DNA of 64,000 nt, taken from positions 151,094,001-151,158,000 of the forward strand of contig OX597814.1 in assembly GCA_951406725.2 (NCBI GenBank). Reading direction: 5' to 3'. The DNA comes from Octopus vulgaris (lineage: Eukaryota). Shown one piece after another: positions 1 to 64,000 of the stretch (positions are counted from its first letter, which is position 1; every line of letters starts with the position of its first letter). Under the pieces are notes generated by a model that had not been told where the DNA came from, did no database searches, and saw only the letters and a list, made by a program, of their open reading frames with translations. The translations under genes and the position numbers were made by a program.

Positions 1-16
1 TAAGTTTATCTAAGTT

Positions 17-119
<103 letters not shown>

Positions 120-509
120 TAGGCCTGACACCGTATATTAACCGGTGTTGTTCATACGATGAATAGCCTTCGCGTAAACCACTGATTCGTTTTGTTCTCT
201 TACTTTATTATCATCTTATAATCATCACATAATAATGACCTTTATGACTCGTATTACTACCTCAGTCAATCTAAATGTATATATTTGTCACTAACTGTCA
301 TAAACAGCCTTTTTCTATTTGCAATATGCATTTTCGTTGATTTTTCATATTTTACCCTTACATTTCCACGTGCATGTTATATTTTCTTTTCGTAACATAT
401 TTCTACTATATATATATATATATATACATGCATGCATGCATACATACATACATACAATGACTGAAACAAATAAAAGTATTTATGTGTACATATATACATA
501 CCTGTATTC

Positions 510-578
<69 letters not shown>

Positions 579-1734
579 CATAAAGAGATAAGTGCTATGC
601 AGAAATGCGTTCAGAGGCCAAATAGAAAAAAGGCATGAACGCCCTATACTGCCTTCCCAAAAAATATATGATCATTGTACTTAGTAAATATATTTGGATA
701 CGAAGGCTACCATTCCATCAAGAAAACTGACTGCTAATACTCTTGAGAAATATATGTACTTACTCAGTACTCCATGGTACTAAATTATAAATCCTGTTCT
801 TGTATAAACTTATTTCAAATTACTTAAAGAAAATAGAGTAGCACCCTTGACACTTTTATAGCTTCTAAGAGTGGTGGGACAGGAAGAGAAAATTATCCTC
901 AGACCAAAGACCCGGTCCGTGTGTCTACAATTGAGTAGACTTTGCTAAAGGCCCCAATGAGATATATGGTTGTTTAAAACCGGACGACTGGATTGCATAT
1001 AGTTATTGTCCACCAGATTTCACACACAGGATTTTAGTTTTCCTGAGTCTATTGTAAAAGACACTTTGTTAAAATGTTAAAAATTAGGATTGGTCACGAA
1101 GTTATGAAGCGAAATTCTTAAGCACACAGCCATATTTACGCCATTTAGAAACAACGTACTATCCTAGAATCATTATCATTATTTTTAGAAATGAAATGTC
1201 CATGTTGATCCTGACTTTCTAAACCAGATATTAGTAACTGACATGTATCATAATAAGATCACAGCTCTGAGTAACAATTATTCCTTGAATAATAATTGGC
1301 AATTTACTTCTTCCCGAGGTTAAAATCGATATAGCTTCTTCCTGTGCATTATAAGAATTCTCATAAAAACAGATTATTTGGATATTACACTGGCTGCTGC
1401 CACAGTGCATCGGGTTAAGAGCTAGGCAACAATATTTAGATTATATAAAGATTAAAGAATCAGTTTTCTTGACTTTGCCTTTTACCATTCCTTACAAATA
1501 TCCAGAATGTCATTATCACTTAAGAAAGTATTGATTCTTTTACATACAACCTGGCACTTTGCACGGAATTGCGGTTGGTGCAGACGTCACTACAACATTT
1601 TAAGGTACTTATTTTATTGACTCGTTGAAGAACGAAATATAAATTGTGCTTCAGATGAATTTCAGGTCAAAAACGTACTTCGAAATGATAAAATTTGCAT
1701 GGGAAATACAGAGCGCTATAAAGTGTAATGAGTG

Positions 1735-1812
<78 letters not shown>

Positions 1813-1892
1813 ATGTATGTATGTATGTACGTACGTACGTATATGTACATACATACACACACACACGCACATACATACACACACACACACAA

Positions 1893-1955
<63 letters not shown>

Positions 1956-1956
<1 letters not shown>

Positions 1957-1983
1957 TAGCAGAGATACCCGACGTTGCCCGGT
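1956..1983 (-). mobile_element. Helitron-like 3' terminus (fragment)
   Basis: Minus strand reads CCGGGCAACGTCGGG (hairpin) -tatctctg- CTAG followed by (TA)n. Same end as the element at 20741-21535. Confidence 0.6.
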
Positions 1984-2027
1984 TACATTCAATTGAAGAA
2001 TTAGACTTTTCTGTTATATATATATGG

Positions 2028-2071
<44 letters not shown>

Positions 2072-4869
2072 GTATATTAATATAAATACACGACTACGTG
2101 AAGTTTGTTAAAAAAAGGGGGATCATGCATATACCTCCTGGCCATTGAGATTATAACACCTCGTTGTAAACAATGTTCCTTGTTTTTCCTTGTGGGGCAT
2201 ATACAAAAAGGTTTCTTTTGGTTCCTACTCTTCAGCAGCCAACATACAGGTGCCCATGCGAGAAGCAGGGCTCTTCCAAGAGAAGACCAGCTACATATGT
2301 AGATATGTGCCCTTTATTCACTCCGGCGAAATGACTGAGATATTGAACTAACAATTATTCACAAGTCAAACTTTTTGCTGTTTCCTTGTGTTTCTAATCA
2401 GAGCACAACTTTGTATGTTGCAGTTGCTCTGTCAGAAATATATGCCACATAGAATTCCCTCTCAACCCTTTGTCTTTGCTGAAGTCGTCAACCTCCGGAT
2501 GTTCAGGTCAGTGAGGTGCTGCGAAGTCTATGAGAACATCCCCTTCCACCAGACCAAACATTAAAAAAAACTATTCTTTTTCCGGAAAAATGTCAAAGAT
2601 AGTTCACGACTGCCTCTAGCCACAAAATAAAACAACCAAACAATCATCTCTAAAGGTTAGCGTATGAGATATACAATTATTTATTTCCAAACAGTACGGT
2701 ACTTGACTGTTCTATAAGCCAGCGATGGAGCTTCAAAGCGGTCGTTTGACCGGCTAGAAAACGTATTTAAATTTCCTTCAGACCATATTCTGTCATCTTA
2801 AAACCATGGTACATCGGTTAATGTATGCCTGGGAACATTCTAATTGAAAGATGAGACAGGATGATCATAGGAGGAATGCCGTTGATTATAGGTTTACTCA
2901 ATCATCACTCACCTTGCTATAAACAACAGCGTTCCCATCTCATCAGTACAATAATAGACACAGTTTGTTAATTACCAAATATTCAAATCAGAATCTACCT
3001 GGTGATTGCGCCAAGTTTCCTAGTTTCGATCAATAAATTCGTGGGTGACTTGGACGATTCTGTCATTATGTCTTAATTGAAGCAAAACTAACAATTACGA
3101 CGAGACTGAAATCAATAGGTATAGAGAACGCTTTTTCCAAGACAACGAATATTCTTGGTGATTTGTGTTTTGCATTTATTAAAATTTTCTTTTTTTTGTC
3201 TTGTTCTTTACGCTGTTTTATACCATTATTAATTTAATTGTAAAAATTAATTCAGCTTCCATCGATAGCCAAGTGAATGAGAAAGGATTTATCATCATCA
3301 TTATCGTCATCATTATCAACATTTTCGTTGTCCTGATCATCTGCATCATTATCGTCAATTATTCCCTATACACCATGCAATTAATTCCAGATAATCTTCG
3401 ATGTGTGCAGTGTATGTGCAGTGTACATTATATATACATACATTATATACATAATGTGCATATATATGTAATGTATGCATATATATATAATGTATGTATA
3501 TAATGGATATATATAATGTATATATATATGTATGTATATATAATGTGTATATATATATATATATATAACGGATATATATATATAATGTATATATATATAT
3601 ATATATATATAATGTAGGTATGTATAAAAGCCTGTATATTCACATATGTGTGTATTCGTGTTTCAGTGTCTGCATGTGCGGTATGTTTGCACATGTATGT
3701 GTATATGTTTGATTATTGCATTTATGAAACTGTAACTGTCAATTACCAAACAGAGTGATGGGAAGGAAACAAACATCTTGACACGCCTGGATCACGTGAA
3801 TCTCTACATGCTCCCTTGATCTGCTAGAAGCAGTAGCTAAATTTCCCTTTTAATTAAACACATAAAATTCAAGCACTTACACTTGCTGTGCGGAAGATCA
3901 TTGTACATACGTGCGTGTTTGTGTGTGTGTGTGTGTGTCTTTGTGTTTGTCTATTCGCCACTTGACAACTGATGTTGATTTGTTTAAGTTTCCGTATAGT
4001 AGTGATTCGACAAAAGAGAGCAATAAAATCCCATACTTTAACAGAAATGAAGTCTGGGGTCAGTTTGATCGACTAAAAACTTTCAAGCCAGTTTCCCAAA
4101 TTGGCTTCATTCTTAAGACCAACACAAGCAAGTGTAAAGAGTATGCACCACAATACAGCACAAAGTAAAGAAATAGTGTAAACATATACACAGAACATTC
4201 AAAATAAACACGCCGGACCAGTCTAACATCATTAAAACGCTAATATCAGTAGCAGTAGTTGATTACAAAATCTCGTCAGACAAAACTCCTCAAGTTAAGT
4301 CAATTCCCGAAAAATAAAAGTACGTGGGAGACATTTTGTAAGGAAAAGTGCCCTCATATTTCCAGAATACGTCGCGAAAATGGCAAAGAAAAGAGTAATA
4401 TATCTTATCTTTGCGAAGAATGGAAAGGGCTTCCTTTACTCTCTAGCCAACAGTTGAAAGAAATCCTGACTGATGTTTGAGGTGAAGATCTTCTGTCGAG
4501 CGGAGTCCGGCCTATGGGAGCATATATCTGGCTCTCAAGACCGGGGATGGCTCGAGGCGAGGCAACAGGCTGTGTTGCCACATCGCAACCGGTCCACCGG
4601 CTTGGGCTGCTATTTACAAATCGATAGAATACAAGGGTCACATCTAGAAATATTGGTTTGGTTGTTGACCCTTTGCTTATTGTCACCTTCGCGTGTACTA
4701 CTGGTAGTTTTGAGCGCTGAGGTTACCGAAAATGACAAGTGTATTGGTTGATTGTACATAAACATGTACGTTTTGGTGATCACTGAAGATCACAGATGCG
4801 GTGTTGAGGGCCAATTGAGAGCTTTCTCTCGTGAGAAACCAGGACTACACCAGAAAAATAAATTATATT

Positions 4870-5365
4870 ATGTTTGTAGGATGTGAAGGTCTATCGTGAA
4901 GTGTTAAACCATAACGTAACAGTTAAAGCGGAGAATCATTGTCGAGAATTGGAAGCATTACACAACAATTTGCAGAAAAACAACTCTCTTCATTGGTCAA
5001 TCATAAATGAGTATTGTTCTCACATGACAATTAATGGCCCCAAGTCACTTAGACAAATATTATGGTACTAAATATGGAAGATATTGTCTCATGTTCTTCA
5101 CTCTCCAGACCAAACACCGTCTTTTCCATAATTTAGAAGGAAAACAGTTCATAAATTGTGAATAGGTTAAGTGATATTGAGTATTTCTTGGCTTCCAAAA
5201 GTGAAAAATCTTACGCCCGGGAGATCAACAATTTGCCAAAAAGTGGCGTTGCGTTACCAGTAAGGGGGCGAAATATTATCTTGATTAAATATATAAACAA
5301 AGACTAAAAAAAGTATTTGTTTCTTTCTCATCCTGAAATACGATAGGACTTTCTTTCAAATCAGA
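4870..5365 (+). mobile_element. Degenerate mariner transposase C-terminal remnant
   Basis: Broken frames give HDN (catgacaat), SPD (tctccagac, from YSPDL) and a FLASKSE...INNLPK-W-like end. Confidence 0.45.
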
Positions 5366-5589
5366 CATGTGTGTTTTGATAGATGTGTGTGTATATGCTT
5401 ATTTAACTGATATTTAGCGTATTTTTAATGTTTTTATATGGTGTATAGTGTCATTTCCCCATACTTCTTTTGTTTTACTTTATATATTTAAACAGTATTT
5501 GTATATCACCTCACGTTATCTAAACCCTTTTATATTTTCGGGTCGGAACCCATGGATAATTTCTAGAAATCGCTCGCTTGTCAGTGCTA

Positions 5590-6240
5590 CCAAGCTAGCA
5601 TTTTTGCAATAAATTCTACCGGCAAGGTGGTGCCGTCAGTTGCGCCTACTCAAGATGTGCGCAAAGCAACGAAACCGTCTTGTACGCGTACGTATTGCGT
5701 TCGAGCATTGCTGACTTGTGAAACTATGCCGAACAGCTACTATCAAGTGTAGAATGGATCCGTCTACCAGCCGACACCATCATGAAGATCATGCCGCCGC
5801 CTTCCTTTGATCGGGAAGGGCAAGTAGTTTTCATTTGTCTTGTAGACGATATTGAAAGGACTGTGGACAATACTTTCATGTTCAAACAAAGCCTCGTCGA
5901 TATTTTTTAATTCAAGTTGAAAACCAAGGTGAAGGTTAGGAAATATGTGTTCCTCCTCAGTAAATTTCTTGAAAGATGGGTGAATGTGGTGAGGATATCT
6001 CGAGTGAATGGCTCTACTTTGAGCTGCGATCTGTAGACTGATGAGGATGGAAAGAGAGGAAACTTACCATGGTACTCCCGGTAAGTAGGGTGCCATTTCT
6101 CTCAACTTGGAATTTTGTTACAATTTTCTTTTTTTCAAATTGTTATAGATTTGCTCTTTGGACGTTTCTATGAAAATCTCTACTGTCCTTTGTCTTTGAA
6201 TTGCTCTGTTTCTGCTACCCTTGTGGCTGATAAAGAAAGA
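5590..6240 (+). mobile_element. 3' fragment of an L1/Tx1-like LINE ending in (ATT)n
   Basis: Degenerate zinc-knuckle region (RCAQSNETVLYA) and C-terminus FKLKTKVK...KFLERWVNVVR are homologous to the LINE at 11942-16178 (RCGGDRETVPHA; FHLKRKVW...FRKRWKHVAR). Tail cccttgtggctgataaagaaaga runs into (ATT)n. Confidence 0.65.
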
Positions 6241-6284
<44 letters not shown>

Positions 6285-6295
6285 CATTATTATTC

Positions 6296-6555
6296 AATAG
6301 TTTTATTTTTATAGCGTGCTTTCACTTCACTACCGAGCGTAGCTCTGTGTGCCTTGGGTATGTGCTGTGATTTGTTGTGATTCTCTGATGATTGAAAATG
6401 TTTTGCGTAGGATGTGTGCAGTGCCCAGTAGTGCAATTTTCTGTATGTTATATGTGTTTGTAAGTCCTGGTGTTTTTGTTATGTATTTGTCTGAATATTT
6501 TTTATCATACCCAATGCGCCTACTATGATAGGAATTGTTTTTGTTTTTAGATTCC
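6296..6555 (-). mobile_element. 5'-truncated Dong/R4-like (restriction-like endonuclease) LINE 3' end inserted in (TAA)n
   Basis: Minus-strand peptide NIQKIALLGTAHILRKTFS matches the QK..LLGTA.ILR C-terminal motif of R4-group elements. Flanked on both sides by (ATT)n, the known Dong target. Confidence 0.7.
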
Positions 6556-6556
6556 A

Positions 6557-6596
<40 letters not shown>

Positions 6597-6615
6597 CATT
6601 ATTATCATTATTATT

Positions 6616-7030
6616 AAGGCAGCGAGCCGACAGAATGCTTAGCAGCATTTCTTCCGGCTGCATTTCTATCAAAGTTCAGATTCCGCTGAGGTCAACTTTG
6701 CCTTTCAATCTTTCGAGTTCGATAAAATAAGAACCAGTTAAGCACTGAGATCGATGTAATTCACTACTCCTCCTCCCACTCAAAAATTGTACCTATAACA
6801 GAATGGATTATTAAGCCAGCGAACAAGCAAAAACGTTAGCACACCCAACAAAATACTTAGCGACATTTCTTCCAGGTCTTACGTTCCGAGTTCAGATACC
6901 ACCGAAGTTGTCTCTGATTTTCATCCTTTAGAGGTCGATAAAATAAGTACCAGTCGAACAATAGGATCGATGTAATCAACTACCTTCTACCTTTAGAATT
7001 TCAGGCCATATACACATGGTAGAAAGGATT
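6616..7030 (+). mobile_element. Two diverged tandem copies of tRNA-derived SINE family 1
   Basis: Head aaggcagcgagc..., B-box-like gttcagattcc, core gaggtcaactttgcctttc...gataaaataagtaccag, each present twice. Confidence 0.7.
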
Positions 7031-7094
7031 ACTACTCCTACTACTACCGCTACTACTACCATTTAGTCAGGTGGAATAAACGAACCAGCGATGC

Positions 7095-7265
7095 CGTTTC
7101 ACCGCAGCCAAAGGAATAATAATTTTATTTCTTTTATTCGTCGACTTTGTTATTTGGCTGTCGTTGATTATCTTGAATAAACAATATAATGATTTTCCCT
7201 GGGGGGAAAGGGTCGTGTTTATGGCTTTTGGATGTCCCTCGAGACCACTGAAGTGAAGGCGACTA
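7095..7265 (-). repeat. Dispersed repeat; second copy on + strand at 10880-11030
   Basis: Shared gtcgccttcacttcag...agccataaacacgacccttt...gtcgacgaataaaa..aaataaaattattattcc in opposite orientations. Confidence 0.7.
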
Positions 7266-7967
7266 ATGTTCTTGAGCACCTGAAAGTAACAAGTGAGATA
7301 TTGTCTCTGTGGAGGTGTTTCTTGTCACTGAAACCGGGACTGCATTTTCTTTTTCTTAATTCATTCTTGAATATGTACAACTTGTTTCAGTGGGAATACC
7401 AAGTGTTTTTCGCAGCTATAACTATTCGGAATTAACGGTAACTAAACTTATAGAAGGTACTGATCTTTAGATTAAAACCACGTCAAATGAACGTCTTAAT
7501 AGTCGCTTATTGATTGTTATTTCCTTATATTTATACAAGTCGAAATCAGACGTTTTTGTTGAATGTATTGAGTGGTTGTGGCGCCATGTATATACGTTAT
7601 CTCAAGCACTCAAGTGGCTGGAAGATAAATAGTTACACGTAATGCCATTTCTGGTTTCAACATCATTAATTATGCTTCCGATCTATAATGCATTCACATA
7701 ATATTTATTGCACATTATCAACATTTGGAAAGTGCTGCTTATGTACAAATGTTTGTTTTATCAATCATTAGAGGTTAGTCATAAAGCATACTAGTCATAA
7801 ATGATCAATGATCAATATCTCTACATAATATTATCTATTCGTCTGTTTGTCTTAATGTTTAATATTTGCCTATCAATGTATCTATTTATCATTCTATATT
7901 TTTATAGATATATTTTTATAGAAACAGACAAATGTATGTCTGTGTTTATACATAAGTGTGTATATAA

Positions 7968-7999
<32 letters not shown>

Positions 8000-8003
<4 letters not shown>

Positions 8004-8260
8004 GAATGGGTGTGTGGTTAAAAGTTCGCTTCACAACCACTTGATTTCTGATTCAGTCCTACTGCGTGGGACCATGAGTATTCTACTATAGCCCCGAGGC
8101 CTACCGTTTCCTTTTGAATAGATATGGTAAATTGATAGGAACTGAGCGGAAACACAAACTCCATCTATCTACCATGTCACTGGTTTGTTTACCTCATCGA
8201 AAATTAGTGGGTCTATAAAAACAAAATACCTGTAAAATAAGTACCTAATTCAAAAATTGA
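8000..8260 (+). mobile_element. Degenerate SINE family 2 copy
   Basis: gtgtggttaaaagttcgcttcacaaccac...ttcagtcctactgcgtgg...ttctactatagcc matches the head of the 40749-41166 copy. Confidence 0.55.
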
Positions 8261-8301
8261 CACCAAAACATGTGTGTTTATGTATATATTTTCGCCTCTT
8301 T

Positions 8302-8372
<71 letters not shown>

Positions 8373-9795
8373 TGTGAATAAATAAATATATACATAACAA
8401 TCTAGTCTATTCTTCAGTGACTAAATACTAGTTGGCCGACCGAACTGAGCTTTTGATTCTGAAAGACTTCTCCTTTCTTATGGTTGATAAACCAGATTTC
8501 ATATTAGGCTCATTAACCCAGCGAAGATATTGGCAGAATCAGTAAAAAATTTTTGGTTGAGTAATTCCTAAGGTTAGTGAACATGTGCGCTTGAATTTGT
8601 GGAAGTGTACTTAGTGGGTTGGGGTGATATTTTGGTTCGAAAATGTTAATAAAAGTAGTGTTTCTTTTATACAGTTGGAGACAGAGAAATGCTCGTCACA
8701 TAAATAAAAAATGACTAAACTATGGTACACATATTGTTTGCTAAGCTCAGTTTTTAAATTACAGGGTTGGAACTTAGGAACCTTGAATTAAAATTGACAT
8801 ATAAAAGATATCAGCACTGCTGAATATATGAACACTGGACAACTCATTAACAGATAGACATTAACCGACTAGAATTCTCGCAAATTCTTTAACAGGAACG
8901 CCAAATTATTAAAAGTACCTTTTTGTCATAACAAAACCTTAAATATAAGTATTCGTTGTTTCTAAAATTTACAATTTGGTGAAAAGATCGGCTTTAATAT
9001 AATTAAATCGACAAAAGAACGATCCCGGTATAATGGGTTTTTTTTTTCCTTCGGACGTACCTCTCCCAGAACACTGAAGGTTCCACCACTTCTGATATAT
9101 AATCACATCAATGTAAAAATAACAACTTTGTCTAAGATCATGATCTCCAAACGAAAATAACCTTATTATCTAAAATCACAGCAATCTATAAATAATAACT
9201 TGTATCATGAAACTAATATAATAAATATTTGAAACAAGAGTGAAGAAAATTTCTTACATTGGACAGTTGCAATCAAGTTAACTGCTGTCTAACAGTATGA
9301 AAAAATATATATATTGCCAACCATGGTTATATTATGAAATATAATTATTCATTTAAAAAAGCAGTGCTTGAACAAACATGTCTGATCGTGTGTAGCAGTA
9401 AGGTGTCAATGCAGTGTGTATTGGATTGGACAAGTTTCTTACTGGAACTGAATTTTAATATTTTGAAATAGTTTCGATGTGCAAACCACAATGTTCTCTC
9501 TGCAAAATGAAGTGAATAGGTCGGCTAGTTTTCCTGTTAGCAGCTTATTAGATGTGTTTATTTTAACCGATCTACTGAGGGCCATGGCTAACAGTTACCT
9601 ATATAAAGTCTGTAAAGTTCAGTCACTTATAACAATGGACAGCAGGTTTAACTTTTGGTCATATTTGCATAGAATCGCGGATTAAGGAAAGTACTAAACA
9701 CGGTATTTCTAGATATCTACATAAATAAATCCATGTGCGTACGTTTGTTAAATATAAATTTAGCTTCACTGTGCAAATTGAATTGCCATCCAAAG

Positions 9796-9890
<95 letters not shown>

Positions 9891-10879
9891 TAACTGAACA
9901 ACAAGCTATAATTTGAATTTAAAATCTCAAATATTTTTTACTTCACACGCCATTACTCACTTGTTTTGTTACAATGCAATTCTCTCATATTAATAACTAT
10001 TACTCAGTTATAAGTTGTACATGGGATTTTACCTGGTTGGTGCAATGGGTAGCTTTTATTGCTAATTAGCTCGAGGTAAGCCTTGAGCGAGCAAACGTAT
10101 ACTCAAAGACATTCTAACCATGACAATCCCATCATTTTAAAATTATATAGAATTATATTATTCAATGTGGCCATTCCTTATTTAAGACAGTAAAGTGTGA
10201 TTTGAGGAAATATGGTTGCTATTTCTAGCAGTTGAAGAGGCCATGTAGAAGGCCCTCATTTGTGTCTATATAGCATTACTACGATTATTCCCAAAATGAT
10301 TTATGAACTTTAATTAAATCATATATGTCATAGCATGTAGAATATAATTAATGATTCTGCACAACCATTGTTTACAATTAAAGTTCACGTTGATCTGGAG
10401 ATATAACCTATAACAGGTGTCTTTATTCAGATACAATAAAACTGGATTATAATTGTTTAATCATCCAGATAAAGCCAAGTGTCTACAAAGCTCAAGTGAG
10501 ATTCAAAATGGAATATTGCTCCCACGTTTAGTTCGATGTTGCAGCAGCTGTACATACGTGATATATCCAGTGCATCATCGAGAAATGATTTCCCTACTGA
10601 CTTGTTTGTAGTCGCTCACCATTCAACTCAGACCCGTTGTCAGTAAACATGTCTTCTCATTTTTTCTTTTATTTCTCTTTTGTTTTTCATTCTTAAATGC
10701 TACTACTAAGTTATTTGCCCTTTCAACGCTGCCTAATGGCCGAATCTCTCAACAATGAACTAAGCATCATGTCCAGTTTCCACCCCTAACCCAACCCCCA
10801 AACATCACTCCTCTGGAATTCCATTCCTTGGCCATATTTTTTTCTTGCAGTTGTCGACTTTCAGGTATGCAAAGACATC

Positions 10880-11030
10880 AGTCGCCTTCACTTCAGTAAT
10901 CTCTGAAGGCATTCAAAGCCATAAACACGACCCTTTCTTTCAAAGAAAATCATTATATTTTTTATTCAAGATACTCAACCACAGCCAAACTGCAGAGTCG
11001 ACGAATAAAATAAATAAAATTATTATTCCT
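10880..11030 (+). repeat. Dispersed repeat (partner of 7095-7265)
   Basis: Direct sequence similarity to the reverse complement of 7095-7265. Confidence 0.7.
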
Positions 11031-11199
11031 AGAAGCGATACTGTGTCAGAGTTTATCTTCACTCAAAAGTTTTCAAACTTAATGATTTTTCTCTCGAGTG
11101 ATACACTAAATCAAAAAAGTATTTTCTTCTTCCAGAGAAACAACAATAAACTTTTTACTGGGATGAGAACCCTCAGTTTAATATTAATATTCTTTCTAT

Positions 11200-11941
11200 T
11201 CTGGAACAAGTCCAGCAATTTTACATCGACCCCAGTACTTGACTGGTATTTTATCGACTCCGAAAGGATGAAAGATAAAGTTAACTTCGGCGAGATTTGA
11301 ACTCAGAACGTAAAGTACTGGAATATATAATGGTTTCAATTTTGGCACAAGGGCAGCATTTAGAGGGAAATGACTAGTCGATTACATCGACCCCAGTGTT
11401 CAGCTGGTACTTACTTTATCGACCCCGGAAGAATGAAAGGCAAAGTCGACCTCGGCAGAATTTAAACTCAGAATGTAAAGACAGACGAAATGCCGCCAAG
11501 TACGCCAAATCCGACATGCTTACGAGTCTACCAGCTCGCTGCCATGTGCAAGAAGAAATACCGCTAAGCATTTTAACGCACTAACGATTTTGTCGGGTCA
11601 CCACTTTCTTTAAAATGATTGTTTCTAACTTTGATACAATGCCAGCAACTTGGAGGGAAGTGGGTAATTGATTATATCGACCCAGTACTTATTTAAATGG
11701 GTCTTTATTTTATCGATCTGGAAAGGACGAAAGGCGAAGTTGACCCCGGCAAAATTTGAACTATGACCTAATATCCTTTTCTACTCTAGGCACAAGGCCC
11801 GAAAATCTTTGAGGAAGGGATCAGTCGATTAGATCGACTCTAGTACGCAAATGGTACTTAATTTATCGACCCCGAAAGGATGAAAGGCAATATCGAACTC
11901 GGCGGAATGTGAACTCAGAACATAGAGACAGACGAAATACC
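11200..11941 (-). mobile_element. Cluster of about four older SINE family 1 copies
   Basis: Repeated atcgacccc(a)gt...ttttatcgac..cgaaaggatgaaaggcaaagtcgacc..ggcggaatttgaactcagaa with older tails (ttttggcacaagg; ctctaggcacaagg). Confidence 0.8.
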
Positions 11942-14900
11942 AATTTCTTTATTGCCCACAGGGGGCCAAACACAGAAATGGACAAAACAACTGATTGGGA
12001 TCAGTAATACGTTATGATTTTACATAAAATATGAATATAAAAATTATTTTTTAAAAATCTAATGAAATTAAAAATACAGAGACAACACAGATGTAGCGAT
12101 GATCAGGCCAAACTCCGACCCCAAAAGCCCTGATCTATCGCTGGTATCTTTTTTTTGTTCTTTTATATCCTATTCACACGGTTCCTTGCACGCACAACAC
12201 TCGTGCAACATGCTTCCATCTCTTTCTAAACATACTCTCCTACAGACACCTCTTCTCCAGCCACACCTTCCTTTTCAAATGAAAAGTAAAATCTGATCTT
12301 AAATCGTGGCCGGAGATAAAGTTGCCTGTCTTAATTCCTTTTATCCTAGTCTTCCATACTGACTCTTCTGCTATTGCTACAACCGTGAGAAAACAATTCT
12401 TTCCTTCGTTTGTTAAAACTTCCGGTGAGTCAATTTTTATAATTGACTCAGCCGACAGCCGTACTCTTCCTTCGCCGGACAACAGGTGTTCAGCATAAGC
12501 TCACATTTCAGATATCTCCGGACACTGGACAATAGCGTGAGGGACGGTTTCCCTGTCTCCCCCACATCTTGGATAGGTCGGAAACTGACGCTTACCATGT
12601 CTTGCGTGCTTATTCCAAACGGGCAAGGCACCTCTGTAACATTACCTGGTCAAGGACTTTTGGAAGTTGTCCAACGTACTCAACCCGAATGTACAATGGA
12701 ACAGGCTGTCCAGTTGAATATACCCGAGACCTAGAGTCGCCCCCAGGCCATCGTCACATTCAGACTCTACCAACTCACTATATAAAATTCGTGTAGAGCC
12801 CACATCGCTGGCGTTGCCCGAGCCCGGAATAGCAGGATGGCCTTACGGCACTCTTTATGTAATTCACTCCACCTCCGTCTACGAAAACACCAGGCTTCCT
12901 GTTCGCAATAACTTTTGATCTCGGGGGAACATTTGTCTGGCCAGCGGAGACCACACCCGTTCACCATCCAGGAGAATCCAGAGATGCCTCAACATCCACG
13001 CATACCTGCGCATCATTAACAAAGGCATCCTTAAACCTCCCTTTAACGGCTTTTGACAACAGACAGAGCGTTTCACAAGTGGCGACCTGCCCTTCCACAA
13101 AAAGCGAAAGAGCTGTCTCTCCAACCTGATCAACCATGAATCCGGACAGGGCACGACGGTCAGGCGGTAGGTAATGACCGATGCGATAAACACAGTGGCC
13201 ACTTCTGCCCTCCCTTTCAGGGATAGCCACCGACAATACTAGGTCTTGACTACTTCAGCCACCCTGCTCGAAACCTCCGTCCAGTTCTTCTCTATCCGGA
13301 GGCCTGGTCCAAACCAGACTCCCAGCAAGTTAATCGGTCCCTCTGTCCAGCGCCGAACAACGCTGTCTGTCAACCCAGGTGCCGAGCTGCAAGCCGACCG
13401 ACTTTTCCCGGCTAATTCGTGCTCCTGCCACCGTCTCGTAAACCTCAATAGCCTTACCCACTTCACGTAGGTGTACTGCTGTGGTTACGCTTATAGTGGT
13501 ACCGTTCGCGTACGCTGTAACAAACTACTCTAAACCTGGTTCTCTCGGGATGTCACTCAACCTTCGCAGTAGAGACTCAAGAGTCACCACATACAAAAGT
13601 GATGAGAGCTGACATCCTTGACGAACCGAGCGCCTGATGCAGAACGGCTTCGAAAGGAAGCCGTAACCCGAACTATCGAGTCAATGTTGCGATACACCTG
13701 AGGAAGTCAAGGCCTAGGCCGAACCGTACAAGCACAGTCGCCAGGTATCGATGGTCAACCCTATCAAAAGCTTTAGACTGGTCCAAATGTACCAATGCCC
13801 GACCTTTGCCAGATTTATCACCAACCCTCTCTATGGTATAGCGAGTAAGGTGGAGATTATCCTGAATGGTTCTGCCTGGGATAGCACATGCCTGTGCCTC
13901 CCCGACTATACCATTCGCGACATGCGCCAACCTTTTTGCAAAGACCTAGGCCAAAATCTTCACTTCTGCGTTTAACAGAGTGATGGGCTTAAAGTTATCT
14001 AAAACGTTCCCCCTGTCCGGGTCCTTTCTGACCAACGTCACTACTTACCGGCACACAGATATGAGGATAAACCCATTCTGTTGCTAGTTCGCGTACATGT
14101 CAGCCAGTAGGTGCCCGAACAAGTCTGGCTTACATTTATACAGCTCGTACGGAAGACCATCAAGTCCCGGTGACTTCACCTCCGCAGGTGCGATCGGCCT
14201 TTCACAAGACTTCGCATCCGACCCCCGAACAGCTGGGCGGAGTACTCCCGAAAGGCCTCACACATTTCCTCAGGCTGGTTTACCAAATCACCATTTAGAT
14301 TCATCAAAGACCGAATAGTAAAATTGTTTCCTTATCGAGCTTCCACCACAGCGGCCTTGATACCTTCACTTCCCATCGCATGTGTTGGGCTTCAAGATGC
14401 TAGTTCAATTCCAGTCTCTTCACCTTCACTTGGTCCGCATTACCAGTCCTCCAGGCGTCTTCTACTTCCTTTACTAGACCATCACTTATTCTACGTCCCT
14501 TCTTAGCTAAACTTATGCTAAACCTAATAGACTCATATTCTATGGCTCTTTTTAGGGCGTACCCCCATTTGTTATTAATGATTGTACTTGTCAATGCCCT
14601 CTGTATTAACATCTCGATCCGCTTTCTGTACTCCTCAATCGACTAAAGGGACGTATTGAGTTTCCAGTTGCCAGATTCCTGTCTATGCAACTTATCTACT
14701 GTCAGCTAATAGGTAACCATCTTGTGATCACTGTAGCTGACTAGATAAAAGTGTGGACACTTAGCTATGGACTTATCTGTTTTTATAATTAAAGCCCTAT
14801 CTAGATATGTTCTAGAAGACCCGTCACTATTTGACCACGTCCACTGTGGAGTGTTCGGGTGTTCCAACCTATATGGGTCTGTCAGCTAAAAGTGACTTAG

Positions 14901-16178
14901 CAGATCCCGTAAGCCAGGCTTACATTTTCTATTCATGTTCGAGCAAACACAATCTGTGTGCGCGTCACAGATTGTGTTTAAAGTCTCCTATCAGTACTAG
15001 TGAATGCGACGTGGCCAGGAACTTGTCCAGGCCACGAAAATATTCACTTTGCGAGCCCATAACGTTGGGTGCATAAATTGCAACCAGCCTGATTTTCTTG
15101 CTACCACTGAATATCAGGTCGAGAACGACCAACCTGCCTTCCGGATTAGAAAAAAAACAACTTTTTCTCGGCTACCCGGTTTCTTTTTAGTAGGATCAAC
15201 ACATCAACCCACCTCCCGCCTGACTCGGAGAAACTTATTTCTCATATCTGTTCAGGATGGGGAGCAGATTTCTTGGCTCATTCACCCAGTTTCCCGTTGC
15301 AACAATCACATCCAATTTTCTTGACCTGCTGTCATTTAGAAAGCGCCCATGCTTCCAGCTATACATCAGGCCACGAACATTTACACAACCAGTGTGAATA
15401 GACATTACTTACATATTTATTCTGGGGTGTCCTGTGGAGAGCGCCTCTCTACCTTTTCTTGACATAGGGTCGGAGGTGGCAAGTCTTGAAAAATGAATGG
15501 ATTAAAATCCAATCTCATCATCCACATCGACTTTCTTTCTATACGTGTTAAGTAATACATTGAGTCTTTTTATCCATTTCGTAGAACTCGTAGTTCTTAT
15601 ATTTATCAGAAAGTTCTGCAATCCAAGCGGCTGATTTTTTCGCTTTTATTTCTCTCATTAAATCTTCATTTTTGCTGTATAACGCGACTATCCTTCTGTC
15701 TTCTGCTTCCTTCCTTACAATTTTAGTTTGTCTTCGCAGTTTCTTTTTGTCTTAATTCGACCTGTTTTTGTTGATTTGAGCTTTCCATTTTTCTCTTGTT
15801 GTTAGTTGCTTTCTTTTCTTCTGTTTCTTTCTCTCTCCTCTTCCTCACCATCGGATTCTTCCTCGCCGTCTCTATAGTGTTTTTATATGGCCCAGCTGGC
15901 CACACTGGAAACATCGGGGCTTACGCACCTCGACGAATACGTTAAGGAATTCTTCCCCAATTTCTATTTTCTCCGGTAACTTTTCTAAAATTGACTGTTC
16001 TGCTTGTATTAGGAGGTGAACCGTTTGACCGGTTCAATAAGCCTTTTCTGTGACGGTAGCCTGCAGGATGAAGGGCAAAGTCGACCTCGGCGGAATTTGA
16101 ACTCAGAACGTAACGGCAGACGAAATACGGCTACGCATTTCGCCCGGCGTGCTGACGTTTCTGACAGCTCGCCACCTT
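11942..16178 (-). mobile_element. Near full-length, frameshifted L1/Tx1-like LINE with a SINE-type 5' head
   Basis: APE start GCVNVRGL (about 15400), RT motifs PGRTIQDN, LDQSKAFDRVDH and GCQLSSLLY, then RLERQLFRFLWKG...GGL and a C-terminal zinc knuckle (about 12550). Lys/Glu-rich ORF1 remnant at 15720-15915. 16065-16178 is SINE family 1 head sequence. Confidence 0.85.
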
Positions 16179-18664
16179 TCGGACTTAATATCATTTCGGA
16201 CACTGAGACCTGGCAAGTAGACATTTTAAGAATAGTTGTTTATCAATCCCGTATTCAATTTCTTTTTTTTTTTTTTACCTCTCAACGTCCTTCAAAGGAT
16301 TATCAATTCTGTGTAATTCAGAGAGATTTAACGCTCATGCTCTTGCTATCTGAAATTTGTGAAGTGTTATAATCAATTGCTAATCGAACGCAGTTCGTAG
16401 AGAATTCACTTGATGAGTACTATCAACACTACGGTACTTGCTGACAATATATCATCGGTATAATTACCGCTGCCTGTTGCATTTTTAATTAAACACGAAC
16501 TAGTGCTAAAAATAAAATGCATCCTTATATTTAAAGACTGTAGTAGTCATTGTTAACCTACATCTAAAATTGAATAGCTTCAGAAATTGTACGATAACAG
16601 GGAAACATTCATATCTAGTATCGTCCGTGACTTAAGAAGGATAAAACATAGTTTCCATAACGATAGCTGCTTTGTTCACTTTTAATGTAGGCCTCTCTCT
16701 CTCTCTTTCTTCCTTTCGTATTAATGTTGTTTGACATCATAAAATGTATGGCTCAAATCTTCACTTCCTTAAATATGCTTTAGTTCTTTGTATCCAGTTT
16801 GTATTCATATATTTTCATTTATTTCCTTGTTTTATGTTTCAATAAAAAAAATAGCAAGATATGGGTCAGTGTTGTGTACTTTCTAACCATTGAAGCATGC
16901 ATTAAGAGTTTTAATTAAGTAAATTATGTGACTTTTATCTTCTCAATGAAATTATTTCTTGTATAATTTCTTGTCGAGTGTTTCCGAATAACTTTTTCAA
17001 TAACATTTTAATACAATCCATTAAAGATAATTACTTCTTGTCTCGTCAAAAAATGCAATCGCTTTGAATTTTTTTCCACATTAATTTTTGTTTGCTTTCA
17101 CTGTATTTCATGCTTGTGTGTTTAGCTTTCGTTTGCTTACTTTGGGTTGTTTATTTATCTTTCACTTGCTTCCTTTACTTTCAATTAAAATCCACTTATT
17201 TTTCATGAGATTCTGCTTGAGATACGTAGTATTTCAGAGGCCAATTATAAAATCAAAGTTTATCAATTTGTTCCACATATTTTATTACAACTACGAGGTT
17301 TATATTTAGATAAAAGTATTTACTTTTAATAAACTTTAAAACAAATGTTACTTTGATGAAGGATGTATTTTAGAGTTCAAGTAAAATATATTGACTAATA
17401 TGCTGCATATTATACAATATAATCAACGATTGTTCCCAACTGCTTTCAACCAACATGACTTAATATAACATATTTTTCTAACATCGCATCTTTACGTGGT
17501 TTTAAATCTACAGTCCAAATTTTTTACCACTTCAATTGCAGTTCTGTTAATCTAATTACATAGATGAGATCGGTCAGCGACTGGTTAACCACTTCTGTAG
17601 GCAACTGTCAAATGTCCACAATACCGTACGTGATTGTGAAATCCATAATTAATCACTTCAAGTCATCTAGCTATTTCCCCTCACAACTTCACCGTCTACA
17701 GTTTACCAGCACCATGGTCCACTCAGTTGGCAGCCCACCAGCATAGCGAACAGCGGTTCAATTTCAAATTAGGAAACTCGAGCCCTAACAGTTTGAATAC
17801 TCATATACTGTAACTCCGTCATTCATACTATCCGATCTTCCGACCGTCCCCGTGAATTTTTCCATCTCATTTCCTTACTTGTTTATTCTTTAAAACTGTG
17901 TTTGTGTCCATCTCTGTCTGAGACACAACACACAACCAGCCCTTCCTCCCATGACCTATCACACCATCCACTTCCCATTGTTAGCAAACTCATACCACAC
18001 TCCTTTCCTCTCGCAAGCTTTTCTACACTCTCTTCCTTCACATTCCACACAATTAACTATCTGTCTGATTCACTGTAACTACCTCTCCGTCGTGCTTCCA
18101 GTCGTAGCCTTTTCTTCCTTCACTTCTTTACCTGGCACGTCGGCATGGGTATGAGACGATGTGCCGCTACTGTTTTGGTGCCGTCTAGTTGGCGTTGCTG
18201 ATTCAACACTGACTTATCTGACATGAGGGATTTTGTCCCCGGGATCTTTTGGCACAGTGAGAATTTTGATTTATTGTAGTCGACAAATTGTAATCACAAG
18301 TACTAAACAACACGATTAGTAAATTATATTTCACTTTCTACTTCACTTAATATACGTATATGTAGATGTCTGGTGAAATATTGACAAAATGCGGATTTTT
18401 TCCTCGCTATGAATTTCTGAATACTTTGATAAAGTAGAACTGACAGTGAATTTAAATGTTGGTGTTGTGGACATAAAAATCGCTGAGAGGAAAAAAGAGA
18501 AACATTAATTATTACCGATTGCTGCAGAACTTGTGTGTGTGTAGGTGTGTGTGTAGGTGTGTGTGTGTGTGTGTGTAGCATATTTCTTTTGTATGAGTAT
18601 CAGGAAAGGGTAAGTGTTCATGTCAATCGGGTTCAATTAATAAATTCTATTGCGTGTATGTGTA

Positions 18665-18723
<59 letters not shown>

Positions 18724-19139
18724 TTTCTCTCTCTCTCTCTTAAGAAAGTATGATGTTGAAGAAATGCGTGTTGTGGAGAAATATCGCTATAAACGGCAAT
18801 TAGGAAACTGTTAATCAAAAGGAGAATGAGCTTAAATTTAAAATTAATAAAATGAAGATTCGATATCGCTAACTTACTGAAAGGAGGAAATTGATTACCA
18901 CAATTCCGTGCTAACTATACATTTGCAATGATCGCTCGAAATATTGTTGATGTCAATGTAGAATTAGCAATTATATATACAGGGGTGCTAAAGCCTAATT
19001 AATTAGTAGCGTACCAAAATGTACAACAGAGGCATCTAAATAACATGCAATCGCTAATAGGTTTGGAGAAACCTACACATCTACTTCCAGAATGTATTCT
19101 AAATTCAAATACAAGAACAAAAAGTGACTAGAAATGTTG

Positions 19140-19888
19140 CTTTCAAATTTTGATACAAGGCCAATAAGCTCGGGGGTGGGAGTAAGTCGACTTCATCGAC
19201 CCCGGTGCTAGCTCGTACCTATTTTATCAACTCCGAACGGATGAAAGGCAAAGTCGACCACGGTGGAAGTTAAACTCAGAACGTAAGGTCAAACGAAATA
19301 CCTATTTCTTTACTACCCACAAGGGGCTAAGCACAGAGGGGACAAACAAGGACGGACAAACAGATTAAGTCGATTATATCGGCCCCAGTGCGTATCTGGT
19401 ACTTAATTTATCGACACCGAAAGGATGAAAGGCAAAGTCGACCTCGGCGGAATTTGAACTAAGAACGTAACGGCAGACGAAATACCTATTTCTTTACTAC
19501 CCACCAGGGGCTAAAGATAGGGAACAAACAAGGACAGACAAACGGATTAAGTCGATTATATCGACCCCAGCGCGTAGTTGGTACTTATTTATCGACCCCG
19601 AAAGGATGAAAGGCAAAGTCGACCTCACCGGAATTTGAACTCAGAACGTAACGGCAGACGAAATACCTATTTCTTTACTACCCACAAGGGACTAAACACA
19701 TAGGAGACGAACAAGGATTAAGTCGATTACATCGATTCCAGTGCGTAACTCGTACTTAATTTATCGCCCCCGAAAGGATGAAAGGCAAAGTCGACCTCGG
19801 CGGAATTTGAACTCAGAACGTAACGGTAGACGAAATACCGCGAAGCATTTATCCCGTCGTGCTAACGATTCTGCTAGCTCGCTGGCTT
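19140..19888 (-). mobile_element. SINE family 1 array: one head, three young units and the body of an older SINE
   Basis: Units 19303-19486, 19487-19667 and 19668-19839; each tail is joined to the next body at cgaaatacc|tatttctttactacccac. A single A-box head lies at 19840-19888 and an older-tail body at 19140-19302. Confidence 0.9.
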
Positions 19889-20434
19889 AGAAATAAGAAA
19901 TTATGATTTCAATTTTTGGTACCAGGTCATTAAGTTATGAGGAAGGGTTAGTCGATTACATTGAACTCCCACCCACCCCGAGCTCAAATGACGCTTTTCT
20001 ATCGACCCCGAACTGTGGAAAGGCAAAGTCGAGGTAAAGACGGCGGAAATGCCGCTAAATTAAGAGTGTTAACAGGTATCACAGTTAAACCTCCCACACA
20101 GTACTTTGTGACCCACTTCTTTAAACATTAATGAATAAAATGCAATGTCTACGAGGATAGGAAAACAAACATTTAGACAGAAAACATTTCCTCCAGTTTG
20201 ATTTGATAAATCCGTATTTTCAACTTTTGAAATCTGTGTATTTTGAAGTACATCTCTGTTGTGTTTGTGTATATAAGATATATATGTGTGTGTGTGTCTG
20301 TGTGTCTGTGTGTGTGTGTGTGTGTGTTTGTGTGTGTGTGCGCGCGCCTATATATATGTGTGTGTGTGCCTGTATATATATATATGAATGTGTGTATGCC
20401 TATATATGTGTGTGTATGTGCCTATTCATATATA

Positions 20435-20637
20435 TTGGGTTGGTGCAAACAATAAAAACATGTAACAAAAACACCTTTAATTCATTATTCCAGAGCATAT
20501 TCACCATATACTTCAATTACTGGTTCCCATTTGCTTGGCAGACGGTCAGGCTATCGTTTAAAAATGTTTTTGTTAAATATTGCTATGGCTGAATAAAATT
20601 TGTTGAAAAAAGCCGCAGTAATTATGCACCAACCCAA
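20435..20637. mobile_element. Mariner-type MITE
   Basis: TIRs ttgggttggtgca / tgcaccaacccaa with TA on both sides. The right TIR resembles Hsmar1/MADE-type TTAGGTTGGTGCA...TTGCGG. Confidence 0.75.
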
Positions 20638-20740
20638 TATATGTGTATATATATATGTGTATGTCTATATACATATGTATGTTTGTGTGTCTGTATACAT
20701 ATGTGTGGGAGTGTGTGCCTTTTATATATATATATATATA

Positions 20741-21535
20741 TAAAAACGGCAGTTTGTCTGTGTGTCTGTGTGTCTGTCAGGTTGTACCCTCACCCTGACC
20801 ACGGCTTTCAACCGATTCTGATGAAACTTGACACACACATAGCCCAATGTCATAATTCAAAAACTAACGCAGCGAAAATTTTGAAAAGTTCCCCCAGTTC
20901 TGAAAATAAATCGATAAATTCGACATGGGTCGAGAATCTAAGCTTTTTATATGCAACACATTTTCTACAGACTGTCTAGGGGACGCAACTCGACCTTTTT
21001 AACTCTCGGAACACGTGGGGTAAGTATCCCAAAATGTATAAAAATGTACAAAAACGGCAAAAAAGCGGGCAGCAATGTGAGTGACAACAACAAAAAAGTC
21101 AAAAGTGACCAAACTGAACAAACGAATGGAAAAGGTTTTTTTGGTGCACACGACAAAAGCGGTTTATAATAAACCAAGAGTTTGCAAGTAGCGTCCGAGG
21201 ACCCTTAGGGTACGTCGAAAATTTAAGGTAAAACGTTTGGGGTGGTAGTTATAAAGAAAGTGTAAACAAAAAAAGTATTCGAATAACTTGCGGCTGCAGC
21301 AGCTATTAGCAGAAGTGGCGGTGTTGGGGGTAAAGTTTCGAATGTAATTTCTTCCTGGTAGGAATTGGTTGGGTTGAATTATCGATAGCTGTTTGATAGT
21401 TATTTGGGAGTGAAGAGAAGACATTGCAACCTACACATGCGCCTTCGTTCCCTAGAGAGAATGGACCAGATTGGGATTAGTCGTTGCCCACTAGGGGCTC
21501 TTACATACCCGGGCAACGCCGGGCTATGCTGCTAG
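20741..21535 (+). mobile_element. Non-autonomous Helitron-like element
   Basis: Starts in (TA)n with internal (GTCT/GTGT)n. Ends with hairpin CCCGGGCAACGCCGGG (21508-21523) and CTAG followed by T. Confidence 0.75.
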
Positions 21536-21549
21536 TATATATATATATA

Positions 21550-21918
21550 CAGTCCACTCAAGCCCAGCAGAAGTCAGCAGTGGTGTCCCTCAGGGCCCGC
21601 TCCTCTTTATAATGTATATAAACGACCTTTCTGGCGTTGTAAAACACAGCAACGTGAAGACGTTGGCTAATGCCAGTAAGCTCCAGAAAATCATCAATGA
21701 AGAACAAGACCGAACTCAACTCCAGTCTCATCTACATGCGGTGAGACAATGGACACACAAAGACAGAATGCATGTAAACGAGGAAAAATTTGAGCAGATG
21801 CATTTTGTAAAAAAGACTATGCTAAAACAACCATACTCTCTTCCTTAGGGGAAACTTTTCACAGCATCTAATAATATCAGAGACCTCGGAGTAATTGTTG
21901 ATAACAATCTCAGTTGGA

Positions 21919-21956
<38 letters not shown>

Positions 21957-22121
21957 ATTATTATTATTATTAGGCTTCTATTCAAATTAATAACGGTTTT
22001 ATCCGTCAGATACACAATAATCACAGAACATACCTATTAGATATTTCAAACAATGTTATTTTTAATCAGTAACTTTAAACGCATATATATATACATATAC
22101 ATATATATATGTGTGTGTGTG

Positions 22122-22204
<83 letters not shown>

Positions 22205-22306
22205 ATATAATATATGTATATATATATATATTCATGTGTATATATATATATGTATATATATATATTCATGTGTATATATATATATGTATATATATATATT
22301 CATGTG

Positions 22307-22338
<32 letters not shown>

Positions 22339-22384
22339 CATGTGTATATATATATGTATGTATATATATATATATATTCATGTG

Positions 22385-22418
<34 letters not shown>

Positions 22419-22905
22419 CATGTGTATATATATATATGTATGTATATATATATATATATATTCATGTGTATATATATATATATATATCTATATATGTATA
22501 TGTATATATGTATAAGTAAATACATATATATGTGTATATATATATGTACATATATATGTGTGTATATATATATATATGCATATATATATAAATATATATG
22601 TAAGTATATATGTATGTATATATATATATACGTATTTCACCTCAATTGGACCCGCTGTCTTCAACATTACACCAGGACACGTCAAAACAGAAACTGACCA
22701 CACAAAATTCAAGAAGTCTTTGGACAAATTCCTTCAAACAGTCCCGGACAAACCAAACACACCCGGATATGTCTCCGCAAACAATAACTCTCTGCTCGAA
22801 TGGGCTTTGGTGCCCAAATCCTGAATTGAAAGACTTCGCCAGGTGGTGCTATTAAGTTAGACATGGCCTGGGCCAATACTGGCCAAAACCTTTCTAAACC
22901 TTTCT
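21550..22905 (+). mobile_element. CR1-group LINE fragments (21550-21922 and 22632-22905) separated by TA-rich repeats
   Basis: SGVPQG, MYINDL, degenerate ADD (LANASK) and RDLGVIVDNNL, then GPAVFN...KFKKSLDKFLQTVPDKP. Confidence 0.75.
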
Positions 22906-22973
22906 AAGTTATATATGTATATACATATGTATATATATATATATATGTGTATGTATATATATGTATGTATGTA

Positions 22974-23020
<47 letters not shown>

Positions 23021-23191
23021 ATAGGTATATATATATATATATATATATAGATATATGTATGTATAAAATATGTATATGTGTATATGTATAAATATATGTA
23101 TATATATATATATAAAATATGTATATGTGTATATATAAATATATGTATATATATATATATATATATACATACACATGTATATATGTATATA

Positions 23192-23236
<45 letters not shown>

Positions 23237-23470
23237 CATATGTATATATATTTACATATATATATATATACATGTACATATGTATATATATTTACATATA
23301 TATATATATACATGTACATATGTATATATATTTACATATATATATATATACATGTACATATGTATATATATTTACATATGTATATATATTAACATATATA
23401 TATATATATAAATATATATATATGTACGTATATATGTATATGCATATATATTGATATATATGTGTATATA
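22080..23470. repeat. Compound (TA)n microsatellite/minisatellite field
   Basis: Higher-order units tattcatgtg(ta)n at 22228-22470 and a 40-bp unit catgtacatatgtatatatatttacata(ta)n at 23231-23380. Confidence 0.9.
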
Positions 23471-23755
23471 TGTATACCCTACTCCCTCAATATCTAAAAC
23501 TTCATTTTCTTAAGGAGGTGTTTGTTTGCAACATGCGTTTTAAGGAGGGTGAATATTGATTCAAAAAATTAATACATATGGTAGCCATTTTGGTGGGAAA
23601 ATAATAGTTGATTATATCGAGCTAATATTTGACTGGAATTTATTTTATCTATCAATGATGAAAGTAAAGTCAATTTCCACAGAAATAGAAGTCAGAGCAT
23701 AAAGGGCTATAACAAATACCGCAGAGCTCTTTGGTACTTTATTGACTTTGTTAAT

Positions 23756-23855
23756 NNNNNNNNNNNNNNNNNNNNNNNNNNNNNNNNNNNNNNNNNNNNN
23801 NNNNNNNNNNNNNNNNNNNNNNNNNNNNNNNNNNNNNNNNNNNNNNNNNNNNNNN
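23756..23855. other. Assembly gap (100 N)
   Basis: Run of exactly 100 N, typical of a gap of unknown size. Confidence 1.
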
Positions 23856-24305
23856 TGTACAGAAGACATGAAACATTCTAGTTTCATGTCAATGTCTGGT
23901 GTGGAGAGACATTCCGGCCAGTCCTCTCTGAGGATCTCTTTTTGGATCGATTTCCAATCTGCTTTGTGGAAGTTCAGATTGGAGAGATTTCGGGTGCTTC
24001 CTTTAGGCTGTATGTCTCTGGTTACTTTCGGCCCAAACATAGACAGCTCTATTATGTTGTGATCCGAAACTAATGTCGGTGTCACTTTCACATCATGAAT
24101 GATGTCCATATTGTTCGTGAAGCAGAGATCCAGAATGTTATTCGCCCTAGTTGGTTTGAGTACAACTTGCTCCATGAATAAGGCATTGGTGAGGTTGAGC
24201 AGGGACTCCACCTGTACTTGCTTGCAATGAGTCATTCCTGCGAGTATGAGACCTTCGGGCCATTTGACGTTGGGAAAGTTGAAATCAAACATAAGAAATA
24301 TGGTC
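23856..24305 (-). mobile_element. CR1-group LINE endonuclease fragment
   Basis: DFNFPNVKW, PTRANNILDLCFTN and SDHNII are APE endonuclease motifs. Confidence 0.85.
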
Positions 24306-24339
24306 ATGTGTTTACTCCGGTATATATATATATATATAT

Positions 24340-24682
24340 ATATTATTAGTGAATGGAATAAATGGAGTTGAACGAAGATTGTACAGAATACCTTTTATTA
24401 CATTCTACACATGTTTCGAAGGCCTTATTTAAACAGAATTTGGAAATGTGTGGCCTTCGAAACATGTGTAGAATGTAATAAAAGGTATTCTGTACAATCT
24501 TCGTTCAACTCCATTTATTCCATTCACTAATAATATTAAATTTCAATTATCCGCTCCAACGCACGGTTGCAACACCAAATGGTCTTATCTCCAACCGTGC
24601 TATTTTCCGCTGTGATTTTTGCTACCCAGGTATCGGTTAAACCTTTGAATAATCTGTTACAAGAAAATTCATCTTTCTATTT

Positions 24683-24686
<4 letters not shown>
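24340..24686 (+). mobile_element. Short fold-back element (85-bp inverted arms), probably a PLE terminus
   Basis: 24340-24424 is the reverse complement of 24452-24536, with a 27-nt spacer. Flanked by (TA)n and contains GAAA-CATG-T. Confidence 0.65.
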
Positions 24687-24727
<41 letters not shown>

Positions 24728-26277
24728 CATATACGGGAGACGTGCGTATGTATGTTTACGTATAATTAAACATAAAAATATTGACAAAACAAAAAACACA
24801 ACGGGTAACTAAAATGAAATATTTATTTTTCGTTATGTTTAAAAGTCTAATTGATGTTTCACCTATTGATCATTTTCAAATTGTACTGAATGTCATTTAA
24901 TCTATATTAATGGTCAGGGTAAACTGAAAAATTTGCGGACATAATCATGAGCAATCAGCAAATTTAACAGAGATAAAATTCCGTTATATATATTATTCAT
25001 GAGAGTAGAAATTACATATGTTCCTAACGTGAAGAAGAGTGGGTGAATTAGTGTATAAGGGTTTTAAACTTATTATGAAAGAATTCGAATTTATTGATCT
25101 TTGCAAAACATAAGGAAGTGTTTATATTTGAAAAAAGTATTGTGCTGTCAACAAATCCTACTAGATATAAATAAAAAAAGACACCTTATTCTAAATTAAG
25201 ATTGAAGTTGTTTTTAAAATAAATACTATATAATTTGTATTTTACTTAATTAACTGTACACTCATTTATATATTGTAATATGACTTAAATTAGGCCTCCT
25301 GAAATTCATTAATAGTAGGATCAAAATGTATAATGTATTTCAAAGAAAATAAAGATGTTTCTTATTTCATTATTTTATTTTATATGGACTGAATGAATGA
25401 CATTTTTTAAAGCAAAATTGATAAACTAAAGTTTTGCAAGATAAAAACAAAATTTTCATAACAAAGCTAAAATATTGTTAGATTAGACATTTTACGTACC
25501 TTACACACGAATTACTCTATATCTCTGTAGGTTCATATTGAAATGATAGTTTGTTACTGTTATACAACCTTAATCTTTAAACATTTAAGTTTCTGCAAGC
25601 ACTTCCATTGCTTTTCAAAATCTGAGGTTCTTAATTAGAGTAAAAACTTATCTAATATTTTTTGAACTTTCTCGACCGTAATTAACGTAAACAAATCTCA
25701 ATAAGCATTTTACAAAAAGACACAACCGAAAAACTGTTACCAATCAAATCCTATTCAAAGCATATACCAAATTGAGTCATGAACCCTCTATAAAAATAGA
25801 GCATGCTTCAAACACTAATCAGAAGCAAAACAGCTGCAACATAAACTACCTCTTTCTATTTCCACATTTTGAAAATCAGTTTAAACTGTGAAACTGGTTA
25901 AATATAATAATAATACATATTTTAACTATTCTCAGTGCATTTTCAACTTCTATTTATCCTATATTGCCTTCGAAACACGCTTGAGTCTAACTAGCGACAG
26001 CTGATGATTGGGGATTTTTCCTTGTGTAGTATGTCCTGTACTCTGTTTTTCTGTTGTAAAAAAGATGTTTTTCCCGTTTTCGGTTTCTCGTCCAGTTCCA
26101 CGTCTCTGTTTTTCTGTTGTAAAAAAATGGCTTTTCCGTTTTCGTTTCTCGTTGAGTTCTACGTCTAGTTGTGGTGTCCTGTACTCACGTATATATATTT
26201 ATATATGCATGCATATATACATGTAGATGTAGGTACGTACATATATGTTTGTATGTATGCATATATTTTATTTATTA

Positions 26278-26342
<65 letters not shown>

Positions 26343-26486
26343 GGTTTGGAGGTGATGTACAGGTATTATATATTAGAAGAAATAAGGTACTTAGAAATCT
26401 GGAAAGTTTTACATTTACAGATTTTTATTAATACGTCACGTGTTTTTATAAGCTTGCTTCTACTCTAGTAGAATCTCCAGATTTGA

Positions 26487-26532
<46 letters not shown>

Positions 26533-26964
26533 GGGTTAGATAAAATCTCCTGCGAGTTAACATGGGATCTCTTAACGACAGTGTAACCTTCATTTCACTA
26601 AAGTATCTTTGGTCTGATGAGTAGCTATTGAAGTAGCCCTCGTTTAGATAATTACTACTTCCGGGGTTCCGCTAGCAATGAAACATAAGTAGCATTGATT
26701 CTATCCACTCCATTCTATAAATTTAGATTTTTATTCACATACACAGCAATCTTAGTTGCTAACCATAAACTATAAAATAACTTTTTCAGCTTCTCGAACT
26801 TCAATCTGGGGAAAAAATTTACAACCCTCTACGTCAGTAAACCGCCATTGTTCCTGAAAGTTCTTTTCTGTGGCTTCCACAGACTGCTCGAAGCTTACTA
26901 ACTTCTTACACCTTGGTCCTTAGATCTTACCTGAACATATTTATATATATATATATATATATAT

Positions 26965-27500
26965 AATACATCAAGTTCAGGACATCCCCAACGAGTGAAA
27001 AATACGTAAACACACGAGAGATAAGTACAAGAAGTCTAATCCCTCCTCAGTTGTCGATTATTAATTACTCCCTATTTCGAGCTTTCAGCAACAAGATAGG
27101 AAACCTATTTAAAATATAAAATTTTTGGAGAGTTAGAGCTTCGAACGGACCAAAACCGACAAAATGGATGTAAAGTGTAAACTATCGACAAAGACAAACA
27201 TCAAGGGCCGTTGGGCCAAGACGCATTGTAATGGGTATCGCCTGGGAGAAATTTTGAAAGGATACAGAATAAATAGAAAATAGAAAAGATAGAGGTGAGA
27301 TAAATGACCTGTAGTCCCGTGGGAGCAAACAGGCAGAGGAGAAGGGGAGCAAGACAGAGGATGAGGGAAAGAAATAAAGGGATTGAAGAGAAGGGAGAAG
27401 GAACGAAAGACAGTAGGGGATGACAGAAAGATAGACAGGAGACAGCAAAGGAGGGGAGAAACGGAAAATAATGAGGACTATAGCGGGATAGAGAGAAGGA

Positions 27501-27539
<39 letters not shown>

Positions 27540-27836
27540 GGAACAGAGAGTAGAGTCGCAGAAATTATAAATAAATGTAAAACGTACTGTGGACAAGGCT
27601 GCGTGGCTTTCGATTATAAATAAATAGATATAAAATACATCAAGTACAGGACATCACCAACGAGTGAAAAATACGTAAACACATGAGTGATAAGTACAGG
27701 AAAAATACCAAAACAGATACAATAAGAACAGAACATCACCAACGAATACAAAATATGTAAACACATAATGAGAAGTACAGGACAAAATACTAAATGAAGT
27801 CTAACCCCTCCCCGATTGTCGACTGTTAATTACTCC
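26965..27836 (-). mobile_element. Non-coding element with terminal direct repeats (pLTR-like) in (TA)n
   Basis: atacatcaagt.caggacatc.ccaacgagtgaaaaatacgtaaacaca...gaagtctaa.ccctcc...ttgtcga.t.ttaattactcc occurs at 26965-27071 and again at 27635-27836. Confidence 0.55.
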
Positions 27837-27837
27837 G

Positions 27838-27898
<61 letters not shown>

Positions 27899-27985
27899 CC
27901 CCGTATATGTATGTATGTATGTATGTATATACATATACATATATATACATATATATATACATTATATATATATATACATATATAC

Positions 27986-28020
<35 letters not shown>

Positions 28021-28026
28021 CTATAT

Positions 28027-28086
<60 letters not shown>

Positions 28087-28094
28087 ACACATAT

Positions 28095-28152
<58 letters not shown>

Positions 28153-28240
28153 ATATAAGGGTGGAAAGGAACACACGAGTTGATATATATGAAAAAACAA
28201 GTCAAAAATAGAAAACGCTAAGATGATTTTATAGTGAATC

Positions 28241-28284
28241 TTTCAGTACCGGTTTCGGTCATTTTGAGACCTTTTCAACTGTAA
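28241..28284 (-). ncRNA. Minimal hammerhead-ribozyme-like motif (mirror copy of 30387-30430)
   Basis: Reverse complement of 30387-30430. Confidence 0.55.
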
Positions 28285-30386
28285 CGATTAAATAATTAAA
28301 GTTAGAAAAATTAGAAGAAAAGTTTTTTAAAAGAATATTTCTGTAGTAGTGTTCAGATATAAGTAGCATTCTGCCTTTCTCTGACTCCCTTGTTTGCACT
28401 TGTGTGTTCGAGGTCGTTTTGAGTTCTTGGTAGGATAGGTGAAGAATAATGAGGCTGATGTGGAGAGGGGGTGGGGAAATCTGGGAATGCCTTAATGGTC
28501 GTATTTTGAATGGTCAGTGGCTGACAGTAGTCGCAGTTCAATTCAGGAATTGTTTATGGAATTTGCGTAGGCGTTATACTGAAAGACATTAATGACAAGG
28601 GGTGGAAGGTGGAGAAGTAGAAGAAGAAGAAGATGACGATGTTGATGATGATGATGATGATGAAGAAGAAGAAGAAGAAGAAGAAGAAGGAGAAGGAGAA
28701 GATGGTGGTGATGATGGTGGTGATGATGATGATGACGATGATGATGATAATGATGATGATGAAGAAGAAGAGGAAGAAGAAGAAGAAGAAAAAACAGAGA
28801 AGGGAGAATATGAATGGGTGTAAGTATAGCTTTGATGGGGCTGATTAGTAATGGATTCTATGGAGTGTAATATTTGTGTGTGTATATATTTCTTTTATTC
28901 TAAAGTTGAGGTATATTAATTGTTTGTCGTAGACCCGTTAAGAAGTGGCTTGTATTTTGTAATAAAGAGATTTTCTTTACTTAATTCGTTGTCTCGAGGT
29001 TGTATCGTCCCTAAATTGGTAGAGGGGAAAATTCTGAAGTTTGGTGTTTTTTTGTTGGCGCAAGTATCTATGTGTTGGCTAAAAGCTATTTTTCTGTTTT
29101 GGGGAATTTTTATCTGGGATCCGTGCAGGGCCATTAGTTTACGCAAACCATTTTTTGTTTGGCCTATGTACTGCTCTTGACACCCGGAGCAGGTTAGTGA
29201 GTATATTAGGTTCTCCGAAGCACATGTGAAGTTGCTTTTCACTGTAAACCGTTGTCCCTGTTTGAAGGAGAACTCTGATCCCTCAATTAGATAGTCGCAT
29301 ATCCCGCAATTGGGATAAAAAATGTGGAAGACCCAATTGCGGGATATGCGACTATCTAATTGAGGGATCAGAGTTCTCCTTCAAACAGGGACAACGGTTT
29401 ACAGTGAAAAGCAACTTCACATGTGCTTCGGAGAACCTAATATACTCACTAACCTGCTCCGGGTGTCAAGAGCAGTACATAGGCCAAACAAAAAATGGTT
29501 TGCGTAAACGAATGGCCCTGCACAGATCCCAGATAAAAATTCCCCAAAACAGAAAAATAGCTTTTAGCCAACACATAGATACTTGCGCCAACAAAAAACA
29601 CCAAACTTCAGAATTTTCCCCTCTACCAATTTAGGGACGATACAACCTCGAGACAACGAATTAAGTAAAGAAAATCTCTTTATTACAAAATACAAGCCAC
29701 TTCTTAACGGGTCTACGACAAACAATTAATATACCTCAACTTTAGAATAAAAGAAATATATACACACACAAATATTACACTCCATAGAATCCATTACTAA
29801 TCAGCCCCATCAAAGCTATACTTACACCCATTCATATTCTCCCTTCTCTGTTTTTTCTTCTTCTTCTTCTTCCTCTTCTTCTTCATCATCATTATCATCA
29901 TCATCGTCATCATCATCATCACCACCATCATCACCACCATCTTCTTCTTCTTCTTCTTCTTCTTCTTCTTCTTCTTCTTCTTCTTCTTCTTCTTCTTCTT
30001 CTTCTTCATCTTCATCATCATCATCATCAACATCGTCATCTTCTACTTCTCCACCTTCCACCCCTTAACCTTGTCACTAATGTCTTTCAGTATAACGCCT
30101 ACGCAAATTCCATAAACAATTCCTGAATTGAACTGCGACTACTGTCAGCCACTGACCATTCAAAATACGACCATTAAGGCATTCCCAGATTTCCCCCACC
30201 CCCTCTCCACATCAGCCTCATTATTCTTCACCTATCCTACCAAGAACTCAAAACGACCTCGAACACACAAGTGCAAACAAGGGAGTCAGAGAAAGGCAGA
30301 ATGCTACTTATATCTGAACACTACTACAGAAATATTCTTTTAAAAAAACTTTTCTTCTAATTTTTCTAAATTTAATTATTTAATCG

Positions 30387-30430
30387 TTACAGTTGAAAAG
30401 GTCTCAAAATGACCGAAACCGGTACTGAAA
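30387..30430 (+). ncRNA. Minimal type I hammerhead-ribozyme-like motif, U3:A8 core variant
   Basis: ttacag-TTGAAAA-ggtc(tcaaaat)gacc-GAAA-ccgg-TA-ctgaaa, located in the 3' UTR of a PLE, where such motifs are expected. Confidence 0.6.
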
Positions 30431-30503
30431 GATTCACTATAAAATCATCTTAGCGTTTTCTATTTTTGACTTGTTTTTTCATATATATATATATATATAT
30501 ATA

Positions 30504-30720
30504 CTTTATTTAAAGCAGCGGAAAATTCAATAAAACCTGTTACTCTGAGTTTCACGTCCCCGTTCGTCGGACAGTTTTTTGTCCGACGAACGGGGACGTG
30601 AAACTCAGAGTAACAGGTTTTGTTGAATTTTCCGCTGCTTTAAATAAAGCATATTACTCTACCACTGGTATTTGAGTACTCTTTTTCCACCTTGTTTCAC
30701 ATTTATGTGTTTACTCCGGT
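30504..30720 (+). mobile_element. Short fold-back element (70-bp arms) carrying a hammerhead-like motif
   Basis: 30504-30573 is inverted at 30580-30649 with one mismatch. Ends atgtgtttactccgg(ta)n; the same terminus occurs at 24306-24321. Confidence 0.7.
30578..30617 (+). ncRNA. Minimal hammerhead-like motif, U4C core variant
   Basis: tgt-CCGACGA-acg(ggga)cgt-GAAA-ctcagag-TA-aca. Confidence 0.5.
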
Positions 30721-30829
30721 ATATATATATATAAGCATGACTGTGTGAAGAAGTTTGCTTCCAAACAATGTGGTGTCGAGTTCAGTCTCAATGAGCAGCA
30801 CCTTGGTCAAGTATTTTCAACTAAAAGCC

Positions 30830-31020
30830 TTAAAAACTATGAGTCGCCACCCACAGATGGGTCGCGAACGGAATCTTAGTGGGTCGCAAAAAGTTATAAA
30901 ATTACGCATTAGCTTTGATTAACTGATGTCTATCGAGATAGTTCAAGACTTATAAGTGGGTCGTCATAAACTGGTGTGATAAATAGTGGGTCGCGACTCC
31001 AAAAAGTTTGGAAACCACTG
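30830..31020. mobile_element. hAT-like non-autonomous fragment
   Basis: Repeated tgggtcgc subterminal motifs and an end aaaaagtttggaaaccactg (CAGTGGTT-type TIR). The other end is missing. Confidence 0.6.
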
Positions 31021-31026
31021 CCTTAA

Positions 31027-31246
31027 CCCTTTAGTGTTTAAACCGGCCATATCTGGCCCAGATATTCTACATGTTTTACATTCAAACGGGCGATATCTAG
31101 CCTCTCACACCTAACCTACATTGATATTCTAAAAACAAACAATCACATCATTGAAACCTCAAAGCTATAAGATAATGTATGATTAATTCAAAACAATTTG
31201 AGTGAAAAATTATTACATTTAACAGAGTAATCTGAACACTGAAGGG
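31027..31246. mobile_element. piggyBac-like MITE
   Basis: TTAA-ccctttagtgttta ... tgaacactgaaggg-TTAA. Confidence 0.75.
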
Positions 31247-31528
31247 TTAATGACTTGAGAATCAATTTGGTAGACGAAAACTTGGTGTGAGTCCGTTCCA
31301 TATGTGCGTATGTGCGTGCATCTGTCTCTGTATTTGTGTTTGTTTCTCACCGCTTGCAACCGACCTTGCTATGTTTATTCCTATATCTTAGAAGTTCTAC
31401 AAAAGGGACGGATAGGATTAATGACAAATTTAAATTAAGTACTGGAGTCGATTTAACGCGATGCCCCAGCATGGCTGCAGTCTATGAATAAACAAGTAAA
31501 TAAATAAAATAATGTATGTATATGAGAA

Positions 31529-31562
<34 letters not shown>

Positions 31563-32314
31563 CTTGAACAAAAGTTTATAATTTGTCTTCATTATTCTCT
31601 TTCTTTTTTTTCTTTTCAGATCTACAAAACATTGCCTGCCGGCAGATTAATTAGCAACATATTTATTGGATAATGGTTCTAGTTTGATATATCCATTGTT
31701 TTTTGATATGATGTTACACCTCATTAATTCTGGGTCGTGACAACGTTTTCTTCTTGTTTGTATGGTTTTTCTTTCTTTTCTTCCTTTTTCGTGTTTCATA
31801 CTTTTGTTCAAACATTCGATCTTTGCCATAAATTAAGTACGTCTTCGATAGTCCAATTTAACGGTATATTTCAATTTTTCTTTCTTTTCCTGTCTCTCTT
31901 TTTCTTCCCCATCTCTCTCTATCTATCTATCTATCTCTCTCTCTTTCTCTCTCTCTCTCTCCCTCTCTCTCACCTAATATTTCATACACGCAATAGTGTA
32001 TGACATTTTACTAATATTTTCTACTGTATAGTGGATCAAAAGACGTTAGATGTCCAGACCGAAGAACAACTCAGTGACAGTGATTAGTGTTAGATTGTCA
32101 CGTCTTTTCTACCAAGAGGCCGATGTATTATCGATTCGTCCCGTTCAGTTAGTTTTTGCTGACTAAGATTTTCTCGTATAACAAGCATCGGTATCATAGA
32201 TGTTTGCCAATTTTTAAATCTGTGATTAATCATTGCAGAAACATATTTCATCGTTTAACAATTTTGTAACATACATCAGTTGAAATACACTTACTTTCGA
32301 AATCAGTTAATATT

Positions 32315-32725
32315 GATTTCAAATCTTGGCACAGGGCCAACTATTTCGAGGGAAGGTATGCCGGTTACATCGATCGACACCAGTACTCAACTGGTACTTA
32401 TTTTTTCGACTCCGAAAGGATGAAAGACAAAATTAACCTTGGCGGAATTTGAACTCAGAAGAAGACGTGCGAAATGACTATAAATATTTTGCTTGCGTGC
32501 TAGCGATTGTGCCAGCTCGCAGCCTTATTGTTTAAATCAATATTCTTTCTGTTACGAGCACAAGATCTGAAATTCTGGGGAAGATATACTTGATCACATT
32601 AACCCCAGTGCTCAATTGTTAATTATTTTATCGACTCCGAAAGGATAAAAGGCAAAGTCGAGCTCGGTGGAATTTGAATTCACACCGTGAAAGAACCATA
32701 AAAATGCCGCAATGCTAATGATTCT
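32315..32725 (-). mobile_element. Two older SINE family 1 copies
   Basis: Core cgactccgaaagga...ggcggaatttgaa occurs twice, with older tails. Confidence 0.75.
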
Positions 32726-33305
32726 GAAGAATTTTTTTTAAATATATCTCATTATTAAGCTAGTGTTGGAAATATAAATTAACATAAAATGCTGTTAGAA
32801 GGTTACAGTTTAGACCAACAACAAAAGAGGGGATTTTTATCATAGAACTAGAGTCGTTTCAGGTGGGTCGGTATCACAAGGGTTAAGTTAGAAATTGACT
32901 AATTCATAATTTCATATTGATATAGCTTTCAATATTCTCGTGCGCGATGAAATCTGTAGCGTTAATTAATTAATTAACTAGACACTGAAGAATTAAAATC
33001 AGACAGAGACGAATGTGACAGCAATTTTTGATATTAAATTATAAAACCCAATCAGATAAACTTTTCAGTAATTTCAAGAGTGTGTTATAGGAATAAAATT
33101 TACATTAAAGAATAGTTTGGTTAGTTATTAAATCACTAGAAAGGACTGTTCAGGCAAGTGGTGTTCAAAACCGAGATCGAATACTATCCTCTTACAAGAT
33201 TAACTGATATCTATCATAAAAATAAATACGTATGCGTATTTGTGTGTGTGTGTTTGCACGTGAACACATGTTGAAGGAGCACAGTATGTATGAAAGGTTA
33301 AGAAG

Positions 33306-33534
33306 GCGGCGAGCTGGCAGAAACGTTAGCACGCCGGGCGAAATGCTTAGCGGTATTTCGTCTGCCATTACGTTGTGAGTTCAAATTCCGCCGAGGTCGA
33401 CTTTGCCTTTCATCCTTTCGGGGTCGATAAATTAAGTACCAGTTACGCACTGGGGTCGATGTAATCGACTTAATACCTATGTTTGTCCTTGTTTGTCCCC
33501 TCTGTGTTTAGCCCCTTGTGGGTAATAAAGAAAT
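33306..33534 (+). mobile_element. Full-length young tRNA-derived SINE (family 1, tail B) with 11-bp TSD
   Basis: A-box-like tggcagaaacgtt, B-box gagttcaaattcc, tail gccccttgtgggtaataaagaaat. TSD aggttaagaag at 33295-33305 and 33535-33545. Confidence 0.9.
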
Positions 33535-35020
33535 AGGTTAAGAAGATCGCTTTGAAGCTGTGAGGCCCTTGTTTCTATCCTACTGCTTGAAATCTTGTGC
33601 AAAAATCATTTTCTATAGCCTCAGATTGACACATACCTTGCGAGTGAATCGGGTAGAGACTGTACAAAAGTCTTTCAGCTAAACTGAGCTGTAATTCAGA
33701 AGATGCAACCATGTCACACACTGCGTCACGCTGATTGTCTCTGAAAATTTCGTCAAGAATACGTGTATATGATGAATGTTCAGACACTTACACGTAAATT
33801 CAGCAGTTAATTCAAAGATCGAACAACTGAAACCTTATCGTCCAACAACGAAGATCCACACTGTGTGTGTGTGTGTGTTATTTTCATTAGCCAGTCGTCA
33901 AACAGAATCAAGCCCATTAATTTTACAAGTCCTCCGAGACTGACGAAATCGTTATAGTTGACATTAAAAATGAACACCTGGGTGGGTCAAGATCAAAATG
34001 GATAACTTTGATAGGAAAATAATTTCATAGGATTACTGTTCGAGTAGGAGAAAAAACACTAATGAGAGACAAATGAGTCGAATCAGTCGGTTGGGCCTGA
34101 GTGATAGCGTATGGTATATATTGGTTCAAATTAGTAGTGATAGCTGTAGTAGCGGTGAAAATAACAGTAGAAGAGGCTGAGTGTAGAAACAGCATGGTAT
34201 GAACCTTAATCCGTATTTGTACCACGGTGACGAAACTTTGGCAATCAGTTAAATGATCTTGAATATAGTGTGGACATTTTTGTACGTGTAATGCCGTCTC
34301 AGAGATGTGAACAGGACTTCAAAGTCTGGCAAAATTTAGCTTCGTAAAATGTCAACAGATGATCAGAGCTGAACAATTCTCTGACTCCGAAAAGAAAGCT
34401 TAGACTTTCAGTTGCAGTTTTCATTGTGTTATTATACTTTAGGGATTCTGAAACCTAAAGTTTATAGCACATTTGAGAGATTTAGATACATATTGTATGT
34501 GTATAAAGAGTGAGGAGCAAGACTGTTTCCATCAAGTGTAATGTGTGTGTCTTAATGAAGGCTTTTAAAGAAGACAAATTTGTAATGATAGTAGCATAGT
34601 GCACTGCTTGATGTGAATGGAAAGGAAACTGTTGGAACCGGTTGCCTTGTTAAATTGAAGTGAGCATGATAAAGTTTTCACACTTGGCGACTGTGAGGAC
34701 AAGATGGCCAGGCGTGTGAGTAGAGGAAAAGAGTTTTACAGGATTATTAATGCTCGGATTGGTATTATGCTGAGAAATTACTGTTTATCACCTCTTGTCC
34801 ACTGAAGATATCCATATCTGTCGAAATACGAACACAAGAAAGTTAAATCGGATTTAATAGCATACAGTTAGAGGAATATAAATGTATATAGAGAGTATAC
34901 ATGACTGCACTTATGTAAAACTTCCCTGCATATATGCAGTAAAACATTTTAGTGCTTTGGTGCATGAAACGTGCATGTTCCCTGTCTCATATATATAGAG
35001 AGAGATAGATAGATAGATAT

Positions 35021-35120
<100 letters not shown>

Positions 35121-35346
35121 GGAGGGGGGAGACAGAGAAATTCATAGCTATGCACGCACACACATATATGTGTGGTAATAGGAACGTACACGTTTACGCA
35201 TTTTTATGAAATATGTATATATATATATATATATATGTTCATAGAAGCGCACATATATTTGAGCGAGAGAAAGATTGAGAGAGATGCAGACAATATTAAA
35301 TATGATATAATAGTTATGTAATATGTTTTTTTTTCCTTTCTTATAG

Positions 35347-35485
35347 AAGATTAGCGAAATCGACATTGGTATTAATTCCTTTGTTTGGCATCCATTATAT
35401 AGTATTTGGTGGAATACCTGATAGCTTGGATACAAAGACTGAGTTGGTTAAACTATACTTCGACATGTTTTTCAATTCTTTACAG
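35347..35485 (+). CDS. Internal exon (ICL3-TM6-ECL3) of a class B1 secretin/PTH-receptor-like GPCR
   Basis: Polypyrimidine tract plus tag acceptor and cag|gtgag donor. After one phase base it reads [46 protein letters not shown] (PLFG motif of class B1 TM6). Confidence 0.95.
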
Positions 35486-36548
35486 GTGAGTAATCGATAT
35501 ATAATATTATTTCATTGGTGACAGTTAGTCTAAAATATCATATGTTATAATCATACGGTGTTATAATCTGATAATTTCATATTTTATGGTTACAGAGACT
35601 CAGTTTAATACCGCACATGCAAAATATTTGTTCTAATAAATATCCACTTGCATATTATACTTGATATACATTAAATTAACAAGATTACGCGCTGTATGTA
35701 ACTGTGTCTAAGCTTCGCATTCACTTCTCAATGTACATCGAGAGTTGAAACTGTCTTTGAGTGTAACTCGACACTGAACATTATTAAACATTCTGATATA
35801 TTTTGAGATTTGGTGAAAGACTGTTTTCTCTTGTCTACAATTCTTTATGTTTTTGTATTTTTTAATATCGCATTACGTAAAAAATAGGTACATATTAAAA
35901 GTAATTATTTCATTTTTCCTTTTATTTTGCTTGTCTCGGTCAGTATACTGCGGCCATGCTGGGGTATTGCCTTCAAGAATCTTAGAGAATTATATTGACC
36001 CCAAGTCTTAGTCAGGAACTCATTTCATCGATCCTTATTTATTGGATGACTAAATTAGGTCTAATTAAAATGTTGCCTCCATTAGATATTTAAACCAATT
36101 TACACCAGTATATACGAACGAAAACCAGTATACACAAACACATGTGTATGTATGCGTCTTATGTGTCTATGTATGTATGTATATACCACTAATAACTCGA
36201 TTTGGCGCAATGACATTAGATTTGGGTGTATTTGAATTGGAGGAGGAAGAGGAATAAATAGAATGACAAAAGAAAATTAAGGAACAAATCATTGGAACAA
36301 TTTAATACATGTGTCCGATGTTAGCAAACTGGGGGGAATTAATGTCAGAGATTTTAATTTACCTTAGTTTACTAATTTGGACACGTGTAAATCTCTTCAA
36401 CATTTTCCTTAATATTTATCTCCTTTGCTTGTTACAATCCTTGGATTACGACCATGCTGGAGCACCACAATGAAGGCTTTTAATTATAACTTCAGTATTT
36501 AAGATAGACATGCAAACATGTAAACATATATACATGTATATGCATGCA

Positions 36549-36585
<37 letters not shown>

Positions 36586-36985
36586 GGAAAAGTTTAACAG
36601 ATATACGAGTGTGTATGTAAGCGTGCATATGTCGACAATGTCTTCGAAGTCACTATCTTTCTAATATGAAATACGTACTCTGCTAAGAAATAGTGTGAGA
36701 CTTCATATTCTTGTTCATTTGTTCTCTACATAACTTCACATTAAAACAAACATTAATACACAAACACGTGCACACTTTACATACATACATACACACATAC
36801 ATACATACATACATACATACATACATACATACATGCATACATATGCAGAGTGGGAGGGGTGGCAGGAAGATTTGAACGACTATCACATAGAATATTTTTA
36901 TAAATTTCAGTGGCCTTATTTTTTCCTTACATTAAGTTCTTTATTCTCATGTCTTAGTCGGCTTGGCTACATGAACCAGTCATTG

Positions 36986-37049
<64 letters not shown>

Positions 37050-37751
37050 TTAAATTTATGTTGAACAAATGAGAGGAGAGTAATAAACACATATTGAAAG
37101 CACACCCCCATCACCAACACGCCAGAGATCCAGAACAAATTAATAACATATCCTTCCACTTGAAATTATAAGAAATACAAATACCACATCACAAAAAAAA
37201 GATAGCATAAACAACCAAAGTATAGGTCAGAAAAACATACCCAATCAATAAACATGAGCGAAAAGCAAATCAATGAGCAAACACAAGTACTAGGCCACAC
37301 GACACCGATACTGATTTGTAATAGTTCTCACCTGAAGATCGCAATGACAAGAAACTCTAGTCACGAAATAAATTCAGATTCAACCAAGAAAAAACAGATA
37401 TGTGTGTATGTAGAGGGGGGGTATATGCAAGTGCGTGTATGTTATGTGTGTGTGTGTGGATGGATAACCCTGATAGAATGATAACAAACGACGTATCTTG
37501 GTTAATTTTAAAACTGGCGGATTCCATCCCTCTCGTGATCTGACCTTAGTCCCTTTCCACTGAGAGAGAGAGAGAGTGGGGAGAGAAGAATCGTCCCAAA
37601 TATAGGCACTTTATTTATAGACCCTAAAAGCATGAAGAGAAAAGTTGATTTTGGCGGGATTTGAGCTGAGAGTGTAGAAAGACAAGTCGAAACGAATATT
37701 ACGATTCTTGTACCGTACAGGCTGACGCCTCATACCCCCTCACACATACAC

Positions 37752-37857
<106 letters not shown>

Positions 37858-38477
37858 TAGATAGGTAGGTAGGTAGGTAGGTAGGTAGGTAGATTTGATT
37901 GAGTGAGTGAGTGAGTGAGTGATTGATTGATTTTGATTGTATGGAAAGCGTATAGCTCTCTGGCATGGCCTCTGTATACAGTCCATGTTTCACTGTCAAG
38001 TTTCAATTCCAGTTCTGTCAGTAGTGCAGGACTTGTGATGCTGACACTGATGCCATATATAACGTTGGCCTTTGCAATCACGACAGCCATCTCACCAACA
38101 AGGGATCGCAAACGTATTATCTGTTCTTTTATCCTATCATTCCATCTATTTATTGTATACAGTCTCCACAAAGCCACGCCTGATTCACCCAAATCTCCCG
38201 CTTCCGTTTCTCTAGCGCATCATATGAATACTCATTAACTACATTTATTTACCTATGCTGCTACTCCTTATCACTTTTACCAATATTCTATTTCCGTCTG
38301 CAAATTCCCTCCTTATACGCGTATTTCCTACAGACTTAGAATTACTGATGCTTAAGCTGATCGTTCTCCACTTCCCTGATTAAATGTTACAATGAACTGA
38401 GGAACGGTGAGTGGAAGTGACGTCTCAATTATCGTCAAGCTATTCCTTGCTGTTTTTATATATGTGTATACATTATA

Positions 38478-38527
<50 letters not shown>

Positions 38528-38575
38528 AACTCGCATATGTGTTTATGCGTATATATTTACATGTCTGCGTGTGTA

Positions 38576-38616
<41 letters not shown>

Positions 38617-38980
38617 CTTGTTTCAGTCATTAGTCTGCGGCCATACTGGAGCACCGCTTTGAAGTATTTAGTCGAAGAGATCGATCCCAATACTTACTAT
38701 TTCCTTTTTTTTAGCCTGGTACTTATTCCATCGGTCCCTTTAACCGAACCGCTTGGTTACGGACACGTAAGCAAACAACTACCAGTTATCAAGGGATGGT
38801 AGGGGGCAAACACCATCACAAAGACAGTTTTCCTTTCAATTTTTATCTACCAAATAACTCACAAGTCTTTTGTCGACCCGGGTATATAGTAGATGACACT
38901 TGCCCAAGATGCCATACTGTAGGACCTAACCTAGAACCATTGGTTGAAAACCAAATACTTTGCTATAAAGCCATGCCAGC
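38617..38980 (-). mobile_element. SINE family 2 copy
   Basis: Similar to 40749-41166 throughout; tail gtttcagtcattagtctgcggccatactggagcaccgc. Confidence 0.75.
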
Positions 38981-39668
38981 GTTGTATATATAGATATACA
39001 TACATCCACATTTATATGTATGTGTGTGCATGCGTCAATATGTGTATTTGAGGATATGCGCGCGTGTACAGAGTGAGAGAGTGAGAGAGTGAGTGAATGA
39101 GAGAGAGAGAGAGAGAGAGAGTTAAGTTTGTTAAGAAAAAATCGTTTATTTTAACTTGAATTCACATCAATTTTCAAATTGCTAGGTATTAAACATTATT
39201 AATATCCACTTATTTCGAATAACATCTCAATTCCATCCAATAATGATTCCGTGTCATAAATTATAATATCATATTATTATGCCCTGACATACACTGAATT
39301 AGATTATATATCGCTGCATTGTAATGTATAGCTAAGCTAATATCAGTACATCATGCATATATATTTTATATGCGTGTATGTATATGTATGTATGTCATTG
39401 TTCAATTTTATTTCAAGACTTCTTGCCAATAGAGAAAGAGCCGGTTTCTAACCTAGATTCAAGGCTCCTTCGTTGGAATTTCAACATCAACAACAAGGTA
39501 TTTTCGTTTGTATGTATGTATGTATGTATGTATGTATGTATGTATGTATGTATGTATGTATGTATGTATGTATGTATATGTTCAGATTTGTATGTTTTGT
39601 TTTATGTGTATATTCTCATGCATATAGTTGCATATCTAAACACGCTTATATGTATGTATGTATGTATG

Positions 39669-39702
<34 letters not shown>

Positions 39703-40748
39703 TGTATGTATGTATGTATGTATGTATGTATGCATGTATTATGTATGTATTACCAGTACCCGACGTTATTCGAGTGTTGAATATGTAGAAGCAACAGTAT
39801 TTTTCAATGAGGTTTAGTGGTAAAGGTAACACCGGAAAGAGCCGTAATGGATACGGTATGTCTTTTTGTCACGCTGTCTTGGTAGCTATGCCAAGTTACT
39901 GAGGATTGGATGTCGAACTGGAACACACAAAAAAATAGCAGAGTGACACCTCATCTTATAAGAGTACTCAAGACTGCAGCATCTTCCATGTTATCATTCC
40001 AGCTTCCAGCCTCCAACAGGTATCTCCTCTACAAAGCTTCGCGGAATGTTGCATAAAGAAAATTTTGAGATCTTAGAATGAAGTTTGACGTGAATGCTGC
40101 AGAGGAGATGTCTGGGATTTAATTAGACTATTAAAATCCTTCATTTAAAATTCGTATCTAATATAAAAGCGGAAAAGCTGAAATTTCGCATGTAGTTCCT
40201 CATTTAAATGTCCTTTACGGCTGTTTCAATGGCATAAGCATCATTATTTTTATATAATTACCTAAATAAATTTCCAAATTAATACATGTTGCGCTTCATA
40301 CACTCCACTGGTTCACAGCCAGCAATTGTAGCTAAAAGGTAAAATAAATAGTACAAGTATGTTAGAAATAATCTGTCTGGTAATATATTAAGAGTAATAT
40401 CAAATAAAGTTATCTCTCAATCATGATATCAGATACTGCAAAAATAGCTCTGAGCAAATTATGTTATCCATTTCTTTGGGAGAGAAAAAATTTATGTAGA
40501 GGACAATGAACTGCTGTTTTTCTAAATATCGTATTCTCAACGATCGTTTCAGCTAATTCTGTATATAATAAAAGTTTGTTCCACAAGGATTTACTGCATT
40601 GTACAGCGTATTGGGATTTAAGGATTGAGCTCTTAATTACTGTGGATATATTTTCATCTTTATACATCAATTCTACACATAGATTTAAATATGTCTTCAA
40701 AAGTTAATATAGGATTTCAAATGCCACAGTTGATGAAAAATTATATGT

Positions 40749-41166
40749 CTTTACTTCTTACTTGTCTCAGTCATTTAACTGCGGCCATAATGAGGCAATG
40801 GCTTGAAATTTTAGTCGAATGTATCGACCCCAGTACTCATTTGTTAAAAGCCTGATACTTATTCTATCGATCTATTTGCCGAACCGCTATGCTAAAGGGA
40901 CGTAAACACACCAACACCGGTTGTCAAGCGGTGGTGGGAGCACAAGCACAGACACAAAGATACACTCACATTGATACATACATATACATATTTACGACGG
41001 ACTTCTCTCAGTTTCCGTCTACCAAATCCACTCACAAGGATTTGGTTGGCCCGGAGCTATAGTAGAAGACACTTGTTCAAGGTGCCACGTGGTGGAACTG
41101 AATCCGGAATCATTTGAATCATTTGGTTGGGAAGCAAGCGTCTTACCATACAGCCGCGCCTGCGCC
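40749..41166 (-). mobile_element. Full-length tRNA-derived SINE family 2
   Basis: Minus strand: ggcgcaggcgcggctgtatggtaag (A-box), ccggattcagttcc (B-box-like), gtggcaccttgaacaagtgtcttctactatagc core, internal CA/TA repeat and LINE-like tail. Confidence 0.85.
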
Positions 41167-41335
41167 TACATTATTCGAAAGGAAACATTTTCGTTGTTTC
41201 GGATTTAAATTTATATAGATTAACATACATAGAAATCATGCTTACTTATATCGCTCTAACAGTATTTGTAACAAAACCGAAAAATAGTTATATTTTTACA
41301 CAATATATTTTGACATGATATTCAGAAATGTTAGA

Positions 41336-41531
41336 CGGCGAGCTGGCAGAATCGTTAGGCGAAAGGCTTCGCAGTGTTTCGTCTGCCGTCACGTTCGGAG
41401 TTCGAATTCTGCCGTGGTCGACTTTCCCTTTCATCTTTTTGGGGTCGATTAAATAACTATCAGTTACGCACTGGGGTCGATGTAATCGACCTAATCCCTT
41501 TACCTGTCCTTGTTTGTCCCCTCTATGTTTA
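41336..41531 (+). mobile_element. SINE family 1 (shortened tail B) with 13-bp TSD
   Basis: gatattcagaaat at 41317-41329 and 41532-41544; B-box gagttcgaattc. Confidence 0.85.
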
Positions 41532-42529
41532 GATATTCAGAAATACTTTTTTTTTTTTTTTTTTTTTCATTTAAAAAATCTGATCTTCGAAACCCTAGTA
41601 CGCAGTTTTAAATACCAAGGAAGATAGAAATAATTCATTCCTTCATTATTTCAGGAGTTATGCACTATTTATGTGACAGTTTCCTTTAATAAATTTGAAA
41701 TATATTCAAACAATATAAAAATTAATAGCCCGATTTAGCAACCCATAAAATGTTTGAAGTATATACGAATATGAATTAAAAACAATGAAAGAATAAATTA
41801 TATTTTATTTTCCATCGTACTTGAAACCATACATACAAGTTTTTGAAGATAAAATTCTTTTTAATGAGGAATTTTAATAAACTCAACATTTCAACGTTCG
41901 GTCTATGTATGTTTGATTTATATGAGACGTGGGAGAAAGTATATGTGAGTGATTGACCGAGAGAGGGGTTAAAGATAGATGGTTAAAGAAGTGATAAGCT
42001 GACAGCGTTTCTATACTCTTGTTCAATGACTACATCATTATAACTTTCAGTCTATCTCTCTCCTCTTCTATTCTATTTCTCTTTCTCTCTGTCTCTGTCT
42101 GTCTCTCTCTCTCTCTCATTCTCTCTCTCTCTCTTTCTCTCCCTTTCTCTCTTATTTTGAATCATCTGTTTTACCCCTAGTGGAACCTTGAGACTGGAAT
42201 TGCCTTCTTTTTTTGCATCATTTGTGTTGCTTTTCGGCAAATTTTGGCGAATATTCATTGAAAAATGGCTACGTTCATTTAAGATACAATCGATGATCAT
42301 GTACATACATCCATACATACATTTTATATATATATGTAATGTTTATATATATATATATTGGCCTGCTCGCTTAGCCAGCGGGGTGGCGTCATTTGAAGGC
42401 TAAAACAATGCGAAGCGCATTGTGACCAGCGATGTGTAGCAACATCTGATAGCCTGGTCGGTCACGGTGATATATATATATATATATATAATGTTTTATA
42501 TATACATATTTTAATTTTTTTATTTATGC

Positions 42530-44470
42530 GTTTCAGCCAAGTGGCTGCGGTAGTGCTGTAGCACCACCATGACTTTCCCTCCTTATGCTGTGCTCCCAGC
42601 ACGTTCCTTGCATGGCTCTTCTCCGCCACCTGATGTAGTCGAATCAAGACTTTCGATGGCACATCTGGTGTATAAGAGAATTTGACATCGTGCCCTCAAC
42701 TGTGTCTCATTTCGAGCCATCGGTTCGTCTGGTATCGTGGATAGGAAAGTGTCGAGTTTTGTTTTGAAGACCTCTACATCCATGTCTTGTAGGTCTCTCA
42801 ATTGTTTTAGCAGGGCATTAAAGAGCTGAGGTCCTCTGAAACCGAGGCTGTTGCAGTACCTTGTTCTTACGTGAGATGCAGTGGACGGTACCCTTGGTAC
42901 TATGCAGTGGCGACCTCTGCGGGCATTCGTGTAGTACTTGATGACAAAGTTTGGTACCAGTCCTTCCAGTATTTTCCATATGTAAATTATTACATATCTT
43001 TCCCGCCTGCGCTCCGGGGAGTAGAGACTTAGTGCCTTCAGTCGCTCCCTGTAGTTCATCTGCTGGACTGTAGCGATCTTCTTTGTATAGTGGCGCTGAA
43101 TTGCCTCGAGTTCTGCTGTCAGCTTGACACTGTGTGGTGACCACAACTGAGCGCAATAGTCTAGGCGGCTCAGAACAAATGTCTTCCATAGAGTCAACAT
43201 GACATTTTGATCCCTTGTTCTGAATGTCTTAAGTATCCACCCTGCCAGTTGTCTGCACTTTGCTGTCAACTTGACAATGTGCATGTGAAATGATGCATCA
43301 CTACACACTCTGATGCCCAGGTCTCTCACTGTTTGTGATTCTGGGATTGCAGTACCTCCAAGTCCTGTGTATGCCAATTGGGGGACACTTGTGGCCTTGT
43401 AGCGCAGTACTTGAAATTTGTTATGATTGAACCGCATATCATTTTGCTCTGCCCACTTGTATGTTGCATTTAGGTCATTCTGCAGGCTTATGACATCATC
43501 AGGATTCTTTATTGCCTGAGATAATTTTGTGTCATCAGCGTAGCTACTGTGACAATGGCTGTCCGAGTGACCGTGGGCATGTCCAGAAGTGCTACTATGA
43601 ACAGTAGTTGCCCCAGGACAGTTTCTTGTGGAACACCGCTCAATATTTGCGTTTCCCTAGATAATTCCCCATTGGCTGCAACTGTCTGACTTCTACCATC
43701 CAGGAAGTCATGCAGTCACTCTCCTAATTTACCAGCTATGCCAAGGTTTCGCAGCTTGTGATATGTCATGATCAATTTTGTCAAAGGCTTTTGCAAAGTC
43801 GAGATATATCACATCAACATTTGAATGGTCAAGTAGCTGCCCCAGGACCCAGTCATAATGCTGCAAGAGCTGCGTGAGGCAGCTTCTACCTGGACGGAAA
43901 CCATGCTGGGTCTCATTCAGCAAGTCATTTTCTTCTAGGAATGCAATCAGCCTCCTTCTGACAATTCGTTCCATGACTTTGCTAATATGTGAAGTCAGAG
44001 AGATGGGCCTGTAGTTCCCAGCCTCTGCTCTGCTTCCACCTTTGTGGATAGGACATATGATGCCTTCCTTTAGTTTTTTGGGAAGTTTAACACTTGTAAG
44101 GAATCTCTGGAAGAGTATCCGGGGTGGTCCCGCTAATTCTTGTTTACATGACTTTAGGAGGACAGCTGGGAAACCATCGGGGCCAGTTGCCGAATTTGAG
44201 CTCATTTCGTTTATGGCCACTATTATATGTCAATGTAGGTAATTGATGCAGTCTTTTTCTGCTGAGTGATATTGTCAAAGAAATCAGCTGGGTTCTTTAT
44301 CTGCATGTGACTCAGAGGAGAAGTGAAAACACTCTTGAATTGTGCACTGAGCACTTCACTTATCCATTTGGGGTCCGCAGTCAGTGAGCCATTAGGCAGG
44401 AATAGGGGTCCTATTTTGTACTGTGCCGTGGCAATCTCCTTTACAAATCTATAGAAAGCCTTGGGGTTTG
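42530..44470 (-). mobile_element. CR1-group LINE, 5'-truncated and frameshifted
   Basis: ATGPDG, NYRPISLTS, QHGFRPGRSC, YLDFAKAFDKIDH, YADDTK and IPDEP. ORF pieces 43729-44220 and 42583-43437. Confidence 0.92.
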
Positions 44471-44526
44471 TTTTGTTTTTGTTTTGTTTTTTTTGCCTTT
44501 TACTGCACTCTTCTCCTTCTCCTTCT

Positions 44527-44588
<62 letters not shown>

Positions 44589-44709
44589 AGTGGGCGGATT
44601 GCACGGGGGACAAATTTTGGATGGATTTTAAAATTGATTTGTGCAATATTGATGGAATATTATTATCTCCCAGTGGCGTTGGAGAGAGTAGAGATTAAGT
44701 TTTTTTAGT

Positions 44710-45137
44710 CAACCCCAATAGTCAATGACTCTCATACCATCTATCTTTCTTGTTATTGATCTGTAATGTTTCTACTTTCATAATGAGTTGCTTCGTATGG
44801 GAGGACCACAGTGGGAAACAGTATTCAAGGTGGAGTCGGGCAAAAGTAGAGTAGAGAAGGATGATGTGTAGGCATCTCTAAACCGGAAAGTTCTCAGAAT
44901 CCAGGAGCACATCTTGCAAGCCAACCTTGCTGTTTATGTGGGAACTCCAAATTAGATTGTTATCAACAATTACTCCAAGTCTATGGTATTGTTGGACGAG
45001 ACTAGGGGGCCGCCCGAGGGAAGAGCATATGGTAATTTCATAGTAAATTCTTTTTCAAAGTGGATTAAATCAAACTTATCTTCATTTAGAAGCATATTGT
45101 TTTTCTCCGCCCACTGGACAATAGCAAACAGATCTGA
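44710..45137 (-). mobile_element. Degenerate CR1-group RT fragment
   Basis: Minus strand gives DLFAIVQWAEKNNMLLNEDKF and DLGVIVDNNL, similar to 21700-21920. Confidence 0.65.
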
Positions 45138-45139
45138 TA

Positions 45140-46405
45140 GATAGGATTCTCCAATTAATCATAAGTATAGGAAGCTCTTTAATAGGCATAACCTAAAAAT
45201 TAGTTTTAGTTCAACTACTAAGTTTAAAAATATAATTGCACACAATACACAAAAACAATAACATGAAGCCGGCTGTTCCTGCAGAGATAAAAATTTGTAC
45301 CCGCTAAATGGAGCTTGCGTTACCGAGGCCATCATTTATGAAGTCATCGTAGCCTCTTCAACCACTAAGGACACAGTTTCTCCAGAGAAATATGTAGGTC
45401 TCACAGGGGGTAATTTTAAAGCCAGGTTCAATAATCACACCTTAAGCTTCAGGTACGAGGATAAAAGAAAAAAAACAAATTATCCAGTTATATATGGTCT
45501 TTAAAATAACAAGGTGTCAGCTATAAGATTCACTGGAAGGACTTGTAAGTGTAAACCTTACATCAACGGCAGTGGAAGGTGCGGTCTTTGCGATATGGAA
45601 AGGTGGCTCATCTGGAAAAGTTCTTTAGATCCTGCTACATGTCTAAATTCAAGAATTGAACTTTTGGGGTCATGTCCATATATGACAAAACACTCGTTAT
45701 GTTTTGAGGCTCCCCAAGATCGCAGATAGAACCTGCGTTTTTGTATTATTATATTATGTCCATTATTATTATTGTATTATTATGTTATATATATTTTATT
45801 GCTTTATATATATTTTCTGTATATTATTTTTCCCTCTTTCATAATTGTGTGACTATTTACACGTGTAGTATTTGTATGTATAAGCGTATACCAAATGTGT
45901 ATGTGTGTGCATGTGTACATGTATACGCATACGTGTACATATACGAGTGTAAGACTGTATCCGTTCTACTTGTCTCCTTCCTTCATACATATATGTATGT
46001 ATATACGTTTGTATATCTGCAGGTGTAGATGTGTTTGACAGACATGAGGATGTATTTGTGTATATATATATATGCACCCCTATACATACATGACTCATAT
46101 GTATATTCAAGTTTTACGGCTAATGTGAATGTGTTTACGGTTTATGTTTTTGCGTATGTGTTTTTATTTGTATAAAGTTTATATATCTACGCGAGGATGA
46201 TGTTGACTATGTATTTATACGTATGTGTGTGTATATTTGTACATATATATGCATATGCGGGGTTTTGTATATCAGCGTATTTCCATATGCGTATAGAGAT
46301 GTGTACATGAACACAATGATCTATGCAACTGGCACATATACGTGTGTATGTGCGTGTATGCGTGTATGCATATATATGTGTGTGCATGTTTACATGTGTA
46401 TAGAA

Positions 46406-46436
<31 letters not shown>

Positions 46437-46444
46437 AGTATATG

Positions 46445-46526
<82 letters not shown>

Positions 46527-46790
46527 CGTACGTGTATGTATATGTGTGTACATGTGTGCATATGCAGATTCTATGAACGAAGTTTTACTTTTTCCACGCC
46601 TATTGGAGTAACTTCCCTTTATTCACCGGCTTTTTTTCATAGCGTGTTTGTCTTAATAACGGATGAGATGCCGGAGCAGGCTTCAGGCCCGACATCATTA
46701 TGACAACTAACTGATTGTCCTATATTATATTTATAAATAAATTCCTCTATTTACATAATATCGATGTCTCAGTCATTCTTTTGTTGTCAT
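45140..46790 (+). mobile_element. Penelope-like element 3' part (GIY-YIG, resembling the Naiad type), frameshifted, with 3' UTR
   Basis: IIYEV...KYVGLTGGNFKARFNNHTLSFR, then CKPYING...CGLC..E...CLNSRIELLGSC. A decayed hammerhead-like region lies near 46670-46720. Confidence 0.75.
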
Positions 46791-46870
46791 ATTATTATTA
46801 TTAATAATATACATATATATATATTATTATTAATAATATACATATATATATATATATATAATGTTATATG

Positions 46871-46907
<37 letters not shown>

Positions 46908-47065
46908 ATGTAAAATATATACATATATATAATGTTATATGTAATATATATATAACGTTATATATATATGTGTGTGTGTGTGTATTAATGTCTATTTACA
47001 TGTATATAGTGTTATATGTATATTTGTATATATATCTATATACTATATATATTATATATATATTT

Positions 47066-47119
<54 letters not shown>

Positions 47120-47849
47120 CGTTCTATGTATATTTACATATATATCTATATAATGTTATATGCATAATTAGATATATATATATTGTGTTATATGTGTAGT
47201 TACATGTGTGTGTGTGTGTGTGTGTGTGTTTGTGCAATGTTATATATATATATATACTATAGAAATAAGGATAAGATGGAGTGAGAATAGCTTACTGAAA
47301 GAAGGGATAATTATCCTAATAATAATGATAATATGAATGTGCTACAAAAGATGAAGAAACTCTTATAAACAGGTAATCTGTATATAGAATGGTGAAAACC
47401 TGAACGCTAAAAAAATGCGAAATGTTGAAAACAATAGCGAGAGATATTAGAAGATAAGTGGTAAGATTAAAATATAAATGAAAATTAATCAAATATAAAC
47501 AATCAAAGATAAATAAGGAATCAAATAATAGAAACTAATAAAAATATGAAGAATAAACAGTGTGAAAATGTGGAGTAAATAGTGCTCTCGGAAGAGATGA
47601 GATAGATAGAGAATTACAAGAATGTGGTAAATGCTAAAAGTTGTTAAGAAGTTAAAAGTGTGTTATAGGTTTTACCAGATGGGAAAATGGAGTAATGTGT
47701 GGCTGGAATTTAGGAAGATAGTAACGTAATTTATGACAGACAGAATAAAACGTGAGGTATAACAGAAAGAAGAGAAGAAGGAAAGGCGGAGAGAAAAGCT
47801 AGAGCTCATTACAGGTGAGCAGAATGGTTGAGGAGGCCTGCAAATACAT

Positions 47850-48100
47850 AAACTGGTACTCCGTCGGTTCCGAAGACAAGGGTTCCTGCTCGTGAAATTA
47901 ATGTGCAAGTGACTAAGCACTCCATAGCAAGTGTACCCTTAACGTAGTTCTCAGGGAGATTCAACGTGACTCAGAGTGTGACAAGACTGGCCCTTGTGAA
48001 TTACAGGTACAACTCATTTTTGCCAGTTCAATGGACTATAGCAACAGGAAATAAAGTATCTTGCTCTAAGACACAACGCATCGCCGGGTATTGAACCACA
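47850..48100 (-). mobile_element. SINE family 3 (CORE-like centre)
   Basis: Minus strand ggttcaatacccggcga...gttgtgtcttagagcaagatactttatttc; the centre is shared with 57524-57800. Confidence 0.6.
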
Positions 48101-48539
48101 TAAACACTTTCGTAAACTACTATTAAAAGTAGGACCATACTTTCATAAACTACAATTAAAAGTAGGACCATACTAGCAAGTCATACTCGCTTGCGAGTAT
48201 CAGCCGTGTTACTTTTTTTCTTCTTTTTTTGTTATATTAATTGAAATTTCAATAAAATTCCTATAATATCGACAATAAATCTCTTCACTCATGTTTCAAA
48301 GTTAAATTTCCCTACCGACCGATACATTATATTATATGATTCAGGCACAAACATTCAAAAATGTCTATTCATATTCAACATTATTGAGAAGGCAGAAGAA
48401 TTTGTAGAATGATATTCTCTATAAACAGATAATTATGCTTGAGAATATCGAATATCAAAGCCATCGTAAGTGGGTGTAAAAATAGATGTGATAAATTGAT
48501 ACTTTAATATTCCAGTGTTTTTTGTCTCTTCTTTTTCAG

Positions 48540-48581
48540 GGTTTCTTTGTGGCGCTGCTTTTCTGTTTTTTGAATAGTGAG
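48540..48581 (+). CDS. 42-nt TM7 exon of the class B1 GPCR
   Basis: tttttcag acceptor and gag|gtaagt donor, phase 0-0. Reads GFFVALLFCFLNSE and joins the previous exon to give NSLQ|GFFVA (class B1 SxQG...CFLNxE). Confidence 0.95.
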
Positions 48582-49187
48582 GTAAGTTTTACACATTCTT
48601 TTATCCTTTGTCGGTCTCGTCTACTTATCTCTCACTAAATATGAACATATATACATATCTGCATCTGCAAACATACAAACGCATACAACCACATACACAC
48701 GTTCACACATACATATATATATATATATATATACACACATGTCTATACTTATAAGTATGCCGTGGCATATGGTCATATATATAGATACATATATATGTAT
48801 GTATATATATATATATATATATATACGTGTCCATATATATATATATATATATATATACGTGTGCATATATATATATATATATACGTGTGCATATATATAT
48901 ATATATATACGTGTGCATATGTATATATATACATATATATATATATGTTTCTATATACATATATTTCTATGCATGCACACATATATATATATGTTTATGT
49001 ATATATACAAATGTATACATATATATATATATGTATGTGTGTGTATACATATGTACATATATGTATATACTCATATATATATGAATATAAACATATATAT
49101 TTATATATACATACAAAAATATTCATATATATTTATATATATATTTATATATATGTATATTTATATATATATATTTATATATATGTA

Positions 49188-49226
<39 letters not shown>

Positions 49227-49243
49227 TTATTTATATATATATA

Positions 49244-49300
<57 letters not shown>

Positions 49301-49350
49301 ATATATTTATAAATATATATATATATATATATATTTATAAATATATATAT

Positions 49351-51140
49351 GATTGATTGATTGATTGATTGATTCCAGTTCCAGCCTATGAGCTGTGGCC
49401 ATGCTGGGGCACCGCCATTTGGTGTTGCTACTTGGTTTCACTTCATGGAGGCTTTCTAGCAACTGCTATTTGGTGCATGAGAGAGTTCGATGCAGCTGCC
49501 CTCATCTGCCCCTCCTGCCGTGAAGTTGGTTCATCTGGGACACCTGACAGGAAGAGATCCAGCTTCATTTTAAAGACATCTGTATCCACCCCATGCAGGT
49601 CTCTCAGGTTCTTCGGGAGGATATTGAAGAGCTGTGGGCCTCGGAAGCCCAGGCTATCACAGAATCTTGTCCTACATCTTGATGGCAGGTTTGGAGTCCT
49701 AGGCACCACGCAGTGGCGCCCAGTTCTGGCATTTGTGTAACTCTCGATGCCAAAGTTCAGGACACTTCCCTCCAGGATCTTCCAGATGTATATTATGGCA
49801 TATCTTTCCCGCCTACGCTCCAGGGAGTATAATTTTAATCTCTTGAGTCTTTCCCAGTAGCTTACATTCTGCATAGAGGCTATCTTCTTTGTGTAGCTTC
49901 GTTGGATCGCCTCAAGTTCTGTGATCAACTTGACACTGGATGATGACCATAGCTGAGAGCAATAGTCAAAGTGGCTTAGGACAAGTGTCTTCCAGAGGAC
50001 CATCATGGTTTCTTGTTCTCTTGTTCTAAAGGTTCTAAGAATCCAGCCAGCCAGCCGTCTACATTTCACTGTCAGTTTAGCAACATGTACATGAAAGGTC
50101 GCGTCATCACTCATGTGAATACCCAGGTCACGCACTGATTGTGCCTCTGGGATTGCAATCCCTCCGGGTCCAGTGTGTTCATTGGGTATTGCATTCAGTT
50201 TTGCATGCTGATAGTATAAATCTTGAAACTTTTCAGCATTGAACTGCATGCTATTCTTTTCAGCCCACTTGTATATTTCGTCCAGCTCACATTGCAGGTT
50301 TTTAGTGTCCTCAGGGTTCTGTATTGCCAGTGAAACTTTTGTATCATCTGCATAACTTGTGATCGTGGATCTCTGCGTGGCTGAGGGCATGTCTGAGAGG
50401 GCCATTATGAACAGTAGTGGTCCCAAAACAGTGCCCTGTGGAACACCACTCATTATTTGCGTGTTAATGGAAGTGGCCCCATTGGCTACTACCACCTGAC
50501 TTCTATTCTTCAGAAAGTCGTGAAGCCATTCTCCTAGTTTTCCAACTATGCCAAGATCACGCAGCCTGTGACATATCATTCCGTGATCGACTTTATCGAA
50601 GGCCTTTGCGAAGTCGAGATATATGACTTCCACATTTGAGTGGTTGAGCAGTTGTTTCAGCACCCAGTCATAGTGCTGCAGGAGCTGAGTTAAGCAGCTT
50701 CTTCCTGGTCGGAAACCATGTTGGGTGTCAGGCAGCAAGTCATTTTCTTCAAGGAAGGTGATTAGTTTCCTTCTGACTATTCGTTCCATGACCTTGCTGA
50801 TGTGTGAGGTCAGAGAGATAGGTCTGTAGTTCTTTGCCTCCGCTCTGCTACCTCCTTTATGAATAGGGCATATTTTACCTTCCTTCAGTCCCCTTGGAAG
50901 TTTGCCAGCTGCAAGGAAGCTCTGAAAGAGGGACTGCAGTGGTCTTGCTAAGACTCTCTTACATACTTTTAGGAGGATTGCCGGGAATCCATCGGGGCCA
51001 GTAGCTGAGTCTATTTTCATTTCATCTATAGCCTTTATTACATCGTCTTCCTTTATCTCGATGTAACTTATCGTCGCCGCCTCTGATTCTATATCTGCAG
51101 TGGTAAAGAAGTCAGTTGGATTGCTGATTTGGAAATGCCC
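49351..51140 (-). mobile_element. Young 5'-truncated CR1-group LINE with an uninterrupted 525-aa RT ORF (49443-51020) and (AATC)n tail
   Basis: SGVPQGTVLGPLLF, YADDTK, YLDFAKAFDKVDH and VPDEP. (GATT)n at 49351-49374. Confidence 0.95.
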
Positions 51141-51154
51141 AAGGGGTGGAGTGA

Positions 51155-51965
<811 letters not shown>

Positions 51966-51979
51966 ACATATTTTTCTGT

Positions 51980-52193
51980 AGTTTCAGCACATAGCTGCGG
52001 CCTTACTGATGCACCGCCGTTTTGCTATACTGTTATTACTGAGATCCTCCTTCAATATGTGACACTTGGTGGAGAATGGAGTTTGATGTAGCTACTCTCA
52101 CTTGCACCTCTTGCCGTGAGGTAGGTTCATCTGGGACTCTCGACAGGAAGAGGTCCAGCTTTGATTTTAAAACGCCTACATCTACTTTGTGCA

Positions 52194-52260
<67 letters not shown>

Positions 52261-52410
52261 AAACCTGTGGGCCCCCGAAACCCAGGTTGTTGCAATAACT
52301 GGTCCTCAAGCACGAGGTTATTGCTGGGATCTTTGGCACTCTGCAATGTCGACCTGTTCTGGCATTGGTGTAGCTGTCAATGCCAAGATTTGGCACAATT
52401 CCTTCCAGGA
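51980..52410 (-). mobile_element. CR1-group LINE 3' fragment interrupted by (TA)n
   Basis: LEGIVPNLGIDSYTNARTGRHCRVP...NNLGFGGPQ is homologous to the C-terminus of the 49443-51020 ORF. Confidence 0.85.
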
Positions 52411-52719
52411 TATATATATATATATATATATACATACATACATACATACATACATAGTTGTGTGTATTTTTCCCTTGTTAACAATTAATACGGAAAAAAT
52501 AGATAAATAGTTACCAAGGTAGCAAAAAATCACACAAGTAAAAAGGTTGTAACTCCTTGTTTTAAAGGTAGAAACCTCGGGTTTACGTGAATTTTTTTGT
52601 ATAATATTTATAAATAAATAAATGGGGTTAAACGTAGGTGTTATTCAAATTCTTTTACTTCCGACACATATATATTTATGTACATATATATATACCTTTA
52701 TACATATATTTATATACTG

Positions 52720-55700
52720 TCATCGGCCACGTCAGAGATTTTGATTTTGATTTCACTTGCCTCAACAGGTCTTCGTAAGTAAATGAAGGGTACTCATAAG
52801 TAGGCTGGTTATACACCACTAACATAGGCCACGAGTTATGGTCTCACTTGGCTTGTCGGGTCTTCTCAAGCACAGCATAGCTCCAAAGGTCTCGGTCACT
52901 AGTCATTGCCTCGGTGAGGCCCAATGTTCGAAGGTCGTGTTTCAGCACATCATCCAAGTTCTTCATGAATCTACCTTAACTGCTAGGGTGTGACACTTTT
53001 TCACACAGCTGTCCTCATCCATTTGCAAAACATGACCATACCAGCGCAGTCGTCTCTCTTGCACATCACACCTGGTGCTTCTAAGTCCAACTTTTCTCTC
53101 GGGGCGCTTACACTCTGTCGTGTATGCACACTGACATTTTACACATCCAGTGGAGCATACTTGCTTCATTCCTTGCAAGCTTACGCATGTCCTCAGCAGT
53201 CACGGCCCATGTTTCACTGCCATATAGCATGGCTCTTCGTACACATGCGTCATACAATCTACCTTTTACTCTGAGCGAGAGGCCCTTTGTCACCAGCAGA
53301 GGTAGAAGCTCTCTAAACTTTGCCCTGGCTATTCTTATTCTAGCAGCTACACTGTCAGAGCATCCACCCCAGTTACTGACTTGGTCACCTAAATAACAGA
53401 AGCTATCAACTATTTGTAGTTTTTTTCTCTGGAATGTGACAGAAGCTGTTCTCTGCACATTTTCAGTGTTTATTGCTCCTGAGCATTTGCCACATACAAA
53501 AACTATATTCCCAGTAAGCCTTCCTTCGATATTGCTGCACCTCTTATGTGTACATAGCTTACACTGGGTACATCTTATGGAGTTTCTACCTATGCCTTTT
53601 CTACAGATCGAGCAGGGCCATCTACCCGAGGGGAATTGTGGTTTGTCTGCCTTCCTACTCACTAAGACTTTGGGTTTTGCTAGGTTGACTCTAAAGTCCT
53701 TTGATTCTAATCCTTGCTTCCACACCTGAAACTTTTCCTCTAGTTCTAGTAGTGACTCAGCAATTAGAGCAAGGCCATCAGTATAGAGGAGCTCCCAGGG
53801 GCATCTTGTCTTGAATTCCTTTGTTATTGCCTGTAAAACTATGATGAATAAGAGAGGGCTGAGGACTGATCCTTGATGGACCCCTACCTCTACTTGGATT
53901 TCTTCACTGTACTCATTGCTAAACCTCACCTTACTGACAGCATCATTGTACATGGCTTGCACAGCTCTCACTAACCATTCATCTATCCCTAGTTTCCTCA
54001 TTGACCACCAGATAAGGGATCGAGGACCCTGTCAAAGGCTTTCTCCATGTCAACGAAAGCCAGGTACAAAGGTTTATGTTTGGCTAGGTATTTCTCCTGA
54101 AGCTGTCTTACCAGAAATATAGCATTAGTGGTGCTTTTCCCTGGCACGAACCCACACTGCATCTCATCTAGACTGACTCTCTCCCTAATTAGTTGGGCTA
54201 TGACCATCTCCATGGCCTTCATTACCTGATCCAACAACTTGATACCTCAGTAATTATTTGTATCTAAAGCGTCACCTTTACCTTTGTAGCAGTTGACTAT
54301 GGTGCTTCTACACCAGTCATTGAGTATGACTCTTTCATGTATCACCTGGTTGACTATATGGATGACTAGGCTATAGCAGACACAGCCAAATATTTTGAGC
54401 ATCTCTGCAGTGATTCCTGATGGGCCGGGGGCTTTCCCTGTCTTCATACCCTTAATTGCTTTATCAACCAAGGTACTGTCAATTCGGATAGCTGGTCCCT
54501 CTGTTGGGTCGGCATTCGGCAGACTCTCTTTCTCCCATTCATTCTCTTTATTTAGCAACCTTTCATAGTGGCGTCTCCAAAGCTCTCTCTTTGCAGCCTC
54601 GTTTAATGCAAGCAAACCATCATCCATGCGAACACATTTCTCTCCTACGACATCACGATTCTCGCTCACACACTGTCTGGCAAAACACGAATTACCTCAA
54701 GTCTTTGGTCCTCACGGCGCAGAGCATTGGCAGTTTTTTTCTTATCTGCTTCCCCTCTGGCTAAATTCCCTGCTACCACCATTCTTATAGTCCTTCCGAG
54801 CCTGTTTCTTTTCCCTAATTACCCTGTCAACAATATTGTTCCACCACCACGTAACTTTGGGTCGAGATCTGGTCAGTGGCCCTCAGCAGGTTATCCCGTA
54901 GAAACCTCCAGTTGTCTTCCCCATCATGTGATGCTACATCCCCCTCTATTCCGTCAAAAACTTCGAATAATACGTTTCTAAATCTCTGTCCATTCGCAGG
55001 ATCTTTAAGCTTCCAGACCCTTCTCCTCCATGCTGGTCGTCTTCTGGGCATCCATTTAGACCCGATCCTGAAGTCGCTAACTACCAGTCTATGTTGTGGG
55101 TACATTCTTCACCTGGGAAGGTTTTGGCATTTATAAGGAGCCATTTTTCCCTTTTTCTGGCGAGGATGTAGTCAATTTGACTAGTGTGTCTACCAGATCG
55201 GTAGGTGACTAGGTGACCGGCAGGTTTCCTGAAGCTAGTATTGCAAACCATAAGATCATTTGCATTGCAGAAATCCAGCAGCCTGGTTCCCTCCTCATTG
55301 CGGGAACCAAAACTATAGCCTCCATGTACGCCATGAAAGTTCCCTGCATGTTGTCCATGTCCATTGAAGTCACCAGCCACAAAGAGAAGGTGCCTGTCAT
55401 TCGCCAACGAGGTAATCAGCAAGAGGGTGTCATAAAATCGGTCTTTCTGTCCATCAGGTACCCCCGGCTGAGGGGAATAGGCCGAGATAATGGTTGCTAA
55501 CCCATGAGGTAGCACTAATCTAATCTTAAGTATTCTATTGCAGACTCTGACTACCTCGATTACCTTATCAACCCATTTCTCCGCACAAAGTATGCCCACG
55601 CCCCCGACCCCGTCAGTGATCCCTGCCCAGAAAATCTTGTACCTATGTTCTTTGCCTGTGAAAAACTTAACAGAACCTCCTCTCCACCTACTTCTTGGAT

Positions 55701-55860
55701 GCAGCACAGATATACACGTCTCCCTTCAAACATCTCAACAATCTCACCAGATCTACCTTTCAGTGTGCCCACGTCGAGTGTGCCAGCCCTGAGGGTTTGG
55801 GAGGTGTGTGCCTGTGAGACCCTGGGATGGGGGACAGCAGCGTCATGTACCTGTAAAGAA
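52720..55860 (-). mobile_element. Near full-length RTE-clade LINE, frameshifted, with a PHD-like finger inside the RT
   Basis: APE motifs GTLDVGTLKG, CCIQE, AGDFNGH and SQIDYIL; KAPGPSG; FVDMEKAFDRV; GVHQGSVLSPLLF; MLYGSETW; RLRWYGHV. Confidence 0.93.
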
Positions 55861-56618
55861 AGCTCGCATTTAGCAGAATCCATATACAAACAATAGCCTT
55901 CAACCTACATATACTACACCATCATTTTTATGCGCTACATGATCACTGCTTTACATAGGAGATAAACCTTAAGTAGAAATGTTTATGGGAGACAACCAAA
56001 ATATGTCACCGGTACAGGTAGTGGGGGTGGGAGAGCGGGCGTACCGCGAAATAGCAGAATTAGAGAAGAACATCTGGACTTGTATTCTTTTGGTGGAGTT
56101 ATTAAAATGAAGTAGCGGAATCCGAGTGAGCTAGATTATATAGGGAGGGGTGGTGGAGGAGGAGGGGGGAAATGTTGAAGAAGCAAGTGGTTATCGAAAC
56201 GGAGAGAGAGAGAGTGGGGGACCAGGGTTAAGGTGGTCAAGGATTGAACACAAGGGAGAAAAATATTCTTTGGGGATTTGGGGTAACATAATTTAATGAA
56301 AGAACAAATGCTAATAACTGTGGAATAGAATTGAAAAATCTTGGAATTTTCGGTCAGCTAATCTGTGACAAATTAGTGAAATAGGTAACGATGTGATAAA
56401 ATTGAATAAATAAATAAGTGACGATAGTAAATGCGCGTGAATGGAAGTTTGTTTTTAAAACATAACAGCGTTGAAGACAAAACTATATTTAAACTATGTA
56501 TATGTAGGTAATGAAACAGATAGAATAATGAAAAAAACTAATAAGGGGATTATGATCTGCACAGAGAAGTGCTTTATATTTATTTATATATATATTTATA
56601 TATATATATATATAAATG

Positions 56619-56649
<31 letters not shown>

Positions 56650-56655
56650 ATATAC

Positions 56656-56804
<149 letters not shown>

Positions 56805-57084
56805 TTATATTCGTATGTATGTACGCATGTGTGTATTAGGTTCTACACCAGGTAATGTCATGATGAACGAGTGCAACATACAAGAATGTTATATCTGTAT
56901 GCATTACTACATACACATACACACACACTTGTGGGGTGGGGTGGGGGTCGGGTGTGTTCATGTAAATACACATGCACAAGACATACAAATATAGATATAT
57001 GTATAGCTGTCTAAGGATCCTCAACTCATGAAATTACAGGCACTCGTACATCTGTTAACAGATCGATAAAATCAGCCGATTTTA

Positions 57085-57140
57085 CCAATCGGTTTCGCAC
57101 ACGAGTTAGGATAGAAACCATTCACCGCGCTCATCAAAAG
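57085..57140 (-). ncRNA. Degenerate hammerhead-like motif in a probable PLE terminus
   Basis: Minus strand TTGATGA-gcgcg...tgtgc-GAAA-ccga-TT, with a second CTGATGA at 57148-57154. Confidence 0.35.
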
Positions 57141-57523
57141 GGCTCCTTCATCAGAATAGAAAGAAGTGAAGATGATGAACGATAAAGGGATAAAGTAATA
57201 TATTGGAAAAAATAATATATAAGGTAAAATTAAATAGCTCATAAATCAACCATTATTGCTCGGCTGATCTGAAGTTGGGGTGGGGGTATTTTGTGTGGGT
57301 GGCCTTTGTGAATCGTCGGCTGGCTGGCTAGTTTCAGTTCTCCAGTAAAAAAAAAAAATGAGCTCAAGTTATAAATTTCCGATCAATCATATCTGATAAG
57401 CATTCTAATTAGTTTTTCGATTGTAAGAAGATTTTTTTAATACGAAACAGTTTGTTAACCACGAACTGGCTGTTATGAGAGTAAATATATAATAGTGCAT
57501 TAGTAATATATCCACTCTAATCC

Positions 57524-57800
57524 TGGACCGGGCTGCGTGTTGTGTTCTTGAGCAAAGCACTTTATTTCACGTTGCTCCAGTTCATTCAGCTGTAGAAATG
57601 AGTTGCGACGTCACTGGTGCCAAGCTGTATCGACCTTTGTCTTTCCCTTGGATAACACTGGTGGCGTGGAGAGGGGAGGCTGGTATGCATGGGTGACTGC
57701 TGGTCTTCCATAAACAACCTTGCTCGGACTTGTGTCTAGGAGGGTAACTTTCTAGGTGCAATCCCATGGTCACTCATGACCGAAGGGGGTCTTTACCCTT
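57524..57800 (+). mobile_element. 5'-truncated SINE (CORE-like centre)
   Basis: gttgtgttcttgagcaaagcactttatttcacgttgctccag, shared with 47850-48100. Confidence 0.6.
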
Positions 57801-57949
57801 ATTTCATATACTATTATGCTCTTTTTCACGAAGTGTTGGAAACTTTTAGTGTATGTGTGTGAGTATGTATGATCATGCGTGGATGCAAATATTTATATGC
57901 ATATATCTTTTATGTATATATTTACATAAATGCATTCATGTGGGTATCA

Positions 57950-58037
<88 letters not shown>

Positions 58038-58601
58038 CGGTAGGTGTGATGTACAGAAATTGAATATTGAGAAAAAAATGTTGTCAGAATTTTGGAAAAA
58101 AAAATCGTTTTCTTTTTTTCATTATTATTAGCGCTTTCGTTCCTTTCTCGAGCTTGTCGAATAAAATTTTGTGAATGTATACCGTATTTTTGGGTGAGGT
58201 TCCATGACTAATTTGAGAAACCAAAGAAGGCGCTAATAATAATGAAGAAATAAAAACATTTTTTTCGAAAATTCTGACGACTTTTTTTCTCAATATATAT
58301 ATATATATATATATTTGTGTGTGTGTGTAGTTATACATATGTCTGTATGTGTATATATATGTGTGTGTGTGTGTAAATAAGTGTGTACATGCACACACGC
58401 ACACGTCAAGGTCACCAGCCCTCTTCCACACGCACATGTATTCTCTCTTATACACACACACGCGCACCTTAATTTTGGGATCACCATTACTTTATTATCT
58501 CCCCTTCTTCCTAGCTCTTCTGTGTGACCGCTCTGTCCGGCATTCGCCATGATAAATCGTTACACCTTCTTTATTTTCTCTCCCTGTTTCTTTCTGTGTT
58601 A

Positions 58602-58637
58602 CTTTCTGTGGAAGAGCGTAGGCTCGAAACGTTAAAG
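58602..58637 (+). ncRNA. Degenerate minimal hammerhead-like motif in a short TA-flanked element (about 58465-58730)
   Basis: cttt-CTGTGGA-a-gagc(gtag)gctc-GAAA-cg-TT-aaag. A6 is replaced by T. Confidence 0.4.
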
Positions 58638-58791
58638 ACTTTCTCACTTCCCGAGCGTTAAACTAATACATCTGTTTTTTGTCTACACCACTTGTCTTCG
58701 TCCTTTATTTTTTTTTGTGAATTCTCCCTGTATATATGGATATGTATATGTATATATCTGCATGTGTAAATATGTATGTATGTATGTACGC

Positions 58792-58862
<71 letters not shown>

Positions 58863-59687
58863 GTGTTGGTGTATTTGCAAGTATTGTTAGTATTATTTCT
58901 TGTAGTTACAGCTACTTTACATTCAGATAATTAAAGTTACATTACTTATATGCCGTTAATTAAAGTTTCTTGCTTGAAAGCAATCTTTGGTCAGAAGTAG
59001 GTGCCAGAAGTAATTACGAAACTGTCGTTTGTTATAATATTTGTGTGACATCGTGCGGAGAACAGCAAGTTACTTACATCCGATGTTGGGGTTAACTTCC
59101 TGCATGGCAACAATTTATATTCGTTATCACAATTTGCTTAAAATACCATGTTAATATTTGTCAAGTAATATTTATTCACGTGTCTTCAATTGTTCTTGTT
59201 TAAAAACGATTTATCTTTCAACATGATTTGCTATTTACTTCGTTGCAGAAATTTTACATCATATGCTGTTGATATATTTATTACTAAATGGCAATATAGA
59301 CAATGGTACTTGACAGTTCTTGACTCAAAACTCTTTTAATGGCCACAAGTATTTAGAAATGACTGTAGCTTTTCTCTCAATTCTGTATTTCAAATTTGAA
59401 TTAATGGCTTAGATAACTTTTCCTAAAAATTCTTTCAAATATTACAATCTGTGATGTATTTCATACACTGTTGGTCCTATAACATAAGCTGCTTCGATGC
59501 AATTTTTCTTTGCTTTTTTTTTTATTTTGGCTTTTTTGTTTCTGTTTGTTTTTTGTTGTTGTTGTTTTTTTCGCATTTCCGTGCGAAACTGCATGAATAT
59601 CACTAAACATCTGCTGTATGATGTCTCAAAAGGGCTATAACAGGCAAATCTTAACGGACCTGAGCAAGGACAGAAAAGCGTGTGTGT

Positions 59688-59725
<38 letters not shown>

Positions 59726-60383
59726 TCAAACAGAAAGCGTTCAAATACTCTATTATAATCCGAGGTATGGCTAACCGCAACGAATGATAAGGAGCACCCT
59801 AGGATTATTCGAGGTAAAACAATCATCCGATGGGTAAATCCAGAGTTCGCTTCTTTGAATTATAAACAGTTTACAGAGTGTGGTATGTCCAAAACAGTTC
59901 AATCAATAAGGAGAATAATACATTTACGCATTCTTTATTATTACAGTTATTCATACAGTATATTTAATATAAATCTTTCCGACACGTGTTTCTGCTGCAT
60001 GGATATCTCGTGATGTAGTTTTCATTTGCATCCAGTTTGTTCATCTGATTAAGAGTCTAAGCAGCTTTATTCAAGGGGGTGCACACTGCTGTGGCTTGAA
60101 GCGAACAAAAAGTATATTAGTTTAGGTAGTATTATATTTGATAAGAGACGGTATTTTTTGAGTTCAAAGAATTTAAAAGGGGCATTTAGAAACCTGAAAT
60201 TGCTATAAAAACATTTATCAGGATGATCCTATGATAACCCTAAGGTTTGAAAGAACCATCCTCGATGAGAGAGAATATACAACAAAGAATAAATTATTTC
60301 AAATGTGAAGTTTTACATACGAAGAATACAAATTATTTGGATAAGAGTTATTGCTAGAGTACAGGTAAACTTGATATTGCACT

Positions 60384-61464
60384 AACGTTCCCGGACTAGT
60401 TCTGTAGCACACCAACAGATGGCAGTACACGGTTGCGTACACAGAGAAAGCTTGCAGTGACCTTCATGAGGCAGTGTTCTGAGTGACTCGCTGAGTTTAC
60501 TTCACAAGTCGTGAAATTTGTTTTTGTGATCACGTATATGCTGTAGTCTACGATTTTGTCATGAACACGAAATTGGAACAAAGAGCCAACGAGAAATTTT
60601 GCGTTAAACTTGGAAAGTCTGCTATAGAGTTACTGAACAAGCTTTGGCAAGCTTGTGGCGATGAAGCAATGGATCGTACGCAATTTTTCAAGTGGTAAGA
60701 AGGAGAAAGAAGACATGCACTCAACACCAGAGCTGAAGACACCTCCGAAAGGTGGGAGCGCCACGTCAAAAGGGTAGAGGAGTAGGGGCCGAAACCGGAC
60801 ATGGTTCCTCCAGATGATGTTTTGAGCTAACTGGATCCTATAAATGAGCTGTTGTGGTAGCAGATCACGAAACATGGTTGAAATCCCTCAGGTGTTTTAG
60901 AAGTGGAAGGACGTCCCTGGAAGATGATGTGCGATCTGGAAGAACTGTCACGATCGTCTCCCCTGGAAATGTGATAATGTGCATCGAAAACTCGACCCCC
61001 AGGGCCAGGCCGTCAATCGAGAGTTCTACTGTGATGTTTTGAAATTTTTGAAGGAGGACATTCGGCGAAAGCGACCGGATCTGTGGAGCATGAAGGATTT
61101 GATTCTTCACGGCACAGTGGATCCTGTCAACAAGTTCTCCTCATTTGTGAGTTTCTCGCCAAAAACAATATGGCATCGCTAGATTTAGCACCTGCAGACT
61201 TCTATCTCTTCTCGAAGATGAAAATCCAGCTCAAAGGTCGCCGTTTTAACACCATTGTCGAGATCCAGAGCGAATCGCAGAAGGTCTTTGACTCGTTTAC
61301 GGAAAACGACATCCGGGCCGAATTGCAGAAGTGGCAGAAATGTTGGAACTGGTATACTGCTGCGCGAAGTGACTATTTCGAAGGATATGATGTTAAAAGT
61401 TAGGTAAATCAGTTATATTTTATTAAACATAACTGGTCCGGGAACTTTTTGATACTACCTTGTA
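60384..61464 (+). mobile_element. Internally deleted mariner transposon with a pseudogenised transposase
   Basis: TIRs aacgttcccggactagtt / aactggtccgggaacttt. Peptides EQRANEKFCVKLGKSA, FRSGRTSLEDDVRSGR and DLAPADFYLFSKMK..LKGRRF...DYFEG. Confidence 0.88.
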
Positions 61465-62899
61465 TTTTCCATGTATATTACAATTATATAGAATATAGTC
61501 AGCACAGCCGTATGGAATCACTGATCTATCAACTTGATATAGACCAATGTTAGGGATAGGAATTTAGTGCTTTTGTGTATCTAGTATGTATAAGCCAGCT
61601 AAGTCACATATATCAGCGTTATTTATTGAGGCATCAAATAGATCCACTTATTCAGAATTTTATTTATCCAAGCTGACTCTCTTTCAAAGAGCGAGCTTTT
61701 GTGTGTGCATGATCATCTCGATATCTGATTCATCGATGCTGACGCATCTGGCAAATTCAATAGCCTTGACAAGCAGGAGTCTCGATATCAAATTGTGAGA
61801 ATCTAAATCTAAACTTACTCTTTACACTTTCGAAACACTTGATGAATGTGCTCTTGAGCTACTGTTTCCCACGGTAGGAGCTCAGTTATTTTCCTAATCT
61901 TGTTTATATCTTTCAGTAGTTTTTAGTTACTAATCCTTACTCTGTATTCACAGGGTTTATTAGTCTATAAATAGGCTTACTCGTGAAATCATATTTACGA
62001 TCTTTTAACGTGTGAATGCCTTTCACTTTTAGTTAAACATTCTATCTAGTTATCTATCGCATTCCATTTGGTTAGATATTTAGCCCTTTCTGTGTAGCAA
62101 AAAGGCAAGACATTCTGCCTTAGTGGAAGTGCCACAACAGTTATCTAAATTTTAAACTGATATTTTCACCCATATATATCCATTGAGATGAGTTTACTGG
62201 AACTAACTGGGGGATACAATCTACACCAGGGTGAATACATCACAAACCATCATGCCAGCCGCAAAAAAAGCACTGCTGTTTTTCCAATCAGTTAAAAAAA
62301 ATCTCCACTTAGATCCAAAATTTACACAGTGCACATAACATTTTCACTTTGATGCACAATCACGACTGGTAAACCTTAAATCGAACACATTGACCATATC
62401 ACCACACCTTCACTAGCTCACTAAGACATCCAACCTACGTAATTTTGGCTCTAACAGAAACATCAAAGATTTTTCTATATTGAATTTCTTTAAATTTGAT
62501 AATTACTGCTATGACATGCAACATACGTTAAAGTATGGCAGAGTTCTGACCCTTTTCTGACAAATGACACATTCACTCTCAAGTGACGTTTTTCTCACAA
62601 AATCTCGTGCAGCTGACAGCCTATTTTGAAGTATACATACAGATAGAATTGATGATGCAAGAGTAAAAGAGAACCGCTTCAACTACGCTTAGCCAAATAA
62701 CTTTGTCCAAATATAAGATTGTTTATCACCAATAAGTTACTATACATGAAATATTCATAACTTTCAATTGCATTAAGCACTATAAATTGCTGAACCAATC
62801 AGTGGTATATTGTGTGTGCGCGCGCGCGAGTGCCCTGCTTAATATATATACTTATATATATTCATGTGTGTATCATATGCATATATGTATGAATGTATG

Positions 62900-63233
62900 A
62901 GAATATCATACATGCCTATACGAATAGCTAGATCAGATACCTTTTACCCGATTTCAATCAAATTTTCAACATGGTAAAGTGGAAGCGGATTTGTAATTTA
63001 AACGCGGAAATCTAATTTTTTATAAATGGCAGAGAGAGATCGAAAGAGAAAGATAAAGAGTAAGAGAAAGCGAGGGAGAATCCGAGAGAAAGGATGAGTA
63101 AGAGAGTGGGAAAGTGAGAGAGAAAGGAGAGAGAAACAAAGAGAGAGAATGTGGCGATAAGAAACAGAAAGGAAGCAACAGAAAGTAACAACCACACACT
63201 CTTCCGCGCGTAGAGCGGGTCACCTTCAGCTAG
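62900..63233 (+). mobile_element. Helitron-like non-autonomous element
   Basis: ccgatttcaatcaaa motif near the 5' end; 3' hairpin ccgcgcgtagagcgg followed by CTAG-T. Confidence 0.55.
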
Positions 63234-63329
63234 TATATATATATAAACCGAATAAACCGAAAAAAAAAGAAGAAACCGAAAAAATCAATACCCTAAAATA
63301 CCACCATCATCATCACCTCCAATCGAGAA

Positions 63330-64000
63330 CATTAACAACTTTGGAATCAAGGAAGCAACAACTGCAGGACAGTATGAGAACCCTCATAACCGACCAAAGA
63401 GCTGCAGATGAAGCCTGGGCTATTAAAAACATCAAGAATAATCCTAAAGTCTTTTACTCCTTTGCAAAAACACATAGGACCACAGTCTCCTCTATCGGCC
63501 CAGTGGCTGACGGAAACGGCATCCTTCACAGTGATGCCGGAGATATAGCTGAGATCCTGCAAAGTCAATACAGCTCTGTCTTCATTAACCCTTATTTAGT
63601 TGACTCAAGCAATTTTGCTTGTGAATCCTCAACATGTCCTTTCCGACATAAACTTCGACGCCACTGATATCCTAGCAGCAATAAAAGAAATCAAATCTGA
63701 CTCAGCAGTGGGTCCGAACTGGTTCCCTGATAGAGTGTTAAAGGAATGTAGACAGCAACTTGCAGCTCCTCTTGCAAATCTCTGGAAGAAATCACTGGAT
63801 GCCGGTTTTACCCCTCAAAACTTTCTCTCCCATTCAGTCGTTCCTATCTTTAAAAAGGGGAATAAATCGCTCCCTGTAAACTACTGTCCAATCTCACTCA
63901 CCTCACATATCATCAAAGTATTTGAGAAAGTGTTGAGATCAAGAATAACAGCCTTCCTAGAACAAAATCATCTCCTAAATTGCAACCAGCATGGCTTTCG
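63330..64000 (+). mobile_element. CR1-group LINE fragment running off the window
   Basis: NIKNNPKVFYSF, AEILQSQYSSVF, PIFKKGNK...PISLTSHIIKVFEK and NQHGF, with a frameshift. Confidence 0.85.

What the first reader, a model, noticed from the sequence alone, without database searches (positions are those of the whole stretch)
11942..16178. Tx1-like LINE with a SINE head and SINE-shared tail, inserted at a fixed site inside a SINE: candidate self-targeting LINE/SINE system
Seen, on the minus strand: (1) the LINE's last ~50 nt (ttgtccatttctgtgtttggccccctgtgggcaataaagaaatt) match tail B of the young SINE (ttgtcccctctgtgtttagccccttgtgggtaataaagaaat, 33493-33534). (2) The LINE 3' end abuts GGTATTTCGTC of an older SINE body, which is the position between the SINE's A and B boxes. 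(3) The LINE 5' end (16065-16178) is a SINE head plus partial core fused to unique sequence. The part duplicated on both sides differs at roughly 10 of 65 nt, and the 5' copy has the young-subfamily signature cgtaacggcagacg, so it is not a simple TSD. Established: SINEs borrow LINE machinery through shared 3' tails, and Tx1-group elements are often target-specific (tRNA arrays, U2 snRNA, microsatellites). Inference: this LINE uses an abundant SINE as its landing pad, rebuilds the head on insertion, and mobilises a SINE subfamily that multiplies its own target.
Basis: partly seen in the sequence, partly recalled or inferred. Interest (0 to 1): 0.78.

Follow-up and report, generated by a model that had tools for sequence, protein, structure and literature searches.

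The report
LINE and SINE target the SINE
A family of jumping genes (LINEs) in this genome, likely an octopus, sits almost always at one exact base inside a very common short repeat (SINE), one branch of that SINE has piled into the same base of its own family thousands of times, and the LINE's enzyme likely drives both, so the passenger would keep making the landing pads for its own carrier.

Summary
Target specificity is real and genome-wide. 66 of 68 distinct LINE 3' ends abut SINE position 50 (GGTATTTCGTCTG). A sister LINE with the same kind of tail does so in 0 of 29. Full-length copies carry a plain 13-nt target-site duplication.

The SINE inserts into itself. 16,280 of 51,481 exact tails of one variant are followed by the site, against 396 of 11,786 for the variant that matches the LINE's own tail. 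The incoming SINE mostly replaces the target's head, and 22 of 30 LINE 5' ends have a young SINE stacked in front (background 12 of 42).

That this LINE mobilises the SINE is inferred; the tail is shared by a whole LINE clade. No intact copy was seen.

Closest known: Tx1-Mar/SINEU-3 and Tx1L/Tx1D, which target DNA transposons. The scan noted a two-copy LINE-in-SINE case in another genome. Verdict: new variant of a known kind.

The parts
16065..16178 (-). Young-subfamily SINE head and body to position 114 (G45/C50 variant); not part of the LINE proper
   Evidence: 93% to SINE 33303-33416; absent at this place from 29 of 29 other copies
16065..16068 (-). TCCT microhomology at the SINE/LINE junction
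   Evidence: same four bases at SINE 111-114 and about 864 nt into full-length LINE copies
11942..16064 (-). 5'-short, decayed Tx1-like LINE; lacks the first ~860 nt (5' UTR and ORF1 start)
   Evidence: 84-92% to other copies; six-frame translation
15740..16064 (-). Remnant of ORF1 with CCHC knuckle (KPRCFQCGQLGHIK)
   Evidence: zf-CCHC E=0.0055, below the Pfam cut-off, in copy L062
12174..15405 (-). ORF2 remnant (APE endonuclease, reverse transcriptase, zf-RVT), broken by many stops and frameshifts
   Evidence: Pfam on stop-free stretches of sister copies: RVT_1 2e-20, zf-RVT 2.5e-6, Exo_endo_phos 2.4e-4
11942..11986 (-). LINE 3' tail shared with SINE tail B and sister LINEs; contains AATAAA; no poly(A)
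11929..11941 (-). Target site GGTATTTCGTCTG (SINE 50-62), 3' copy of the 13-nt TSD; equals the 3' arm of a predicted SINE hairpin
11775..11941 (-). Older SINE body and its own (A-type) tail: the target
   Evidence: 87% to the young SINE over positions 50-168; tail read
19178..19888 (-). SINE-in-SINE array: head, three body-tail-B units each followed by the site, then an old body
33303..33534 (+). Solo young SINE (tail B) at a non-SINE GGT site, with an 11-nt TSD; used as reference copy

Best explanation
This is a decayed copy of a Tx1-like LINE lineage that inserted at one fixed base (SINE position 49/50) of an abundant SINE with a 13-nt target-site duplication, and its endonuclease/reverse transcriptase likely also carried one SINE subfamily into the same base of other SINE copies. 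Shown: the fixed site, the TSD, the SINE-in-SINE arrays, young heads on arrays that end in old bodies, and the excess of young SINEs in front of LINE 5' ends. Inferred: ORF2p nicks the bottom strand at position 50 and the top strand 13 nt downstream, then primes reverse transcription at the tail. An incoming full-length SINE cDNA would anneal to the target's own head, so the product is head-(body-tail)n-old body with no doubled head. Each insertion regenerates the site, so SINEs and further LINEs stack there. The window's 5' fusion likely arose by a ~1 kb deletion at TCCT from a SINE-TSD-LINE stack, or by a LINE-to-SINE template switch at the same bases. SINE copies at unrelated sites likely come from off-target GGT cuts and from non-specific sister LINEs that share the tail.
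For: 3' ends: 40 of 40 hits and 28 of 30 (2 overlap) give 66 of 68 distinct ends. 64 are fully readable, one is cut by an N gap after 6 nt, and one has lost the junction but is followed by SINE body. Control: sister family 0 of 29 readable ends at the site, 2 at SINE position 17 (Fisher 1e-22). The flank is target DNA: it varies with the target subfamily, including three CGTATTTCG flanks, and L332 shares an old-type allele in both TSD copies. 5' ends: 29 of 30 show the 13-nt TSD, 8 behind a head and 22 behind SINE tail B. Site-specific copies form one clade (10 rows, 99/97), sister to the non-specific family. SINE: 16,280 of 51,481 exact TAG tails are followed by GGTATTTCG and 32,126 by GGT; 19 of 53 tail-like ends in 590 kb are at the site. 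Off-target GGT insertions show TSDs of about 11-16 nt in 8 of 30 GG-flank rows, many of the other rows being SINEs that sit before a LINE or SINE. Array heads are young (divergence 0.085, n=15, against 0.172 for 64 old solos and 0.068 for 68 young solos; G45+C50 in 2 of 15, 0 of 64, 18 of 68). LINE copies and SINE units have the same age (5.1% and 6.0% divergence). Tandem LINE-TSD-LINE occurs in L277 and L278.
Against: The tail does not single out this LINE as carrier, and the SINE variant with the LINE's own CAATAAA tail is at the site in only 396 of 11,786 cases. Most 5'-short copies have no SINE head and no TSD: 12 in the first subfamily (11 extended 8-10 kb upstream without finding the rest) and 9 of 14 in the second. 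I attribute this to later deletions and insertions, because 9 of 20 copies picked by their ORF1 region lack the 3' end, but no empty site was seen. 5 of 16 neighbouring array units are nearly identical (0.013-0.039), which points to duplication or template re-use, not separate insertions. The endonuclease was not tested, and no intact copy was seen among 10 near-full copies translated.
Confidence: 0.75

Rival explanations
1. Targeting is set mainly by the RNA, not the enzyme. Source copies sitting at the site are read through into the downstream GGUAUUUCG, which pairs with the nicked DNA and fixes where reverse transcription starts, so targeting is inherited with the flank. Not exclusive of the best explanation.
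For: Two SINE tail variants differ tenfold in site use (31.6% against 3.4%). The targeted variant has AGTAAA where the other has AATAAA. 62% of TAG tails are followed by GGT even off-target. The reference SINE has no T4 run, and the first one lies 71 nt into the LINE 5' UTR. Co-transcription with the target is reported to strengthen targeting in other LINEs (PMC4494074, section 20).
Against: Off-target TSDs mostly carry GGT in both copies, so the G's are genomic (one exception, L173). LINE flanks copy the target's own allele (CGTATTTCG in three copies). Specificity follows the ORF2 tree.
Confidence: 0.2
2. SINE arrays arise at the DNA level (unequal crossover or slippage between SINE copies), and the LINE's site preference is a separate matter.
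For: 5 of 16 neighbouring units are nearly identical. One run of ten matches at about 185-bp spacing lies at G000:C1:4676258-4677963. SINE-derived satellites in reptiles are ascribed to unequal recombination (PMC10702118, passages).
Against: The junction is the very base the LINE uses. 11 of 16 neighbouring units differ by 0.077-0.146, like unrelated copies. Many arrays end in an older body with another tail. Crossover between SINEs cannot join a tail end to position 50.
Confidence: 0.08
3. The downstream SINE body travels with the LINE RNA (3' transduction from a source copy in a SINE), and many copies insert at arbitrary sites.
For: 21 5'-short copies lack an upstream head.
Against: None of 12 such copies has a TSD around LINE plus body. 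Downstream bodies belong to several subfamilies and tails, while LINE copies are star-like. Full-length copies have head and TSD.
Confidence: 0.05
4. One reading: the LINE begins with a SINE head plus core and has no simple TSD.
For: The window, L322 (SINE 4-88) and L323 (SINE 1-54) show head-to-LINE fusions.
Against: The three fusions are at different SINE and LINE positions. 0 of 30 true 5' ends have this form, and SINE units in front of LINEs are as diverse as random ones (0.093 against 0.098).
Confidence: 0.02

Closest known systems
Tx1-Mar LINEs with SINEU-3 in crocodilians (PMC4494074; abstract, passages, sections 15 and 20 read)
   Same: Tx1 LINE and its SINE share a fixed site inside another transposon; tandem SINE insertions sandwich a TSD of about 16 nt; the link is inferred from the shared target.
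   Different: The target there is a Mariner DNA transposon that the LINE does not mobilise. Here the target is the SINE family itself, in sense orientation, so insertions rebuild head and site.
Tx1L in Tx1D, Xenopus (as cited in PMC4494074; the original, Christensen et al. 2000, seen only as a reference)
   Same: APE-type LINE with endonuclease-based specificity for a site in another element.
   Different: The target is a non-autonomous piggyBac; no self-inserting SINE is described in the passages seen.
Keno, Kibi, Koshi (Tx1 clade; passages in PMC4494074)
   Same: Tx1 relatives with different fixed targets. Here a relative ends in an (ATCT)n array (L153; one copy).
   Different: The targets are U2 genes and microsatellites, not a retroposed passenger.
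R2/R1 5' joining by homology and co-transcription with the target (co-transcription from PMC4494074 section 20; homologous 5' joining recalled)
   Same: Upstream target sequence is replaced by the incoming cDNA's copy.
   Different: The target is rDNA; R2 has a restriction-like endonuclease.
SINE-derived satellites of squamates (PMC10702118, passages)
   Same: Head-to-tail repeats of part of a SINE.
   Different: Ascribed to recombination; no LINE-defined junction in the passages seen.

Membership tests
APE-type non-LTR retrotransposon (L1/Tx1 group) | ORF2 with APE endonuclease, RT and C-terminal zinc finger; ORF1 with CCHC knuckle | tested here: met
   Pfam on stop-free stretches of sister copies (the EN and CCHC hits are below the curated cut-offs); best PDB match is human L1 ORF2p, 72 bits
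Tx1 clade | RT phylogeny groups with curated Tx1 families | tested here: inconclusive
   36% identity and 182 bits to an alligator protein named TX1 149 kDa against 72 bits to L1. The tree holds no curated Repbase or Dfam references, and the cephalopod rows form their own clade.
Target-specific Tx1 elements | More than 20% of flanks in one sequence type (criterion in PMC4494074), at a fixed base | tested here: met
   66 of 68; control 0 of 29
Target-specific Tx1 elements | Target-site duplication of defined length | tested here: met
   13 nt at 29 of 30 true 5' ends
Target-specific Tx1 elements | Endonuclease cleaves the target in vitro | not testable with these tools
   bench assay needed
LINE/SINE partners by shared 3' tail | SINE tail matches one LINE family | tested here: inconclusive
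   The tail matches three LINE groups about equally; site use depends on the SINE tail variant
tRNA-derived SINE | Head homologous to a tRNA with A and B boxes | tested here: inconclusive
   A-like (13-28) and B-like (75-87) motifs were judged from recalled consensus; ARAGORN found 0 genes and Rfam no tRNA match
LINEs with a SINE- or snRNA-derived 5' head | Head is a constant 5' part of full-length copies | tested here: not met

The most novel reading that the evidence does not exclude
A closed LINE-SINE loop with RNA-inherited targeting. One SINE subfamily lost the AATAAA of the shared tail, reads through into its own duplicated target, primes insertion into the hairpin of other SINE copies and overwrites their heads. 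SINE RNA also acts as a 5' adaptor that completes LINE integration by giving the cDNA homology to the target head, which would explain young SINEs in front of 22 of 30 LINE 5' ends.
Probability: 0.25. Interest if true: 0.85.

Novelty: new variant of a known kind. Interest (0 to 1): 0.62.

Why it matters
It gives a sequence-defined reason why a large share of one of this genome's commonest repeats sits in head-to-tail stacks, and it shows a passenger that is also the carrier's safe landing site. Sister LINEs with the same kind of tail differ in target: fixed SINE site, no evident target, and possibly (ATCT)n. Two SINE tail variants two bases apart differ tenfold in targeting. Both are ready comparisons for the open question of whether the enzyme or the RNA flank sets Tx1 specificity. 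It also warns that nested SINEs here cannot be read as random insertions when dating subfamilies.

Tried and rejected
SINE head as a constant LINE 5' end: rejected.

One master SINE-LINE co-transcript: not supported. The LINE-proximal units are as diverse as random ones, and a Mantel test against LINE distances gave residual r=0.01, P=0.45 for 18 copies (low power, star-like family).

TSD around 5'-short copies plus SINE body: none in 12.

G45/C50 head variant as immunity to insertion: rejected. Three LINEs sit in it, and it is a compensatory pair in the hairpin (30 copies, probably one event).

Rfam and ARAGORN: no tRNA or known RNA match. Tail and head folds are not stronger than shuffles (z -1.35 to -1.71).

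Sequencing runs: no RNA holder listed. laid SINE and LINE-like sequence from three related organism labels. Three contigs cross the tail/site junction with under 31 letters on one side, so they are not counted. Whether the window's own 5' junction stands in other individuals was left untested.

Literature: ten searches found no report of this system. Repbase and Dfam could not be searched, the 2015 octopus genome paper was not held, and Ohshima and Okada 1994 was seen only as a reference, so the family may already be annotated there. No supplements were read.

Scan look-ups by genome, sequence and relatives were empty.

Full report
Setting. The window is G000:C1:151094001-151158000 of a 2.8-Gb assembly. 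The nearest named protein is from Argonauta (53% identity), and SINEs are reported as the main repeats of octopuses (PMC8967140, passages). I infer an octopod host; no call names it.

The element. 11942-16064 (minus strand) is a decayed LINE with an ORF1 remnant and an ORF2 of endonuclease, RT and zf-RVT. An RT stretch from copy L063 scores 182 bits against an alligator protein named TX1 149 kDa and 72 bits against human L1 ORF2p. It is therefore Tx1-like, but clade membership was not tested against curated references. Copies are about 5% from their majority and star-like. None of 10 near-full copies translated is intact. The searches gave 352 first-look candidates for the 3' end and 123 for the 5' end, of which 40 each were scored; these are not copy numbers.

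3' ends. The query stopped 18 nt before the junction, so flanks were not selected. All 40 hits are followed by the site. A second subfamily gave 28 of 30. After removing two overlaps this is 66 of 68: 64 fully readable, one cut by an N gap, one with the junction deleted. L289 and L296 may be one duplicated event. The two exceptions are followed by GGTATAC and TGTATAA. The site occurs at 6e-5 per position in 59 evenly spaced 10-kb stretches. Downstream bodies belong to several SINE subfamilies, and three start with the CGTATTTCG allele, so the flank is target DNA. As a control, a sister family with the same kind of tail has 0 of 29 readable ends at the site (one of 30 loci lacked the tail). A further relative ends in (ATCT)n (one copy). 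The site-specific copies form one clade, sister to the non-specific family (one row dropped for short coverage).

5' ends. Other copies run on for about 860 nt and begin TGTGAGTTTGG directly after GGTATTTCGTCTG. Of 30 such ends, 29 show this 13-nt duplication; 8 follow a SINE head and 22 follow a young SINE tail (with for the two loci whose anchor was shifted). The window junction lies on a TCCT shared by both partners. Its 5' SINE part is a young variant while the 3' body is old (10 of 65 differences), as expected if a SINE-TSD-LINE stack lost about 1 kb or if RT switched from LINE to SINE RNA. L322 and L323 are similar fusions at other points, and L080 and L275 show such fusions on the 3' side, where priming cannot make them.

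The SINE. One exact tail variant (GGGTAGTAAAG) occurs 51,481 times, 16,280 times before GGTATTTCG and 32,126 times before GGT. The variant GGGCAATAAAG occurs 11,786 times, only 396 before the site. In 590 kb, 19 of 53 tail-like ends are at position 50 and 2 at position 17; five of the 53 match only the tail and may be other elements. Arrays have the form head-(body-tail)n-body, without a doubled head. In 15 arrays that end in an old body, the head is young by divergence and carries young-only alleles (pooled from all loci held, not only the evenly spaced set), so the incoming SINE mostly replaces the target's head. The duplicated 13-mer is the 3' arm of a predicted 12-bp hairpin (34-45 with 50-61), and the insertion point is the edge of its loop. 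One compensatory change and two one-sided changes keep it paired in 248 heads. Whether the hairpin matters for targeting is untested; off-target GGT sites were not examined for it.

Stacking. Young SINEs stand before 22 of 30 LINE 5' ends, against 20 of 88 position-50 sites (P=1e-6) or 12 of 42 targetable loci (P=3e-4) in the background. They are as diverse as random young SINEs and as old as the LINE, so they are not a fixed part of one transcript. Three readings remain: later insertion at the regenerated 5' site, preference of the LINE for tail/site junctions, or template jumping to SINE RNA. Old-type alleles in the LINE-proximal TSD of a few copies (L071, L265, L275, L280) and tandem LINEs (L277, L278) lean towards the first two, but the numbers are small.

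What speaks against a simple model. The tail is shared by at least three LINE groups, and the SINE variant closest to this LINE's own last bases is the poorly targeted one. Twenty-one 5'-short copies lack head and TSD. Later rearrangement is a fair explanation, since 9 of 20 copies lack the 3' end and L010 has a 5' part about 22 kb away, but it is not shown. Some neighbouring array units are nearly identical.

Comparison. Tx1 elements that target other transposons, and a SINE that shares the target and stacks there around a TSD, are described for crocodilian Tx1-Mar/SINEU-3 and Xenopus Tx1L (PMC4494074: abstract, passages, sections 15 and 20). The difference here is that the target is the passenger family itself, at very large scale, with head replacement and a tail-variant effect. 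Ten searches found no report of it, but Repbase, Dfam, the 1994 octopus SINE paper and the 2015 genome paper were not available. PMC4758252 and PMC8869645 (passages) added nothing on this system. Two unchecked scan notes from other genomes describe LINEs at fixed sites in a SINE or a sister LINE.

Verdict. Fixed-site insertion is shown (about 0.97). SINE self-insertion at the same base is shown. That this lineage's ORF2p drives both is likely (about 0.75). The SINE-headed LINE is rejected. New variant of a known kind; interest 0.62.

Noticed in passing
L038, L041, L042, L045-L048: ORF1 fragments of this LINE with no SINE in front. In L045-L048 they follow a shared sequence that starts TACTAGC..ACCCGG(C/A)GTTGC, which I recall as Helitron-like; L041 shares part of it inverted. 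Possibly a captured LINE piece amplified by another element.
   Followed up: no
L153 (G000:C15 near 55.38 Mb); tail-only hits in L237, L247, L248: A related Tx1-like LINE (about 66% identity) ends directly in an (ATCT)n array, and three short tail-like hits are followed by such arrays: a possible microsatellite-targeting family.
   Followed up: partly
L039, L059, L087, L094, L214, L218: A second recurring junction at SINE position 17 (tail followed by AGAAACGTTAGC), used by SINEs and by 2 of 29 sister LINE ends.
   Followed up: partly
L035/L062: Four 77-nt repeats of the SINE 3' part (positions 156-232) stacked before the LINE, each starting at GATATAATCG, which resembles the main site.
   Followed up: no
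L028, L289, L296: LINE copies that end in the SINE-type GTAGTAAAG tail, suggesting template switching or conversion between SINE and LINE tails.
   Followed up: no
L277-L280, L324, L329, L332: Site-specific copies with different 5' UTR/ORF1 types (about 70% identity) on nearly the same ORF2: 5' swapping within the clade.
   Followed up: partly
window 49443-51254 and 42583-44229 (minus): Two copies of another LINE; the first has a 603-aa open RT frame (RVT_1 4e-31).
   Followed up: no
window 53108-55725 (minus): Endonuclease and RT fragments of a third LINE, with a PHD/C1-like hit inside the RT region.
   Followed up: no
window 28916-29380 (minus): 154-aa frame that looks GIY-YIG-like by eye (Penelope-type, recalled); no Pfam hit.
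   Followed up: partly
G000:C1:4676258-4677963: Ten SINE tail/site junctions at about 185-bp spacing, a satellite-like array.
   Followed up: no
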